From NCBI GenBank assembly GCA_963793305.1, contig CAWBZV010000003.1:416001-480000 (forward strand): a DNA stretch of 64,000 bases, written 5' to 3'. This DNA is from an uncultured Gemmatimonadales bacterium (GTDB taxonomy: Bacteria > Gemmatimonadota > Gemmatimonadetes > Gemmatimonadales > Gemmatimonadaceae). The notes beneath the pieces are model-generated. The model was not told the origin of the DNA and did no database searches. It was given only the letters and a program-made list of their open reading frames with translations. Below, one piece after another: positions 1 to 64,000 of this stretch (position 1 is the first letter of the stretch; each line of letters opens with the position of its first letter). The translations under genes and the position numbers were made by a program.

Positions 1-2
1 AT

Positions 3-359
3 TCGATGCTCACGATGGGGCTGTCGCCGCGCTTTACCGGGCCCCTCGCGAATTGGCGCTACGCCGTGCTCGCGTCCGCGTATGCGACGCTCGGCCGGCG
101 GGCCGACGCATTCCAGCAACTCGCGCTGGCGGAGCAGGCGGCCGGGCGGCTCTCGGCCGATGATGCCATGCGAGGGAACATGGAGGAGCAGATTACCCAG
201 GCGTTCGGCATCATGGGCGAGGCCGATTCCACCATCGCGCACGTCAAAGTGCTGCTCAAGCTGGCGAGCGGATTTTCGATGGAGACGGCGAAGACCGATA
301 TCTCGTTTGCGCCGCTTAAAGGGAAGCCGGCATGGGAGCAGTTTCTCGCCGGGCGATAA
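3..359 (+). CDS. C-terminal end of a TPR-like helical protein (5' partial)
   Basis: Frame open from the window edge; Ala/Leu-rich TPR-like helices. Confidence 0.5.
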   Translation, partial: SMLTMGLSPRFTGPLANWRYAVLASAYATLGRRADAFQQLALAEQAAGRLSADDAMRGNMEEQITQAFGIMGEADSTIAHVKVLLKLASGFSMETAKTDISFAPLKGKPAWEQFLAGR

Positions 360-930
360 CTCCAGCCAGCGTCCGCACTCTCTCTGCACTGACTCGACCA
401 CTCCTTCCACCTTCACACGCCGCGCCGCGTACGCCGGCGATGTCGGCTCCGAGCGCGGCGGCTCTCGGTAGATCGTCGGCTGTCAGTCGGCCCGCGAGCG
501 CCACCAGGAGCCCCGCTGCGTGCGCGGTCTCGACCCAACGCGCGATCGTGTCTTCGCTCAGCAGACGAAACAACCCTGGACCGTTCTTGTCGCTCGTGTC
601 GAGTAGCACGCCCTGTGCGCCGCATCTCGCCGCCGCCCCGATGACGTCCTCCCATTGGCGATCGGCATACGCTGCCAAAACTATGGCGCATCCTGGGATC
701 TCGCGCGGCGTCGTGAGCTTCACGAAGGCGACGCCGGCGATCGAACCGTCACCCTCGGCGGCGCTCACCGGTCGTCGTCCCGCAACGGTCCCGATGATGG
801 CGGCGAGCGTCGCCAGGCTCACGGGCCCGAGCGGCCCACGCGAGGGGTCTTTGGCGTCGATGATATCGGCGCCGCCTGTGACCGCCGCGGCCGCATCCAT
901 GGCGTCAGCCACACTCACCAATAGCTGCAT
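316..930 (-). CDS. mfnB: (5-formylfuran-3-yl)methyl phosphate synthase (MfnB/Orf22, DUF556)
   Basis: N-terminal LLVSV...GGADIIDAKDPSRGPLG, LLDTSDK, LAGRL, GVRGAAC motifs; lies in the C1 cluster. Confidence 0.9.
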   Translation of the reverse strand: MQLLVSVADAMDAAAAVTGGADIIDAKDPSRGPLGPVSLATLAAIIGTVAGRRPVSAAEGDGSIAGVAFVKLTTPREIPGCAIVLAAYADRQWEDVIGAAARCGAQGVLLDTSDKNGPGLFRLLSEDTIARWVETAHAAGLLVALAGRLTADDLPRAAALGADIAGVRGAACEGGRSGRVSAERVRTLAGVIARRETAPMPASL

Positions 931-948
931 GCTAGGTTACACCAACAT

Positions 949-1704
949 ATGCCGCTGACCGATCGCGTGGTACTCGTGACCGGCGCGTCGAGCGGGATCG
1001 GCCGGGCGCTCGCGCTCGCCTGCGCGCGCGAGGGCGCCGACCTCGTGATCACCTACCGGCGCGAGCGCGCGAAGGCCGAGGCGGTTGCCGACGTGATCCG
1101 TTCGGTGGGGCGCCGGGTGTGCGTGCTGCCGCTCGATCTCGCCGACCCGGTGTCGATCGCGCGATTGGCGTCGGCCGCGCGCGAGGCGTTCGGCCGCGTG
1201 GACGCGTGGATCAACAATGCCGGCGCCGATATCCTGACCGGTCCCGGAGCCAGTTTGTCGTTGCACGATAAACTGGATCAATTACTCACCGTCGATCTCA
1301 AAGGAACGATCTTGGCGTCCTGGGTGGCGGCCGACTTGATGGCTGCGCAGGACTCCGGCGGTGTGATCATCAACATGAGCTGGGATCACGTGCTCACGGG
1401 AATGGAAGGCAAGAATCCCGAGATGTTCGCGGCCGCCAAAGGTGGGATCTTGAGCTTCAGCAGATCATTGGCGCGGTCAGTCGCGCCACGTGTGCGCGTG
1501 AATATTCTGGCGCCTGGATGGATCGACACCGCGTTTGCTGGTGGACTGGATGTCGAGCGCCGTCAGCAGGTAATTGACACAACACCCATGCGCCGCTGGG
1601 GAACGCCGGAGGATGTCGCGGGAGCGGCAGTATATCTCGCGTCGCCTGCCGCGGCATTTCTGACGGGGCAGACAATACTCATCAATGGGGGAGTAGTCAT
1701 GTGA
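949..1704 (+). CDS. SDR family oxidoreductase (catalytic Tyr replaced by Phe)
   Basis: TGASSGIG, NNAG and PGWIDT motifs; FAAAK at the YxxxK position. Confidence 0.85.
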   Translation: MPLTDRVVLVTGASSGIGRALALACAREGADLVITYRRERAKAEAVADVIRSVGRRVCVLPLDLADPVSIARLASAAREAFGRVDAWINNAGADILTGPGASLSLHDKLDQLLTVDLKGTILASWVAADLMAAQDSGGVIINMSWDHVLTGMEGKNPEMFAAAKGGILSFSRSLARSVAPRVRVNILAPGWIDTAFAGGLDVERRQQVIDTTPMRRWGTPEDVAGAAVYLASPAAAFLTGQTILINGGVVM

Positions 1705-2063
1705 CGAAGAAAGAACCGACATTCACCGACGAAGAGATCGCGAGCCAGTTGGAGCATCTCCCGGGATGGTTTTTCGAGGACGGCTGGATCCGTCGCTACT
1801 ACAAGACGGACGGCTGGAGATCGACGCTGATGCTCGTCAACACGATCGCGTTCCTGGCCGAGGCGGCGAACCATCATCCCGATTTGAGCGTGACGTGGGC
1901 GAGGGTCGGCGTGAAGCTCCAAACGCACTCCGCGGGCGGGATCACGGGGAAAGACATGGATCTCGCCAAGAAGATCGAAGAGGTCGCGCTGTGGCGTCCC
2001 GCGGCCGGCGGCGCGCTGGAGGGCACGCCGAGCAAGTGGGTGCAAAGTGGGGAGCGGCGATAG
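1701..2063 (+). CDS. pterin-4a-carbinolamine dehydratase
   Basis: AEAANHHPDL and THSAGGITGKD motifs. Confidence 0.88.
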   Translation: MTKKEPTFTDEEIASQLEHLPGWFFEDGWIRRYYKTDGWRSTLMLVNTIAFLAEAANHHPDLSVTWARVGVKLQTHSAGGITGKDMDLAKKIEEVALWRPAAGGALEGTPSKWVQSGERR

Positions 2064-3448
2064 CTACGATCACGTTCGTCACCGGGCGGCTGGCCGAGCC
2101 CGCGCTGAACGAGACGCTCCGGGCGATTCCGGGATCGGACCCGGAGTTCGCGTATCACGTCGTCGTGCTCAAGATCACGGTGGCCGCGCTCATGACGACA
2201 CCGTGGATCGCGAAATTTCTGGACATCCCGCCGGGGACCGATCTCGTGATGATCCCCGGCTTGTGTGAAGGCGATCCGTCGGTGATCGCCGACAAACTCG
2301 GCGTGCGGGTGATCAAGGGTCCCAAAGATCTACGCGAAATCCCGGGATGGCTCGGCCACGAGGCCGTTGCGCGAGAATATGGTGCGTGGGATATCGAGAT
2401 CTGCGCCGAGATCAACAATGCCCCCAGGTTGTCTCGCGAAGAAATCACGCGCCAAGCGCGCTACTATCGCGAGTCAGGCGCCGATGTCATCGACCTGGGA
2501 CTGACACCGGGCCTGCCGTATCCTGAGCTGGCCGAGACTGTGCGCGATCTCGTCTCGGCCGGCATGCGAGTGAGCGTCGACAGTTTTGATCCCGCCGAGA
2601 TCCACACGGCAGTCGATGCGGGGGCGTCGCTCGTGCTCAGTGTGAATGGCTCGAATCGCGATGTCATTGCGACTCTGGCGGGAGGACCGGCGAAAGTCGT
2701 GGCCATCCCCGATTTCGGCGCCGGTCTAGATACACTCGAACCGACGATCGCGGCGCTAGAGCAAGCGCGCATCCAGTATTTTATTGACCCGGTCATCGAA
2801 CCAATCGGCTATGGCTTCGCCGCATCGATCCAGCGCTACGCCGAAGCGCACCGACGCTATCCGGATGCGCCGCTCTTTATGGGCATAGGCAACCTGACCG
2901 AGCTGACCGCGGCCGACACCACGGGCGTCAATGCTGTCCTGATCGCGATCGCACAAGAGCTCGGCGTCCGGGCAGTGCTGACGACCGAAGTCATTCCATG
3001 GGCGCGTGGATGCGTGCGCGAGATCGACATTGCGCGGCGTCTCATGCACTATGCGATCACCAAGCGCTCGCTGCCGAAGCATGTCGACGATCGACTGATA
3101 ACGGTGAAGGATCCCACGATTCTGAGCTACACGGAAGCCGAACTTCGCACGCTGCAATCGTCTATTAAAGACGCGAACTATCGCATCTTCACCGATCGCG
3201 ATGTCATCACCGTGCTCAACGCCGAGCGCTTCGTGCGGGGCACAGATATCCAGGAGATCTTCGGACAACTCGGCGTGACCGAGGCGACGCACGCGTTCTA
3301 TCTCGGCAAAGAACTAGCGAAAGCGAAGCTCGCGATCACCTTGGGCAAGACGTATCGTCAGGAAGGTCAACTCGCCTGGGGCTACCTGACGCCGCCGGAC
3401 GACCCGATCAGCGAGCATCTCCGAGTGACGGCGAAGCGTGATCGTTGA
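2060..3448 (+). CDS. dihydropteroate synthase-like protein (Orf20 type)
   Basis: FVTGRLAE, VAALMT, GPKDL, GADVIDLG, MGIGNLTELT, HAFYLGKEL motifs; start uncertain (ATA at 2060 or GTG at 2036). Confidence 0.85.
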   Translation: MATITFVTGRLAEPALNETLRAIPGSDPEFAYHVVVLKITVAALMTTPWIAKFLDIPPGTDLVMIPGLCEGDPSVIADKLGVRVIKGPKDLREIPGWLGHEAVAREYGAWDIEICAEINNAPRLSREEITRQARYYRESGADVIDLGLTPGLPYPELAETVRDLVSAGMRVSVDSFDPAEIHTAVDAGASLVLSVNGSNRDVIATLAGGPAKVVAIPDFGAGLDTLEPTIAALEQARIQYFIDPVIEPIGYGFAASIQRYAEAHRRYPDAPLFMGIGNLTELTAADTTGVNAVLIAIAQELGVRAVLTTEVIPWARGCVREIDIARRLMHYAITKRSLPKHVDDRLITVKDPTILSYTEAELRTLQSSIKDANYRIFTDRDVITVLNAERFVRGTDIQEIFGQLGVTEATHAFYLGKELAKAKLAITLGKTYRQEGQLAWGYLTPPDDPISEHLRVTAKRDR

Positions 3449-4806
3449 AGAGCTGATCCCGCCACCGGACGTCATAGAGACGTTCGAGCGCACAGCGGGC
3501 CTCCCCTATCGGATGCTGCTCGACAGCGCCAGCGACCCGCAGCGCCTCGGCCGCTACTCGTTCGTGGTCGCCGACCCGTACAAGGTCATTCACAGCGGCC
3601 CGGACCCACTGCTCGCCGCGCGCGCGGCGCTCGCGCACTTGCACCACGCCTCGATTCCGGACTTGCCGCCATTTCAAGGCGGCGCGGTGGGCTACATTGG
3701 CTACGACTATGGCGCCCGACTCGAACGCCTGCCGTCGGCGCGCTACGACGACTTAGGGATCCCCGATGTCGTGCTCGGTCTCTACGACTGGGTCATCGCA
3801 TGGGACCATCTCGCCAGGCGCGCCTGGATCATTTGCATTGGCGATCGAGCGGGGCCCCGGAGAGACAACGCTCGCGCGATGCTGGAGGGCCGGGGAGCCC
3901 CGCGTGCAACGCCGGAGGTCGATCCCTGGCCACGTCCACCGCGAGCGCCGTCGTGGCCGCTGCCGCCAGAGGTGGCGGGCTCCCTCGACCTGCGATCCTC
4001 ATTCTCGCGCGAGGCGTATCTGGAGGCGGTCGAACGCGTACGCGAGTACATCTTCGCCGGCGATATCTTCCAGGCCAACCTCTCGCAGCGATTGGAAGCG
4101 CCGCTCGATGAGCCGGCGTGGGACCTCTACAAGCGACTGCGCGCGATCAACCCGGCGCCGTTCGCCGCCTACATCGAGACGGGCGAAGCCACGATCATGA
4201 GTGCGTCGCCCGAGCGATTCCTACGGGTCTCGACTGATCGGACCGTCGAGACGCGACCGATAAAGGGGACGCGCCCGCGCGGCATTGGCCCCGAGCACGA
4301 TGCCGCGCTCGGGCAAGCATTGATCGAGAGCGAGAAAGATCGCGCCGAGAACCTCATGATCGTGGATCTCCTGCGGAATGATCTGTCGCGCGTCTGCGTT
4401 CCGGGGACCGTGCGCGTGCCTGAGCTCTTCTTGCTCGAGAACTACCCGACCGTGCACCATTCTCGTGTCGACGGTCGTGGGCGTCTTGCCGCCGAAAGCC
4501 GATGCCATCGATCTCCTCCAGGCGAGCTTTCCGGGCGGGTCGATCACCGGTGCGCCCAAGGTGCGCGCGATGGAGATCATCGCCGAGTTGGAGCCTTCGC
4601 GCCGTGGCGTCTACTGCGGGTCGATCGGCTATCTCAGCGTGACTGGCGCTCTGGATACCAGCATCGTCATCCGGACCTACCTGGCGCTGGAGCGCCGGGT
4701 GTATTTTTCTGTCGGCGGGGGCATTGTCGCCGACTCCGATCCTACAGCGGAGTACGAGGAGACGCTGACCAAGGCCCGCGCGCTCATCGCCGCGCTACGC
4801 CCGTGA
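3438..4806 (+). CDS. pabB: aminodeoxychorismate synthase component I (frameshift ~4460)
   Basis: GDIFQANLS, SPERF, PIKGT, ENLMIVDLLRNDL, then FPGGSITGAPK and GGGIVADS in the second frame. Confidence 0.9.
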
Positions 4807-5459
4807 TTCTACTCATCGACAACTACGACTCGTTTGTCTATAACCTGGCTCGCTATGTGCGCGAGCTGGGGCGTGAGGCGGTCGTGCGTCGGCACGATGC
4901 GATCACGCTCGATGACATCGCGTCGCTTGGCCCCTCGCACATCATCCTCTCACCGGGTCCTTGTACGCCTCGCGAGGCCGGCATCTCGACTGATGTCGTC
5001 CTCCGCTTCTCTTCAACAATACCTATCCTCGGCGTCTGCCTCGGCCATCAGTGCATTGGTGAGGCATTTGGCGGTCGGATCGTCCGCGCCGCCCGGCCAA
5101 TGCATGGCAAGGTCTCATTGGTGATCCACGACGGGACCAGCGTATTCGCGGGACTCCCATTGCCCATTCGCGCGACCCGGTATCACTCGTTAGTGATCGC
5201 TCCCGAGACTGTCCCGAAGGAGCTCAAGGTCATTGCCAGAACAGACTCCGGGGAGATAATGGCCGTTGTACACCGGGAACGTCCCACGGTTGGTGTGCAG
5301 TTTCATCCAGAGTCGGCGCTCACCGAATATGGGTATCGCATGCTGGCGACGTTCTTGAACCGCAGCGCAGGACCCGACGTCCCCGATCGAGCAGATGGCG
5401 CGTTCAGTCGCCGCGAGCCCGCCGCATTCGTCCCTCCTCCGGTGGAGCTCGTGCGGTGA
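4803..5459 (+). CDS. pabA: aminodeoxychorismate/anthranilate synthase component II (glutamine amidotransferase)
   Basis: ILLIDNYDSF, SPGP, GVCLGHQ, QFHPES; GTG start overlaps the pabB TGA. Confidence 0.92.
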   Translation: MILLIDNYDSFVYNLARYVRELGREAVVRRHDAITLDDIASLGPSHIILSPGPCTPREAGISTDVVLRFSSTIPILGVCLGHQCIGEAFGGRIVRAARPMHGKVSLVIHDGTSVFAGLPLPIRATRYHSLVIAPETVPKELKVIARTDSGEIMAVVHRERPTVGVQFHPESALTEYGYRMLATFLNRSAGPDVPDRADGAFSRREPAAFVPPPVELVR

Positions 5460-6304
5460 GCGTACTCCCTGCTTGTTGGGTCGATGGAAAGCGCGTCGAC
5501 CCGACGGGCGCACACATCGATGTCACCGATCGCGGGTTCACGCTCGCCGACGGTATCTTCGAGACCATGCGTGCGTACAACGGCGCCATCTTTCGCTTCG
5601 ACGAGCACATGGCCCGCCTTTCTCGGGGCGCCGAGCGGCTGGGCCTTCCGCGCCCGGCCAATTTGTTCCCCACGCTCCAGCAGGCGCTCCACGAGTTGCG
5701 CGCCGCGCGAGTCGACGCCGTCGTGCGACTCACGGTGAGTCGCGGGTCCGGGCGCCACGGGCTCATGCCGACGCGCGGCGAGACACCGACGGTCGTCCTG
5801 TTCGCCCAAGAGCTGGCGCCGTTCAAGATGGCGATCAGCGTGCGTACCGCGAGTGGGCGGCGCAATGAGCACGCGATGAGCGTCGGCATCAAAGCGCTGT
5901 CATACACGGACAGCGTGCTGGCCCTACTCGAGGTCGCGGCGAAAGGCGCCGAAGACGCGATTTTTCTCGACACGGGTGGTCATGTGTCGGAGGCGACCGC
6001 CAGCAACGTGTTTCTCGTGAAAGGTGGGACCGTTCGCACCCCGCCAGAATCCTGCGGTGCCTTCCCCGGTATCACGCGGTCAGTCGTGATCGAGCTCCTC
6101 GAAGATATGCGGATTCCGCTGAGCGATGACCCCGTGACGCCCGCTGAGTTGGCGCAAGCGGACGAGGTGTTCTTGACCAGCTCCGTGCGCGAGATCGCGC
6201 CGGTTGATACCGTCGACGGACGATCGCTCAAAGTCCCTGGGCCTATTACGACGGCGCTCATGGGTGGGTACGCGGCACTGGTGCAGGTCGAGCGCGAGTC
6301 GTGA
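5456..6304 (+). CDS. pabC: aminotransferase class IV, probable 4-amino-4-deoxychorismate lyase
   Basis: DRGFTLADGIFET, EATASNVF, PGITR; follows pabBA. Confidence 0.8.
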   Translation: MSVLPACWVDGKRVDPTGAHIDVTDRGFTLADGIFETMRAYNGAIFRFDEHMARLSRGAERLGLPRPANLFPTLQQALHELRAARVDAVVRLTVSRGSGRHGLMPTRGETPTVVLFAQELAPFKMAISVRTASGRRNEHAMSVGIKALSYTDSVLALLEVAAKGAEDAIFLDTGGHVSEATASNVFLVKGGTVRTPPESCGAFPGITRSVVIELLEDMRIPLSDDPVTPAELAQADEVFLTSSVREIAPVDTVDGRSLKVPGPITTALMGGYAALVQVERES

Positions 6305-6852
6305 TCATCGAGACGATCGTCACAACGCTCGATGCCAAAGGCGCAGTGAACGTCGCGCCCATGGGCGTCGAGTGGAGTGACGAGGTGTTGGTGGTCAAGC
6401 CATTTCTCGACACGACGACGTTTCGCAACCTGCGCGATACCCACGTCGCGGTCGTCAATCTCACCGACGACGTGCGCATTTTTGTTCAGGCGGCACTGTT
6501 CAGCGCCAGCGCGCCAACGATACCGGCGACAGTGGTGAAAGGTGTCGTTCTCTCGGCCGCGACCTCCTGGCGCGAAGTCGAGGTCACATTGATCGACGCC
6601 ACGCCGCCGCGTTCCCGCATCGAGACGCGCGTGGTGTTTCGCTCGGCGCAAGGAGAATTTCTCGGTTTCAATCGCGCGCGCCACGCGGTGCTCGAAGCAA
6701 CGATATTGGCGACCCGGCTGCATCTGATCCCGCACGACGAGGTTCGCCGACAGGTCGACGCACTCGCCGTGCTCGTCGACAAGACAGCCGGCCCACGCGA
6801 GCGAGAAGGGTGGGCGCTCGTCACGGAATACCTGACAGACCGGATCAAGTGA
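6301..6852 (+). CDS. DUF447 family protein (methanopterin-cluster associated)
   Basis: IIETIVTT, NVAPMG, KPF, FNRARHAVLEATILATRL motifs. Confidence 0.85.
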   Translation: MIIETIVTTLDAKGAVNVAPMGVEWSDEVLVVKPFLDTTTFRNLRDTHVAVVNLTDDVRIFVQAALFSASAPTIPATVVKGVVLSAATSWREVEVTLIDATPPRSRIETRVVFRSAQGEFLGFNRARHAVLEATILATRLHLIPHDEVRRQVDALAVLVDKTAGPREREGWALVTEYLTDRIK

Positions 6853-7811
6853 CAGTTTTTGTCGAGGCCCCGGCGCGATTGCATTTCGGCATGCTCGACC
6901 TCGCGGGCACGCTGGGCCGGAGGTTTGGCGGCATTGGCGCGGCCGTTCCGACGCCGTCGCTCCTGCTCTCGGCCGAGATGCGAACGCAGATAACGGCCGA
7001 AGGCCCGGAGGCCGAGCGCGCGATTCGATTCGCGACGAGGTTCGTGGATCACTACGGGATAGAGGGCCGGGGAGCGCATTTCGTAATCGAGCGAGCCATC
7101 CCACGCCACAATGGCCTGGGTTCCGGAACGCAGCTCGCACTCGCCGTCGCGCGATCGATGGCCGAGTTATATGAGCTGGACGCCGATATCGCGACGCTGG
7201 CGACGGCGGTTGGCAGAGCGCGGCGGTCGGCCATAGGCACATGGACGTTTGCGCACGGTGGGTTTGTGCTCGAAGGTGGCCGGCGGTCGGGGGCGGGCGA
7301 TGCCCCGGACCAGCCCGCACCGCTCTTGGCACGCCTGGCGATCCCCCCGCACTGGAGATGCGTCATAGCGGTACCGCGGGCTGCGTTGGGCGTCAGTGGC
7401 GATGCCGAGGTCGCGGCGTTTGCGTCGCTGCCCGAGCCGCCGCTCAGGGATGTCGAGCACGTGGCGCACCTCGTGCTCATGTCGCTTTTGCCGGCGCTCG
7501 TCGAGGGCGACCTGGCGACATTTGGCGCGGCGCTGACGGAGGTGCAGTATGTGACGGGTCGCTGGTTCGCGCCCGCGCAGGGTGGCGCGTTCGCGCCGGG
7601 GGTCGGCGCCTCGCTGATCGCGCAGATGCGGGAGTGGGGTGCGGCCGGCGTCGGCCAAAGCTCGTGGGGACCGGCCGTATATGGTATCGTAGGCGATGCG
7701 GCCGCCGGCGCGGCGCTCGCGGCCCGGGTCCGGGCGGCGTTGCCCGAGGCCAATGGGGCAGTCTACGAAGGACCTTTCAGCCACACGGGGGCGCGGATAT
7801 GGGTAGAGTAG
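6849..7811 (+). CDS. mptG: beta-ribofuranosylaminobenzene 5'-phosphate synthase
   Basis: PARLHFG, FGGIG, HNGLGSGTQLALA, GQSSWGP motifs. Confidence 0.92.
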   Translation: MTVFVEAPARLHFGMLDLAGTLGRRFGGIGAAVPTPSLLLSAEMRTQITAEGPEAERAIRFATRFVDHYGIEGRGAHFVIERAIPRHNGLGSGTQLALAVARSMAELYELDADIATLATAVGRARRSAIGTWTFAHGGFVLEGGRRSGAGDAPDQPAPLLARLAIPPHWRCVIAVPRAALGVSGDAEVAAFASLPEPPLRDVEHVAHLVLMSLLPALVEGDLATFGAALTEVQYVTGRWFAPAQGGAFAPGVGASLIAQMREWGAAGVGQSSWGPAVYGIVGDAAAGAALAARVRAALPEANGAVYEGPFSHTGARIWVE

Positions 7812-9016
7812 TCGAGCGCATCCAGGCGTTCAACGCAGACCGCGAACCCGAGCGGCTCGCGCTCAAGTACCAGCGCATGCGCTTGAACGCGTTCGCGTTC
7901 TTTCGCGGCACGGCCCACCTGTTCTACGAGGACTGGACCAAGGGCGGCCCGCTCGATGCTGCGCCGCTGGCCTGGCTCTCGGGTGACCTCCACCTCGAGA
8001 ATTTCGGCAGCTACAAGGGCGACAACCGGCTCGGGTACTTCGATCTCAACGATTTCGACGAAGCGTACCTGGCGCCGGCGACGTGGGACCTGGGCCGGTT
8101 CACGACGAGTCTCTATCTCGCTGCCGACGCGCTGAAAATCGGCGATAGCGATACCCGCATTTTGGGCGCGACATTTCTCGACACGTACGGCACCGCGCTG
8201 CACGACGGCAAGGCTCGCTGGGTGGAGCGCTCGACAGCCGAAGGGATCGTGCGCGAGCTGCTGCGCCGCGTGAAGCGGCGGACGCGCAGGCAGTTACTCG
8301 ACAGCATGACGACGGGCCGTCACAAGGGCCGCAAGTTCACGCTCGATGCCCAACATCGTCTCATCGTCTCGCGCGCCGACCGCGCCGCCGTTGTCGCGAC
8401 GATGAAGACATTCGCGGCGAGCGAGCACTGCCCCGAAGAATTTTCCGGCGGATTTCTCCGCGTCCTCGACGTCGTGCGCCGGGTTGCCGGGACCGGCAGC
8501 CTCGGCGTTCGCCGTTTCGCGATTCTGGTCGAAGGTCGCGGCGGTCCGGACGGCAACTTCGTGCTCGACCTCAAGGAAGCGCGTCGCGCCGCGCTCGCTC
8601 CGTATGTGACGACTCCGCAGCCCGGTTGGCCGAGTGAGGCGGCGCGGGTCGCCGGCATCCAGCGGCGCGCCGAAGCGATCGCGCCGGCGCTGCTGCACGC
8701 GGTGAACATGGGGAAGTCGTCGTACGTGCTCAAAGAATTGCAGCCGTTGATCGACCGGCTCACGATCGACGAGACGACCTCGGGCACTGACCTCGGCCTC
8801 ATCATGGTCGCCATGGGCCACGTCGTCGCGTGGAGCCACTTGCGCGGGAGCGGCCGCCAGGGCTCGGCGATTGCCGACGATCTCGTCACGTTTGGCGCCG
8901 AGCGATGGTGGGTACGCGAGACGCTGGCGTATGCGCGGCGGTATCGCGAGGTCATGAAAGCCGATTACGAGATCTTCGCCAAGGCGTACGATGACGGAGC
9001 GTTTACCGCGACGTGA
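7799..9016 (+). CDS. DUF2252 family protein
   Basis: FAFFRGTAHLF, GDLHLENFG, FDLNDFDE, GTGSLG motifs. Confidence 0.85.
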   Translation: MGRVVERIQAFNADREPERLALKYQRMRLNAFAFFRGTAHLFYEDWTKGGPLDAAPLAWLSGDLHLENFGSYKGDNRLGYFDLNDFDEAYLAPATWDLGRFTTSLYLAADALKIGDSDTRILGATFLDTYGTALHDGKARWVERSTAEGIVRELLRRVKRRTRRQLLDSMTTGRHKGRKFTLDAQHRLIVSRADRAAVVATMKTFAASEHCPEEFSGGFLRVLDVVRRVAGTGSLGVRRFAILVEGRGGPDGNFVLDLKEARRAALAPYVTTPQPGWPSEAARVAGIQRRAEAIAPALLHAVNMGKSSYVLKELQPLIDRLTIDETTSGTDLGLIMVAMGHVVAWSHLRGSGRQGSAIADDLVTFGAERWWVRETLAYARRYREVMKADYEIFAKAYDDGAFTAT

Positions 9017-9509
9017 TCACGACCTGGGCGGGGTGCTGCACGAGGCCATTGGCATCTCGTACGGCCACGTCGATCGAGTCAGCATCCCACGCCGCGAGCA
9101 CGACGTGATCCGTCCCTTTCGCGAACGTGGATAGGTCGGTACTCGACAGCACCGGCTCTTTGAGCGGGTGGTTGGCCGAGTCGGCCCGATATGGATGCGT
9201 GTGCCACGTGCCGACGAGATGCGCGACGTGCTTGCAGTCGCCGGTGACGGCGAACTGCCATTGGTGCATGTGCTGCGCGGGTGTCCAGTCGGTGACGTAG
9301 ACGGTATCGCCGACCCTGTGGCCGATGAGACAACCCAAGTATTCGTGCTGTGTCGGCTTACCGGTGCCGAGCATTTGCGTCAGCGTGTTCTGGTCGGTGA
9401 GCTCGTTCCAGTGCAGGTTGTTGCGTAGCCAGATGGCGTTGATCGAATCGCGCACCGGTTGCGCGATGACGACGATCGCTGGCGGGTCGGGTGGATGTGC
9501 GAGTGGCAT
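9003..9509 (-). CDS. JAB/MPN-like metalloprotein
   Basis: EYLGCLIG and VGTWHTHP...LSSTD, a JAMM-like motif. Confidence 0.55.
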   Translation of the reverse strand: MPLAHPPDPPAIVVIAQPVRDSINAIWLRNNLHWNELTDQNTLTQMLGTGKPTQHEYLGCLIGHRVGDTVYVTDWTPAQHMHQWQFAVTGDCKHVAHLVGTWHTHPYRADSANHPLKEPVLSSTDLSTFAKGTDHVVLAAWDADSIDVAVRDANGLVQHPAQVVITSR

Positions 9510-9525
9510 GTCGTATCTTTCAGGT

Positions 9526-10434
9526 ATGAACGCTAAGCCCCGGCCAACTACTCTCATCGACGCGCCACGCTTGTCCGATCGCCTGTGCGCGAACGTCACG
9601 CTCGCGGCCGAGACGTTTCAATTTACCGGCAGCTTCAAGTTCAGGGCGGCGAATAACGTCGTCACGAACGTGCCGAACCCGTCGATCATCACGGCGTCGT
9701 CGGGGAACTTCGGCCAGGCCATGGCGTATGCGTGCAAGCTCGCGGGCAAGCGATGCACCGTCGTCATGCCCACGAACTCGGTCAAGGTTAAGGTTGAGGC
9801 TGTACGCGCATTCGGCGCGACGGTGGATCTCGTCGATACCACGAAGGTACCCCGCGCTCAGCGGGTACGAGAGTTAGCCGAGGCGGATCCGGACGCGTAT
9901 GTGGCCAGTGCGTACGATGACCCACTCGTGATTGCGGGCAACTCGTCGCTCGGTCGCGAGCTCGCTGCGCTCGCCACGCGGTTCGATGTCATCGTCGCGC
10001 CTGTCGGCGGCGGCGGACTGCTGTCCGGCGTCATTCAGGGATTGCGATCCTCGGGGGATACGACGCCTGTCATTGGGGCCGAGCCGCTCTTGGCGAACGA
10101 TGCCGCGCAGTCCCTGCGCGAGGGACGGATCGTCGCCAGCGATCACGAGATCCAGACGATCGCCGATGGCGCGAGAACGATGAGTCTCGGAAAGCACAAC
10201 TGGGCGATTATCAAAGATGGCGTCGAGACCATCGTCGAAGTGTCGGAGGAGCAGATTCGCGAGGCGGTGCGATTGCTCTTTTCACTCGCGAACTTGAAGG
10301 TCGAGCCCACGGGTGCGCTCACGACCGGCGCGTTGCTTGCATCACCCGATCGCTTCCGTGACCTTCGGGTCTGCTGTGTCGTCAGTGGGGGCAACGTTGA
10401 TCCCGCACTGTATCGGGACCTGCTGTCGGTATAA
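9526..10434 (+). CDS. threonine/serine dehydratase (PLP fold type II)
   Basis: TGSFKFRA, SSGNFGQA, PVGGGGL, VEPTGA, SGGN motifs. Confidence 0.9.
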   Translation: MNAKPRPTTLIDAPRLSDRLCANVTLAAETFQFTGSFKFRAANNVVTNVPNPSIITASSGNFGQAMAYACKLAGKRCTVVMPTNSVKVKVEAVRAFGATVDLVDTTKVPRAQRVRELAEADPDAYVASAYDDPLVIAGNSSLGRELAALATRFDVIVAPVGGGGLLSGVIQGLRSSGDTTPVIGAEPLLANDAAQSLREGRIVASDHEIQTIADGARTMSLGKHNWAIIKDGVETIVEVSEEQIREAVRLLFSLANLKVEPTGALTTGALLASPDRFRDLRVCCVVSGGNVDPALYRDLLSV

Positions 10435-10482
10435 AGTTTGCGCTAGTATTAGGGGCTTCACTTTTCCTGAGAGGGAACGTCT

Positions 10483-10665
10483 ATGCCCACGAATCATGCG
10501 CACGACCCGAAGAAACCTCGTCCCTCGGCGCCGCGACCCGCGCAGCCCGACGAGGAGCCCAAAGTGATCACCCGTGGGCGGGTGTCACACGTGGAGCACG
10601 AGCTCGATCAGCCGGAGCCGATGCCAGTCCGCAAATCGGGCGAACGCGACAAAATCTCTCGGTAG
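10483..10665 (+). CDS. small hypothetical protein
   Basis: 60-aa ORF with a GAGAGGG RBS-like site; no recognisable motif. Confidence 0.35.
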   Translation: MPTNHAHDPKKPRPSAPRPAQPDEEPKVITRGRVSHVEHELDQPEPMPVRKSGERDKISR

Positions 10666-11135
10666 ACCGCGGACTGACCGAAGCTCTCCTCGACTTCGAT
10701 CTCGATTGACGCGAGCCGGTCGGCGCTCGCCCCCAGCTCGACCTTCAGCCGACCGGCGAGATACTGCGCCAGCATCTCCGCGGTAGTGTTGGGAATGGGG
10801 AGGAGCACACAATCCTCTCGCGGGAAGACGTAGCGCGGTCGGTCCTGGTACGCGACCGTTATCGACTCTGCCTGCTCCCCGATCCGGAGTTTTGGATTTT
10901 CCAGCGGGAGGAGCACCCGGTGGTCGATCTCATCGCACAGGCGCTTCATCACGCGCTTGAGGTCGACGAAGTTGAAGACGTACCAGCTTTCCGGATCGAG
11001 CGTGCCTTCGAGCGCCACGCTCACGCGATAGTTGTGGCCGTGGAGTGATTCGCAGCGGTGGCCGGCGAAGGTGATAAAATGCGCGGCGGCGAAGACCAAA
11101 TAGTCTTTGGTGACCTGTACTCGGAACGTTGTCAT
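10608..11135 (-). CDS. 6-pyruvoyl-tetrahydropterin synthase/QueD family protein
   Basis: FAAAHF, CESLHGHNY, NTTAE, VEES motifs. Confidence 0.88.
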   Translation of the reverse strand: MTTFRVQVTKDYLVFAAAHFITFAGHRCESLHGHNYRVSVALEGTLDPESWYVFNFVDLKRVMKRLCDEIDHRVLLPLENPKLRIGEQAESITVAYQDRPRYVFPREDCVLLPIPNTTAEMLAQYLAGRLKVELGASADRLASIEIEVEESFGQSAVYREILSRSPDLRTGIGSG

Positions 11136-12163
11136 CGTGAGTCCCAGGCGCCGGTGAGCAGCGCCACGTAAAGGGCCGCAGCCGTGAGGTCCGCGGTCGT
11201 ACCCGGGTTCAGGCCAGCTGACCGTAGCTCTTCGTCGAAATACGCTCGGCCCTCCGGGCCAGTGCGCAAAGCGTCCTTCGCGCCGCGGCTGACCTCGGCG
11301 GCGACATCCGGGCCGAATTTGCGACGAATATGAGTATCCGGGATTGCGGCGAGGAGTGCCAGGAAGGTTCTGACCGTCGCCTCTGCCCAGCCCAGTGACC
11401 TCGCCTCGATCAGCGCCGGAAGGCCCAAGTCGAACGTGATGCGAAAGTCAGTCGCATATTCGGCCGCGATCGAATCCCGCGCGGCCGCTATCCGCATGGC
11501 CTCCGTGAGCGCGACACCAGGCTCGCCGGCAACGTCCTGCTCGGCCGCCGTGCCCAGACCACCGGGTCGCGCCAATCGGATCGCGGCATATACCTCGCGA
11601 GCATCTTGCACGGTCGTGCTCGCCAGGACGTTGCGCACGGCGTCTCTCAGTGCCACCGAGGACGGGCCTGAGGGCTGGGCCGACGACTGGGCCGACGACT
11701 GGGCCGACGACTGGCCCGACGACTGGCCCGACGACTGGCCCGACGACTGGGCCGACAACTGGGCCGAGGACTGAGCCGAGGACTGAGCCGAGGGCTGGGC
11801 CGACGACTGGCCCGACGACTGGGCCGACGACTGGCCCGACGACTGGTCCGACGACTGGGCCGACTGGGCCGAGGGCTGGGCCGAGGACCGTGCAGCGCGA
11901 GCCAATGGGGCGAGCAAGAGAACCATACCGAGATTCGTATTCGACCGCGTCCACTGGCCTGTCGCGCGAATCGCCGCATTGATCGTGGCGCCGAGCGGCA
12001 AATCCGAGGCGAGCGCAGGCCCGATGGCGGCAGCGCTCGCCAGGAAATCCTCATAACTCGCGTCGGAAAAATTCCGGCCGGGCGAAACATTACCAGGCTT
12101 CGGCGCGCTCGCTTCGAGCAAGCAGGCGAGCTGGGCGGCGCTAGCGATAAAATCGTTCGTCAC
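11132..12163 (-). CDS. triphosphoribosyl-dephospho-CoA synthase family (CitG-like Orf7) with internal tetrapeptide repeat
   Basis: [34 protein letters not shown] motifs. Confidence 0.88.
11670..11888. repeat. 12-bp tandem repeat (~18 units) encoding (S/P/L)S(A/G/D)Q
   Basis: ctgggccgacga/ctggcccgacga units read directly. Confidence 0.95.
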
Positions 12164-13014
12164 ACGCCAAGCGCATGGTCGACGATGCCTTGGGCGACGT
12201 TGAGACCGGTGGCATCGTGCAGCCCGCGCCACCCGGGAATCCCGTTGACCTCGAGCGCGTAGGTCTTTCCATCGTTCCCGGGCAGCAGGTCCACCCCGGC
12301 GTACTCGGCGCCCACCGCGCGCGCGGCTGTCAGCGCCATGTCGGTCTGCGCTGTCGTCAGGGTCAATGCCCGCGCCGCCCCACCGCGCGACACGTTCGTT
12401 CGCCACGTGGGAGACGAGCGCTCGATGGCCCCGAACACGCGATCGCCGATGACGAACGCGCGGATGTCCCGCCCGTCATGGTCGATGTAGCGCTGCAAAT
12501 AAAAAATACCGCGGATCTGCTCGATCGCCCGCAACACGCGCCAGGCCGTGTCTTCGTCGGTGACGCGGACGAGGCCCAGTCCCATCGAACCGAACAGTGG
12601 CTTGACGATGCAATCGCGCAGATGGCGAAATGCCGCCATCGCGTCGTCGATCCGCTCGCAGACGATCGTCTCGGGCGTGGTCAGTCCGGCCTGTTGCAGC
12701 AGAGCCGACGTATAGAACTTGTCAACGGTCCGCTCGATCGCGCGGGGCGAGTTGATGACACGCGCGCCGATGTCCTCCAGCCAATGCAAGGCGTCGACTC
12801 GATAGATGATCTGCTCCAACGAGCCATTGGGGATGATCCGCGCGAGGACGATGTCGCCGCGATGCACGGATGGCGAGACAGCGCTGGGCCCGAGGCGGCT
12901 GACGATGCCTTCCCATGGCGCGATGCGCGGAGCAGCGCCCCGGGCACGAATGGCGTGGCAGAGCTGGTCGGTGTGCCAGCCCTGCCGCGAGGCGAGAATG
13001 GTGACCGTGGTAAC
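12160..13014 (-). CDS. RimK-family ATP-grasp glutamate ligase (Orf5/MyfA-like)
   Basis: In-frame ILASRQGWHTDQL upstream of the called ORF; GSLEQIIYR, KPLFGSMG, WRTNVSRG, EVNGIPGW; no canonical start (GTT at 13014). Confidence 0.85.
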   Translation of the reverse strand, partial: VTTVTILASRQGWHTDQLCHAIRARGAAPRIAPWEGIVSRLGPSAVSPSVHRGDIVLARIIPNGSLEQIIYRVDALHWLEDIGARVINSPRAIERTVDKFYTSALLQQAGLTTPETIVCERIDDAMAAFRHLRDCIVKPLFGSMGLGLVRVTDEDTAWRVLRAIEQIRGIFYLQRYIDHDGRDIRAFVIGDRVFGAIERSSPTWRTNVSRGGAARALTLTTAQTDMALTAARAVGAEYAGVDLLPGNDGKTYALEVNGIPGWRGLHDATGLNVAQGIVDHALGV

Positions 13015-13319
13015 TAGGGAGTCTCCTCGCCCGTCAGCGCCTGGAATCCCCCGCTCGCGAATATCGGGATGTCATCGGCGACCGCCTTGAACCCAGGTGT
13101 CGACATCCCTTTCTTGAGCGCGTCCGTCGACGCGAACGTCAGCTCGGCCTTGCGATAAAAGGCGCTGTTCGGCGCGAACTTGACGAGCACGCCATTGGTA
13201 AACCCGATCTCTTTGGCATGCTTGGCGAGCAATGGCAGGTGCGTTGCCGCGTAGTACTTCTCGAACGCCGCGGGATCCTTGGGCGCATTGTATAGCACAA
13301 CGAGATGGGCCGCACTCAT
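13014..13319 (-). CDS. EthD family protein
   Basis: VVLYNAPKDPAAFEKYYAATHLPL...AELTF motif. Confidence 0.8.
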   Translation of the reverse strand: MSAAHLVVLYNAPKDPAAFEKYYAATHLPLLAKHAKEIGFTNGVLVKFAPNSAFYRKAELTFASTDALKKGMSTPGFKAVADDIPIFASGGFQALTGEETP

Positions 13320-14284
13320 AGCGATGTGATCTCCAGGAGAGAAGTACGCAGAACGTCGGGATTGAGCAGCCCGCCGTGGAAAGTCCGCCCCGTCTTCGCG
13401 CTCGTCAACCAGACCTCGGCGGGACTGAACAAGAGTGGATCGATCTTGTAGAAATCGCCCTTATAGGCGTTGAACGTGTCGACGAATGGCTTGCCATAGT
13501 CGGGCGACGCCGAGGCCGGCAGCTTCGCGGCCAACGGCTCCAGCTCTGCGTCAGTCGCGTCGATCAGGAATCGCGCCTGGCCGCCATACAAAATGCAGTC
13601 GTTGGTGCGCCCGATCGCTTTGATATCCGACGTTGCCAGCGGTGGAACGGGGGCGGAGCCCGACGCCGAGATCACGCGCGTGACGTTGAAGCCGAGCGCG
13701 TCGAGCTTGTGGAGGCCGGTCTCCATGACGCGAGCGACGACCTGCACGGCGCCCGCGATGCTCGCCGTCGGCGCGACTACGAACGTCAGCTGTGCCGGCT
13801 TGACATGTGCGCGCTCGGCGACCCACGCGGCGACTGCGTCGGTCGGGTGTGCTCTCGTCTCGAGAACGAGCACGCCGTCGGACGCCGTCTCTTCGTACTT
13901 CAACTTGGCGAACAAGTCCTTTTCGACCCGGGCATGAGCGCGAAGCGGGCCCGATCCCATCGCGAAGAACTTGTCGACCTGAATCGCCCAGCCGGCGTAC
14001 TGCGATGCCATGCACGCTATCGCGGGATGGTCGGTCCAGACCTCGACGCCCATGTAGTCGTCGGGTCCCACCCGGACGGTCTCATAACTGATATGCCCCA
14101 GCCCACCCATGCAGATCTCGGCCATCGCGAGACCGGCGGCGAGCCCGCCGCGTACGTCGATGCCGAGGTCGATGATGCGCGCTCCACCGGGGAGCGTGGT
14201 CGACGCGATCCGCAACTCGTCGGACCGCGTCTCGACGTTATCGGCGATCGCCAATGCGTTGGCGTTCAGTCTCAGGTCGTCCAC
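13316..14284 (-). CDS. mch: methenyltetrahydromethanopterin cyclohydrolase
   Basis: CMGGLG, ACMASQYAGW, MGSGPLRA, GRTNDCILYGG, DFYKIDPLLFSPA. Confidence 0.95.
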   Translation of the reverse strand: MDDLRLNANALAIADNVETRSDELRIASTTLPGGARIIDLGIDVRGGLAAGLAMAEICMGGLGHISYETVRVGPDDYMGVEVWTDHPAIACMASQYAGWAIQVDKFFAMGSGPLRAHARVEKDLFAKLKYEETASDGVLVLETRAHPTDAVAAWVAERAHVKPAQLTFVVAPTASIAGAVQVVARVMETGLHKLDALGFNVTRVISASGSAPVPPLATSDIKAIGRTNDCILYGGQARFLIDATDAELEPLAAKLPASASPDYGKPFVDTFNAYKGDFYKIDPLLFSPAEVWLTSAKTGRTFHGGLLNPDVLRTSLLEITSL

Positions 14285-15049
14285 TCGAGAATCTCTCCTT
14301 TGCCAACGTCGGCTACATTGCCCGTCCAGCGCTTGTAGCGCCCGGTGGCGAACCGGCCGTCGATCGTGAATCCGCGCATGCGTTGGAGATAGCGCAGGAG
14401 TACCGGCACGTATGGCGGGCGGTAGGTGCACGCGTACCGATACGTCGCCGGGACCTCCAGGCCGCCGAGCGCGATCACGGACCCGCGCTTGGACCAGAGG
14501 CCGGCGCCGGTGCCGAGTCGGCCCGCGACCAGCATCGTCCCGGCGATCATCGCATGCGCGGCGTTCGCACCGGCATTTCCGCCGACGATCACGAGTCCCC
14601 GACGCACTCGCGTCGCGGCCCCGCTCCCGACGTTGCCGCGCACGATGATCTCCCCACCAGTCATCCCACGCGAGGCGCCGGGCAACGGCGCGCCGAGCCG
14701 ATCGCCCGCCGATCCACGGATCCGCAACAAACCCCCGGACATGGCCACGCCGGCGCCATCGCCGACGCTGCCGGTCACGTCGATCGTGCCGCCGCTCATC
14801 GCATGCCCGACACCTCGACCTGCCTCGCCTTCGATCGTCAGGGTGCCGGCACTCATGCCGGTCCCGAGTCCATCGACCCGCCGCAAATCCCCACCGACCC
14901 TGACGTTCCGGGCTCGGCTCGCCTTTGACATCGAATAGCTCGGCGAGCGGCACGCGGCGGCGACCAACCCAACACGTCCGGTCCGTGGCGATCGACGAGG
15001 CATCAATGCGCTCGGTGATCCCGGGGCGAAGCGTCAGCACGAGTGTCAT
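14272..15049 (-). CDS. fhcC: formyltransferase/hydrolase complex subunit C (frameshift ~14910)
   Basis: GXGXG beta-helix repeats; N-terminus MTLVLTLR...LAELFDV lies in an adjacent frame. Confidence 0.88.
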
Positions 15050-15951
15050 GCGACGATCTTCCGCAGGTAGAAATGATGGGGCCCGAGCTTCCCGCCATAA
15101 TTCCCGGCGGTGATTTTCTTGACGCCGGGGATGCACGCCGCCGGAATCCCCGCGCGCATCGCGCGGCTGATGCTGTCGAAGTCCAGTCCGTCGAGGACGA
15201 TCTCCATGACGCCGTTCACTCCTTCGGGCAGATCGGTCGTGGTGATCTCCCGCAGGGTCGGCGCGAACGCATCGTTCGTCGACGCGAGCAAGCTCTTGTA
15301 GCGCCTCGACCCGACTTTGCTGCCGCTGCGTACGATGCCGCCCGGGAACGGCAGGATGACGCCCGGCAGTCCCGTCATCGCGGCCACCGCTGCCTCAGCC
15401 GCCTGCAGCGCCTTCTCGGCCGTCTCGGCCAGCATGAGAAAATTGCCGCCGCCGACCGCGGAGACCTTGCCGAACGTCTCTTGTATCAGCGCTTCGCCTT
15501 CCATGACTGGCACGCGCCAGTAGCGGATCCCTCCGATCCGCTTGCTCGCTTGGAATCCGTCGCCGAAGATGCGGAGCGCCTTACCAACGGGCATCCGATC
15601 AGTTGAGCTCGGGATCCCATCGAAGACCGCCGTCGTCGGGCACGTGAGCACGGTCTGGCCCAGGCGTTCGATCAGCCGTTGCTGGAGGCCCGCCGAGTCG
15701 GGCGTGAACACCAGAACGCTGATGCCGGATCGGCCATCCGGTGTGTCGTCCGGCGACACCTCGTGTTCGATGCCCGCTTCGACCTTGCACCCGATGACCG
15801 ACGTCGCGAAGCCCGTCATCACGGTCGCCGCCACGCGCGCCCATCGCGGCGTCGCGGCCGTGATGATCACGCGCGCGCCGCGCATCGTGAACGCCTCGGC
15901 GAACGTGTCCTCGATCTCGACGCCGTTGATCGTGAGCGTGTCCGCGGTCAT
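15046..15951 (-). CDS. fhcD: formylmethanofuran-H4MPT formyltransferase
   Basis: IEDTFAEAF, ATSVIGC, LTCPTTA, PFPGGIVRSGSK, AGNYGGKLG. Confidence 0.95.
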   Translation of the reverse strand: MTADTLTINGVEIEDTFAEAFTMRGARVIITAATPRWARVAATVMTGFATSVIGCKVEAGIEHEVSPDDTPDGRSGISVLVFTPDSAGLQQRLIERLGQTVLTCPTTAVFDGIPSSTDRMPVGKALRIFGDGFQASKRIGGIRYWRVPVMEGEALIQETFGKVSAVGGGNFLMLAETAEKALQAAEAAVAAMTGLPGVILPFPGGIVRSGSKVGSRRYKSLLASTNDAFAPTLREITTTDLPEGVNGVMEIVLDGLDFDSISRAMRAGIPAACIPGVKKITAGNYGGKLGPHHFYLRKIVA

Positions 15952-17552
15952 AGCTGCACCGCGTAGTTCTCGAAGGCGATGGTCACGTTCTCCTGGAAGT
16001 ACTTCTTGATATCGCTCTCAACCGCGCGATCATATCCAGGGGTCTGAAGCAATCTTCGCCCGGCAGGAGCGCGACGTAGTTGGCCTTCCTCGACGACCAG
16101 AATACCGGCCTTCACGACGTATCGTGGTGTCGCAAACATCTCGGCCGCGTTGGCCGACCGGGCATACACCGTGATGTCGGCATCAGCGCCCGGGCCGAGG
16201 TGCCCCTTGTTGCGCAATCCGAGCAATCGCGCCGGCCCTGCCCGCGTGATAATCGCGATTTCGCTCAGCGTATACTCGCGCGCGAGGCCATCGGCGAGCG
16301 CGCTGCCTGCGAGATGCTTCTGGTTGATGCGCTTGAGCCGATCATCGCGATACGTCCGATCCATGAGCAACCGGATGAGCTCCGGATAGCTCATGAACGA
16401 CCCGCCGTTGGGATGGTCGGTAGAAAGAACCAAGCGCCACGGATCGGGCGACAACAGAAAGAGCTCTAGACCGACGACCCATTGCAGCGCGGCCACGGCT
16501 GCGGTGTCCCGGTATGTATAGGGGACGATCCCGCAGCCCGTCTCGAGCTCGATGTCGACATTCATCCACTTCCGCCCCGTCGACATATGCAGCAGGTACT
16601 CGACCGCGCCGTCCGCGGTCAGTGTGCACGCGGGTCCGAACATGACCTGCCCGACGTCCCCACTGACCTCGGGATGCGCCGCGAAGTACTCGGCGATCCG
16701 CTTCGCCGCCGACGCCCAGGGTTTCGCATAGCTCTGAAACTGCAGATGCGTGAAATGCGCCCGCCGGCCGCCAACGGCTCGCATGCTCTCGAGCGTGATC
16801 TCGACGTTGCCGGGCAACCCGAGATTGTTGCAGTGAATGTGCACGGGGTGCGGAAGCCCGAGCGCGTTCCCGGCGTCGGTCAACGTCTCCAGGATGGCGC
16901 GGGGAGTCACGTTCGCCGCGCCGACGGGGTCGTCGAGCGACTTGACCTCGCGCACATTTCGCTTCCACAACTCGACGCCGCCGGGATTGACGATCTTGAT
17001 CGAATACGCCTTCGTCGCGCCGAGGAGCCAGCCGACATAGTCACGCGCCCGGTCGCGTTCGCCCGCGGCAATCTGGCGCAGCAGGTATTCGTCGTTGCCG
17101 AGCAACGCGAAGAATCCGCCGTCGACGATCGGCGTGTCGTCGAACTGCGCATGCGTCGACCGGGCGGAGATCGGCGCGACCGCGGCGTCGAACACGGTGG
17201 TGTAACCGAGTCCCGCGTAGCGATATCCTGTGGTGAACGTGCTCGGCACGGTGCCGCCGGAGCCCGAGCGCGGAATGATGTCACCGCGCTCCAACGCTGG
17301 CGCTGATACGGGATCGGCCGCGTGCTCCTCGGGCAGCAGCATGCGCGCGAGGTTGACGCTCGCCGCCGCGACGTGCGCGTGGATGTCGATGCCACCGGGC
17401 ATGACCACCATGCTGCGTGCGTCGATCTTTGGCGCATCCGCGGGCACATCCGCCACGATCTGTCCGTCGCGCACGCAGATATCGCGCACGTCGCCGTCGA
17501 CGCCGTTCGCGGGGTCGTAGACGGTGCCCCCGGCGATCCGCAGGCTCGTCAC
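15948..17552 (-). CDS. fhcA: formyltransferase/hydrolase complex subunit A
   Basis: GGIDIHAH, KIVNPGG, HIHCNNLG, STDHPNGG, ITRAGPA. Confidence 0.95.
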   Translation of the reverse strand: MTSLRIAGGTVYDPANGVDGDVRDICVRDGQIVADVPADAPKIDARSMVVMPGGIDIHAHVAAASVNLARMLLPEEHAADPVSAPALERGDIIPRSGSGGTVPSTFTTGYRYAGLGYTTVFDAAVAPISARSTHAQFDDTPIVDGGFFALLGNDEYLLRQIAAGERDRARDYVGWLLGATKAYSIKIVNPGGVELWKRNVREVKSLDDPVGAANVTPRAILETLTDAGNALGLPHPVHIHCNNLGLPGNVEITLESMRAVGGRRAHFTHLQFQSYAKPWASAAKRIAEYFAAHPEVSGDVGQVMFGPACTLTADGAVEYLLHMSTGRKWMNVDIELETGCGIVPYTYRDTAAVAALQWVVGLELFLLSPDPWRLVLSTDHPNGGSFMSYPELIRLLMDRTYRDDRLKRINQKHLAGSALADGLAREYTLSEIAIITRAGPARLLGLRNKGHLGPGADADITVYARSANAAEMFATPRYVVKAGILVVEEGQLRRAPAGRRLLQTPGYDRAVESDIKKYFQENVTIAFENYAVQL

Positions 17553-18622
17553 GGTTGCCTCACCAGCGCGGTCAACTCACGCACCGTGGCCGCCGTTTCG
17601 GGAACCACGCCGACCAGCGCTGGTCGCAATGGCAGCGGGATCTCATCGGCGCGCAGCGCCGTGCCGCCGTCATGGATGCCCGCGATACCAGTATCGATGG
17701 TGACCGCCGCGGCGAGGAGATTCTCACTTGCGCGGGGGCCAACAATGACAGTCGGTATGTTGGTGAGTCGTAGCGACGGGGGCACACTGGCACTGGATCC
17801 CACGATCAGCGCCGCGTCGAACTCAGGAGGGTCATAGGGGCAGTAGCGCGGCGCCCCCCTCGCGAAATCGATTGCCTTGGGATACCCGGTTTGCCACGTG
17901 AGCACCGAGTCGGCGCCCACGCGATTGCCGCCGCCGCGCAGGATCATTAACGCCGCGCGCGTCGGCCCATTGAGCGCTTCGGTCAGCGCCAGCAGTGGCT
18001 CGATGTACTCAGGCCGTTGCTCGCCATCGACGACGATGGCCACGTACTTCCCCTTGACCAGCCGCTCGGCCAGCGGGGTCATACCGTGCCCGAGAATCGC
18101 GGCCCGTGTCAGTGTGGCGGCCTCGACGCTCAAGTCGACGGAGATGAACTGCACGCCCGCGCGATCGGGGAGATAGCGCGAGCGCAATCGCGGGTACGCA
18201 TGATCGGGATCGATGCCCCAGAACACGACGATGTCGGCCCGGTACCGGAGCTCGCCGAATGTCGCGCTGCAACGGCCGCGCTCCTGGATGGCGAGGATGA
18301 GCTCTCGTGGCGTCACGGTATCCAGCATTGCGCCGAGTACGTCGGCTAGCGCGCATGCCTCGCGCTGCGCGGAGGTCGAGAGCTCGGCCGCCAGGTACAC
18401 CAGCGGTCGCTTGGCCGTCGTCAGCACTCGCGCCGCCTCGGCCAGCGCGGTGGGGACGGTGACTCCGGCATCGCCGACGCGCGCCAGCGTCGGCACCGTG
18501 CCATCGCCGAACCAGCGAATGCCGAGGTCACAGGCGTTCACGGCCTCGAAGATGCGGCCGTCGCGGACCGTGACGGCGATGTCATCGCAGGCCAACCCGC
18601 AGCCGAGGCACGTGGTCGTCAC
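17549..18622 (-). CDS. fhcB: formyltransferase/hydrolase complex subunit B
   Basis: CLGCGLACDD, RADIVVFWG, WQTGYP, GTALRADEIPL. Confidence 0.88.
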   Translation of the reverse strand: MTTTCLGCGLACDDIAVTVRDGRIFEAVNACDLGIRWFGDGTVPTLARVGDAGVTVPTALAEAARVLTTAKRPLVYLAAELSTSAQREACALADVLGAMLDTVTPRELILAIQERGRCSATFGELRYRADIVVFWGIDPDHAYPRLRSRYLPDRAGVQFISVDLSVEAATLTRAAILGHGMTPLAERLVKGKYVAIVVDGEQRPEYIEPLLALTEALNGPTRAALMILRGGGNRVGADSVLTWQTGYPKAIDFARGAPRYCPYDPPEFDAALIVGSSASVPPSLRLTNIPTVIVGPRASENLLAAAVTIDTGIAGIHDGGTALRADEIPLPLRPALVGVVPETAATVRELTALVRQP

Positions 18623-19641
18623 GCGGCCCGCACCCTGAGCGCAGCCTCGCACGCAGTCACGGTTCTCGCCTCGGCGAACACCGTGCAGATCGGGCGGCCG
18701 GCCGCTATACGCGATCCGGGCATTGGGATATCGCGCACCGAGCTGTCCGCGAGCCACGACGTTGTGTCACCGACGACCGTATCATTGCGCGCATACACGA
18801 TCGCTTTGCCGACCGTGGTCCGTCGCGGTTCCGGCGCGAAGCTCGGCAGCTTTCCGGCGCACGCCTCGGCGTGCACGCGCGCGATCGAAATTCCGTACAA
18901 TCGCTCGGCCAGCTCCATCGCCGCGGTGAAGCGCGGGTTGACCTCGATCGGGACCGGCCGGCCGCGGCTCAGCACGAAATCGACACCGTTGACGCCGACG
19001 AGTCCGAACTCGCGCGTGACCGTCTCGGCGATCGTGACAGCCTCGTCGATCGGCGGCACGAGGATATTGCCGACGTACCGGAAATCGCTTGCGACGAGTT
19101 GGCGCGTGAATGCCAGCGGGCACACGGAGCGTCCATCGGCCGCAAAGACTATGGACCCCGGTACGCCCGGCACTCGCTCCTGCAGCACGCTGGTCCGAGG
19201 GATGCGCATTCCCCGTCGCCATTCCGTGATGGCATGACCTCCGCCGGATCGGCGAGGCTTCATCAACCAACGCCCGCTGCTTGGCGCCGATGCACGCACC
19301 GCCGGTGCAGTTGATAGCGCGCGCGCGAGCACGAACGGATTGCGCACGCGCTCCACCACCTCTGGCGAATTGCCCCAGAGTGTGCGCCCCTGGGCCAACT
19401 CGGCGATGGCCCCGGGGTGATTCTCGAAGTTCGACGTATATGCGCACGCAGCCGCGGGGATACCGCGAGCGCGCAGCGCCGCGGCTTCGGCCGAATACGG
19501 CCCGCTGAGCGCATTAAAAGCCGAGACGGCGCGAAGGTCGAGGTCCCCGAATGCGTCGATGGCGGCAACGGAGAACCCGGCCGCCCTCGCAGACTCGGCG
19601 AATGCGCGCACGCTGACACCGGCAAGAAGAAGCGTCGTCAT
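18619..19641 (-). CDS. ATP-grasp protein (OrfY/MyfB-like)
   Basis: SVRAFAESARAAG, IDAFGDLD, KPRRSGGG, EVNPR. Confidence 0.8.
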   Translation of the reverse strand: MTTLLLAGVSVRAFAESARAAGFSVAAIDAFGDLDLRAVSAFNALSGPYSAEAAALRARGIPAAACAYTSNFENHPGAIAELAQGRTLWGNSPEVVERVRNPFVLARALSTAPAVRASAPSSGRWLMKPRRSGGGHAITEWRRGMRIPRTSVLQERVPGVPGSIVFAADGRSVCPLAFTRQLVASDFRYVGNILVPPIDEAVTIAETVTREFGLVGVNGVDFVLSRGRPVPIEVNPRFTAAMELAERLYGISIARVHAEACAGKLPSFAPEPRRTTVGKAIVYARNDTVVGDTTSWLADSSVRDIPMPGSRIAAGRPICTVFAEARTVTACEAALRVRAA

Positions 19642-19718
19642 GCGACGAGCGCCGCTCCGCGGCGCGTCGATGCGGCAAAAAACGCCGCTCGACTGGTCGG
19701 TTGGAATGGGCTCGTCAT
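19638..19718 (-). repeat. MIRU-like 77-bp insert carrying a 26-aa mini-ORF coupled to both neighbours
   Basis: [30 protein letters not shown] overlaps at both ends; 16-bp direct repeat at 19635-19650 and 19712-19727. Confidence 0.8.
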
Positions 19719-20728
19719 GCGACGAGCCCTAGGCGTCGCCGCGCGGCGTCGCGCGGAATAACGGTGAGATAGTCGAGGGCGGAGCCGCGCGCGTCGCGCA
19801 GGCCGAGCGTGTCGACCATGGCGCGAGCGCTGCCGCCAGCGAGGCCGTTGGCGATGAGCGCCGCGCCTTGCGCCGCATGCTTCGCGACGGACGCAAAGCC
19901 GTCGAGCACGCGCACGGGCCGGCTGAGCCGTGCGGCGAACGCATCCACGTACTCGTGCGCGAACCGGCCTGACAGCACGATCTCAGCCGGACCCGGCACC
20001 GACACCATCAGTGCGGCTATCGCTTTGAGTCCGCTCTCGACGTACGCCACGTCATCGTCGGTCCCGCCGTGAAACAACATGGCTTTGGTGACGTGCTCCG
20101 CGAGATACGCGACCTCGCCGTCCCATGCCCCGGCCGCGCGACGGCCGATGGGACCCGACGACCCGCCAACACCGTCGACGATGCGTCCACGATCGACGGC
20201 GATCGCCGCGGTAAAGGCCCCGCCGAGCTCCAACAGGATCAATGACACGTCGCCAGGTGCGCAGCGTCGGCGGCGTCGTTGTTCGTCAACGGCGAGGGCG
20301 ACCGCACAGACTTTGTCGGCGGTTCCCATATCGACGCGGTTGTGCTTTCGATAGGCTGGGACCGAGGGCAGATGCACGACGCCCGGTGTGAAAACGACCG
20401 GGAGTCGCGATGAGGCGAGCGCGCGGATGAGAGACGAGAGGCCGCCGAGGCCGCCAGTGTCACCCGACTCGGTGAGCACGGCCAGGCGCACATCGTCCTC
20501 GGTAAGCTCGAGGCCCGGTACGAGCGGGAGACCGTAGCCTGATGGTCCGACGATGAGATCGACGGGCGCGACCTCGTAGAGCATGGTAAGAAACGCGGCT
20601 GGGTCGGCGAGCGCGGTGGCGGTCTCGACCGCGCGGTCGAGGAAGACGGTGTCGCCGGCCAGGCCGCACACGTCGATGCTGACCGTCCCCGGGTCGATCC
20701 CAATGACCCGGGGCGCGTCGCTATCCAA
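19715..20728 (-). CDS. DUF1464 family protein (ASKHA kinase-like fold)
   Basis: VIGIDPGT, GPSGYG, PGVVHLPSVP, DMGTADK, IVDGVGG; start TTG 20728 or ATG 20746. Confidence 0.82.
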   Translation of the reverse strand: MDSDAPRVIGIDPGTVSIDVCGLAGDTVFLDRAVETATALADPAAFLTMLYEVAPVDLIVGPSGYGLPLVPGLELTEDDVRLAVLTESGDTGGLGGLSSLIRALASSRLPVVFTPGVVHLPSVPAYRKHNRVDMGTADKVCAVALAVDEQRRRRRCAPGDVSLILLELGGAFTAAIAVDRGRIVDGVGGSSGPIGRRAAGAWDGEVAYLAEHVTKAMLFHGGTDDDVAYVESGLKAIAALMVSVPGPAEIVLSGRFAHEYVDAFAARLSRPVRVLDGFASVAKHAAQGAALIANGLAGGSARAMVDTLGLRDARGSALDYLTVIPRDAARRRLGLVA

Positions 20729-21578
20729 TCGACTGTGCGAGGTCATAGATCGCCTCGGCGTCGAGAACGGCATCACTCGTCTCGAACAACCGCGCGATAC
20801 AGCGCTTGTGGATCTTGGTCTTGAGGCCGCCGACGCCGATCGCGCCGAACACGGTCACGCCGTCGCGAACCTTGCCATCGTCGTTCGTCTCGACGCCTTC
20901 GATGCCTAAGGGCGGCACGGCGTTCAAGTCGACGGCGACCTGGAGTCCGCGGTTGGCCCACGCCGCGCGCGGCACCATCTGGACGCCGGCCGGCCCGCAG
21001 TTGAGCAGGATCTGCGCGCCCTCCAGTATGGCCGCGGCCTGACTCGGCTCTGACATCTGCGTGCACGAGACTTTGCCACCGAAGCGCGCGATGATGTTGC
21101 GCGTCGCTCGCTCGCCATCGGGTCCGCGCCGCGATGTGATGAGCACGTCGGCGCCGGCTTTGGCGAGGAGGCCGGCCGAGCGGGTGCCGACGGGGCCGGT
21201 GCCGGCGGTGACGACGGCGCGCTTGCCGCGAACGTCGCCGACGGATTTCACGATCTTGCAGACGGCCGCCACCGCGGTCGTGTTCGAACCGTTCGAGTCG
21301 AGCATCAGCGACACACGGAACGGGCCGAACAGGGTTTCTTGCGCGGCGACGAGAATGGCCTCGCCGACGTTGATATCGGCGCCGCCGACGAATACGGCCG
21401 AGTTCACGAGGTCTTTGGGGCCTCGTGTGAAGATCAGGCCATAGATCAGATCACGCGCATCGGGTGGCGTGATGCTGCCATAGCTCATGATCTCGTCCGC
21501 GCCGCCGTCGTAGGCTACGACACGGTCGAAGACGCTCGGCAGGCGGTTGCTGTCGAGCTGCAAAAGCAGTTTTCGCAT
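20721..21578 (-). CDS. NAD(P)-dependent methylene-H4MPT dehydrogenase, MtdA/MtdC-type
   Basis: LLLQLD...PSVFDRVVAYDGGAD, FTRG, DSNGSNTTA, DLNAVPP. Confidence 0.92.
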   Translation of the reverse strand: MRKLLLQLDSNRLPSVFDRVVAYDGGADEIMSYGSITPPDARDLIYGLIFTRGPKDLVNSAVFVGGADINVGEAILVAAQETLFGPFRVSLMLDSNGSNTTAVAAVCKIVKSVGDVRGKRAVVTAGTGPVGTRSAGLLAKAGADVLITSRRGPDGERATRNIIARFGGKVSCTQMSEPSQAAAILEGAQILLNCGPAGVQMVPRAAWANRGLQVAVDLNAVPPLGIEGVETNDDGKVRDGVTVFGAIGVGGLKTKIHKRCIARLFETSDAVLDAEAIYDLAQSIG

Positions 21579-21636
21579 CGAAATAGCTCACTCGATCGGG
21601 TACCGGCAGGATGGAGTTCGGCTCAGCCGAAACTCC

Positions 21637-21696
21637 TTCCAACCGACCAGTCGAGCAGCGCGATAGCGCTGCATCGACGCGCCGCGGAGCGGCGCT
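21637..21696 (+). repeat. second copy of the ~58-bp interspersed palindromic element, among additional hairpins
   Basis: ttccaaccgaccagtcgagc-[hairpin]-gcatcgacgcgccgcggagcggcgct, matching 19648-19706 (minus strand). Confidence 0.85.
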
Positions 21697-21743
21697 ACCT
21701 GCTGGGAGCCGCGAGGACGCGGGCTCCCAGCTGCCGGGCGAGC

Positions 21744-22265
21744 TTACTTCGCTGCCGAGTCTGCTCCGCCTGCGAACGGGTGCTTCGCGGTCCGCGCACC
21801 GCTGATGACGGCGTCGACCGACGGTTGATGCTTGAGCGCGCGTTCGATCGACTCCTTCGTCGCGCGGTAGTTGTAATCGAAGATCTTCTTGTCATCGGCG
21901 GCATCCCAGTGGATGAACACACCGACAGTTATGCAGTAGTCGTCCACCTTGTTCCGTGGGATGACGCCGCTCGAGACGGAGTCGACGACGGCGCGGGCCA
22001 CGGCGGCCTGCGCGGGGCCGAACATTTGCACCGCCTGCTTCGCACCCTTGATCGTGACCTTGTTGTAGAGGATCGTGTCCGGCTTCGCGGGCAAGTTCGG
22101 CGTGACGACGGCGAGCAGTGTCGTGAAGCCATCCTTGTTGTTCGTCAGTGCTTCGGCGAACGCGTGTCCCACGGGCCCTTCCTTGGAACCGATCATCAGG
22201 TCGATATGGGCTACTTCGTTGCCGTCGCCTACCAGCGACTCACCGAGAAAGAAATCCGCAGCCAT
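21744..22265 (-). CDS. fae: formaldehyde-activating enzyme
   Basis: GESLVGDGNEVAHIDL, NKVTIK, QMFGPAQ, VFIHW. Confidence 0.96.
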   Translation of the reverse strand: MAADFFLGESLVGDGNEVAHIDLMIGSKEGPVGHAFAEALTNNKDGFTTLLAVVTPNLPAKPDTILYNKVTIKGAKQAVQMFGPAQAAVARAVVDSVSSGVIPRNKVDDYCITVGVFIHWDAADDKKIFDYNYRATKESIERALKHQPSVDAVISGARTAKHPFAGGADSAAK

Positions 22266-22367
22266 GTGACCTCCGAACCAGGTTTTGTGGGAGCGGCGCG
22301 CCGGCGATCCGTCACGCAGTCCGTATCCCGCGGCTAGGGGGATAGCGGTAGCTCGAAGAGGACCAAG

Positions 22368-22396
22368 AGAATGTCCAAAGGGCGCTTATAGGTCAA
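22368..22396 (-). promoter_or_regulatory. putative sigma70 promoter of the fae operon
   Basis: TTGACC-17 bp-CATTCT on the minus strand. Confidence 0.55.
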
Positions 22397-22465
22397 GGGG
22401 GTCGGCCCTGTATCGCCGCCGTTACATCATCTGGCCGACGGGGAGCCTGTCGATTTCATTTGGTT

Positions 22466-23779
22466 ATGCGAATTCCTATCGAAACCTTCACCCTCGGCAA
22501 CGGCCTCCGCGTCACCCTCTCCGAGGACCACACCGCGCCGATCGTCGCCGTGAACCTGTGGTACCACGTCGGATCCGCAAACGAACGCTCAGGCCGCACG
22601 GGTTTCGCCCACCTGTTCGAGCACATGCTCTTCCAGGGCTCCGAGAACGTCGGCTCGAACGAGCATTTCGAGCTCATCCAAAGGGCAGGCGGCACGCTCA
22701 ACGGCTCGACATGGCTCGACCGTACGAACTACTACGAGACGGTCCCCTCCCACCAATTCGCCCTGGCACTCTGGCTGGAATCGGATCGGATGGGACGCCT
22801 CCTCCCGGCGATGACGCAACAAAAGCTCGACACCCAGCGCGATGTCGTAAAGAATGAGCGCCGCTGGTCCGTCGATAACCAGCCGTATGGCACGTGGTGG
22901 GAGCGCATCCCGGCGTTGGCCTTTCCGTCGACGCATCCGTTCCACCACTCATTGATCGGCTCAATGGAAGACCTGACGGCGGCGAGCCTCGACGACGTTC
23001 GCCAGTTCTTCGCGACGTACTACACGCCGGACAACGCGGTACTGACGATCGCCGGCGACTTCGATCCGGGTGAGGCGAAACAGCTAGTCGAGAAGTATTT
23101 CGGCCCGCTCCCTCGCGGCCGCGGCAAGCCGCCGCTTCCGGACCTCTCGCTGCCCGCACGGTTCGATCGTCCACCGCGCGAGATCGTGCCGGACGACGTG
23201 CGCGTGCCGCGCGTGTATATCACCTTCCGGTCGCCGACGTACGGCAGCGACGCATACTATGCGGCGAGCGTTGCCGCGGCTGTGCTCGGCCTCAAGAAAG
23301 GGAGCCGGCTCCATCGCTCACTCGTGCGAGATCGCCAGCTCGCGTCAGAAGCGAACGCGTTCACGTTCGACCTCGCCAAGGGCACGGATCTCCTCATCGT
23401 CGACGTCACGGCGCGCCCTGGCACGAGCGCCGAGGATCTCGAGCGCGCGGTCGTCGAGGAGATCGATCGATTTGCCGCCGAGGGTCCGTCCGAAGCAGAG
23501 ATCGAGCGCGCCGTCGCGCTGATCGAGACGGAGTTCGTGTCATCGCTGCAATCGGCTGGTGACCGCGCGGACAAGCTCTCGATGTTCGCGACGTACCTCG
23601 GTGATCCCGAGCGGATCAACTCGCACGTCGACCGCTTTCGCGCGGTAACGGCATTGGACGTTGCGCGTTTCGCGCGCGAACGCCTCGGCCCCGCGCATCG
23701 GGCGACGCTGGTCTACGTGCCGCGGGCTCCGGAGAGCGCTGACGTCGAGGCGGGTGATCTCGCGACGGCGGACGTATGA
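22466..23779 (+). CDS. M16 family metallopeptidase, catalytic subunit
   Basis: GFAHLFEHM (HxxEH), VKNERR. Confidence 0.92.
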   Translation: MRIPIETFTLGNGLRVTLSEDHTAPIVAVNLWYHVGSANERSGRTGFAHLFEHMLFQGSENVGSNEHFELIQRAGGTLNGSTWLDRTNYYETVPSHQFALALWLESDRMGRLLPAMTQQKLDTQRDVVKNERRWSVDNQPYGTWWERIPALAFPSTHPFHHSLIGSMEDLTAASLDDVRQFFATYYTPDNAVLTIAGDFDPGEAKQLVEKYFGPLPRGRGKPPLPDLSLPARFDRPPREIVPDDVRVPRVYITFRSPTYGSDAYYAASVAAAVLGLKKGSRLHRSLVRDRQLASEANAFTFDLAKGTDLLIVDVTARPGTSAEDLERAVVEEIDRFAAEGPSEAEIERAVALIETEFVSSLQSAGDRADKLSMFATYLGDPERINSHVDRFRAVTALDVARFARERLGPAHRATLVYVPRAPESADVEAGDLATADV

Positions 23780-25131
23780 CAGCGGCCCCTCCTCGTCCAT
23801 CGGCAGCAGCCCCGAGGTCGTATCGCTTTCCGAGATTCGAACGGCGCACGCTGTCAAATGGCATCGGACTCGTCGTTGCTCCCGTCAACAAGCTGCCAGT
23901 TGCCAGCATCATCGCCGTGATCGACGCCGGCGCCGCGCTGGACCCGGCCGGCAAAGAGGGTCTGGCGCTGCTCACGGCGCGCGCACTGGTCGAGGGCGCC
24001 GTGGGCCTCACGGAGCGCGCCGAGCGGCTCGGCACGGAGCTCGACGCCGATGCGGATTGGGACACGGCGCTGCTCAACCTCACCGTGCTCTCGGAGCGCG
24101 TGGACGAAGCGCTCGAGCTCGTCGGCGAGATCCTCACCAAGCCCGCATTTCCCGATCGCGAGATCGAGCGGCTCAAAGGCGAGCGGTTGGCCGAGATCCT
24201 CCAACTGCGCGCAGAACCGCGTGGGCTCGGCGACGAGATGCTGGAGCGCTTTGTGTATGCGCCGGACGCTCGCTACTCGCATCCGGAAGGAGGCTCCGAA
24301 GCCTCGGTCGCCGGTCTGCGCCGGGATGATGTCAGCATGTTCTACGGCGCCTACTACGCGCCACGCCGGGTGACGTTGATCGTGGTCGGCGATGTGAGCG
24401 CCGGCGATGTCGAGACGATGGCCGAGGCCGCGCTCGGTGGATGGTCATCGACGAGCGGTGCGCCGCAGGCGTCCGCGCCCGACAAGGTCGCACGCCAGAC
24501 GAGAGCCGTGCATATCGTCACAAAGGGCGAGGCCCCACAGTCGGAACTGAGAGTCGGTCAGCTGGGCGTGCCGCGATCGCATCCAGATTATTTCGCGATC
24601 ACGATCATGAACGCGGTGCTCGGAGGCTTGTTCTCGTCGAGAATCAACCTCAATCTCCGCGAGAAGCACGGCTACACCTACGGCGCCCACTCGGCCTTCG
24701 ACTGGCGTCGCGCCTCAGGCCCGTTCTCGGTGTCGTCAGCCGTGCAAAGCGATGTCACGGACAAGGCGCTCGCCGAAGTATTCCGGGAGATCGACCGGAT
24801 CCGCACGGAGCCGGTGAGCGACGACGAACGCACGCTCGCCACGAGCTATCTGGACGGCGTATTCCCGATCAAATACGAGACCGCTTCGGCGATCGCGACC
24901 GCGCTCGCCAATCTCGTGATCTACGATTACCCGGCCGATTTTTACGACCAATACCGCCCGAACGTGCGAGCGGTTACTGCCGGCCAGATACTGGAAGCAG
25001 CGCGGGCGCACCTCGATCCGTCGCGCATGCAAGTCGTCGTGGTCGGCGAGCCCGACGCCATCGCCGGCCCGCTCGAACGACTCGGTGTCGGCCCGGTGGC
25101 GATCTACGACGACAACGGACGTCAGCTTTGA
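23776..25131 (+). CDS. M16 family peptidase, non-catalytic subunit
   Basis: No HxxEH; SRINLNLREKHGYTY motif. Confidence 0.88.
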   Translation: MTAAPPRPSAAAPRSYRFPRFERRTLSNGIGLVVAPVNKLPVASIIAVIDAGAALDPAGKEGLALLTARALVEGAVGLTERAERLGTELDADADWDTALLNLTVLSERVDEALELVGEILTKPAFPDREIERLKGERLAEILQLRAEPRGLGDEMLERFVYAPDARYSHPEGGSEASVAGLRRDDVSMFYGAYYAPRRVTLIVVGDVSAGDVETMAEAALGGWSSTSGAPQASAPDKVARQTRAVHIVTKGEAPQSELRVGQLGVPRSHPDYFAITIMNAVLGGLFSSRINLNLREKHGYTYGAHSAFDWRRASGPFSVSSAVQSDVTDKALAEVFREIDRIRTEPVSDDERTLATSYLDGVFPIKYETASAIATALANLVIYDYPADFYDQYRPNVRAVTAGQILEAARAHLDPSRMQVVVVGEPDAIAGPLERLGVGPVAIYDDNGRQL

Positions 25132-25694
25132 CCAAGGCAGAATCATCCGAACCGGGGCAGGTTTCCTCGCGCCGCGTGTACTCCGGGCGAGTGATCGATC
25201 TCGACATCGATACAGTTCGCTTCCCCGACGGCTCGGAGGGGGAGCTCGAGATCATCCGGCACTCGGGCGCGAGCGCCGTCGTACCGTTCGTGAGCGAGCC
25301 GACGGGAAACGATCCCCAGATCATCCTGATCCGGCAGTACCGCTACGCCACCAACGGTTACGTCTACGAAATCCCCGCCGGGCGGCTCGAGCCCGGCGAA
25401 GCCCCCGAGGCCTGCGCAGTTCGCGAGCTCGAGGAGGAAACCGGATGCCGGGCTGAGCGTGTCGAACGTCTAACCACGATCTACACCACGCCTGGGTTCA
25501 CCGACGAGCGGATCCACCTGTTCGCCGCATTCGGACTCACCGCCGGGAAGGTCAACCGCGACGCGGATGAATTCCTGGAGGTGAAGACCATGCTGCTCTC
25601 GGAAGCGCTGGCGATGATCTCGCGTGGAGAGATCGTGGATGGCAAGACGATCGTCGCGCTTTTGTTCGTAGCCGGGTTCCGGTTGGGGACATAA
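25128..25694 (+). CDS. NUDIX hydrolase (ADP-ribose pyrophosphatase-like)
   Basis: RQYRY, PAGRLEPGE...RELEEETG Nudix box, DGKT. Confidence 0.9.
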   Translation: MTKAESSEPGQVSSRRVYSGRVIDLDIDTVRFPDGSEGELEIIRHSGASAVVPFVSEPTGNDPQIILIRQYRYATNGYVYEIPAGRLEPGEAPEACAVRELEEETGCRAERVERLTTIYTTPGFTDERIHLFAAFGLTAGKVNRDADEFLEVKTMLLSEALAMISRGEIVDGKTIVALLFVAGFRLGT

Positions 25695-25856
25695 TTGTCG
25701 CTCAGAGTAGACAGTTTCCCTCGATTGGGACGTTGTCGGCTCGGCGACCAAAATCGTAACTCTCTGCCAGCATTACCTTTGGGTTAGCGCGTCTCCCGAC
25801 CGGTGACGGGCATACCCCGTGCACGGGTCGAGTGGGAGAGAGAACAGGGGTGTGTT

Positions 25857-26477
25857 ATGGCAGCCGAGGTGGCGCTCAAGAGGATCGTCGCCCCCAAATG
25901 GAGCACCATGGAGGACTCGGCCGTCGTCGGCGCGTTTCTGGCCGGCGATGAGCGGGCGTTCCAGGTGCTGGTCGAGCGGTACCAGACACGACTATTGAAC
26001 TTCGTGTACCGCACGATTGGGGATCGGGAGAAGGCCGAGGATCTCGTGCAGGAAGTCTTCATCCGGGTCTACCGGCATCTGCACCGGTTCGACCGGTCGA
26101 AGAAGTTCTCCACGTGGGTATATACGATCGCGTCGAACCTGGCGAAGAACGAGCTCCGCAACCGTTCGCGGAACCCTCTCGTGCTCTTCCAGACCATCCG
26201 TCGCAATTGGGAGGACGAAGACCGACCCCTCCAGTTCGAGGATCCGGCGTCTCGACCAGACGACCTGTACCGCAAGCGGCATCTGCGCGAGCTAGTCGAG
26301 GCGTCCGTCGCGCGTCTTCCCGAGCATCATCGCCAGGTGTTCATCCTGCGCGAGCTCGAGGGCAAGTCGTACGAGGAGATCGCCGAGATCACGGCGTGCA
26401 ACCTGGGCACCGTGAAGTCCCGGCTCAACCGTGCCCGGACCTCGTTCGCCGAGATCATCGCCCCGGCCCTGCGATAG
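25857..26477 (+). CDS. ECF RNA polymerase sigma factor
   Basis: AEDLVQEVF, FSTWVYTIASN, SYEEIAE...GTVKSRLNRAR. Confidence 0.93.
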   Translation: MAAEVALKRIVAPKWSTMEDSAVVGAFLAGDERAFQVLVERYQTRLLNFVYRTIGDREKAEDLVQEVFIRVYRHLHRFDRSKKFSTWVYTIASNLAKNELRNRSRNPLVLFQTIRRNWEDEDRPLQFEDPASRPDDLYRKRHLRELVEASVARLPEHHRQVFILRELEGKSYEEIAEITACNLGTVKSRLNRARTSFAEIIAPALR

Positions 26478-26540
26478 GTTCCGGGGGCTGTTCGGGCCCC
26501 TGGGAACCCGGATCGGACCCCGGGGGTACGCAGCGCTACC

Positions 26541-27113
26541 ATGGACTGCGGCCGTTTCCGTGATAATCACGCAGCGTTCATTGATAACGCGTTAGACGAC
26601 GTTGAGCTCTCGGCGATGCGCTCGCATCGGGCCGAGTGCGCGGACTGCGCGGATCACGACGCCACGATCCGCCGTGCGCTGCTGCTGTTCCGCAACCTGC
26701 CAACGATCGAGCCCTCGGCCGAATTCGGTCGGAGACTCAATGCTCGCCTTCGCGCGACGGAGCGCAGTCTCTCGTGGTCGCACGCCGGCATGCGAGGCCC
26801 GAGCTGGACTTCATTCGCGTGGGCCGCGTCGGGCGTGCTGGCCGCCGGGTATGTCCTCGTGGCCACTTTCGGCGGCGCGGCCACCATACGCCATCAAGAG
26901 CTCGCGCTCGCACCCGTTGTCGTCACCGCAGTGCCCTCGGCGACCATCGACAGCGCGCCGGTCGGGCCGATGCGGATCTCGCCGATGGCCAGCCCCGCGA
27001 TCGTCGCGTCGGTGTCGATGGGTATGCCGGTGTGGCCCGCCGCGCTCCTCGCGGCGCAGGCGCCGATGCACTTCGCCGTGACGGAGTTCCAAGTCGTCAG
27101 CCTCAGACGATAG
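26541..27113 (+). CDS. zinc-finger (ZAS) anti-sigma factor
   Basis: HRAECADC (HxxxCxxC) plus a TM segment; follows an ECF sigma. Confidence 0.8.
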   Translation: MDCGRFRDNHAAFIDNALDDVELSAMRSHRAECADCADHDATIRRALLLFRNLPTIEPSAEFGRRLNARLRATERSLSWSHAGMRGPSWTSFAWAASGVLAAGYVLVATFGGAATIRHQELALAPVVVTAVPSATIDSAPVGPMRISPMASPAIVASVSMGMPVWPAALLAAQAPMHFAVTEFQVVSLRR

Positions 27114-27345
27114 CGACTGGGCTACGGCCAGCGAGATCGCCGCCTACGAGTACTGCGGGCGCGCGTTCTGGCTGGACATTACCTCCGAGGCGCCCGAGGA
27201 CTCGGAGCGTTTTGACGCCGGCATCCGTGCGCACCAGTCTCACGCCGCGCGCATCGTCAACGCCCGCCAATTCGCCGTGCTCGCACTGGCCGCGGCCGCC
27301 GTGCTGGCCATTGCCGCCGCATTTGTCGCATGGTCGTCGCGCTAA
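27112..27345 (+). CDS. Cas4-like N-terminal fragment with C-terminal TM helix (absent from the ORF track)
   Basis: SDWATASEIAAYEYCGRAFWL...GIRAH...FAVLALAAAAVLAIAAAFVAWSSR*; no canonical start, but one added G would give ATG AGC. Confidence 0.75.
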   Translation, partial: SDWATASEIAAYEYCGRAFWLDITSEAPEDSERFDAGIRAHQSHAARIVNARQFAVLALAAAAVLAIAAAFVAWSSR

Positions 27346-27809
27346 CGCTCGCGGCCGCACTCTTGGGTCTCGTGTCTCTGGCCCTCTTCGTGGCCGTCGG
27401 AGACCTTGGCCGCAGCGCCTCGATGGAGCCATTGCTCGTCGACGAGACGCGCCGGCTGCGCGGGCGGCCGGACTATCTGCTGCATCACCGCAAGGGTCTC
27501 ATTCCCGTCGAGCTCAAGCCTCTTCGGACCTCGCGGAGCTTGTACGAGTCAGACCGGCTCCAGGTCGCGACCTATCTCATGCTAGTCCGGGCGGCGCACC
27601 CGGATGCGAACGTGCCGTACGGGGTCGTGCGCTACAAGGACAGCACGTTCCGTGTCTATCTCACCGAGGAGCTCGAGGCGCGGTGTCTGGGTGTCGCCGA
27701 GCAAGTCCGGGCCGCGAAGCACGCCGCGGTGGTGCATCGCACGCACAATGTTCCGGCGAAGTGCCGCGCGTGCGCCCACCGAACGGCGTGTGGCGAGGCG
27801 TTGGTGTAG
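27330..27809 (+). CDS. Cas4-like PD-(D/E)xK nuclease C-terminal part with N-terminal TM helix
   Basis: GRPD, VELK, QVATY, CRACAHRTAC. Confidence 0.85.
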   Translation: MVVALTLAAALLGLVSLALFVAVGDLGRSASMEPLLVDETRRLRGRPDYLLHHRKGLIPVELKPLRTSRSLYESDRLQVATYLMLVRAAHPDANVPYGVVRYKDSTFRVYLTEELEARCLGVAEQVRAAKHAAVVHRTHNVPAKCRACAHRTACGEALV

Positions 27810-27821
27810 CTTACGGGTGGG

Positions 27822-28829
27822 ATGAACGAACGCGCCCTCCGCACGGCGATCTCCAAGCGCACGTTTGAGCCGGCGTACTATCTCTTCGGCGACGACGACT
27901 TTCGGAAGGATGACGCGCTCGCCGCGCTCATCGCGTCGGCCGTCGACCCCGCTCTGCGCGATTTCAATGTCGAGGTGAGGCGGAGCGCGGAGCTGGACGC
28001 CGAGACGTTGGAGACGGTGTTGGGGACTCCGCCGCTCATGTCGGAGCGCCGCGTGGTCGCGTTGCGCGACGCGCCGTCGCTCAAGAAAGAGCCCAAGGCT
28101 ATCCTCGAGCGCTATCTCGCGCACCCGGCGTCCGATACGGTTCTCGTGATGCTGGTGCCTGCCGGGGGCAAGCCTGACAAGGCGCTCTCCGATCGGGCCG
28201 TCAGCGTCGAGATCGCGCCCCTCTCTGGTGATCGCCTCGACGACTGGATCACCAAACGCTCGACCGTCACGATCACGCCCGAGGCCTCGGCCCTACTGCA
28301 GGACGCGATCGGGAATGATCTCGCCCAGATGTCCGGGGAGTTGGACAAGCTCGCCAGCTACGCCCGCGGGATTGGCGGTGAAGCGGTCATTGACGAGGCG
28401 GCAGTTGGCGCCGTGGTGGGTGTGACGCGCGAGGAGACGCTGGGGCGGCTCCTCGATTATGTGGCCGCTCGGGATGCCGCCGGAGCGATCGCGGTGCTGC
28501 CGCATGTCCTGGCGCAGCCCAAGACCAGCGCGGTCACGATCATCATGGCGTTGACGACGCAGACGCTTGCGTTAGCCTATGCGGTGGCCTCCGGGAAGCG
28601 CTCCGCCGGGGACTTCTTTGCGCTGCTCAAGGACACCGGAGCGTTTCCCGGTCGCGCGTGGGGCGAGGCGGTGAATGCGTGGGTACGCGCCGTCCCTGCC
28701 TGGAATCTCGCCGCGCTCGAAGGGGGGATCACGAGATTGTTGGCGGCGGACGTTGCGCTCAAGGAGTCACGAGTGTCCGATGACGAGCAGGTGCTCGTCT
28801 CGCTCATCCTCGATCTGTGCGCGTCATGA
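27822..28829 (+). CDS. holA: DNA polymerase III subunit delta
   Basis: YYLFGDDDF, PLMSERRVV, ELDKLASY, ADVALK. Confidence 0.88.
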   Translation: MNERALRTAISKRTFEPAYYLFGDDDFRKDDALAALIASAVDPALRDFNVEVRRSAELDAETLETVLGTPPLMSERRVVALRDAPSLKKEPKAILERYLAHPASDTVLVMLVPAGGKPDKALSDRAVSVEIAPLSGDRLDDWITKRSTVTITPEASALLQDAIGNDLAQMSGELDKLASYARGIGGEAVIDEAAVGAVVGVTREETLGRLLDYVAARDAAGAIAVLPHVLAQPKTSAVTIIMALTTQTLALAYAVASGKRSAGDFFALLKDTGAFPGRAWGEAVNAWVRAVPAWNLAALEGGITRLLAADVALKESRVSDDEQVLVSLILDLCAS

Positions 28830-29809
28830 GACTGTCTTTCGTACTGATTCTCCTCGTCGGCGGGGTCGCCCGGGCGCAGGACACGACCGGGTATTCGGCT
28901 TCGACCCCGGTGGTGCCGGAGCCCGCGGATACCGTGCTCCGGAGAGCCGTGCAAATAGTCTCCGAGGGACATGGGCCGGCGGGCCGGGCGATCATCGACT
29001 CGGTGCTCGCGGCCACGTCGCCAGGGACGCCGCCGTTCGCCGAGGTCTTGTTCACGAAAGCCGTGGTGGCTGCGACCGCGTTCGAGGCTGAGCGCGATTA
29101 TCAGCGGGTTATCGTGGAATACCCGTCGTCGCCGCGGGCGGACGACGCCCTGTTGAGAATCGCGCAGGAGGAGATCGTGCGCGGGGACAAGGAAGCGGCG
29201 CGGCAGCATCTCACGCGGCTCGATCGCGATCGGCCGCCGTCGTCGACCTGGCCGCGGGCAAACCTCTCGGTCGCGCGTGCGTGGTTCGAGGTCGACGATC
29301 CCACCCATGCGTGTGCCGCGCTGGCCGTCGCGCATAGCACGACGCCGTCGTCTGCGATCGAGCTCCTCCACCAGCTCGATTACGCGGCTCAGCCATGCGC
29401 GGGATTGCCCGTCGTCGCGACGAAGACAGCGCCGCCTCCGGTGGCGACCGTACCAGCGCCGGTGCCGCCGGCTCCGACGCCCGTCGTATCGACACCGGCC
29501 CCGGCCCCCGTGGTATCGACACCGGCCCCGACGCCCGCAGTATCGACGCCGGCTCCAACGCCTGTCCCATCCACGCCGGCGGGTAAGTACACGGTGCAGG
29601 TCGCCGCCTACGACACCCGGGGCGCAGCCGAGGCGCTGGCATCCAAGCTCCGCGAACGCGGCTACGAGTCGCGAGTCTGGGGCACGGCCGCCCCGTTCCG
29701 CGTGCGCATCGGCCACTACACCACGCGCGCAGCGGCGGAGCGCGAGCTCAGTGCGCTCCAGGCCAAGCAGATGTCGGGTTTCGTCGCGGCGAGCGAGCCG
29801 GCTAACTAG
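28826..29809 (+). CDS. secreted TPR + SPOR domain protein with Pro/Thr-rich linker
   Basis: Signal peptide, YPSSPRADDALL, PVVSTPAP repeats, YTVQVAA...RVRIG. Confidence 0.85.
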   Translation: MRLSFVLILLVGGVARAQDTTGYSASTPVVPEPADTVLRRAVQIVSEGHGPAGRAIIDSVLAATSPGTPPFAEVLFTKAVVAATAFEAERDYQRVIVEYPSSPRADDALLRIAQEEIVRGDKEAARQHLTRLDRDRPPSSTWPRANLSVARAWFEVDDPTHACAALAVAHSTTPSSAIELLHQLDYAAQPCAGLPVVATKTAPPPVATVPAPVPPAPTPVVSTPAPAPVVSTPAPTPAVSTPAPTPVPSTPAGKYTVQVAAYDTRGAAEALASKLRERGYESRVWGTAAPFRVRIGHYTTRAAAERELSALQAKQMSGFVAASEPAN

Positions 29810-31019
29810 CCGTTCGCTCGCCTTTCCAGGCGGCGTACGTCCAGATTGCGCCGCTGACCACGACGGCGAAGGGGATGATCATGACCGCGTGCGCCAGTGT
29901 GTCGCGGTCTGAGATCCACCCGATGAGCGTCGGCGAGATCGCATCGCCCAGGACGTGGATGGCGAAGATGGAGAGCGCCATAGCGGCCGCCCTCAACGCC
30001 GGCGCGACCTCGGACACGATCGCCGCGTTGATCGGCCCGGTCGACGCAAACAACAAGAGCTCGGCCGCGGTCACGGCGATCCAGAACGTCGGCAGACTCG
30101 GTGTCACGAGCGCCCACCACGCGAGCGGAACCGCCGCGAGCGTCGTGACGCCGGACACCCACAGGTTGGCTTGGCGGGTCCGCTTCGCGAAGGCGTCTGC
30201 CGCCCACCCACCGACGAACGTCCCGACAAATCCAGTGATGAGCAGCACGCTCCCGAGCTTGCCCGTCGCATCGGCCTGCGACATCCCGTGCACGCGCACG
30301 AGGAACGATGGCATCCAGATCGAGATGCCACCGAGCGCGAACGTGTACGCGACGTATCCGAGTACGGTGCGCCGGTAGGGCGGACTCTTGAGCAGCGGCC
30401 GGTACGAGTCGAGTCCAGTCGGCGCCGGCGTGCCGTCGTCCTCGCGCGGCGGATCCTTGAGGGCCAGCGAGATCAGTGCGAGCACGAGTCCCGGCGCGCC
30501 CGCGACGAAGAATGCCGCGCGCCAGCTGTACATCCGATCGATCTGGCCGCCGAGCACGTAGCCGAGCGCTGCGCCGACGGGAATGGCCATGTAGAAGAGC
30601 GCGAAGACGCGCCCGCGCATGCGCTCGGGAAACACGTCCGCGAGCACGGCGGGCGCGATCGTAGCATACGCTGCCTCGCCGATGCCGACGGTCGCGCGCG
30701 CGGCCAGCAGCTGGCCGTAGTTCGCCGCCAGGCCGCCGAGCGCGGTGGCGATGCTCCAGATGGCGACGCCGACGCCGATGACGCGGGTGCGCGAGCCTTT
30801 TGCGGCTTTGGCGCCGAACACGGGCGCCGAGGCCATGTAGACCCAGAGGAACGCCGAGGCCAGCAAGCCGATTTGGGCGTCGCTCAAGGCGAGCGAGGAG
30901 TGCTTGATGCTCTCCTGAACGGCCGGTACCACGTACCGGTCGGTGTAGTTCAGCAGGTTCATCGCCGTAAACACGACGAGGACGGTCCACGCCTGGGGAC
31001 GCGGCTTATCGAGTGGCAT
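29802..31019 (-). CDS. MFS transporter (spinster-like)
   Basis: NLLNYTDR, RATVGIGEA, about 12 hydrophobic segments. Confidence 0.9.
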   Translation of the reverse strand: MPLDKPRPQAWTVLVVFTAMNLLNYTDRYVVPAVQESIKHSSLALSDAQIGLLASAFLWVYMASAPVFGAKAAKGSRTRVIGVGVAIWSIATALGGLAANYGQLLAARATVGIGEAAYATIAPAVLADVFPERMRGRVFALFYMAIPVGAALGYVLGGQIDRMYSWRAAFFVAGAPGLVLALISLALKDPPREDDGTPAPTGLDSYRPLLKSPPYRRTVLGYVAYTFALGGISIWMPSFLVRVHGMSQADATGKLGSVLLITGFVGTFVGGWAADAFAKRTRQANLWVSGVTTLAAVPLAWWALVTPSLPTFWIAVTAAELLLFASTGPINAAIVSEVAPALRAAAMALSIFAIHVLGDAISPTLIGWISDRDTLAHAVMIIPFAVVVSGAIWTYAAWKGERTAS

Positions 31020-31034
31020 GGCCGGCGAACTTAC

Positions 31035-31078
31035 TTGACGCTTAGTTCATAGTCAAATAATATTTAGGCGTGGCTAAA
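31035..31078 (+). promoter_or_regulatory. sigma70 promoter and DtxR/MntR-type operator over a leaderless start
   Basis: TTGACG-17 bp-TAATAT; palindrome TTTAG-N6-CTAAA at 31063-31078 covers the GTG at 31070. Confidence 0.75.
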
Positions 31079-32471
31079 ATCGACGAGCCGAAGGCGAGGA
31101 GTGGCCAACCGACCAGTCGAGCGGAGCATAGCGACGCCTCGACGCGCCGCGGAGCGGCGGGTGAGGTTAGGTGGCGGCATTCCCGCCCCACGCCGAGTCT
31201 GGCCGAGTCCTACCGGACGATCTCGGTCGAGGGCGGCTGGTGGCGCAAGCTGCTGGCCTTCGCCGGCCCGGGCTACCTGGTAGCCGTCGGCTACATGGAC
31301 CCCGGCAACTGGGCCACAGACCTCGCTGGCGGGTCCCGGTTCGGCTACGCCCTCCTGAGCGTGATCCTCGTCTCCAATCTCCTGGCGGTCCTCCTACAGG
31401 GCTTGGCGTCGAAGCTGGGCATCGTCACCGGCCGCGATCTGGCGCAGGCGTGTCGGGATGCCTACTCGCGCCCGACGTTCGATCGCGCTCTGGCTGGGTG
31501 CCGAAGTCGCCATTGCGGCGTGTGACTTGGCCGAGGTGATCGGCTCGGCGATCGCTCTGCAGTTGTTGTTTCACATTCCGCTCATCATCGGCGTCATCCT
31601 CACGTCGCTCGACGTGCTGATCGTGCTCTACTTGCAGCACAGCGGATTCCGGCGACTCGAAGCGGTCGTGGTCGTGCTCATCGCGACGATCGGCCTCTGC
31701 TTCTTGTTCGAGCTCGTCCTCGCCCGCCCTGATCTCGGCGCGGTCGCGCGCGGGTTCGTGCCGCAGGCGTCGGTCGTGACGAATCCGGCGCAGCTCTACA
31801 TCGCCATCTCGATCCTCGGCGCGACGGTCATGCCGCACAATCTGTATCTGCACTCGTCGATCGTGCAGACGCGAAGCTACGAGGAGACGCCGAGCGGGAA
31901 GCGCGAGGCCATTCGGTTCGCGTTCTTGGACTCGACGATCGCGCTCACGTTCGCGCTCTTTATCAACGCGGCGATCCTGATCGTGGCGGCCGCGATTTTT
32001 CATTCGACTGGACACACCGAAGTCGCCGAGATCGAGGATGCGTACAAGCTCCTGACGCCGCTCCTGGGCGTCGGAGGCGCCAGTCTCGTATTCGCGCTGG
32101 CGCTCCTCGCCTCCGGGCAGAACTCGACGTTGACGGGGACGCTCGCCGGGCAGATCGTGATGGAGGGGTTTCTCGACGTCAGGCTCCGGCCCTGGTTGCG
32201 GCGGCTCATCACGCGTGGGCTGGCGATCGTGCCGGCCGTCATCGTGACCGCGCTCTATGGCCAGCACGGGACGGCGAGCTTGCTCGTGTTGAGTCAGGTC
32301 GTGCTCAGTCTCCAGCTCTCGTTCGCCGTCGTCCCCCTGGTGCAGTTCACGTCGAGCCGGGCGATGATGGGGGAGTTCGTCAACCGGCGATGGCTGATCG
32401 TGCTCGCGTGGGTCGCTACGATTCTCATTGCGGGCCTGAACTTGTGGCTGCTGGTGCTTTCGTTCAGATGA
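31070..32471 (+). CDS. mntH: Nramp family Mn2+ transporter (frameshift ~31478)
   Basis: [30 protein letters not shown]. Confidence 0.93.
31105..31159 (+). repeat. third copy of the interspersed element, in frame within the MntH N-terminus
   Basis: ccaaccgaccagtcgagcg...tcgacgcgccgcggagcggcg encoding [18 protein letters not shown]. Confidence 0.85.
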
Positions 32472-33133
32472 CAGCGTATACGGAGTCCGTCGAGAACTGC
32501 CTCAAGGCGGTCTACGAGCTCGAGCGCTCGGGGCGCGAGAGCGTCTCGACGACCGATCTCGCCAACCGCCTCGGGATCGCGCCGCCGTCGGTGACGGGTA
32601 TGATGCGCCGGCTCGCCGACTCGGGTCTGATTAAGTATGAACCATACCATGGCGCTCGATTGACCAACGAAGGGCAGCGGGTTGCGCTGCGTACCTTGAG
32701 GCGCCATCGCATTATCGAGACGTACTTGGCGCGTGCGCTGGGCCTGTCCTGGGACCTCGTGCACGAGGAGGCCGAGCGGTTGGAGCACGCGGCGTCGGAT
32801 GCATTGATCGATCGGATGGCAATGGTGCTTGGGCACCCGACGGTGGATCCGCACGGCGCGCCGATTCCGACGGCCGAGGGCGCGATCGATGAGCGCATGC
32901 TGACGCCGCTCACCGAGCTCGATGTCGGCGATCGGGCGCGCATCGTCTCCGTGTACGACGAGGATCCCGATCGGCTGCGCTACCTGGGCCAACTCGGGCT
33001 CGTGCCCGGCGTCGTCGTGACGCTCGTGAGCCGTCAGCCCTACGGCGGGCCGCTCTCGCTGGGACTCGGCGATGCGGTCCGCGATATCGGGCCCGCGCTC
33101 GGCGCTTGTGTGTTCGCGGAGCGGCTCGGATGA
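32468..33133 (+). CDS. mntR: DtxR/MntR family metal-dependent repressor with FeoA domain
   Basis: [33 protein letters not shown]; follows mntH. Confidence 0.88.
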
Positions 33134-35636
33134 GCGAGACGCCACTCATGCAGCAGTATCGGGAGATCAAGGCGCGGCATCAGGACGCGATCCTGTTCTT
33201 TCGCATGGGCGATTTCTTCGAGATGTTCTACGAGGACGCCGAGGTTGGCTCGCGGGTCCTGGGTCTCACGCTGACGGCACGCAACAATGGCGGTGCGGCG
33301 GCGGTCCCTCTGGCCGGCGTCCCCGCCAAGGCGGTCAGCGAGTACGTCAAGCGACTCGTCCGCAAGGGCTTTCGTGTGGCGATCTGCGAGCAGGTCGAAG
33401 ATCCCAAGTACGCGAAGGGTCCTGTTCGGCGCGAGGTCATCGAGACGGTCACGCCCGGCGCCGCGCTCGCCGACGATCTCCTCGACGGGGCTCGCAATAA
33501 TTTTCTCTGCGCGCTGCATGGCACTGGTCTCGCGGCGGTCCGAATGTCTCGACGGGCGAATTCCGTCTCGCCACCGCCCACGTATCCGACGCCGCGGCTC
33601 TCGTCGCTCGCTACGCCCCACGTGAGATCCTGATTGCGCGCGGCGCCACGGTCGGCGTGCCGATCGATGGCGTGCTCGTGACAGAGCGCGAGCCGTGGGA
33701 GTTCGACACGGCGAGTGGCGCCGAAGCGTTAGCCCGGCGTTTTGGCGTTCAGTCGCTCGAGGGATTCGGCGTTCAGTCGTCCGACGCACCTGCCGTAGCG
33801 GCAGCGGGCGCATTGTTGGAGTACCTGCGCGAGCTTCAGCCGGGCGGGCTCCCGCACTTGGCGCGGCCGGTCATCGAACGTCCTGGTGGCTCGGTGCCCC
33901 TCGACGAAATGACGCGCCGGAATCTCGAGCTCGTCGAGTCGTTGCGTGGTGAGGCCGCGGGCACGTTGCTCGACGTCCTCGATCGGACATCGACGCCGAT
34001 GGGCGCGCGGCTTTTGCGCCAGTGGATTCTGGCGCCGCTTTCGGATCGCGTCGCGATCAACGCGCGGCTCGATCGCGTCGAGGCGTTGGCCAACGACTCA
34101 TTGGCCCGTGCGGCGTTGCGTGACGCGCTCGATGGGGTGCGCGACGTCGAGCGCCTCGCCGGCAAGGTCGCCGCTGCCCGGGCGACACCCCGCGAGCTTC
34201 GCTCGCTCGGCGACTCGCTGGCGCGCCTACCCGACGTTAGCGCGGCGGCGGCGCGCGTGGGTCTCGCCGAGCCCTGGGACACGTGCGACGATCTCGCCGC
34301 CGCGATCACTCGAGCGCTCGTCGAGCGGCCGCCGATCGCGATCGGTGATGAGCCGACGATTGAGATCGGTGTCGATGCCGGCGTCGACGAGCTGCGTGTG
34401 CTCCGTGACGGAGGGAAGGACGCGATCGCCGAGATTCAGGCGGCCGAGCGTACGCGGACGGGGATCGCGTCGCTCAAGGTCGGCTACAATCGGGTGTTCG
34501 GATACTTCATCGAGGTGACGAACGCCAACAAGGACGCGGTTCCGGCCGACTATCAGCGTCGCCAGACGCTGACGGGGGCCGAGCGGTATGTGACGCCGGC
34601 GCTCAAGGAGTACGAGGAGCGGGTGCTGACGGCGGCCGAGCGATTGGAGGCGCGCGAGCGGGAGTTATTCGAGGCGTTGCGCTCTGCTACCGGCACTGGG
34701 ATCGCTCGCCTTCAGCTTGTTGCTCGGCGAGTGGCCGAGCTCGACGTTGTGGCGACGTTCGCGGAGGTGGCGGAGCGCGAGCGGTTTGTTCGGCCGGTGG
34801 TGACGGACGACCTCGAGATCGACATCGTCGGCGGCCGGCATCCGGTCGTCGAGCGGATGATGCCGCGCGAGCAGTTCATCCCGAACGATGTTCGGCTCAG
34901 TACGGCCGAGCGGGTGATTATTCTCACGGGGCCGAACATGGCGGGCAAGTCGACGATCCTGCGCCAGGTCGGACTCATCGTATTGTTGGCCCAGGCCGGC
35001 AGCTTCGTACCCGCCGCGCGCGCGACGATCGGCATCGTCGACCGGCTCTTCACGCGCGTCGGCGCGAGCGACAATCTCGTGCGCGGGCAGTCGACGTTTA
35101 TGGTCGAGATGGCGGAGACGAGCGCCATTTTGCACACGGCCACCGCGCGCAGCCTCGTGTTGCTCGACGAGATCGGCCGCGGGACGTTGACGTACGACGG
35201 CGTCTCCATTGCGTGGTCCGTCACCGAGCATCTGCACTCTCGGGTAGGCTGCAAGACTATTTTCGCCACGCACTACCACGAGCTGACGCAACTCGCCGAC
35301 GAGCTCCCGGCTCTCCGCAACTACAACGTGGCCGTCCGCGAAGTCGGCGATCGCATTTTGTTCTTGCACCGGATGCAACCGGGCGGCGCCGATCGCTCCT
35401 ACGGAATCGAAGTCGGCCGCCTCGCCGGCCTCCCGGACGCCGTCATCACTCGCGCTCGCGAAGTGTTGCGGCGCCTCGAAAGCGAACAGCTCGTCGCGTC
35501 ACGCCCTGTCGAGCAGCTCGCACTTTTTGCTCCCGAGCCTCACGCCGCCGTCAAACGCTTAGCAGCGCTCAATCCCGATGATATGACGCCGTTGCAAGCA
35601 CTGACTTTGTTATCTGAGCTCAAAGGGCTCGTTTAA
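33130..35636 (+). CDS. mutS: DNA mismatch repair protein MutS (frameshift ~33540-33600)
   Basis: TPLMQQY, FRMGDFFE, GPNMAGKST, STFMVEM, DEIGRGT, FATHYHEL. Confidence 0.95.
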
Positions 35637-35772
35637 AATCTCACCGCCGAGATTTACTCGCTAGCGCGCAACGCGCGGCGCTTTTTATATTGCCGGTCCG
35701 CTGAACCAGCGTGTGGCCGTTTTCGAATCACCGTGTCGCAGCACCCAGTTGGCACCAAACACGCCGCGTGTG

Positions 35773-35858
35773 GCCCGCGTGGTGGAACTGGTAGACACGG
35801 TCGATTCGCAATCGACTGACCCGCAAGGGTCGTGTGGGTTCAAATCCCGCCGCGGGCA
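35773..35858 (+). tRNA. type II tRNA with Leu-type body and CGC (Ala) anticodon
   Basis: Acceptor GCCCGCG/CGCGGGC with A73; D-arm GTGGAACTGGTAGACAC; anticodon arm GTCGA-TTCGCAA-TCGAC; variable arm GACCC-GCAA-GGGTC; T-arm GTGGG-TTCAAAT-CCCGC; no encoded CCA. Confidence 0.9.
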
Positions 35859-35888
35859 CACGCTGGTTGACACGTACGCTTTTGCACG

Positions 35889-35917
35889 TTGACGGTCGGA
35901 CGCACTATTTCTAGATT
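35889..35917 (+). promoter_or_regulatory. sigma70 promoter for the downstream small RNA
   Basis: TTGACG-17 bp-TAGATT. Confidence 0.7.
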
Positions 35918-35921
35918 TACT

Positions 35922-35997
35922 ACGACCCTTGCGGGCGAAGTGTCCGCCAGTTCCAGACACAGAAGTGACCCCGGGTGATTGCGACACCCGGGGTTTT
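35922..35997 (+). ncRNA. putative anti-tRNA small RNA (three hairpins)
   Basis: Bounded by a promoter and a terminator; three segments complementary to the upstream tRNA. Confidence 0.7.
35969..35997 (+). terminator. intrinsic terminator (possibly bidirectional)
   Basis: CCCCGGGTG-ATTGCGA-CACCCGGGG-TTTT. Confidence 0.8.
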
Positions 35998-36005
35998 CTG
36001 TTGCG

Positions 36006-36710
36006 CTACATGGTCGTCGCCGGCTGATCCGGCATCAGGAATCGAAATTCCTGCCGCACCCACTGCCGCACGAGCCTCCCGCCGAGCTCCGCGGGCACGA
36101 AGCGCATGTGAGGGAGCGCCGAGCGGAGTGATTGCTCGAAGGCCGGGTGCGAGGAGTGGATCACGCGGAGACTGGTGCTGTCCGCGCCGCCCGTCGTGTC
36201 GACGACGAATTCGACGGTCAGCGACCCCTCGATGTGATTCTCCATGAGATACGACGGATACTCCGGCGCCGCACTCGTGGGATCCCGTTGCACCTCGCGG
36301 TCGACCTCGGCGTCGACATAGACCTTGCCACTCGGCAGCGCGTCGATGTCGGGAAGGTCGACCGTAGGCGCCGCGTCGCCCTTGCGCCCAAGGCCGATGC
36401 CTTGGCGGTTGTCGCCGGCGACGTTGAGCCCGGTGCCTTTGGTGGCCTTTGACCGGTCCCCAGACCCATTGGCATTGCTCGGCGCCCATTTGACGCCAGC
36501 GGTATCGAGCGACTTCCCTGTGGGAATCGTCGGAGCCAGATAGGTGACGATGCGCTCCTCGTCACTCTTCTTATCCGCCACTTTCGGCCAATACGCGGCA
36601 CCGGACGCGATGAAAAAGACGACAGCGGAAGCCGCTAATCCCACCGTCACCGACGGTACCGAACACAGACTCGCACTCTGTGGTGCCACGAGGTGGCGCA
36701 GCATACCCAC
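36006..36710 (-). CDS. TonB family energy transducer
   Basis: N-terminal TM; PEYP...IEG...VEFVVDTTG...FVPA. Confidence 0.8.
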   Translation of the reverse strand: MGMLRHLVAPQSASLCSVPSVTVGLAASAVVFFIASGAAYWPKVADKKSDEERIVTYLAPTIPTGKSLDTAGVKWAPSNANGSGDRSKATKGTGLNVAGDNRQGIGLGRKGDAAPTVDLPDIDALPSGKVYVDAEVDREVQRDPTSAAPEYPSYLMENHIEGSLTVEFVVDTTGGADSTSLRVIHSSHPAFEQSLRSALPHMRFVPAELGGRLVRQWVRQEFRFLMPDQPATTM

Positions 36711-36848
36711 ACCCCCACCGGCCTAACAAAATCCCTGGGACTACTATGTGTATTTGCCCGGTCTTACGCTAGTCTCGAACCCGTTCCACGGCCCATGTAG
36801 TCGGGACGACTTGCTCTTAGAAGGGGACGAGTTGCCCTACTACAGTGG

Positions 36849-37601
36849 TCACTTATCATGCCCAGTCAAGATGGACTCGAACAATTCGAGCGCGCGCGGG
36901 TCACCGGATTGGCCCAGCCAGAACATGGCCTTACGGCGAAGCTCCGGGTCGTGATTATTTTTGGCCACATCGATCAAAATCGGTACACCTTCCTCGCGCG
37001 GCCGCTGCGACAGCGCGAAGATCGCCGACTCGCGGACCTCGCGATTGACGCCGTTATCGGTCACCAGTGAATCGAGTGCCCCCGTCGCGTTGGCGGCGGC
37101 CTGACCGAGCCAAAAGACCGCATTCTTTCGCGTCTCCGTCGGCTTCGCGTCGTCACGCGCGATCGCGATCAAACGTGGCCAGATTCGGACCTGGTCGGAG
37201 CTATCGGCAAGAGTTGCCGGAAAAATCGCGTCGTGGCCCACATGCGTCGATTTCCGCTCGGCCAGTCCGAGGAAATAATCCGCCGCCGCGCTCGCCGATA
37301 CGGCGCCCAGGTCGGTGATCGTGACGGCGCGCGGACGCCACCGTCCGCCGACATGGACGTGGATGCGCGTGATCTCGTGCGCGCTCACCCAGACGACGAC
37401 GCGCACGGGGCCGTCGTCGCAGTCGTCGTCGTACTCGACGTCGGTATCGTCATCGCCCGAGACATAGCGATGGTGCCCGGCGCACAGGCCCGGCCGGGCC
37501 GCGAAGGTCATCCGCACCTCGCCGTCGGGCGCGGCCGCAATGCGCGAGGCGAGGTCGGGCTGCTGCTGGGTCAATGCCCAGACGAGTGCCAAGGCGATCA
37601 T
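36849..37601 (-). CDS. secreted HEAT repeat protein
   Basis: RKNAVFWLGQ and RRKAMFWLGQ repeats. Confidence 0.8.
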   Translation of the reverse strand: MIALALVWALTQQQPDLASRIAAAPDGEVRMTFAARPGLCAGHHRYVSGDDDTDVEYDDDCDDGPVRVVVWVSAHEITRIHVHVGGRWRPRAVTITDLGAVSASAAADYFLGLAERKSTHVGHDAIFPATLADSSDQVRIWPRLIAIARDDAKPTETRKNAVFWLGQAAANATGALDSLVTDNGVNREVRESAIFALSQRPREEGVPILIDVAKNNHDPELRRKAMFWLGQSGDPRALELFESILTGHDK

Positions 37602-38935
37602 TTGTTGATCAACTCCTGAAGGACCTGTACGGCACGCGGATCGTGGGACTGCCCGAGCCAGAACACCGCCTTCTTGCGCATCTCGGGATCCTTGTCGGTC
37701 TTGGCGATCGAGATCAGCTCATCGACCGCCGAGCGCTCGTGGCGTTGCGAGTACGCAAAGATCAGGGCCTCCTTGAGCTCGCGATCCTGCATCCGGCCAT
37801 AGAGGCCGGTGAGCTGGTCGAGTGACGAGCTGCCCTGGCCCAGCCAGAAGATCGCCTTCTTCCGCACCTCGACGTCCTGCGTCGTATCCGTGGCGACGCC
37901 CGCCAGCCAGTCGGCCTCGTCCCCGCTGTGACGTTGGGCGACCGAGAAGATGATCTTGTCCTTGAGATCCATGCTCTTCTCTTTGCGGAACATATTCTTG
38001 AGAAACGTCTCGTCGTCGGGATTTGAGCTCTGGCCGAGCCAGAACACGGCCTTCTCCCGCAGGTCTTCGTTCTGGGACTCGTCGCCCGCGAACTGGCGCA
38101 AGATCGGCGACCCGTGATCGTGCTGCTGCGTGAGCGCGAACAGGGCCTTCTCGCGAATCTCCTCGTCGTCCGAGTGCAGCAGCAGGCTGTCGAGCATCCC
38201 GACGGCACGGGGATCGTGGACCTGCGACAGCCAGAAGACGGCTTGCTCGCGGACCTCCTGGTCCGGGTCGGTGCGCGCGGTGGCGAGCAGGATATCGGCG
38301 CCGTCGGACTGGGCTTTTTGCGATACCAGAAAGACCGCCTTGCGACGCAGCACGACCGAGCAGGCATCCCGGCGCGCGAGCACCTGCTTCAAGATCGGCA
38401 TCGCCTTGTCGGGCTCGACCTGGAGCAAGGCGTCGAGCGCGGCGATCTGGATATTGTTGTCGTCGTCCTCGGTCGGGCACTTGGTCGACTCGGTCGTGGG
38501 CTCCTTCGAGTCCGCCTTGTACATCAGGCGCCGCTTACACGATTCATCCCCCTTCTGCACCAGCTGACGGCAGACCTGCGCGGTCAGCGCTCCGGCATCC
38601 TTGGAGAGCGACGTCGTGGACGCCGTGAGGATGCCATAGGCCTGACGCAGGTCATCGATGCTGCCCATGCGCGACCGCGAAAACGCTTCGTAGTAGGCCG
38701 CCGTCGAGGCGTATGTCGATGTCGGATACCGCGATGTGATCTCATGGAACAACGCGGCCGCGCGGGCATAGCGTTGCTCGGCCATCGCGGCGCGGGCCGC
38801 GGTGTACAGTGAGTCGGCCGGGTCGTCCGGATAGGCGCCCACCGCAATCACATTCGACTCGGCCAGCTGCAGCTGCGCGCGAGCGGGCTGCGCGGCGAGC
38901 AGGGCGAGAGAGACGGCAAGAAAGAGTTTCATCAT
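37598..38935 (-). CDS. secreted TPR + HEAT repeat protein
   Basis: Signal peptide; repeated R(E/K)KA(V/I)FWLGQ. Confidence 0.82.
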   Translation of the reverse strand: MMKLFLAVSLALLAAQPARAQLQLAESNVIAVGAYPDDPADSLYTAARAAMAEQRYARAAALFHEITSRYPTSTYASTAAYYEAFSRSRMGSIDDLRQAYGILTASTTSLSKDAGALTAQVCRQLVQKGDESCKRRLMYKADSKEPTTESTKCPTEDDDNNIQIAALDALLQVEPDKAMPILKQVLARRDACSVVLRRKAVFLVSQKAQSDGADILLATARTDPDQEVREQAVFWLSQVHDPRAVGMLDSLLLHSDDEEIREKALFALTQQHDHGSPILRQFAGDESQNEDLREKAVFWLGQSSNPDDETFLKNMFRKEKSMDLKDKIIFSVAQRHSGDEADWLAGVATDTTQDVEVRKKAIFWLGQGSSSLDQLTGLYGRMQDRELKEALIFAYSQRHERSAVDELISIAKTDKDPEMRKKAVFWLGQSHDPRAVQVLQELINK

Positions 38936-39600
38936 AGACCCACCTGGTTCTGATTCGTCGGAATCGCTGCCTTGATCCGCGGCAGCACTTGAGCGTCATC
39001 GAGCGTGTGGGCGATCGCCGCCCGATCGCTCGTCGCGGCATCCGGCGAAAGCGCGGCGATCTGCACCAGCACGAGCTCGAGGTCTTCGAGCAACTGTCGC
39101 CGATGCGGATCGGCGCCCGCGGGCGAGTCCAGCAACAGTCGCGTGTTCGACAACAGGTCGCGGGCCCACAACGCAAGGTGCGCGTCCGCTTTCGCATCGG
39201 CCTTCGCGCCCGCTGCATTGCCCGTCGCCTGGCGGTTGTTGGCGTCGAACGCCGTGAGCAGCGCCTGCACTTCCAGAAGCTGCTGCGTCGTCGCGATCGC
39301 GTAAGCCTCGGGCACAGCCGTTGGAGCTGCCGCGGGATTCGCCGCGATCGGAGTACCGGTCGGGCGCGAGATGCTCACGCGCCCGACCCCAATGCCAACC
39401 GCGAGCACGATGACGGCCGCGGCCGCGAGCGGAGCGAAGCGACGCGAGAGTTGTAGTATGCGCGGCCGACCCCGCCGCTGCCCCGCGACGATCGCCGCCC
39501 ACATGGCCTCACGCGGCACGATCATCGGCGGCTGATTGTAATCCCGCGCCAGGTCACGCAGCGCGTCGTTCCACTTTTCTTCGTTCGCGTCGTCGTTCAT
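38932..39600 (-). CDS. putative membrane anti-sigma factor
   Basis: Single TM; coupled to the upstream ECF sigma by ATGA. Confidence 0.65.
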   Translation of the reverse strand: MNDDANEEKWNDALRDLARDYNQPPMIVPREAMWAAIVAGQRRGRPRILQLSRRFAPLAAAAVIVLAVGIGVGRVSISRPTGTPIAANPAAAPTAVPEAYAIATTQQLLEVQALLTAFDANNRQATGNAAGAKADAKADAHLALWARDLLSNTRLLLDSPAGADPHRRQLLEDLELVLVQIAALSPDAATSDRAAIAHTLDDAQVLPRIKAAIPTNQNQVGL

Positions 39601-40140
39601 GCGATCCACTCCCCGGCAAAATCCGCCAACGCAGTGCGCAACTTGGCCCGCGCCCGCGACAATTGTGCTTTCGAAGTCCCCGACTCTATGCCCAGCACGA
39701 CCCCGATCTCCTCGTGCGTATACCCTTCGAACGTCGTGCATCACGAACACCGTCCGATACCCGTCCGGCAGCGCGTCAATCGCCCGCGCCAGCCGCTCCT
39801 TGAGATCCGGCTCACTCCCAACCCGTACCGCACCGAGCGTCGCCTCGTCGACCGCGGTCGTCTCCCGCTCACGGAGCCGCCTGACCGAGCGCAGCCCATT
39901 GAGGGCCACCGACACGCCAATCGAATGCAGCCACGTCGAGAACGACGACCGTCGCTTGAACGTGCCGAGCGATGCGAACGCCCGGATGAACGTGTCCTGC
40001 GTGAAATCCCGAGCGAGGTCGGCGTCACCGGCGAACCGATAGGCGAGCCGGTAGACTCGGTCGACGTGCGCGTCATACAGCGCGCGCTGCGCGGCCGGAT
40101 CTCCCGCCAACACGCGATCGATCAACGCGTCGTCGCTCAA
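39597..40140 (-). CDS. ECF RNA polymerase sigma factor (frameshift ~39730)
   Basis: DFTQDTFIRAF, FSTWLH, LPDGYR, then GYTHEEIG...SKAQLSRAR in the second frame. Confidence 0.88.
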
Positions 40141-40304
40141 GCGTCCTCTCGTGCCATGGCGACACTCTGACACGCCGATATCACAAAGGGTTGCGTGTTA
40201 CGGTCGCGCTCGCATCTTAGGCGCATGTTTTCAGGCCGTCGCGGACTCATTCTAGCGGCGCTCGCTGTCGTACCGGGCCTTCAACTTGCGCCGCAGGTGA
40301 GCCT

Positions 40305-41045
40305 ATGATGCACGCCGCGTTACTCGCGATGGTCCTGGTGTTCCAAGAGCAGCACGCCGCGATCGTCCACGCCGACACCGGGACCATCGAGGTCACCCTG
40401 CGCAACGACTCGGCCTCGGTCCGACTCTCGACGCCCGGCCGCGCCTTTCAGCTCGACCTCGACTCGCTCACGTTGGCCGCCTGGGCCGACACGGCCGCCG
40501 TACTCCGCGGACCGCGGAAGGGCGCGAAGGAGCTGGAGTATCCAGCGGCCCGACTCGCCACGTCGCTGGTCTCGATGGCCATCATTCGCTTGTCGACCGA
40601 CTCGACCTCGTCCTACGCGTTCGCGGCGACCAGTTATGGCGGGTTCGCCGGACGCGTGACGCTGCCCTACGATAGCGCGCGTCGGCTCTTCGACGTCATG
40701 CGCGCGCCGCCGCTCGCCGACTCGCAGAGCCGCGTGTTCCCGCGACGGAGGTCAATCAGCGGGCCCACCTCATGGGCGTCATCCCCTCGGCCTACGCCCG
40801 CGCCTCAGACGTGCGTCGGGGATTCAGACGCGTCGTACTCGCCGCCGATCATCTTCCAGTTCGTGGTCGATACGAGCGGACATGTCGAACAGCAGACATT
40901 CCGCGTCGTGTCGACCCCGGATCAGGCTCTCGCCGCGGCCATCGAGCAGACGCTACGCGAGTCGCCCTACCGGCCAGCCGAACGCAACGGTCACAAGGTG
41001 CAGCAACTCGTAGTGGACACGCTCTACACGGTGCAGACATACTGA
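40305..41045 (+). CDS. secreted protein with TonB-C-like C-terminus
   Basis: QFVVDTSG...YRPAERNGHKVQQLV. Confidence 0.6.
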   Translation: MMHAALLAMVLVFQEQHAAIVHADTGTIEVTLRNDSASVRLSTPGRAFQLDLDSLTLAAWADTAAVLRGPRKGAKELEYPAARLATSLVSMAIIRLSTDSTSSYAFAATSYGGFAGRVTLPYDSARRLFDVMRAPPLADSQSRVFPRRRSISGPTSWASSPRPTPAPQTCVGDSDASYSPPIIFQFVVDTSGHVEQQTFRVVSTPDQALAAAIEQTLRESPYRPAERNGHKVQQLVVDTLYTVQTY

Positions 41046-41061
41046 GGTACGTGTTCAGCCT

Positions 41062-43123
41062 TCAGTTCCCAATAGCACCCGCGGTCTGGTTGGTCTTGAG
41101 CTGTCGATCAAAGAACTCGGCCGTCGCCCGGCCCAGCGCGACCCAGCTGCCGTAGAGCAGGAGATCGTGCGTCTCGTCGGGGAATACTATCGACTCGACG
41201 TGCACATGCCGTGCGCGCAGGTCCTCGGCCAGTTGCACGGTCTGCGAGAACACGACATTCCGATCGTCGTCGCCTTGCACCAGGAGCACCGGCGAGTGCC
41301 AGTGGTCGAACGTCGGCCATGGGTGACGACGAGAACGCGATCGCCCGGGCACGCTGATCCTTCGCGATGTCCCAACCCGGCACGAGCGGCTCGTACTCGA
41401 GATTCCAGTCGTGCACGCCGGCGTAGTCGACGCCGGCCGCGAAGAGATCAGAGCTGCGCGCGAGCGCCATCGCCGTGAGATATCCGCCGTATGAGCCGCC
41501 CCATACGCCGATTTTCTTGGGATCGACGTTCGCGCGGCCGCGCAGATACAGGCCGGCGCCCTGCACGTCGTTGTACTCGCTCGCGCCCGTGGCGCCATAG
41601 TTGAGCGCCTCCCGAAACTCCATCCCGTACCCGATGCCGCTCCGATAATTCACCGAGAGCACGATGTAGCCGCGGCTCGCAAGAAACTGGTTAATGGAGT
41701 AGGCGTTGTGATAGAAGTCCATGTAGTGGAACCCGAGCAGCATTCTGCCGTCGGGAGCCACCGTGGAAGAACACGATCGCCGGATGCCGCTCGCCCGTCG
41801 CGCCGCTCGGCATGAACAGCTGCCCGTGGAGCTGCAGGCCATCGGCCGCGGGGAACGTCACCTCGGTCGGTGTCACCAGCGCACGCTCGGCTGGGAACGT
41901 CGCCGGAATCGCCGCGACATCGTGGAGCGCTGCCGTGCCACCCCAGATCGCCGGGCGCGCTGGCGTACGAGCGCCGGAGTGGAGCAGCGCGACGCCGCCC
42001 GAGACGTTCGACGGGCGACCACTCGATGCCGTCGCCATGCGTGACCGCTGTTATCGCGCCGCGAGCGGGATCGAGTCGCCACACGTGACGGCGTGGCGAA
42101 TCATCCTGGTTGCTGCTCAGCAAGATCGCCGCGCGGTCCGCGGTAAGCGTGGCGTTCTCGACCTCGAATGCACCGGGCGTGAGCAACTTCGCCTCGGCGC
42201 CGACGGCGTAGAGATGCTGCCACCCGTCCCGCTCCCAAGGGAAGACAATGGTGCCTGACGCGGTCCAGAAGAGCTGGTCGCGTGCGTCGAGCCGATGGAA
42301 CACGCTCCCCACGCCTTCAGCCGCCGTCCACACCGCGTGACCTTCGCCGGTTGTGGCGTCGGCAACCCAGATCGCCCAAGGACGCCCGGTGCGTCGAGCG
42401 CGGAAGACTTCAGTCCGCGTGACTGCTGGCAGCCGGAGAAACGCGACCGATCGGCTGTCCGGCGACCACACCGGGTCCTGATCCCGGTCGAGCCCCGGCG
42501 CCAGATATCGCAGCGTGCGCGCACGCGTGTCGTACACACCGATGAACGCGTGATCGCCCCGCACGCTCACGAACGCGAGGCGCGCTCCGTCCGGCGACCA
42601 CCGGAGGTCGCTCAACTCCCCGCGCGTGTGCAACAGCTGCGTCGCCGAATCGCTGCCGCTCATCCAGATCTGATTCTTATGGATGAACGCGACGGCCGCA
42701 GGTCCAGCCTCGGGCTCACTGCCGGCGCCGAGCTTGCGCGGCGCGCCGCCGCTCAGCGTCGCGACCCGAGATGTCTTGCTCGACGCCCGCCGGCACGAAT
42801 GTCGGATTGGGAAGCTCGCCGGCGCGATTCGGATCGCCGCCGCGCGCGTAGACGACGCCGCTGCCGTCCGACAGCCAACGGAGGCCGGTGATCTCCTGGC
42901 CATCGTCGCCGGTGTACGGCGTGATCCGTCGCGCCGTCCACGCCGGCGCCTCGGCCACCCAGACGTTTCGTGACCCGGCGCTGTCGAACACCCAAGCGAC
43001 GGCCTTGGCCGACGGCGAAGCCACGAGCTCGGTCGGGAATGGTGCACCCAGGAGGCCCTCGAGAGTCGGGGCCTGCGCGCCGAGCACGCCCGGCGCGAGC
43101 AGCAGTAGGACGAAGCGACGCAT
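41062..43123 (-). CDS. S9 family prolyl oligopeptidase (several frameshifts)
   Basis: WSPD propeller repeats; HGG, GGSYGG, QGDDDRNV and DETH spread across frames. Confidence 0.85.
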
Positions 43124-43135
43124 AGTTTCAAAATT

Positions 43136-44014
43136 ATGCTGCCCATTCTGTTCGCGCTCGCCGTCGACTCGACCCTGGCTGGCCAGGTGCACCAGCGCAT
43201 CGATCAGGTGCCGGGGGCCGTGGTCGCGGTGTACTACCGGCGGTTGTCGGATGGCGACTCGCTGGCCATCAATGCCGATACCGTGTACCACGCGGCGAGC
43301 ACGATGAAGGTCCCGGTCATGATCGAGCTCTTCCACGCGATCGACGCCGGCCGGTTGAAGCTCGATCAGCCGGTGCTCGTGACGAACCAGTTCACGAGTC
43401 TCGCCGACGGCTCGCCGTTCTCAGCCGACTCGGCCGACGACTCCGACAGCACGCTGTATCACGAGATCGGGCAGCGCGTGCCGCTCTCGCGGCTCATGGA
43501 TCTCATGATCCAAAAGTCGAGCAACCTCGCGACCAACACGGTCATCGAGCTCGTCGGCGCCAAACGCGTCGACTCGACGGCGCACGCGCTCGGCGTCACG
43601 CGCATGCGGGTTCTCCGTGGCGTCGAAGACGGGAAGGCCTTCAAGCTCGGGCTCAACAACGTGACGACCGCGCGCGATCTGGGCATTCTCATGCGAGCGA
43701 TCGCCGAGAATCGCGCGGCCTCGCCAAAGAGCTGCGAGGCCATGCGTCAAATTCTCCTGGGTCAGGAATTCGACACGGAGATTCCCGCGGGTCTCCCGCC
43801 GGGCACACGCGTCGCCCACAAGACGGGGTGGATCACCGGCGTCCTGCACGATGGCGCCATCGTGTATCCCAACGGCGGCAAGCCGTACGTGCTGGTCGTG
43901 CTCACGCGCGGCATCCCGGACGTGAAGGTCGCGCAGTCGCTGATCGCCGATATCTCGCGACTAGTGTACGCCCATGCGCTCGTAGACCACGCTGCCGCCG
44001 ACCACCGTCATTAA
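43136..44014 (+). CDS. serine hydrolase, class A beta-lactamase-like family
   Basis: ASTMK, SSN and HKTG motifs. Confidence 0.85.
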   Translation: MLPILFALAVDSTLAGQVHQRIDQVPGAVVAVYYRRLSDGDSLAINADTVYHAASTMKVPVMIELFHAIDAGRLKLDQPVLVTNQFTSLADGSPFSADSADDSDSTLYHEIGQRVPLSRLMDLMIQKSSNLATNTVIELVGAKRVDSTAHALGVTRMRVLRGVEDGKAFKLGLNNVTTARDLGILMRAIAENRAASPKSCEAMRQILLGQEFDTEIPAGLPPGTRVAHKTGWITGVLHDGAIVYPNGGKPYVLVVLTRGIPDVKVAQSLIADISRLVYAHALVDHAAADHRH

Positions 44015-45631
44015 GATTTTCGCATCGCGAATCTCGGCCGGTGGGATCTTGAACAGATCCTTGTCGATCAGCACGAAGTCGGCCAGCCTGCCGACGGAGA
44101 GCGTGCCGAGCGCCGTGTCGGCGAACATGGCGTACGCCGCGGTGCGCGTGTACGCCTGGAGTGCCTCGTCGACCGTGATTTTCTGCTCGGGAATCCACCC
44201 GTCCGGGTGCGCGTCATCGAGCGTTCGTCTCGTTACGGCGGCGTAGATCCCTTCGATGGGAGTGGGTGGCGCCACATCCCAGTCACTGCCGAACGCCAAT
44301 CGCGCATGGGTATCGAGCAGCGTCCGAAACGGATAGGTCGTCTTTGCGCGCTCGTGTCCGATGATTTTCTCCGCCCATCGCCCGTCATCGATCGCGTGAT
44401 ACGGCTGCGCGCTGGCGATCACGCCGAGCTGGCCGAATCGTGGTATGTCTTCTGGCGTGAGGTGCTGCGCGTGCTCGATGCGAAACCGGCGATCGCGCGG
44501 ACCGTTCTCTTTTTCGATGCGCTCGTATATGTCCAGCATCGAGCGATTGGCCTTGGTGCCGATGGCGTGCACCATCACCTGCAGGCCCGCTTGGTCCGCG
44601 GCTTTGGCCCAGGTGTACAGTAATTCTGGCGGCGTGACCTGCAGGCCCGTGTCCTTCGGCGCGTCGGTGAACGGCGTCAGCATCCACGCCGTGTGCGACC
44701 CGAGCGACCCGTCCGCGAACCCCTTGAGCCCGCCCCAGTGCACCCATGCGTCCCCGCGGCCGAGTGCGGCGACGGTGTCGCGGAGCTTGGCCCAGTCGCG
44801 GAGGGGGACGACCGCGTAGAAGCGCGTCTTGAGCCGCCCCGCGGCGCTCGCGCGCCGGAACGTCTCGAAGTCGTCCCACGAGTATCCCATGTTCGTGACC
44901 GCGGTGACACCGCGCTCGGCGAGATACGCCGTCGCGGTATCGAGCGCGCGGTCGTACTGCTCCGTGGTCATATCGGGCATCGCGCGGTCGATCAGCCCCA
45001 TCGCGTTGTCCTTCAAGATCCCGGTCGGCTCGCCATTCGCATCGTGCACGATCTCGCCGCCGTCGACGTGACTCGTTGGCGTGACGTGCGCGGCGGTCAG
45101 CGCGACCGTGTTCGCGAGACCCATGTGCCCGTCGACGCGCTGAATCCACACGGGGTTGTTTGGCGTCACCGAGTCGATCCACGCTCGGGTCGGAAGCTCG
45201 CCGCCCCAATGCGTGTGGTCCCACCGGCCGCCGACTATCCAGGTGCCGGCCGGCTGGTTGTGCGCATAGGCAGCGAGCTCCGATGCGAGCTGCTGGCGCG
45301 ACGTGGCGTCGTGCAGCTGCACGGACCGGAGCTGGAATCCCGCATCGATCGCGTGGACATGCGCGTCGATCAGTCCGGGCACGAGCAGCGCACCCTTCGC
45401 ATCGATCGTCCGCGTGCCGTCGCTCTTCCACTTCGCGGCCTCGGCGCTCGTCCCGACCGCCACGAGCCGGTCGCCGCGTACGGCGATGGCCTGGGCCCAT
45501 GGGCGGGCCGGGTCGCCCGTCCAGACGCGGGCGTTGACGACGATCAGCGTGGCGCGGGCGGGAGGCTGCGGGGGGTGCATGGTGGGAGTGCCGAAGGCGG
45601 CCGCGAGTATGATCGCAACAGGGTATCGCAT
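43961..45631 (-). CDS. amidohydrolase 3 (YtcJ-like)
   Basis: PGLIDAHVH, KGFADGSLG, HAIG, RIEHAQ, GSDW. Confidence 0.9.
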   Translation of the reverse strand: MRYPVAIILAAAFGTPTMHPPQPPARATLIVVNARVWTGDPARPWAQAIAVRGDRLVAVGTSAEAAKWKSDGTRTIDAKGALLVPGLIDAHVHAIDAGFQLRSVQLHDATSRQQLASELAAYAHNQPAGTWIVGGRWDHTHWGGELPTRAWIDSVTPNNPVWIQRVDGHMGLANTVALTAAHVTPTSHVDGGEIVHDANGEPTGILKDNAMGLIDRAMPDMTTEQYDRALDTATAYLAERGVTAVTNMGYSWDDFETFRRASAAGRLKTRFYAVVPLRDWAKLRDTVAALGRGDAWVHWGGLKGFADGSLGSHTAWMLTPFTDAPKDTGLQVTPPELLYTWAKAADQAGLQVMVHAIGTKANRSMLDIYERIEKENGPRDRRFRIEHAQHLTPEDIPRFGQLGVIASAQPYHAIDDGRWAEKIIGHERAKTTYPFRTLLDTHARLAFGSDWDVAPPTPIEGIYAAVTRRTLDDAHPDGWIPEQKITVDEALQAYTRTAAYAMFADTALGTLSVGRLADFVLIDKDLFKIPPAEIRDAKILMTVVGGSVVYERMGVH

Positions 45632-45688
45632 GACGGCCCAAGGTAACCACTCCGCGCTTCGGCCGCGTGGGGGTAGATTATCGGCGCC

Positions 45689-46117
45689 ATGCGCTTACGC
45701 CCCTGGGCATTTGTCGCCGTGCTCGCCATGACGGCGTGCGTCACCAAGGATGACGCCAAGAAGGCGATCGACGCCCTCTCCGAGGCCAAGGTGCCGATGC
45801 CTGACCAACTTCCGGTCATGCAGAACACGAAGGTCCCGTTTCACTACCCGGACGCGCTTGTCGCGTCGGGCGTCCGGGACAGCGTCGTGCTCCGGATTTT
45901 TATCGACTCGCTGGGCGGTGTGCGACCGGAGTCGACCCGGCTCGAGCAGAAGTCGCACTATCCGTTGCTGGATACGGCGGCGCTCAACGGCGCGAAAGAC
46001 CTGGTGTTCGCGCCGGCCCGCCGGCAGGGTCATCCGATGGCGGTGTCGATCAAGCTGCCGGTCGAGTTCAACCCGCCGCCGCCGCTGCCGACAGTGTCAA
46101 CGGTGCCCAAGCCGTGA
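45689..46117 (+). CDS. TonB-C domain lipoprotein
   Basis: Lipobox-like MTAC; YPD...FIDSLG...FAPA. Confidence 0.7.
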   Translation: MRLRPWAFVAVLAMTACVTKDDAKKAIDALSEAKVPMPDQLPVMQNTKVPFHYPDALVASGVRDSVVLRIFIDSLGGVRPESTRLEQKSHYPLLDTAALNGAKDLVFAPARRQGHPMAVSIKLPVEFNPPPPLPTVSTVPKP

Positions 46118-47518
46118 GCGAGCGCAATCGCACGCCGTACGAGTCGGTCCTCGACACGATCGGCTGGACGCCGCTGATCCGGCTCAACCGGTTGACGCGC
46201 GGGATCAAGACGCCGGTCTATGGCAAGGCCGAATTTTTCAATCCTGGCGGGTCGGTCAAGGATCGCATCGGGCTGCCGATCATCGAGCGGGCCGAGCGAG
46301 AGGGGCGGCTCCTGCCCGGCGGGACGATCGTCGAGGGCACGAGCGGCAATACCGGCGTCGGGCTCGCGATCGCCGCGGCGGTCAAGGGCTACAAGTGCAT
46401 CTTCACGATGCCCGACAAGATGTCGCAGGAGAAAGTTCGGTTGCTCAAGGCGTTCGGGGCCGAGGTCATCGTGACGCCGACGGCGGTACCGCCGGATCAT
46501 CCGGACAACTACATCGTGATGGCGAAGCGGATCGCGGCCGAGACGCCGAACGCGATGCTGGCGAATCAGTTCTATAACGACGCCAACCCGGACGCACATT
46601 TCGCGACGACCGGGCCCGAGCTGTGGGAGCAGACCGGCGGGAAGATCACCCATTTCGTCGCCTCGGCCGGCACTGGCGGGACGATCACGGGTGTCGGCCG
46701 CTATCTGAAATCAAAGAACCCGAATATCAAGATCATCTCCGGCGATCCGGCCGGGTCTATCCTGGCGAGCTCCTGGCACCAGGTGAAAGACGGAGTGAAA
46801 GAAAAGATCGAGGGCGCCCCGTACAAGGTCGAAGGCATCGGGCAGGATAAGATTCCCGGCACGCTGGACCTTGGGATAGTCGACGAGTACCACACGGTCT
46901 CCGATCGCGACAGCTTCGCCATGGCGCGCCGGCTCACGCGAGAAGAGGGACTGTTCGTTGGCGGGTCGTCGGGCCTCATCGCCCATGTCGCGGTGTCATT
47001 GGCCAGGCGCATCGATGATCCGAAGGCGCTCGTCGTGACGTTCCTGTGTGACACTGGCGAGCGCTATCTGTCCAAGCTGTACAATGACGAGTGGATGCGC
47101 GAGAACCAGATGCTGGACGCCGACCGAACGACGCTGGCGTCGTTGCTCGACAGAAAGGGTGGCGGGAAGACGCCGTCGGTGGTCAGCGTCGCGCCGGGCA
47201 CGGGCGTGCGGCAGGCACTGGGCCTCATGACGCTGCACGACGTTCTCGCAGCTCCCCGTGATGGACGGCCCGAGCAACGTCGGCTCGGTCAGCGAGTGGG
47301 CGCTCACCGGCAAGGGCCTGTCGGACCCGAAGGTGCTGGACCGGCTGGTCGGCGACGTCATGGACGGGCCGTTCCCCGAGGTCGACGTGCGCCAGAGTAC
47401 CGACTCTGTCGCCAAGCTGTTGTCCAAGTCGAGCCCGGCCGTGCTCGTGCGCGGCGCCGCGGGCATCGAGGGCATCGTCACCCGGTCTGACCTTCTTCAC
47501 TTCATGATGGCCCGCTAG
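46114..47518 (+). CDS. cystathionine beta-synthase with CBS domains (frameshift ~47243)
   Basis: NPGGSVKDR, TSGNTG, GTGGT, DTGERYLSK; CBS pair. Confidence 0.9.
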
Positions 47519-48475
47519 ATGGACATTGTGATGTTGCTCGGCGGCTCCTCGTCCGAGCGCGACGTGTCGTTGGCGTCCGGCTTCCGCGTGACCGACGCTC
47601 TCCGCGCCCGCGGCCATGTCGTGCGCGTGATCGACCCCGCCTCTCAAATGAGTGAGGCCGAGCTGCGCCAGGCGGCGAAGGTCAAGCGTGCGCCGCCGAC
47701 TTTGGAAAGCCTGGGTGCGAGCAACTTCGTTCGGCTGGCGGACCTCAAGACCGATGTCGTATTCCTCGGATTGCACGGCGGTCAGGGCGAGGATGGAACG
47801 ATCCAGGCCGTGCTCGACTCGTTCGGCCTGCCGTATACGGGTAGCGGGCACTTAGGCAGCGCGATCGCGATGGACAAGGAATTGTCAAAAATCCTGTTCC
47901 GCGCGGCGGGCGTCTCGACGGCCGACTGGGTGATGGCGCCGGCGGATCCGAGCGCGCTCGGATACCCGATTATCGTCAAACCATCGAAAGAGGGTTCGAC
48001 GGTTGGTCTCAGTATCGTGCGAGAGCGAAGCGAGCTCGATGCGGCCGTGGCCGAGGCATTGCGTTACGACCGCGAAGTGATCATCGAACGCTACATCCCG
48101 GGTCGCGAGCTCACGGTCGCGGTGCTCGGCGGCGTCGCGCTGCCGGTCGGTGAGATCTTCCCGAAGCACGAGATCTACGACTACGAATGTAAGTACACCG
48201 TTGGGATGGCCCGCGAGGAATTTCCCGCGCAGTTGCCACCGGACGTGACGGCGCACGTGCAAGACCAGGCGGTCAAGGCATTTCGCGCACTCAAGCTCAG
48301 CGGCTGCGCGAGGATCGACTTCCGGCTCGACCCGCAAAACGTGCCCTACTGTCTCGAGGCGAATACGCTGCCCGGGATGACCGGAACGAGTCTCGTGCCG
48401 CAGGCTGCCGAAGCGGCGGGCTACACGTTCGAGGAGTTGTGTGACCGCATTGCGCGTTTGGCACTCGGCAGGTGA
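47519..48475 (+). CDS. ddl: D-alanine--D-alanine ligase
   Basis: GGSSSERDVSL, LHGGQGEDG, YDYECKY, EANTLPG. Confidence 0.95.
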   Translation: MDIVMLLGGSSSERDVSLASGFRVTDALRARGHVVRVIDPASQMSEAELRQAAKVKRAPPTLESLGASNFVRLADLKTDVVFLGLHGGQGEDGTIQAVLDSFGLPYTGSGHLGSAIAMDKELSKILFRAAGVSTADWVMAPADPSALGYPIIVKPSKEGSTVGLSIVRERSELDAAVAEALRYDREVIIERYIPGRELTVAVLGGVALPVGEIFPKHEIYDYECKYTVGMAREEFPAQLPPDVTAHVQDQAVKAFRALKLSGCARIDFRLDPQNVPYCLEANTLPGMTGTSLVPQAAEAAGYTFEELCDRIARLALGR

Positions 48476-48526
48476 CGGGGCCATTGTACGATTCGTCGGC
48501 CCTCTGGGTATAATTAAAATCGCGCG

Positions 48527-49459
48527 ATGCCTTCCACCTCCCCCTCCTCCTTCTCGCTGACCGACGAGTCCAATGCCCCCCGGGTGACCCCGGCGGTTCA
48601 ATGGTTGATCGGCATCAACGTCGTGGTGTTCTTCCTGGAGCTGACGATCAGCCCCCAGGGGATCATCAACACATTGGGGTTCCGCGCGCAGTACCTGACC
48701 ACGGCGTGGTGGACGGTCGTCACGTACATGTTCGTGCACAAGGGGTTCCTGCACCTCTTGTTCAACATGGCGGTGCTGTTCTTCTTCGGCCCGCGGGTCG
48801 AACGGGCGTGGGGCGCGGCGCCGTTCGTGCGCTACTACCTGCTGTGCGGGCTCGGCGGATGGCTCGCGCACCTGATGTTGTCCAACACGACGACGCTCAT
48901 CGGCGCCTCGGCCGCCATTTACGGCGTCATGCTCGCGTACGCCGTGCGTTGGCCGGACGACGAGGTGTACGTGTTCTTCGCCGTGCCGGTCAAGATCAAA
49001 TGGCTCGTCGCGATCCTCGTCGTCTCGAGCCTCGTGCTCGGGTTGACGCAGAGTGGTGACTCGAGCGGCGTCGCGCAGTTCGCGCACCTGGGCGGGTTTG
49101 TCGCCGGCTGGCTCTATCTCCACAGCCCGTCCAGTGGGAGCATTCGCCGGCTGCGCCAGCGGGTCTCACAGGTGCCCGATGTGCCGGACGAAACTCCGCG
49201 CGCCATTCCTCGCACCGGCCCGGCTCCGCGCGCGCGCGAGCGCAATGACATCGACGAGATCGTGGCGCGAAGCAAGGCCGCGGTGGTCAAGCGCCCGCCC
49301 GCGCCGCCGCCTCAGGCGGCCCGCGCCTCGTCGCGGAAGAGCAAGATCGAGGAGCTCGACATCGTCCTCGATAAGATCAATCGGCAGGGCATGGAGAGCC
49401 TGACGGCCGACGAGCGCCAGCTGCTCGACGAGGCCTCGCGCCGCCTTCGGGACAGCTAG
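48527..49459 (+). CDS. rhomboid family intramembrane serine protease
   Basis: HLLFNM, GASAA, AHLGG; C-terminal LDKINRQG domain. Confidence 0.9.
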
Positions 49460-49472
49460 AGCGCCCACCGCA

Positions 49473-49881
49473 TTGCCACAGGCCGAGCTGCTCGAGACCT
49501 TCCCGAACCCGTATCCCGGGCGGGATTACGAGATCCGGATGACGTGCCCGGAGTTCACGTCGCTCTGTCCGCTGGGCGGTATCGAGAGCGACGCGCGCGA
49601 GCTCGATCTCCTCAAAGGGGGCGCGCCGGACTTCGGTACTGTTGCTCATCACGTATCGGCCCGATGCCCTCTGTGTTGAGCTCAAGAGCCTCAAGCTCTA
49701 TCTGTGGAGCTATCGGAACGACGGGATTTTTTACGAGCGGGCGGTGAATCGTATACTCGACGATCTCGCCGGTTGCGTGCATCCCGTGTGGATGGAAGTC
49801 GTGGGCGACTTCAACATCCGGGGCGGGATCAAGTCCGTGATCACGGCGCGCTTTGGCGCGCGAGGGCCACGAAGCGCGTGA
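49473..49881 (+). CDS. queF: preQ1 synthase (frameshift ~49641)
   Basis: PEFTSLCP...[17 protein letters not shown]. Confidence 0.88.
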
Positions 49882-50390
49882 GGTTGTCCACGCGGTCGGC
49901 CACGCGCTCGACCAGCACCGTCAGCCCATAGCGCTCCGCCGCCGCTGGGCCGGCGATCACCGCCAAGGTTCGGTCTCCGCTCGCCACGAGGTCCCGCGCA
50001 GCGCCGGCGGTGTCCCAAGCCTCTTCCGTCGGCATGTTTTGCAGAAATTGGCGGCATTGCCCGAGGGCCGCTGGATGACTGGCGACCCTTTTGATCTCAC
50101 CGAGGGTCACCCCAGGTAGCGCGAGCAACATCGGCCGGATGATGACCGTGGTCTCGTCGACAATGCCGATCTCGGGATGCGCGGCGATCGCCGTCAGGCT
50201 CGACTTCGATCGGTCCGACGATGGCGTTGTGCACGGGCAGCACGCCACGATCGACGTCCGCATGCGCGACAGCGCGCGCGACGTCTTCGAACGTGCGCTC
50301 GGACACTGGCTCGGCGGCGTCGCCCCAGATTTGTCGGAGCGCCTGCTCGCTGAACGCCCCGAGCTCCCCTTGAAACGCGACGCTTATCAA
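49841..50390 (-). CDS. pheA: prephenate dehydratase catalytic domain (frameshifts)
   Basis: [32 protein letters not shown]. Confidence 0.75.
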
Positions 50391-51433
50391 ACCGTCGCGA
50401 CCTCCTCGGCCACCCGGCCGGCAGCCTCCGCAAAGGCAGCGAGTTTCTGCATCATCGCGTCGAAGGCGCTAATAGTGAGACTCTGCTCGCCGTCAGAGCG
50501 CGCAGACTCCGGCTCAGGGTGCACTTCGATGATGAGCCCGTCTGCCCCCGCGGCGACGGCCGCGTATGCCAGCGGCGCGACGAGTGATGCGCGTCCACCG
50601 GCGTGGCTCGGATCGACGATGACGGGGAGGTGCGTCTCGGCCTTGAGCACGGGCACGGCCGCGATGTCGAGCGTGTTGCGCGTCGCGGTCTCGTACGTGC
50701 GAATCCCGCGCTCGCACAGAATCACGCGATGATTTCCCTGCGCCAGCACGTACTCGGCCGCCATGAGCAGCTCTTGGATGGTGGCCGAGAGGCCGCGTTT
50801 GAGCAGGACGGGCCGATTGGTGCGGCCGACTTCGGAGAGCAACGAAAAGTTTTGCATGTTGCGCGCGCCGACTTGCAGACAATCGGCGACCTCGGCCACC
50901 GACTCGACCTGCCGCGGATCCATGACTTCCGTCACGATCGGCAGCCCCGTCTCGGCCCGCGCCTCGGCGAGCATTTCGAGTGCTGGTAGGCCGAGTCCCT
51001 GGAACGCGTACGGCGATGTACGGGGCTTGAACGCACCGCCACGCAGCGCCTGCGCGCCGGACGCCCGCACGGCGCGCGCGGTGTCGACGATCATGTCGAG
51101 CCCTTCGACGGAGCACGGCCCGGCGATGACCGCCAGCGCCTGGCCGCCGATGTGACACGGCGTGCGCGTTGTCTCGGCGCCGAGTGTCACGGTGGTGGAC
51201 GACGCGAATCCTCGCGCCGCGAGCTTGTATGGTCTCAGGACCGGCGTCACGGACTCGACGCCGGCGAGTGCCAGGAGTGGCACGTTGGCGAGCGCCGATT
51301 CATCGCCGACGCAGCCGATGATCACGCGCTCGACCCCTCGCGAGAGGTGCGTGCGGAGGCCGAGTGACTCGACGCGTCCTCGAATGTGAGCGATCTCGGC
51401 ATTGGTGATTCCAGCGCGGGTGACGATCAGCAT
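50387..51433 (-). CDS. aroF: 3-deoxy-7-phosphoheptulonate synthase (type I-beta)
   Basis: [31 protein letters not shown]. Confidence 0.93.
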
Positions 51434-51454
51434 GACAAGGGGTCCGGTGGGGGC

Positions 51455-51486
51455 AAAGAAAAAGCCCCCGTCAGTGTGACGAGGGC
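51455..51486 (-). terminator. attenuator terminator upstream of aroF
   Basis: GCCCTCGTCA-CAC-TGACGGGGGC-TTTTTCTTT. Confidence 0.85.
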
Positions 51487-51513
51487 CGGGTGTGCCGCGA
51501 CGATACTATGCGT

Positions 51514-51597
51514 CTACGCGTGCGACTCCGGGCCCCCACTGGTAAAGAACCAGTAGCGGCGGTCGGTGACGTAGTAGGAGACGCGGCGGGAGGTCAT
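51514..51597 (-). CDS. aromatic amino-acid leader peptide
   Basis: MTSRRVSYYVTDRRYWFFTSGGPESHA*; TATACT -10 lies 7 nt before the ATG. Confidence 0.8.
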   Translation of the reverse strand: MTSRRVSYYVTDRRYWFFTSGGPESHA

Positions 51598-51616
51598 TGC
51601 AATCAGTATAGCACAG

Positions 51617-52027
51617 TTACATGGCCATGGAAAGATTGCCACACGACACGATGGTCCCCATATCGGTGGCCGACTTGTGAATGTTCACGTAGTACGCGCC
51701 GTTGTCGGGAATCGCGAACGGCAGCGTGACGTCGACTTTCCCATTGCCATCTTTGCCGATCTTGATCGGCGTATACGCACCAGCCTGCCCGACGACCGCA
51801 CCGTTATCACCGCACTTGCCCGAATGCACGTGCCACGGATATGTCACGCCGGCTTCGCCGCCAGTGATTGTCACAGTGGCGTGAGTACTCGACGCACTGG
51901 ATCCCGGCTCGACGGACACGGCACCCGCCACGGCGGTCCCACCCTGCGGCATGAGCTTCCCGCCCCATTTCATGGGCGCGGCGATAGCCACTGAGCTCAA
52001 CGCAATAAGAGCAGCGATGCGAATCAC
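51617..52027 (-). CDS. secreted Cu/Zn-SOD-like/CHRD-like protein
   Basis: Signal peptide; WHVHSGKCG, VNIH, SCG. Confidence 0.6.
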   Translation of the reverse strand: MIRIAALIALSSVAIAAPMKWGGKLMPQGGTAVAGAVSVEPGSSASSTHATVTITGGEAGVTYPWHVHSGKCGDNGAVVGQAGAYTPIKIGKDGNGKVDVTLPFAIPDNGAYYVNIHKSATDMGTIVSCGNLSMAM

Positions 52028-52066
52028 TGTGGTGTTCCTCGGAAGGGGGTTTTGAGACCGGGGAAG

Positions 52067-52339
52067 TTACGCCGTGGTCCCGGCCATGGCGAGCGGTAAC
52101 TCGAGCTGCGAGGGATCGCCCCACGACTCATCGCATATCAGTTGGCAGGTCTGGTGCCGGAACTGCCAGAGCGCGATGGGAGCCCGAAGGCTATCCGGCG
52201 GCAGGCCGGCCAGGCTCAACGCTTCTTCTCGCACGCGCTGCGGTAGCGCGGTCGAGCCTGGCCCATTCACAATAGCCCACACGTGCGCCAGATCGCGCGC
52301 CGCAATGGCATCCGCGAGCGCATCGAGCAGGCGAAGCAC
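52067..52339 (-). CDS. hypothetical protein
   Basis: Co-oriented ORF directly after ku. Confidence 0.5.
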   Translation of the reverse strand: MLRLLDALADAIAARDLAHVWAIVNGPGSTALPQRVREEALSLAGLPPDSLRAPIALWQFRHQTCQLICDESWGDPSQLELPLAMAGTTA

Positions 52340-52343
52340 GGGG

Positions 52344-53252
52344 TTACGCGGTCTTTCGCGATTTCGAGCGCGTACCCTTCTTGGCCTTTTTCGGCTCCTC
52401 TTCCTGCTCCTCAGCCTTGGCCTCGCGCGCGGCCTCCTCCCCTTCCTCGGCCGCCGCCTCGGCGTCGCCGCCAGCCCGCTTCCGTCCTTGCTCCAGGCTC
52501 TCTCTCAGTCGCGCCATGAGATCGAGCACCGGCGTGCCTTCCGGCTCCGCGGTTTCCTCGGTCGAGATCTCTTTGCCCTTCAGCTTGTCGTCGATGAGCC
52601 GCATGATGTAGGCGCGATAGTCGTCGGTGTACTTCGACGCATCGAACGTCGTCGAGTACTGCGCGACCAGTTGCTCGGCCATCGTGAGCTCTTGCGGCTT
52701 CACTTCTTTTGCACTCGGGAACGTGAACTCGGTCGCGGGGACGAGCTCATTGCCGAACCGCATCACTTCGAGGACGATCGCCTCACCGATCACTTTGATG
52801 GCCGCCAATGACTCGCGCTGGCGCAGCGCGAATTTGCCGATGCCCACCATCTTGGTATTGCGAATCGTCTCGCGCAGGAGTGCGTAGGCGCGCTCGCCAC
52901 CTTTCTGTGGCACGCAGAAATACGGCGTCTCGAAGAAGCGTGGATCGATCTCGCTTTCTTGCACGAAATCGATGATATCGAGGGCTTTGGAGCTGCCCGG
53001 CTGGGCGGCCTTGAGCTCTTCGTCCGTGATCACCACGAACTTGCCTTTCGTGTACTCGTATCCCTTCACGATCTCCGAGTACGGAACGGTTTTGTCCTCG
53101 AGATTGCAGATCCGGTCCATGTGGATCGGCGACAGGTCTTTTTCGTGCAGCTGGCGGAAGCTGATCCCGTCATTGTCCCGGACGGCTGTGCGCAGCTCAA
53201 TGGGAATGTTCACCAAACCGAAGCTGATAGCGCCCTTCCAGATAGCGGCCAT
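52344..53252 (-). CDS. ku: NHEJ Ku protein
   Basis: IWKGAISFGLVNIP, IVKGYE, AYALLRE, YTDDYR. Confidence 0.95.
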   Translation of the reverse strand: MAAIWKGAISFGLVNIPIELRTAVRDNDGISFRQLHEKDLSPIHMDRICNLEDKTVPYSEIVKGYEYTKGKFVVITDEELKAAQPGSSKALDIIDFVQESEIDPRFFETPYFCVPQKGGERAYALLRETIRNTKMVGIGKFALRQRESLAAIKVIGEAIVLEVMRFGNELVPATEFTFPSAKEVKPQELTMAEQLVAQYSTTFDASKYTDDYRAYIMRLIDDKLKGKEISTEETAEPEGTPVLDLMARLRESLEQGRKRAGGDAEAAAEEGEEAAREAKAEEQEEEPKKAKKGTRSKSRKTA

Positions 53253-53410
53253 GGTAAAAAAATAACACCGGACCCGGACCCTCGGCCCGGCACGGCCCGG
53301 GCACGCGAATCCCCTGAAGACGTGAAGCCCCTGGACACGTGAACCCAGACATCAGAACTGAGAGTTTCAAGGCGACGAGCCGCGAAGCGGCGAGGAGTCA
53401 GCCCTTGTGC

Positions 53411-53419
53411 TTATCCACA
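53411..53419 (+). promoter_or_regulatory. DnaA box
   Basis: Perfect TTATCCACA just before the dnaA-like start. Confidence 0.75.
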
Positions 53420-53423
53420 ATTT

Positions 53424-54455
53424 GTGCACAGAATCCAGTCAGTGCTGAACTCAGCGTACACGTTCGCCCATTTCGTGATCGGCAAGTCGAACGACCTGGC
53501 CGCAGCCAGCGCTACGGCTGTGGCCGCACGCCCGGGCCGGACGTACAACCCGCTGTTTATCTATGGCGAGACCGGCCTCGGCAAGACGCACCTCATGCAG
53601 GCGGTCGCGCACGAGGTACTGGGCCGGCATCCGGAGACGCGGCTCGTGTACGTCTCGGCTGAGCAGTTCACGAACGACCTGGTGAGCTCGATGCAGCAGG
53701 CGGATTTGTCACCATTCCGCGCGCGATATCACACTGCTGATCTATTGCTGATCGACGACGTGCACATTCTCGCGGGTCGTCGCGCAGCCCAAGATGCATT
53801 TGCTGAGACGTTCGCCGTTCTGCACAACGGCGGTCGACAGATCATGATGACGAGCGACCGCGCGCCGCAGTCGTCGGGCCTCGACAGCGAGCTCGTAGGC
53901 CGTTTTCGAGGGGGAAAAATCGCCGACGTCTCTCGCCCGGAACGTTCGAGCATCGTCACGCGATCCTGCGCGAGAAAATCAAATTCGACACGCGTGGCCC
54001 GGCGGTTCCCGACGATGTGATCGCGTTCATCGCCGATCAAGTCACGCAGAACGTGCGCGCGATGGAGGGCGCGCTGACGCGTCTCATTGCCTACGCCGCC
54101 CTCAAATCGCGTCCCGTGAGTCTCGATCTCGCGCGTGAAGCCCTGCCCTTGAAGGCAGCCGCCACGCCGAGCGCCGACGCGGAATTGGTGGCTCGCCGGG
54201 TCGCGGCTGAGTGGGGTGTTACACCCGAGGCGCTGGCCTCGAAGCGCCGGACGAAAGAGATCGTCGAGCCCCGCCAGGTCGCCATGCACCTCTGTCGTGA
54301 GATTCTCGGCATGACGCTATCCGACATTCGGGGCCGTATTCGGCGGACGCGACCACTCGACCGTGATTCACGGGCTCGAGAGGGTGCACGCGGAAATGGG
54401 GTTCAACCCGGCATTTTCTGCCCGTGTTCGGCGTCTCGAAGAGGGGCTCCGGTAG
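53424..54455 (+). CDS. DnaA paralog lacking domains I-II (frameshifts ~53945 and ~54327)
   Basis: YTFAHFVIG, YNPLFIYGETGLGKTHL, LLIDD, NVRAMEGAL, PRQVAM, FGGRDHSTVIH. Confidence 0.85.
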
Positions 54456-54573
54456 CGGGAACATACGTCTCCGCAAGTGCCCTCGGATGTCGTGCGTGTG
54501 ACCAATCGGCCGTGCTCAACGTGACACAAGACCGCCCTTTGTTACGATTGTGGCATCCCCAACCTGCCTGTCG

Positions 54574-54669
54574 ATATCCACATACCGGTCACAGCGCTAA
54601 TCACGGTTGTGATGTGAGTTAGGCCATACGCCAAATGTTCTCCACAACTGGTTATCCACGTTATCTACA
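54574..54669 (+). promoter_or_regulatory. cluster of DnaA-box-like sites
   Basis: ATATCCACA 54574, TTCTCCACA 54638, TTATCCACG 54652, TTATCTACA 54661. Confidence 0.65.
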
Positions 54670-54785
54670 TGCGGCTCAATGACTTAGACTGTCACGGGCC
54701 GTTGCGTTCGTGGCCTGGACATTGTATACCTCTCGCACTCGCGCAACGTGCGCGAAATGACACACCGGGACGAGGGGTACTGGGG

Positions 54786-55148
54786 ATGAATCTTGTTGCG
54801 TGCGACGCGCCGGTCGGGGTGCTCGATGAAGCCCCTCAGACGGCACTGCGACAGGACACGTCGACCGAGCATTGGGATGGTTTTTGGGCCGACGACGACC
54901 GGTACTACGCGCGTTGCACGACAGCGGCTGGGGTGGCTTGGTATCGGATGGACGACGGGATTGAGGTTGGACCCGTAGCCACAGTACTGCCGAGGCCGCT
55001 CACCTCGAATAACGTACCCCGAGTAGATATTCGCCGGCCGATCGTGTTCCGCGTCGGCCAGGGCTGCATCGTCGGGTTTCGGCATGCAGTGAAGCGACCG
55101 GCTCTGACATTAGCGAGCCGAGCGCGATCGTCTGACATCTCGGCGTAA
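54786..55148 (+). CDS. hypothetical protein
   Basis: ORF with a plausible RBS; no motif. Confidence 0.35.
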   Translation: MNLVACDAPVGVLDEAPQTALRQDTSTEHWDGFWADDDRYYARCTTAAGVAWYRMDDGIEVGPVATVLPRPLTSNNVPRVDIRRPIVFRVGQGCIVGFRHAVKRPALTLASRARSSDISA

Positions 55149-55211
55149 CCCGACATGAGTTACGCCGTCGCGTCCGGGGCCGATTGGGCTCCGGTGGAGA
55201 TCTCTTTTTCT

Positions 55212-56141
55212 TTACTGCGCGAGCCCGGGCAGCGCGAGTTGTTCCGTGCGCCGTTGGGCGAGCATGACGGCCGCGCCGTGCAGCCAGGACAGTGCGACGT
55301 CGACCGTCGCATTGCCCGACGCTGCCGCGCGGGCGACAGTGAAGTGCAGGTTCAATTGCCGCAGGATGTCGCCGGGCTCGGACCGCGTGAGGTACGTGAT
55401 GAGCGCGGCGGCGGCATTGGCGATGTGGTAGAGCGTGAAGAGTCGGAAGCGGACCGCGGCGGCTTCGTCGGCGCCGAGCGCCGCGAGCAGTGCGGTCTCT
55501 CCGGTCTCGCGCTCCTCGCGAATGGCGCCGAGTCGAGTCACGGCACGGCGGTACGCGGTGGAGCGCGCGGGAGCGAGCAAGTCGATCCACACGTGCGCCA
55601 GTCGATCGGTGAGCACCGTCGCCCAGTCGGCGTCGGGGTCCGCTTTGAGTGGTGCGAGTGGGTCGCCGGCGCGGAGCCAGTCGCCCAGGTCAGCGCGGCG
55701 ATCACCGACCGTGGCGAGCGAGGCGACGTGCAGGAGTCCTATGAGTCCTGCTTCGCCGTGTCCGTGGAGTGGCAACACCCGGTGGAGCTGGAACGCTCGG
55801 GCCGCGACCGCAACAAGCGCGGGACGGAGCGTCTCGGCATTCGGCGGACTGGAGAGCGGCGTGCCGTTGCCGCTGAACGCGCGCACGTACGGATCGAGCC
55901 AGTCGAGCGCGGCGACATCGTACGCGGTAGCGAGGACGCTGACCGCGGGGATGTCTTCATCGTTCGGATTGGCGGGGCCGTGCTTCGCGGACCAGAGACG
56001 CTGAGCAGCCGCGAGCGCGCGAGCGCGTTCGTGGGCATCTATGGCGGTAACCGCCCAATGCCCATCGAGTGCGCTGACAACGCCCGGCGGACCGGGATTG
56101 CCGTGCGGCGTCTCGGCCTTGGTCGGCGAAATCGGCGTCAT
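55212..56141 (-). CDS. hypothetical helical protein
   Basis: 309-aa ORF with GGAG RBS and natural composition. Confidence 0.6.
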   Translation of the reverse strand: MTPISPTKAETPHGNPGPPGVVSALDGHWAVTAIDAHERARALAAAQRLWSAKHGPANPNDEDIPAVSVLATAYDVAALDWLDPYVRAFSGNGTPLSSPPNAETLRPALVAVAARAFQLHRVLPLHGHGEAGLIGLLHVASLATVGDRRADLGDWLRAGDPLAPLKADPDADWATVLTDRLAHVWIDLLAPARSTAYRRAVTRLGAIREERETGETALLAALGADEAAAVRFRLFTLYHIANAAAALITYLTRSEPGDILRQLNLHFTVARAAASGNATVDVALSWLHGAAVMLAQRRTEQLALPGLAQ

Positions 56142-56485
56142 TCAATCTCCGCAGCGTGGAGCACAGGCGCCCTGAACCACCGTGTATCACAATACTGCGT
56201 GTGCAACAAACGCGAAAGGAGCGGTCGTGTATAAGGTTACAGCCATTGGTCACGGCTCAGTAGCGAATTTCGCGGATCCCCGTACCTTTGCCGGTCGTTC
56301 GGATCCAAAATGGATCCGCCCGACCAGCGAGCTTGACCGGCTGAGGCCGGTCAAGGTTCCGCTCCCATTTTCCGATGGGATTTGAGCCCCAAACCGGCGC
56401 GGCGCGCCGTCTTCACTTGCTGTGCTCAACGTCCCGAGACACAGATCTCCGTTTCATCCTCAGCGCACTCCTCGAGGACGTACCT

Positions 56486-56839
56486 ATGCCATCTTTCCCG
56501 CGCGAGCTGCTTCTGCCGTCTCAAGAGGCGGAGGGCCCGTGCGACCTGACTAGTAGTCTTACCCCATCCGCTGGCGGACTCGGCGGTGACATTACCTCGT
56601 TGGCCGGTGGTCTCACCGACAGCGAGTCTGCTGGCGCCTTGTTGGCGTTATCCGAGCACGCGACCGTGCTCAGGTTGATCTGGGAAGCGCATGCCCGCGG
56701 CGCGATTGCGTTGCCGCCGACCTTGGCTCGTCGAGTGGTGCAAGCTCGGCGGTCTATCCCGAAATACCTGAGCGTGAGCTCGGCGGGAGCGTTCGCGCAG
56801 GTCGCGCACACGCCCACTGCGCAGCGCGACGCTATATAG
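56486..56839 (+). CDS. hypothetical protein
   Basis: GAGGA RBS; followed by a terminator. Confidence 0.5.
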   Translation: MPSFPRELLLPSQEAEGPCDLTSSLTPSAGGLGGDITSLAGGLTDSESAGALLALSEHATVLRLIWEAHARGAIALPPTLARRVVQARRSIPKYLSVSSAGAFAQVAHTPTAQRDAI

Positions 56840-56859
56840 TCGTAGCTCCCAAAGACTCG

Positions 56860-56890
56860 GCGCCCCGTCTACAGCGGGGCGCTTTTTTTT
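56860..56890 (+). terminator. intrinsic terminator
   Basis: GCGCCCCG-N7-CGGGGCGC followed by a T8 run. Confidence 0.85.
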
Positions 56891-56966
56891 GTTGCGTCGT
56901 GAGAATTCACACGTATACTGTGACGGATGCGTTACACGACGTGACCTGAATGTGACTGGGGGCGGT

Positions 56967-57476
56967 ATGAGAGCGAGCGCGAGCGTGGTAGCGGGGGTCT
57001 TTTCCCTATGTAGCCTCGGCCTGGGCTGCGCTGGGCACCATGCGCCACCTGGCGGCTCTGTCGACGCTGCCTTCGCCGTGGTCGAGATTCGCCCTCAGCC
57101 GAGACAGACCCTGAAAGACCAGATCATCCAGGAAGCATCGGTGGCCGAGTCTCATGGGCTGACGCCTTTCCTCGAGCTCACGTCCGAGTTCAGTCGGCGG
57201 TGCTTCCTCGTCGATCACAGCTTCGACGATACCCGGATGCGGCAAGCGCTCACCGGGACATACATCATCAGGATCGATATCGATCGCTGGGTTGGGCGCT
57301 TCGGAGAGACCGGGCTCGACCGGTTGCCGATGGCTTTGCCGGGCTTCGTCCAGCTCTTCGAGGGTGGGCGCGGCATGGGCCCGTACATCGACGCCCGCTC
57401 CTGGATCGCCGACGCTCCCTCGGCTGTCGCCCCTTCGCTCGGCGCCTTCGTCCACTCCTTCGTGGCCGCTAACTAG
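56967..57476 (+). CDS. putative lipoprotein, degenerate thioredoxin-like
   Basis: Lipobox-like LGLGC; thioredoxin-like pattern without CxxC. Confidence 0.45.
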   Translation: MRASASVVAGVFSLCSLGLGCAGHHAPPGGSVDAAFAVVEIRPQPRQTLKDQIIQEASVAESHGLTPFLELTSEFSRRCFLVDHSFDDTRMRQALTGTYIIRIDIDRWVGRFGETGLDRLPMALPGFVQLFEGGRGMGPYIDARSWIADAPSAVAPSLGAFVHSFVAAN

Positions 57477-58057
57477 GGCTTCGCGACCTCGGCCAGGTCC
57501 TGTCGAGGAGGCGTGGGCGCGGCGAACTGGCTGGGATAATAGAAGACGAACGCGTGCCGATCGCATTGGATGATCGCGAACGCGTCGCCGCGATCGAGGA
57601 GCTTGCGTGCATCCTCGCGGCTCGGCTGACATGAGTACGCGTCCGCTCCACCCGCATAGCACTGATCGGTGCGATCGCTATAGCACGTCGCGGGCGGGTG
57701 CGTATGCACCTCTGGCACGCCCGCCGGGCAGGCGAAGGTCGCGCCGTTCGGCGTCGCCTCGCTCGTCTCGACAGGCTTGATCTCGAGCACCCGGAAGACC
57801 GTGTCGGCATCGCGTCCGTCGGGCTTCTGCACGGCGGCCGAGTCGTTGGACGCATGGACGCGCGCATTGCGCGAGGTCGCCGTCCACCACTGGGTGACGC
57901 AGTACGCGCGCTCGACCTGCGCCGGATTGTCCGTCCACTCCGCGGCGAGCGCATTGCGCGCGGCGTCCATGACGACGCCATACCGCATAATCTGAGCGCT
58001 GGCCGGCGAGGTCACACTGACGGCGAGCAACACGCCGAGGAGGACCGCATAGCGCAT
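57473..58057 (-). CDS. secreted JAB/MPN-like protein
   Basis: Signal peptide; ERAYC, HTHP...PSRED. Confidence 0.55.
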   Translation of the reverse strand: MRYAVLLGVLLAVSVTSPASAQIMRYGVVMDAARNALAAEWTDNPAQVERAYCVTQWWTATSRNARVHASNDSAAVQKPDGRDADTVFRVLEIKPVETSEATPNGATFACPAGVPEVHTHPPATCYSDRTDQCYAGGADAYSCQPSREDARKLLDRGDAFAIIQCDRHAFVFYYPSQFAAPTPPRQDLAEVAKP

Positions 58058-58244
58058 GCGGTCGATCGCCTCTCGGATTCCGTGTGCCGCGCCAGTGACT
58101 CGCATTGCTGGACTCGCTCCTCTCGCATTACTTGGTCGACGAGGTCTTTTCCTCTTGCGTCACGCCTCGTGTGCGACCACCCGTTGACTTGCACTGTGCT
58201 CATCGCATTGTCACTATCACATCATCGACTCACTTACTCATCTA

Positions 58245-58655
58245 ATGCGCGCGTCTCGTGATCTCGCTCACCTTCTCGCCGTGATGCGCCCGGAACTCGA
58301 CCCGCGCGAATTTGTTTTTGCGACGGGGTCCTTGGACACCCTCGCCGAGCTCTCCCGATCTGGCACGGCGCTTGTCGCGACGTTCGTCGAATCCGAGGGC
58401 GTGAGCCTGATCCTCGAGCGCACGGCCGCTCTCCGCGCCGGCCTGGCGTACATATACCCGTGCCGCCTCATCACGCTGACGGTCCATTCGTCGCTCGACG
58501 CGATCGGATTTGTGGCGGCCGTCACATCTGCGTTGGCCACGGCCGGCATCAGCGTCAATCCCGTCTCGGCGTATCACCACGACCACCTGCTGGTCGCCGC
58601 CGATCGCGCGGACGACGCGATGGCGGTGCTGGAGAGACTCAGCATTTCACTGTAG
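58245..58655 (+). CDS. ACT domain protein (DUF2241-like)
   Basis: ESEGVSLI, ITLTVHSSLDAIG, ISVNPVSAYHHDH. Confidence 0.85.
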   Translation: MRASRDLAHLLAVMRPELDPREFVFATGSLDTLAELSRSGTALVATFVESEGVSLILERTAALRAGLAYIYPCRLITLTVHSSLDAIGFVAAVTSALATAGISVNPVSAYHHDHLLVAADRADDAMAVLERLSISL

Positions 58656-58683
58656 ATTGTTGCCCGTTTCTCTCGGGCGATCG

Positions 58684-59790
58684 ATGCGATTGTTGCTGGT
58701 CCTATTCGCGGTCGCGAGCGTGGCGCAGGCGCAGGCTCCGGCGCCACTCGCCGTGTTGGACCCGATGCTCGATCTGTCGGCCGTTCCTTCGCGACCGCCG
58801 CTCGCCGCGCTCGCGACCCTCGACTCGAACGACGCCCACCAGTACTACGACGTGGGGATGGCATCGGTCGACACCAACCCATCCCTCGCGGCGGCGGCAT
58901 TTTTCTGGGCCAGTCGCCTCGATCCTTCGTGGGCCGAGCCCTACTTCGCCCGCTGGTACATGCTGCGGCGTGCGGCGCCGCGGTCGATCAGTGACTCTGT
59001 GCGGAACCTCGTCGATTCGCTGCGCGATGTGGCGCTCATGCGCGATCCGTTCGTCGACGAGCAAATCAGCTTGCAGGGGCGTTCGGACCGCCGCATTTCC
59101 AATTGGTACTTCGCATTCTCCGGACGGCGGTACGACCTCGCGTCGCAGGAGCTGGCGAAGTTGATCCCCAGGTATCCCAACGTGCTGGATGTGTACGTCT
59201 ATCGCGCCAAGGCCACGTACTACCTCCACCAGTATGACACCGCGGCCGCGATTCTCCAGTCGGCGATCGATCGGATCACGTTGTGGGATACGACGCGACT
59301 CCAGCGCCGCTATCTCGCCCGGACGATCTTCACCTACGCCATGGGCTTGGCCTACCAGCAGGGACACCGGGATTCGGCGGCGCGATCGGCGTTTCAGCTC
59401 ACGCTCACCGAGAACCTCGGGTTCTACATGGCACACGTGCACCTGGCGAGCGAGGCGCTCAGTGCGGGCGATACGGCGACGGCGATCGCCGAAGCGCAGC
59501 TTGCCGCCGAGATTCGGCCGGACGATCCAGTCGTGCAGCTGTTCTTGGGTCGGACGCTGCTCTCCGCGCATCGCCCGGACGAAGCCATCGAGCATTTGCG
59601 CGCGGCCACGGTCGCCGACCCCTACTTCGCGTTGCCGTATTATTACATCGGACAGGCGAGCGAGCTCGCGCACGACACGTCGGCCTCGCTCACGGCCTAT
59701 CGCGCTTTTCTCGCGCACGCCAGTCGTGCGGACAATTTGCGCACGAGCGCCGAGCAAGCGGTTCGGGCGCTGGGCGGAGGCGCCAAGTAA
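58684..59790 (+). CDS. secreted TPR protein, paralog 1
   Basis: Signal peptide; FFWASRLDPSWAEPYF, ENLGFYMAH, DPYFALPY. Confidence 0.8.
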   Translation: MRLLLVLFAVASVAQAQAPAPLAVLDPMLDLSAVPSRPPLAALATLDSNDAHQYYDVGMASVDTNPSLAAAAFFWASRLDPSWAEPYFARWYMLRRAAPRSISDSVRNLVDSLRDVALMRDPFVDEQISLQGRSDRRISNWYFAFSGRRYDLASQELAKLIPRYPNVLDVYVYRAKATYYLHQYDTAAAILQSAIDRITLWDTTRLQRRYLARTIFTYAMGLAYQQGHRDSAARSAFQLTLTENLGFYMAHVHLASEALSAGDTATAIAEAQLAAEIRPDDPVVQLFLGRTLLSAHRPDEAIEHLRAATVADPYFALPYYYIGQASELAHDTSASLTAYRAFLAHASRADNLRTSAEQAVRALGGGAK

Positions 59791-59874
59791 GCGAGTGATA
59801 TCGACGTAATCAATCCTTAACGAACGCGACACGGCGGTCGCGCTACATTGTTGCCCGTTTCTATCGGGCGATCG

Positions 59875-61167
59875 ATGCGGATCCTCGTCGTCGTATGCTC
59901 AATCGCGATCCTCGCGTGCAGTAGTGGCGCTCCTCCAGCCAAGCCTCCTGTGCCGGCTGGCCCTCTTCCATCGATGTACGATCTCACCCGTGCGCCTGAC
60001 CGCCCGCCCGTGGTATTCCGCGGTGCGCTGCAGAACAGAGTCGTGGAAGCCGATTCCGCCGGCCAGCAGGTGCTGCATCTCGAGCCCGGAGTGCCGGACA
60101 CGAACGACGCGAACACCTACTACCGCGCTGGCCTTGTCGCGATCTGGGCGAACCCGTCGGGCGCATCCGCGTCGTTCTACTGGGCGAGCCAACTCAATCC
60201 TGGTTGGGCCGACCCCTACTTCGCTCGCTGGTACACGCTTGCGAGGACCGGCCGACGCCTGCCGGATTCTGTGCAACAACGCGTCGACTCGCTCGTCTTG
60301 ACGGCGATGATTCACGACCCGTTCTTCGACGAACGGCTCACGATGGGCGATTTTGCGGGACAGGTTCACTCACATTTAGCCCTGGCTCAAAAGCAGGTCA
60401 ACGCCGCGGTCAGCCAAGAGAACCAACGGCGCCGCCAGAACGGCGAGCCGATGCTCGCCGCCTCGCGCCTCGTGCTCCCGCATACGTGGTATCTGGCATT
60501 CGCGGATCGCCATTTCGACAGTGCGTCGCATGATCTTGCGCGGGAGATCGCGAAGCACCCCGACGCATTGGAGCTCTACGTCTATCGCTCGAAGGCGCAG
60601 TACTACTTGCGGCAGTACGATAGCGCGGCGTCGACGCTGGCAGCCGCGATCCGCCGCGTCGACTTGAAAGACACGACCAAGCTCCTCCCCGTCTATTTCT
60701 CGCGCGAGATGTTCTACTATGCATCCGGCATCGCGTTGATGAACGCGAAACACGACTCGGCAGCGCGCTTCGCTTTCGAGAACGCCGTCACGGAGAATCT
60801 CGGCTTCTACATGGCCCACTTGCACCTGGCGAGCCGCGCCATCGCGCGACGCGACACTGCGACGGCGATCAACGAGGCACGGATCGCCGCGCAAATTCGC
60901 CCGACCGATCCGCTGGTGCAGTTCCTCTTCGGCTACTCGCTGCTCGACGCCGGGCATCCGGCGGATGCGATCGACGCACTGCGCGCGGCGGTCGCGGACG
61001 ATCCCTACTTCGCCTTGCCCTACTTTTACCTGGCGCAGGCGAGCGAAGCGGTACACGACACCGTCGGATCGCGTGAGAGCTATCGCGGATTCCTCGCACA
61101 CGCCACCCTGGCCGACACCTTGCGCAAGACCGCCGCGCGTGCAATTTCGCGCCTGGGCGGAACGTAA
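59875..61167 (+). CDS. TPR lipoprotein, paralog 2
   Basis: ILAC lipobox; same motifs as paralog 1. Confidence 0.8.
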   Translation: MRILVVVCSIAILACSSGAPPAKPPVPAGPLPSMYDLTRAPDRPPVVFRGALQNRVVEADSAGQQVLHLEPGVPDTNDANTYYRAGLVAIWANPSGASASFYWASQLNPGWADPYFARWYTLARTGRRLPDSVQQRVDSLVLTAMIHDPFFDERLTMGDFAGQVHSHLALAQKQVNAAVSQENQRRRQNGEPMLAASRLVLPHTWYLAFADRHFDSASHDLAREIAKHPDALELYVYRSKAQYYLRQYDSAASTLAAAIRRVDLKDTTKLLPVYFSREMFYYASGIALMNAKHDSAARFAFENAVTENLGFYMAHLHLASRAIARRDTATAINEARIAAQIRPTDPLVQFLFGYSLLDAGHPADAIDALRAAVADDPYFALPYFYLAQASEAVHDTVGSRESYRGFLAHATLADTLRKTAARAISRLGGT

Positions 61168-61185
61168 TTCACCGAAGGAGAGCGC

Positions 61186-62577
61186 ATGCGACCGATGGCT
61201 GTTGGCCTGCTGTGTCTCGCAATAGGATGCGGCACCGTTGCCCGTGCGCAGAAGACGCCGCCGGCGCCGGTCAAGCTTCCCGACATGTACGATCTGTCAC
61301 TCGTGCCCGCGCGGCCGACGGTCGTCACGGGGTCGACGAGCAACGTGATGCCGTTCGTCAAGGATCCGAAGACCGGCAAGTACGTGCGGGCCACGCCGAC
61401 CGCGGCGCCCGTCGATTCGACGCAGCCGGACACGAACGACGCCAGAACGTACTACGATGCCGGCGTCGCGTCGGTGGACGGTAACCCCGTTGGCGCGGCC
61501 GCGGCGTTCTACTGGGCCAGCCGCCTCAATCCGTCATGGGCCGAGCCGTACTTCGGACGTTGGTTCGTGCTGACGCAGGCGGCGGAGCGGACGGCGGTGC
61601 TCAAGAAGGACGACGCGAAGAAGAACAAGGATCTGGTGCTCGTGCCGGACAGCACGTTGAAGCACTTGGACTCGCTCGTAATCCTGGCGGACATCCACGA
61701 TCCGTTCTTCGACGAGAAGCTCGCCCTCGAGGCGGCCAGCGGCAATATGCACGGCTCGATCGCGCTGGCGAATACGCTCCGGAACAAGGCGATCAACGAG
61801 TATAACCGGGAGCAGATGTCGGAAGGCGAGCCGCCGTTCATGGGCTTCTACAACGGGTATAAGCTGGAGCACACGTGGTATACCGCGTACGTCGATCGCC
61901 ATTTCGACAGCGCGTCGGCCGACCTGGCGAAGTTGATCAAGAAGAACCCGGACGCGATCCAGCTCTATACGTATCGCGCGAAGGCCCAGTACTACCTCAA
62001 GCAGTTCGACAGCGCGACGGCCACGTTGAGCGCCGCGATCGCGCAGATCGAGAAGCGCGACACGACGAAGCTGCTCCCGGTATACATCTCGCGGGAGATG
62101 CTGACCTACTCGATCGCGATGGCGAACGCCCAAGCGCACCATGACTCGGCCGCGAAGGCGACCTTCCAGCTCGTGGTGACGCAGAACTTGGGCTTCCACA
62201 TGGCGCACCTGCATCTGGCGAGCCAGGCGCTTACCGCGCACGATACGGCGACGGCGATCACCGAAGCGCAGATCGCGGCCCAGATCCGGCCGGACGATCC
62301 CGTGGTGCAGCTCTTCCTCGGTTACGCGCTGATTAACGCGGGGCACATGAACGACGGCATCGACCATCTGCGGCAGGCGACGACGGTCGACCCGTACTAT
62401 TCGCTCCCGTACTACTATTTGGGCCAGGCGCTGGAGCAATCGCGTAATGACACCGCGGCGGTCTCCGCCTACCGCGGGTATCTGGCGCACGCCGCCCGTG
62501 GCGAGGGCCTGCGTCAAAGTGCCCAGGACGCGATCGGCATGCTGACGATGTCAAAGTCTCCGACGGCGACGCACTGA
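61186..62577 (+). CDS. secreted TPR protein, paralog 3
   Basis: Signal peptide; same motifs as paralog 1. Confidence 0.8.
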   Translation: MRPMAVGLLCLAIGCGTVARAQKTPPAPVKLPDMYDLSLVPARPTVVTGSTSNVMPFVKDPKTGKYVRATPTAAPVDSTQPDTNDARTYYDAGVASVDGNPVGAAAAFYWASRLNPSWAEPYFGRWFVLTQAAERTAVLKKDDAKKNKDLVLVPDSTLKHLDSLVILADIHDPFFDEKLALEAASGNMHGSIALANTLRNKAINEYNREQMSEGEPPFMGFYNGYKLEHTWYTAYVDRHFDSASADLAKLIKKNPDAIQLYTYRAKAQYYLKQFDSATATLSAAIAQIEKRDTTKLLPVYISREMLTYSIAMANAQAHHDSAAKATFQLVVTQNLGFHMAHLHLASQALTAHDTATAITEAQIAAQIRPDDPVVQLFLGYALINAGHMNDGIDHLRQATTVDPYYSLPYYYLGQALEQSRNDTAAVSAYRGYLAHAARGEGLRQSAQDAIGMLTMSKSPTATH

Positions 62578-64000
62578 TGCGCCGCCAGTGTCTCGTTCTC
62601 GCGCTCGCGTGGGCGCCGTGTGCGTTCGCGCAGCAGGACACGACGAAGCACGCCGTCCGCCAGTGGACGACCTATGAGGACCTGCAGCTCTTCAGTCAGG
62701 TGCTCGCTGAGCTCAAGCTGAACCATCCGGATTCGCTCGACACGCACACGCTCGTCATGTCGGCGATCGAGGGCATGGTGCACGCGGCCGACCCGCACTC
62801 GTTCGTGATTCCGGCGGTGCGGTTGAACTTCGCCAAGGAAGCCGATTACCGCGCGGGCAAGCTCGTGCCGGTTCCGGTCGAGTTTGTGGAGGTGCGGGGC
62901 GCGTATGTCGTCGCCGGCGCGGCGTCGGGATCGGAAGCGGAGCGCCTCGACATTTTGCCGGGCGATCGGCTGGTGGCGATCGATAGCGGGCCTGTTCGGG
63001 CCGAGAGCGTGGTGGAGCTCGAGGTGATGCTGTCGGGCGCCCCGAAGACGACCACGCTGCTGACGCTGGAGCGGCGGCGGCTCGATGGCTCGACCGTGCG
63101 CCTCGATCGGCGCCTCACGCGGCATGCTCCGGACGAGGAGTCGGCGGTCCCGGCGGTGTTCATGCTCGATCCGAAGACCGGGTACATCCGGATCACGACT
63201 TTCTTGAGCGATCGCGCCGCCGACGATCTCCACACCGCGCTCGGCACGTTGGACCACCAGGGGATGCAACGCTTGGTGCTCGATCTCCGTGATAACGGCG
63301 GCGGCAGCATCAAGCAAGCCGCGCACGTCGCCGGCGAGTTCTTGCCCAAGGGCATGCTCATCTACACGTCCGAGGGCCGCAAAAAGGATATCACCGACAC
63401 GGGCCGAGTGTCGCGCTCGTTCTTCGCGACGCGCGCAAAATATCCGCTCGTGGTGATGATCGACGGCGGGACCGCGAGCGCCTCGGAGCTCGTCGCGGGC
63501 GCGCTGCAGGATCACGACCGGGCGGTGATCATCGGGCGTCCGAGTTTCGGGAAGGCATTGCTCATGGTCCCGCTGGCGATGAGCGACGGCTCGTCGCTCA
63601 TGATGGTCGTCGGCCACGTCCGCACGCCGTGTGGCCGGATCGTGCAGCGCAGCTATCGTGGTCTCGCCCTTCGCGACTACTACGAAGGCGCGTGGTCGTC
63701 GCGTGACACGACGGGGCGTCCCTCGTGCAAGACCGACGCGGGCCGGACGGTCTATGGCGGCGGGGGGATCGTGCCCGATGTGCTGCTCCCGACGCACCTC
63801 GGCGCGCCGCCCTGGTTCGAGCGCATCGAGGAGGATCGGTTGGTGTTGCAGTGGATCGGCGGGTATCTCGACGCGCACGGCGCGCAGTACACGACGCTCG
63901 ACGCATTCGCGGCCGCACCGACGATCCCACCGGAGGCGATCGCCGACTTCCGCACGTTCGTGGCGTCGCACGGGGATTCGGCGGCGACGGGTGATGCGGC
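62577..64000 (+). CDS. S41 C-terminal processing peptidase (3' partial; absent from the ORF track)
   Basis: MRRQCLVLALAW...; PDZ-like region; LDLRDNGGG, TASASELVAGALQD, SFGK. Confidence 0.88.
   Translation, partial: MRRQCLVLALAWAPCAFAQQDTTKHAVRQWTTYEDLQLFSQVLAELKLNHPDSLDTHTLVMSAIEGMVHAADPHSFVIPAVRLNFAKEADYRAGKLVPVPVEFVEVRGAYVVAGAASGSEAERLDILPGDRLVAIDSGPVRAESVVELEVMLSGAPKTTTLLTLERRRLDGSTVRLDRRLTRHAPDEESAVPAVFMLDPKTGYIRITTFLSDRAADDLHTALGTLDHQGMQRLVLDLRDNGGGSIKQAAHVAGEFLPKGMLIYTSEGRKKDITDTGRVSRSFFATRAKYPLVVMIDGGTASASELVAGALQDHDRAVIIGRPSFGKALLMVPLAMSDGSSLMMVVGHVRTPCGRIVQRSYRGLALRDYYEGAWSSRDTTGRPSCKTDAGRTVYGGGGIVPDVLLPTHLGAPPWFERIEEDRLVLQWIGGYLDAHGAQYTTLDAFAAAPTIPPEAIADFRTFVASHGDSAATGDA

Follow-up and report, generated by a model that had tools for sequence, protein, structure and literature searches.

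The small RNA S1 and the tRNA T1, which are encoded one after the other in the window (the whole 64,000-nt stretch of DNA that was analysed), are identified by sequence comparison as one copy of a widespread family of tRNA/anti-tRNA gene pairs in soil Gemmatimonadota. We consider it slightly better than an even bet (a probability of about 0.55) that S1 is an anti-tRNA RNA dedicated to masking or unfolding T1, a potentially mistranslating tRNA, and that the pair is one of a class of two-gene RNA modules in this phylum. The first gene of such a module would encode a class-II tRNA of leucine type that has exchanged its anticodon for one reading an abundant non-leucine codon (in T1 CGC, which reads GCG), and the second a 60-85-nt sRNA that begins with the antisense of the anticodon arm of its own tRNA. 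If LeuRS charges T1 and the ribosome accepts it, leucine would be inserted at GCG. In vivo the sRNA would make first contact with the exposed anticodon loop, and the duplex would then spread to the anticodon stem and the D stem (~18 bp in typical members). With the anticodon masked and the core unfolded the tRNA would be kept from translation, and it would perhaps be passed to a double-strand RNase. S1 would act as a variant that pairs with the variable arm of T1 (14 bp) and with the D arm (16 positions); the anticodon hairpin of T1 would be left standing, and the AUUGCGA loop of the S1 terminator could kiss it. The features of the locus are collected in Table 1.

Table 1. Coordinates of the features at the T1/S1 locus, numbered from the first letter of the window.
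Feature	Position	Strand	Description
Leader strand of leader-trailer helix	35704..35719	+	pairs with 35853-35868 (tRNA 3' end plus trailer); 16 nt, 94% complementary
Cis antisense element in 5' leader, CGAATCACCGTGTC	35724..35737	+	complementary, with one bulge, to T1 35794-35808
Leader motif GYGTCGCAGCAnCCAG	35733..35748	+	conserved
tRNA T1	35773..35858	+	class-II, long variable arm, A73, 7/5 cloverleaf, anticodon CGC; found by ARAGORN
Promoter of S1, sigma-70-type	35889..35917	+	TTGACG, 17 nt, TAGATT
Small RNA S1	35922..36000	+	~75-79 nt; predicted start 35922-35925, from promoter and terminator
Block 1 of S1	35922..35935	+	antisense to T1 variable arm (35820-35833), 14/14
CGAA linker of S1	35936..35939	+	complementary to anticodon-loop UUCG (35805-35808)
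Block 2 of S1	35940..35955	+	antisense to T1 D arm (35783-35798), 14/16 plus one G:U
Intrinsic terminator hairpin of S1	35967..35995	+	11 pairs, 7-nt loop; then TTTTCT (35996-36001)
Block 3 of S1, GATTGCGA	35977..35984	+	complementary to T1 35806-35813 (U33 to position 40), 8/8
Convergent ORF, TonB C-terminal domain	36006..36710	-	PF03544, E 3e-9; context only

T1 appears to combine a leucine-type body with an alanine anticodon. Under the E. coli rules, bacterial tRNA-Leu identity lies in a class-II arm, A73, a 3-bp D stem and a Leu-type D loop. T1 has the class-II variable arm, A73 and a Leu-type D arm that is nearly identical to that of the genome's tRNA-Leu(CAA), and from its shape, A73 and this D-arm likeness we infer leucine identity. 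Its anticodon is CGC and not a leucine anticodon (NAG or YAA), and tRNAs of the T1 type share a global identity of only 67-77% with normal Leu tRNAs. The match of T1 to the Rfam tRNA model (RF00005) scores 54.2 bits, with a cut-off of 29. The identity pair of tRNA-Ala, G3:U70, is absent from T1, in which positions 3:70 are C:G, and the corresponding alignment pair 3-84 is never G:U in the 29 tRNAs of the family. These 29 have all seven acceptor pairs (29/29, with many compensatory types) and A73 (29/29), and compensatory changes are seen across the four stems and the variable arm. GCG is the top codon of the genome (62 per 1000), which also has two genes for a normal tRNA-Ala(CGC), and the codons for five family anticodons that were checked rank 1st to 12th in usage. 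A search of the genome for an extra LeuRS found one gene above the cut-off, at C3:1490390-1492720, and no second. Reassignment of the codons was considered and rejected: in MutS, GCG aligns with Ala (26/28 and 30/30) and GAG with Glu (33/33) in the orthologues, which is a weak test because the compared proteins are 97% identical.

The signals around S1 point to an independently transcribed small RNA. Its promoter is the sole promoter-like site within 35400-36400 (shuffle mean 0.1) and matches the consensus at 9/12 positions; the 4/4 syntenic orthologues share the TTGAC and, in the -10 hexamer, positions 1, 2, 4, 5 and 6. No match to an Rfam 15 family was found across 35900-36000 at E<=10 or at the gathering threshold, and the same search on seven other units gave tRNA matches only, plus one chance miRNA match below threshold. 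The terminator hairpin lies 11 nt past the stop codon of the convergent TonB_C gene and may end the transcripts of both strands. In four sets of metatranscriptome contigs, cover of the locus was limited to the 3' end of the tonB-like gene (36002-36100) and a 32-nt piece of the tRNA 3' half that comes from a relative, and the contigs of the tonB-like gene stop at 36002-36013. The position of the hairpin and the ends of these contigs would suit a terminator that serves the tonB-like gene alone, with the other matches as coincidence, an objection already raised with the original prediction. We regard this as extremely improbable: the hairpin has its better T run on the + strand, the combination of promoter, antisense block and terminator is found again at loci with quite different neighbours, including loci without a convergent gene, and at the paralogous unit T2 the next gene is on the same strand and has its own promoter-like site. 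Coincidence is also contradicted by the shuffle and genome-background controls on the complementarity itself.

The three stretches of complementarity named in the original prediction were all recovered. Blocks 1 and 3 are exact reverse complements of their targets, and the two positions of block 2 outside the 14 matches are one C.A mismatch and one G:U. The longest exact match between S1 and T1 is 14 nt, and the exact matches of at least 8 nt sum to 31 nt. Among dinucleotide shuffles of 35918-36000 (n=5000), a 14-mer was found in 1 and a sum of 31 in 0, and among random 83-nt windows of the same genome (n=20000), 14 was reached in 1 and 31 in 3. Chance is excluded as the source of the complementarity. 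Additionally, S1 gains -17.4 kcal/mol on co-folding with T1, a value equalled by 1/300 shuffles and standing out from the gains over the genome's 61 ARAGORN calls (70-95 nt, cognate included; mean -1.8, sd 3.4). RNAduplex on long windows was dropped because its background energies, near -50 kcal/mol, were too noisy, and short-segment duplexes and tables of exact matches were used instead. The blocks had been described as lying in an order other than that of a simple inverted duplication, which is so for block 3 only. Blocks 1 and 2 follow the reverse-complement order of tRNA positions 11-61, with the anticodon arm missing between them and CGAA left in its place, possibly as a remnant of a deleted anti-anticodon arm. 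Six bases of block 3 lie inside the terminator loop; its chance rate within S1 is ~1 in 1000 as a single, unreplicated observation, and the terminator loops of three orthologues lack it.

The predicted fold of S1 differs from the three-hairpin fold that had been proposed. The MFE structure has -36.8 kcal/mol (z -3.48) and the three-hairpin fold -30.1, and the GTGTC/GACAC hairpin that was to hold block 2 has a pair probability of <0.01. In the MFE structure GCGGGC of block 1 (35931-35936) is paired with GUCCGC (35942-35947), a partner created by two changed bases in block 2. The terminator loop AUUGCGA (35978-35984) has an unpaired probability of 0.96-1.0 and is the sole robustly open part of S1. 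The antisense parts had been placed in loops; block 3 is indeed predicted in one, and blocks 1 and 2 are predicted to be partly buried. Because the D loop is normally engaged with the T loop once a tRNA has folded, the pairing of block 2 would need an unfolded or nascent tRNA. The proposal that three loops kiss the folded tRNA does not agree with these results, since one of the three blocks is predicted in a loop, the three-block layout is seen in 0/28 other units of the working set, and typical members carry a continuous 18-nt antisense. What stands is the broader claim that selection has shaped a small RNA for pairing with the tRNA beside it, as the arrangement recurs with compensatory changes.

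We collected 28 other Gemmatimonadota units in which an sRNA lies 40-80 nt downstream of a similar tRNA that has one of various non-Leu anticodons. The carriers identified are without exception metagenome-assembled genomes. A typical sRNA opens at its 5' end with 18 nt of antisense to the anticodon loop, the anticodon stem and the D-stem 3' strand of its own tRNA; because the D-stem 3' strand and the anticodon-stem 5' strand are both covered, full pairing must unfold the tRNA core. The plan of tRNA, sRNA promoter, antisense 5' end and terminator is shared by two paralogous units of the genome (T2/S2 and T3/S3) and by three syntenic orthologues. S1 is atypical: it has an anti-variable-arm block in place of the anti-anticodon-arm block, and its terminator loop carries an anti-anticodon hexamer. 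Besides CGC, the anticodons of the family are CUC, CAC, GCG, GAC, GGC, GGA, GGU, GUC, GCC and GUG. In most of the 28 typical units 5-9 nt separate the end of the -10 box from the antisense, the promoter score is >=8 in 20/29 units, and 22/29 pass a crude terminator test. Counts over the family are inflated by related sequences in the set (the T2 and T3 orthologues), and conservation of the D loop, Y32, U33, A37 and A38 is not evidence, as the search patterns fixed those bases.

Scans of the collection determined how far downstream antisense is peculiar to these tRNAs. The first scan gave 26 non-CAA tRNAs, and 22/23 of those outside the Gammaproteobacteria, Chitinophagaceae and Hyphomicrobiales had an exact downstream antisense of 10-19 nt; controls gave 5-9 nt with one of 14, and the three tRNAs from the named groups gave 7. 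In the second scan (anticodons starting with G), antisense of at least 10 nt was found at 22/28 Gemmatimonadota loci and at 1/38 others. A relaxed pattern scan with at least 120 loci had a tRNA at 12 among the matches listed, and 10/12 of these had a downstream antisense of at least 10 nt. Normal tRNA-Leu(CAG) at three loci had just 6-8 nt. Pattern matches in Betaproteobacteria represent a different phenomenon and were left out of the family.

Intermolecular covariation is seen across the whole family. Each of the 18 positions (index 24-41) forms a pair in 23-28/28 typical units, with as many as four pair types, and even the pair at the middle anticodon base takes four forms (G-C 22, U-A 2, A-U 1, C-G 3). 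At the variable stem positions pairing is 0.94 for cognate and 0.59 for non-cognate combinations. The sRNAs are specific for their cognates: 23/29 rank their own tRNA first and 28/29 place it in the top three. On the canonical target region S1 ranks its own tRNA 13/29 (-19.9 kcal/mol). Co-folding with T1, T2 and T3 gave gains of -17.4, -10.0 and -10.7 for S1, 0, -10.8 and -5.2 for S2, and -2.3, 0 and -20.4 for S3, so each of the three sRNAs of this genome favours its own tRNA. Read from sequence comparison, 18 co-varying intermolecular pairs and orthogonal paralogues amount to an unusually clean signal for computational work.

The same covariation bears on whether the roles could be reversed, so that the sRNA would regulate mRNAs by a seed at its 5' end and be titrated by the tRNA (or the tRNA precursor) as a sponge. 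The seeds of sRNAs usually lie at the 5' end, as the antisense does here, and tRNA-derived sponges exist, a parallel in E. coli being the 3' external spacer of glyW-cysT-leuZ. Yet the 5' region of the sRNA varies among paralogues and orthologues exactly as the adjacent tRNA stems do, so that no fixed mRNA target could be maintained, and the tRNA is the sole co-varying partner. We regard a reversal of roles as quite improbable.

Fast co-evolution of the two genes is evident among close relatives. At the syntenic loci between mutS and tonB the tRNA anticodons are CGC, CGC, CUC and CAC, and the anti-anticodon triplets of the orthologous sRNAs in genomes G001, G004 and G005 are GCG, GAG and GUG; each switch of the anticodon at this syntenic position (CGC, CUC, CAC) is accompanied by a switch in the antisense. 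Between G000 and G001/G004 the unusual tRNA keeps 79-81% identity, whereas the mutS DNA is 93% identical and the normal tRNA-Leu(CAA) is 100, 100, 99 and 98% identical in G001, G004, G005 and G003. The neighbours at the compared loci are MutS, TonB_C, PP2C, radical SAM, ABC1, GcvT, M24 peptidase, topoisomerase IB and GuaA, and no conserved protein partner is common to these loci. Block 1 is missing from the orthologous sRNAs of G001, G004 and G005, which have an anti-anticodon-arm block instead.

Because it lacks the canonical block of the family, S1 could be a decaying copy. A canonical sRNA, of the kind still present in the orthologues, would have been overwritten when gene conversion or an inverted duplication copied tRNA positions 11-61 into it in reverse complement, the hairpin-forming anticodon-arm part would then have been deleted, and the complementarity would be historical, with the hairpin now chiefly the tonB terminator. 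The reverse-complement order of blocks 1 and 2 with CGAA alone between them, the loss of the conserved target pairing, the self-fold that hides parts of both blocks and a layout found in no other sampled unit are all consistent with decay. A search for a canonical partner of T1 elsewhere in the assembly, which is 92% complete, gave a best 20-mer match with 3 mismatches at C2:617923; it lies inside an 829-codon open frame with flanks that, by reading, have no obvious promoter or terminator, and was rejected as chance. Against decay, the promoter and terminator of S1 are intact and conserved with the orthologues, and the only loop of S1 that is reliably open holds the anti-anticodon hexamer. Block 1 fits its own variable arm at 14/14 although the loop of that arm differs in the orthologues, which argues that the match is recent or maintained. 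Additionally, unselected 30-nt complementarity should erode quickly, as the module evolves fast. We consider a decaying relic unlikely, and prefer an active anti-tRNA RNA.

A more specific form of an active anti-tRNA RNA is an all-RNA toxin-antidote module, which we put forward tentatively and think less probable than its absence. As toxin, a stable tRNA charged with leucine would read one of the most used non-leucine codons and corrupt the proteome, and the antidote would be a short-lived sRNA that clamps the anticodon arm of the tRNA. When sRNA synthesis is lost through phage transcription shut-off, stress or loss of the locus, the tRNA would be freed and translation poisoned. S1 would then be a re-wired antidote that grips the D and variable arms while its terminator loop kisses the anticodon loop. 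The divergence of the tRNA is far faster than that of the neighbouring genes, as expected for a conflict or addiction system.

The T1/S1 pair can be compared with several known systems. Streptomyces reportedly carry tRNAPro with Ala, Thr or Asn anticodons together with ProRSx for deliberate mistranslation; the partner there is a dedicated synthetase, and the partner of T1 is an RNA. The nev-tRNAs of nematodes are said to have Gly or Ile anticodons and to be charged with leucine, and we know of no dedicated antisense partner for them. They are eukaryotic, whereas the T1 family is bacterial; nev-tRNAs are the subject of PMC3333845. The allo-tRNAs of Acidobacteria and other bacteria are natural class-II tRNAs whose anticodon is at odds with their aminoacylation identity (Mukai et al., NAR 2017, PMC5389517; PMC7609411), and roles as missense or nonsense suppressors and/or regulatory RNAs were proposed for them (PMC5389517). 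Their acceptor/T branches are 8/4 or 9/3, and most of them have Ser or Ala identity; T1 has a 7/5 arrangement, A73 and a Leu-type D arm, and the consensus of its family has a 7-bp acceptor stem and a 5-bp T stem. A term look-up in the main texts of PMC5389517 and PMC7609411 found neither 'antisense' nor 'Gemmatimonad', so a partner sRNA appears to be undescribed in these two main texts.

The RNA antitoxins (type I, and type VIII CreTA as described in PMC8501985) resemble the proposed T1/S1 module in that, of two adjacent small RNA genes, one neutralises the product of the other by the logic of base pairing, and paralogous pairs insulated within one genome are common to RNA antitoxins and the T1-T3/S1-S3 modules. 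The type I target is the mRNA of a small toxic peptide, whereas the target of S1 is a tRNA and the unit has no protein gene. In CreTA both partners are RNA, as here, and the RNA toxin sequesters a tRNA and is countered by an RNA antitoxin (PMC8501985). Its antitoxin is flanked by degenerate CRISPR repeats and is Cascade-dependent, neither of which is evident at T1/S1. The locus also has no tandem repeats (direct-repeat list) and no conserved protein neighbour, unlike type III toxin-antitoxin systems, in which a tandem-repeat RNA antitoxin lies beside the gene of an endoribonuclease toxin. T-box leaders likewise read a tRNA anticodon by pairing, with a codon-like triplet in a loop. These are cis leaders of aminoacyl-tRNA-related genes, with a specifier loop, a T-box bulge and a downstream gene under their control, that sense the 3' end of a tRNA which stays folded, whereas S1 is free-standing with a terminator that faces a convergent gene, its pairing enters stems, and it has no Rfam T-box match. 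In the ColE1 RNA I/RNA II system, seven-nucleotide loop-loop contacts nucleate a longer duplex, the loops are anticodon-like, and an interaction with uncharged tRNA has been reported. ColE1 is a plasmid copy-number control that is unrelated to S1 in sequence and has no dedicated tRNA.

In the openly available full-text literature we found no account of a tRNA that has its own antisense sRNA, nor of these Gemmatimonadota tRNAs. The tRNA/anti-tRNA pair may keep a code-misreading tRNA in check. If this is true, bacteria encode both tRNAs able to misread abundant sense codons and, for each, a private RNA 'safety catch', and the tRNA anticodon arm is a new target class for base-pairing sRNAs. The family would be a case of natural anticodon switching with co-evolving control, and possibly an RNA-only toxin-antidote or conditional-mistranslation system. 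Regulated bacterial mistranslation would become directly testable, and a short antisense RNA would be a ready design for toggling suppressor or recoding tRNAs.

The leader of T1 raises the question of whether the pairing could serve maturation or turnover of the tRNA (folding, RNase III, RNase P or quality control) instead of a block on translation, in which case the mature tRNA may act elsewhere than in decoding on the ribosome, as an aminoacyl donor for instance. The leader contains another antisense, a degenerate one, to the region that the sRNAs target, namely the D-stem 3' strand, the anticodon-stem 5' strand and part of the loop (duplex with tRNA index 21-43, -24.4 kcal/mol), and a leader-trailer helix that is also present in the MFE structure of the T1 precursor (z -3.94). 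A duplex of ~18 bp is a plausible substrate for RNase III, and C replaces U55 in 6/29 family tRNAs. No sigma-70-like promoter for T1 itself was found within 35400-36400; candidate sigma-54 or ECF-type promoters for the family tRNAs, noted by eye, were dropped as not conserved. We nevertheless doubt that maturation is the main role. The specificity of the leaders is weak, since across the 29 units pairing with their own tRNA is only slightly better than with other tRNAs (means of -23.2 and -19.6), and an sRNA with its own promoter would be an odd means of processing a neighbour. The sRNA also tracks an anticodon that varies among abundant sense codons, which is more easily explained by use in decoding, and the compared loci show no linked gene for a transferase or any other protein. 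Analogous leader/trailer pairs with other sequences were seen by eye at T2, T3 and further loci, and the conserved leader motif lies ~25-40 nt upstream of most family tRNAs, regardless of their anticodon.

The tRNA T1 is flanked by mutS and, in convergent orientation, by a gene that encodes a TonB C-terminal domain, and the features of the locus and its paralogues are collected in the table. In T1 the variable arm is long, the D stem has 3 bp, the D loop reads GGAACUGGUAGAC, the acceptor/T arrangement is 7/5 and the discriminator is A73; by its sequence T1 is built like a bacterial tRNA-Leu. Its anticodon loop, UUCGCAA, gives the anticodon CGC, which corresponds to the alanine codon GCG, and no G3:U70 pair was found when the sequence of T1 was inspected. 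A promoter and a terminator mark both ends of the adjoining stretch, so a small RNA of about 75-79 nt, S1, is predicted. This promoter was the sole sigma-70-type match within 35400-36400, and the same scan found no sigma-70-like promoter for T1 itself. mutS is directly followed by a short GC hairpin that carries a T run (GCGCGCAACGCGC GGCGCTTTTT), and thus the T1 leader begins in a terminator-proximal gap of about 90 nt.

Features of the tRNA/sRNA locus in the window and of its paralogues on contig C3 of the same genome
Feature	Position	Strand	Basis or detail
mutS, 5' neighbour of T1	window 33657-35636	+	
GC hairpin with T run	window 35664-35685		
Leader motif GYGTCGCAGCAnCCAG	window 35733-35748		
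tRNA T1	window 35773-35858	+	ARAGORN; Rfam tRNA 54.2 bits
Promoter of S1, sigma-70-type	window 35889-35917	+	promoter match; TTGACG, 17 nt, TAGATT
S1 (predicted)	window 35922-36000	+	
S1 block 1	window 35922-35935		
S1 block 2	window 35940-35955		
Strong intrinsic terminator of S1	window 35967-35995	+	followed by TTTTCT
S1 block 3, terminator loop	window 35977-35984		GATTGCGA
TonB C-terminal domain gene, 3' neighbour of T1	window 36006-36710	-	convergent
tRNA T2	C3:636248		ARAGORN; Leu-shaped, anticodon CGC
tRNA T3	C3:709201		ARAGORN; Leu-shaped, anticodon CGC
Second copy of the T3 sRNA	C3:709009-709028	-	promoter TTGATT, 17 nt, TAGATT

The original prediction described S1 as a selected anti-tRNA RNA in which three loops kiss the folded tRNA. 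Comparison of the sequences bore out all three matches: block 1 is the reverse complement of the T1 variable arm at 14/14 positions, block 2 has 14/16 matches to the D arm, with a G:U pair at one of the remaining two positions, and block 3 is complementary to tRNA positions 35806-35813. The summed match of 31 nt was reached by 0/5000 dinucleotide shuffles and by 3/20000 random windows of the same genome; the three-block complementarity is real and far beyond chance. Co-folding S1 with T1 gained -17.4 kcal/mol, a value equalled by 1/300 shuffled S1 sequences, while the 61 ARAGORN calls of 70-95 nt in the genome (T1 included) gave a mean of -1.8 +/- 3.4 and the normal tRNA-Leu(CAG) and tRNA-Leu(CAA) gave -8.8 and -8.0 kcal/mol. 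Metatranscriptome contigs at the locus cover only the tonB-like gene. Beside the complementarity, the reading of the stretch as the terminator of tonB and nothing else is scarcely credible. The kind of RNA that had been proposed stands, and the details do not. The three-hairpin fold (-30.1 kcal/mol) is 6.7 worse than the MFE structure (-36.8), in which blocks 1 and 2 pair mutually (GCGGGC with GUCCGC) and the terminator loop AUUGCGA is the sole robustly unpaired part. Blocks 1 and 2 also follow the order of an inverted copy, which had been denied; apart from an anticodon arm of which only CGAA is left, S1 resembles the reverse complement of tRNA positions 11-61.

ARAGORN determined that the normal tRNA set of the genome is complete (Leu GAG, UAG, CAG, UAA and CAA; Ala CGC twice, UGC and GGC) and that T1, T2 and T3 are three further Leu-shaped tRNAs with anticodon CGC. 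Six more long calls were judged by eye to be probable false positives within coding-like sequence. T2 and T3 are each followed on the same strand by a predicted sRNA with promoter and terminator; the first (S2) starts with an exact 16-nt antisense of tRNA index 24-39 in T2 and the second (S3) with an exact 20-nt antisense of index 22-41 in T3. The 3x3 co-fold matrix is diagonal: next to its gain with T1, S1 gains -10.0 with T2 and -10.7 with T3, S2 gains 0, -10.8 and -5.2 with T1, T2 and T3, and S3 gains -2.3, 0 and -20.4. The whole unit between mutS and tonB is kept in three same-genus genomes (G001, G004 and G005), where the tRNA anticodons are CGC, CUC and CAC and the antisense of the sRNA contains GCG, GAG and GUG, respectively. 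At the start of these sRNAs, about 23-27 nt are almost continuously antisense to the anticodon arm and the 3' part of the D arm (26/27 by eye in G001; one bulge in G005).

A second sRNA copy, with its own promoter and terminator, lies about 270 nt downstream of T3 (L002). Its anti-D/stem part still fits T3, the anti-loop is TTCCTGG in place of TTGCGAG, and co-folding with T3 gives no more than -8.8 kcal/mol; this copy could match an anticodon state that is earlier or has been lost. Right behind the first sRNA terminator in G001 (L004/L053) the spacer-plus-promoter sequence GGCACGTGTGCTTTCGCACGTTGACG recurs, a hint of a second sRNA gene in tandem, like the one at T3. Units cluster within one region of about 250 kb in this genome (C3:451773, 636248 and 709201) and likewise in another, G003 (chromosome 2559310, 2795471 and 2804589), which combines the anticodons CGC and GAC.

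Intermolecular covariation was examined in an ungapped register over the 28 typical units of the 29-unit working set, with T1 left out. Eighteen consecutive tRNA-sRNA positions (index 24-41, roughly tRNA positions 23-40) are each paired in 23-28/28 units, and as many as four Watson-Crick pair types are seen at a position. Index 30 is A-U in 13, G-C in 7, C-G in 6 and U-A in 2 units, and the middle anticodon base is G-C in 22, C-G in 3, U-A in 2 and A-U in 1. At variable stem positions complementarity holds in 94% of cognate and 59% of non-cognate cells, and the short-segment duplex energy averages -38.1 kcal/mol for cognate pairs versus -21.7 +/- 5.8 for non-cognate ones. The cognate tRNA ranks first for 23/29 sRNAs and in the top three for 28/29; the exception is S1 (rank 13, -19.9). 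Because the -10 box ends 5-9 nt ahead of it, the antisense forms the very 5' terminus of the sRNA in most units. In several members the 5' part of the sRNA can take the shape of a mirrored anticodon hairpin whose tip carries the codon triplet, and the anti-loop heptamer has a mean unpaired probability of 0.46 (26 units where it was located). That the sRNA targets mRNAs and the tRNA acts as its sponge is, beside the cognate covariation, quite improbable.

The breadth of the family was determined with two pattern scans, which fix the D loop, Y32, U33, A37 and A38 and leave the downstream DNA untouched; the constancy of those bases in the collected set is thus uninformative. The first scan (D loop plus CNC anticodon loop, one genome per species) gave 57 loci, including 26 tRNAs with non-CAA anticodons. 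Among the 23 outside Gammaproteobacteria, Chitinophagaceae and Hyphomicrobiales records, 22 carry, 40-80 nt downstream, an exact antisense of 10-19 nt, and the remaining one has 9 nt; in the three from those records it is 7 nt. Internal controls (upstream antisense, and sense on either side) gave 5-9 nt and one 14, and at three normal tRNA-Leu(CAG) loci antisense is lacking (6-8 nt only). The second scan, for G-starting anticodons, recovered GCG, GAC, GGC, GGA, GGU, GUC, GCC and GUG; antisense of at least 10 nt was found at 22/28 Gemmatimonadota-labelled loci versus 1/38 others, the lone one in a 'Planctomycetales' bin that also carries a CGC unit, and the sRNA tracks the anticodon in the 22 loci with such antisense. 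Odd anticodons occur in at least 11 of 401 evenly sampled genomes of the phylum, a lower bound set by the strict pattern; in one sampled genome flagged as unpublished (G140), on which no conclusion depends, the sole match is an ordinary tRNA-Leu(CAA).

Complete units are also present in bins labelled as other phyla (L044 and L292 in one 'Planctomycetales' bin; L074 and L145 in Chloroflexota/Chloroflexi bins), which could be mis-binned Gemmatimonadota contigs or real spread. In a truncated unit (L025/L085, G136:C82) the tRNA ends after the anticodon loop, directly into the sRNA promoter, and the sRNA still fits it with one mismatch; this looks like a decayed module. Two Solirubrobacterales MAGs (L258 and L296) have an odd-shaped tRNA-like gene with a Leu-type D loop, an extended 5' part and the anticodon loop UUGUCAA (GUC), and L296 has a 9-nt antisense of the anticodon arm within about 15 nt of the gene end. 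Leu-type D loops joined to GUC, GCC or GAA loops occur in several further phyla.

The tRNA partner is kept as a tRNA: all seven acceptor pairs hold in 29/29 members and each occurs as 2-5 pair types, compensatory changes likewise keep the anticodon, variable and T stems, and A73 is present in 29/29. U55 is nearly universal in tRNAs; six of the 29 (L024, L033, L045, L047, L049 and L074) have the T loop UCCGAAU, with C at this position. The odd tRNA nonetheless evolves very fast. Its DNA identity to G001 and G004 is 81% and 79%, while mutS has 93% with both, the tonB-like gene 82% and 93%, and normal tRNA-Leu(CAA) 100% with both (99% in G005, 98% in G003); the sRNA has about 54% identity to that of G004. 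No conserved protein neighbour was found when the neighbouring genes of the loci were compared, and the module is RNA-only. Irrespective of the anticodon, the leader motif is conserved in most units about 25-40 nt upstream of the tRNA, and could be an alternative promoter, a processing site or a binding site.

The genome has one LeuRS gene; GCG is its most used codon (62 per 1000), and GUC, CGC, GAG and GUG, read by other members, rank 5th, 9th, 10th and 12th. We favor, at a probability of roughly 0.55, the reading that S1 and its relatives are dedicated anti-tRNA RNAs. The sRNA would pair with the anticodon-switched tRNA next to it, cover the anticodon and open up the tRNA core, and a potentially Leu-misinserting tRNA would so be kept out of translation. 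The 5' leader holds a degenerate second antisense against the same tRNA region and a leader-trailer helix closes the precursor, features that would also suit pairing in aid of the maturation or turnover of a tRNA employed outside the ribosome; we consider this explanation unlikely.

The window's copy departs from the family. The canonical anti-anticodon-arm block with which the orthologous sRNAs start is gone from S1, which opens with a perfect antisense to the variable arm of T1 itself, followed by CGAA and a longer anti-D block; a search of the assembly found no replacement canonical block for T1 encoded elsewhere. It is doubtful, all the same, that S1 in particular is a relic in decay. Its terminator loop contains UUGCGA, complementary to U33-A38, which the terminator loops of the three orthologues lack; this match is one isolated event, with odds of roughly 1 in 1000 by chance. 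In the co-fold model the D and variable regions of T1 are paired with S1, and its anticodon hairpin and T arm stay intact. Because the anticodon hairpin is spared and the S1 loop carries UUGCGA, a two-helix clamp plus a loop-loop kiss would be geometrically sensible, the kiss being beyond the reach of co-folding.

Allo-tRNAs and nev-tRNAs are like T1 in principle, being class-II bodies with foreign anticodons; T1 is not an allo-tRNA because it is 7/5 rather than 8/4 or 9/3. The proposed mode of working of the sRNA resembles that of an RNA antitoxin and of a T-box specifier, while the sRNA falls outside the definitions of the type I and type III antitoxins and of the T-box. No Rfam family matched the sRNA, and no description of a tRNA/anti-tRNA pair was found in the accessible part of the full-text literature, the two most relevant papers included. 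This phylum-wide, fast co-evolving gene pair appears to be new, and it is experimentally tractable.

A different arrangement was seen in Betaproteobacteria (L023, L026, L031, L032, L039, L042, L048, L062, L067, L069, L075, L076, L078 and others), where a copy of the 5' half of tRNA-Leu(CAA), cut within the anticodon loop (..GACTCA/CAA..), lies upstream of the intact gene. ARAGORN called no tRNA at the half-copy and insert, and the arrangement is not an instance of the Gemmatimonadota system. The half-copy is followed by a conserved, structured-looking insert of about 95-110 nt (..TTGCGGCG.AGGCTAAC..GTTAAGC..GGCCG.AG) and then by the 3' part of the loop, CAAAATCC; tandem repeats of the insert occur at times (L054, L067, L075 and L076).
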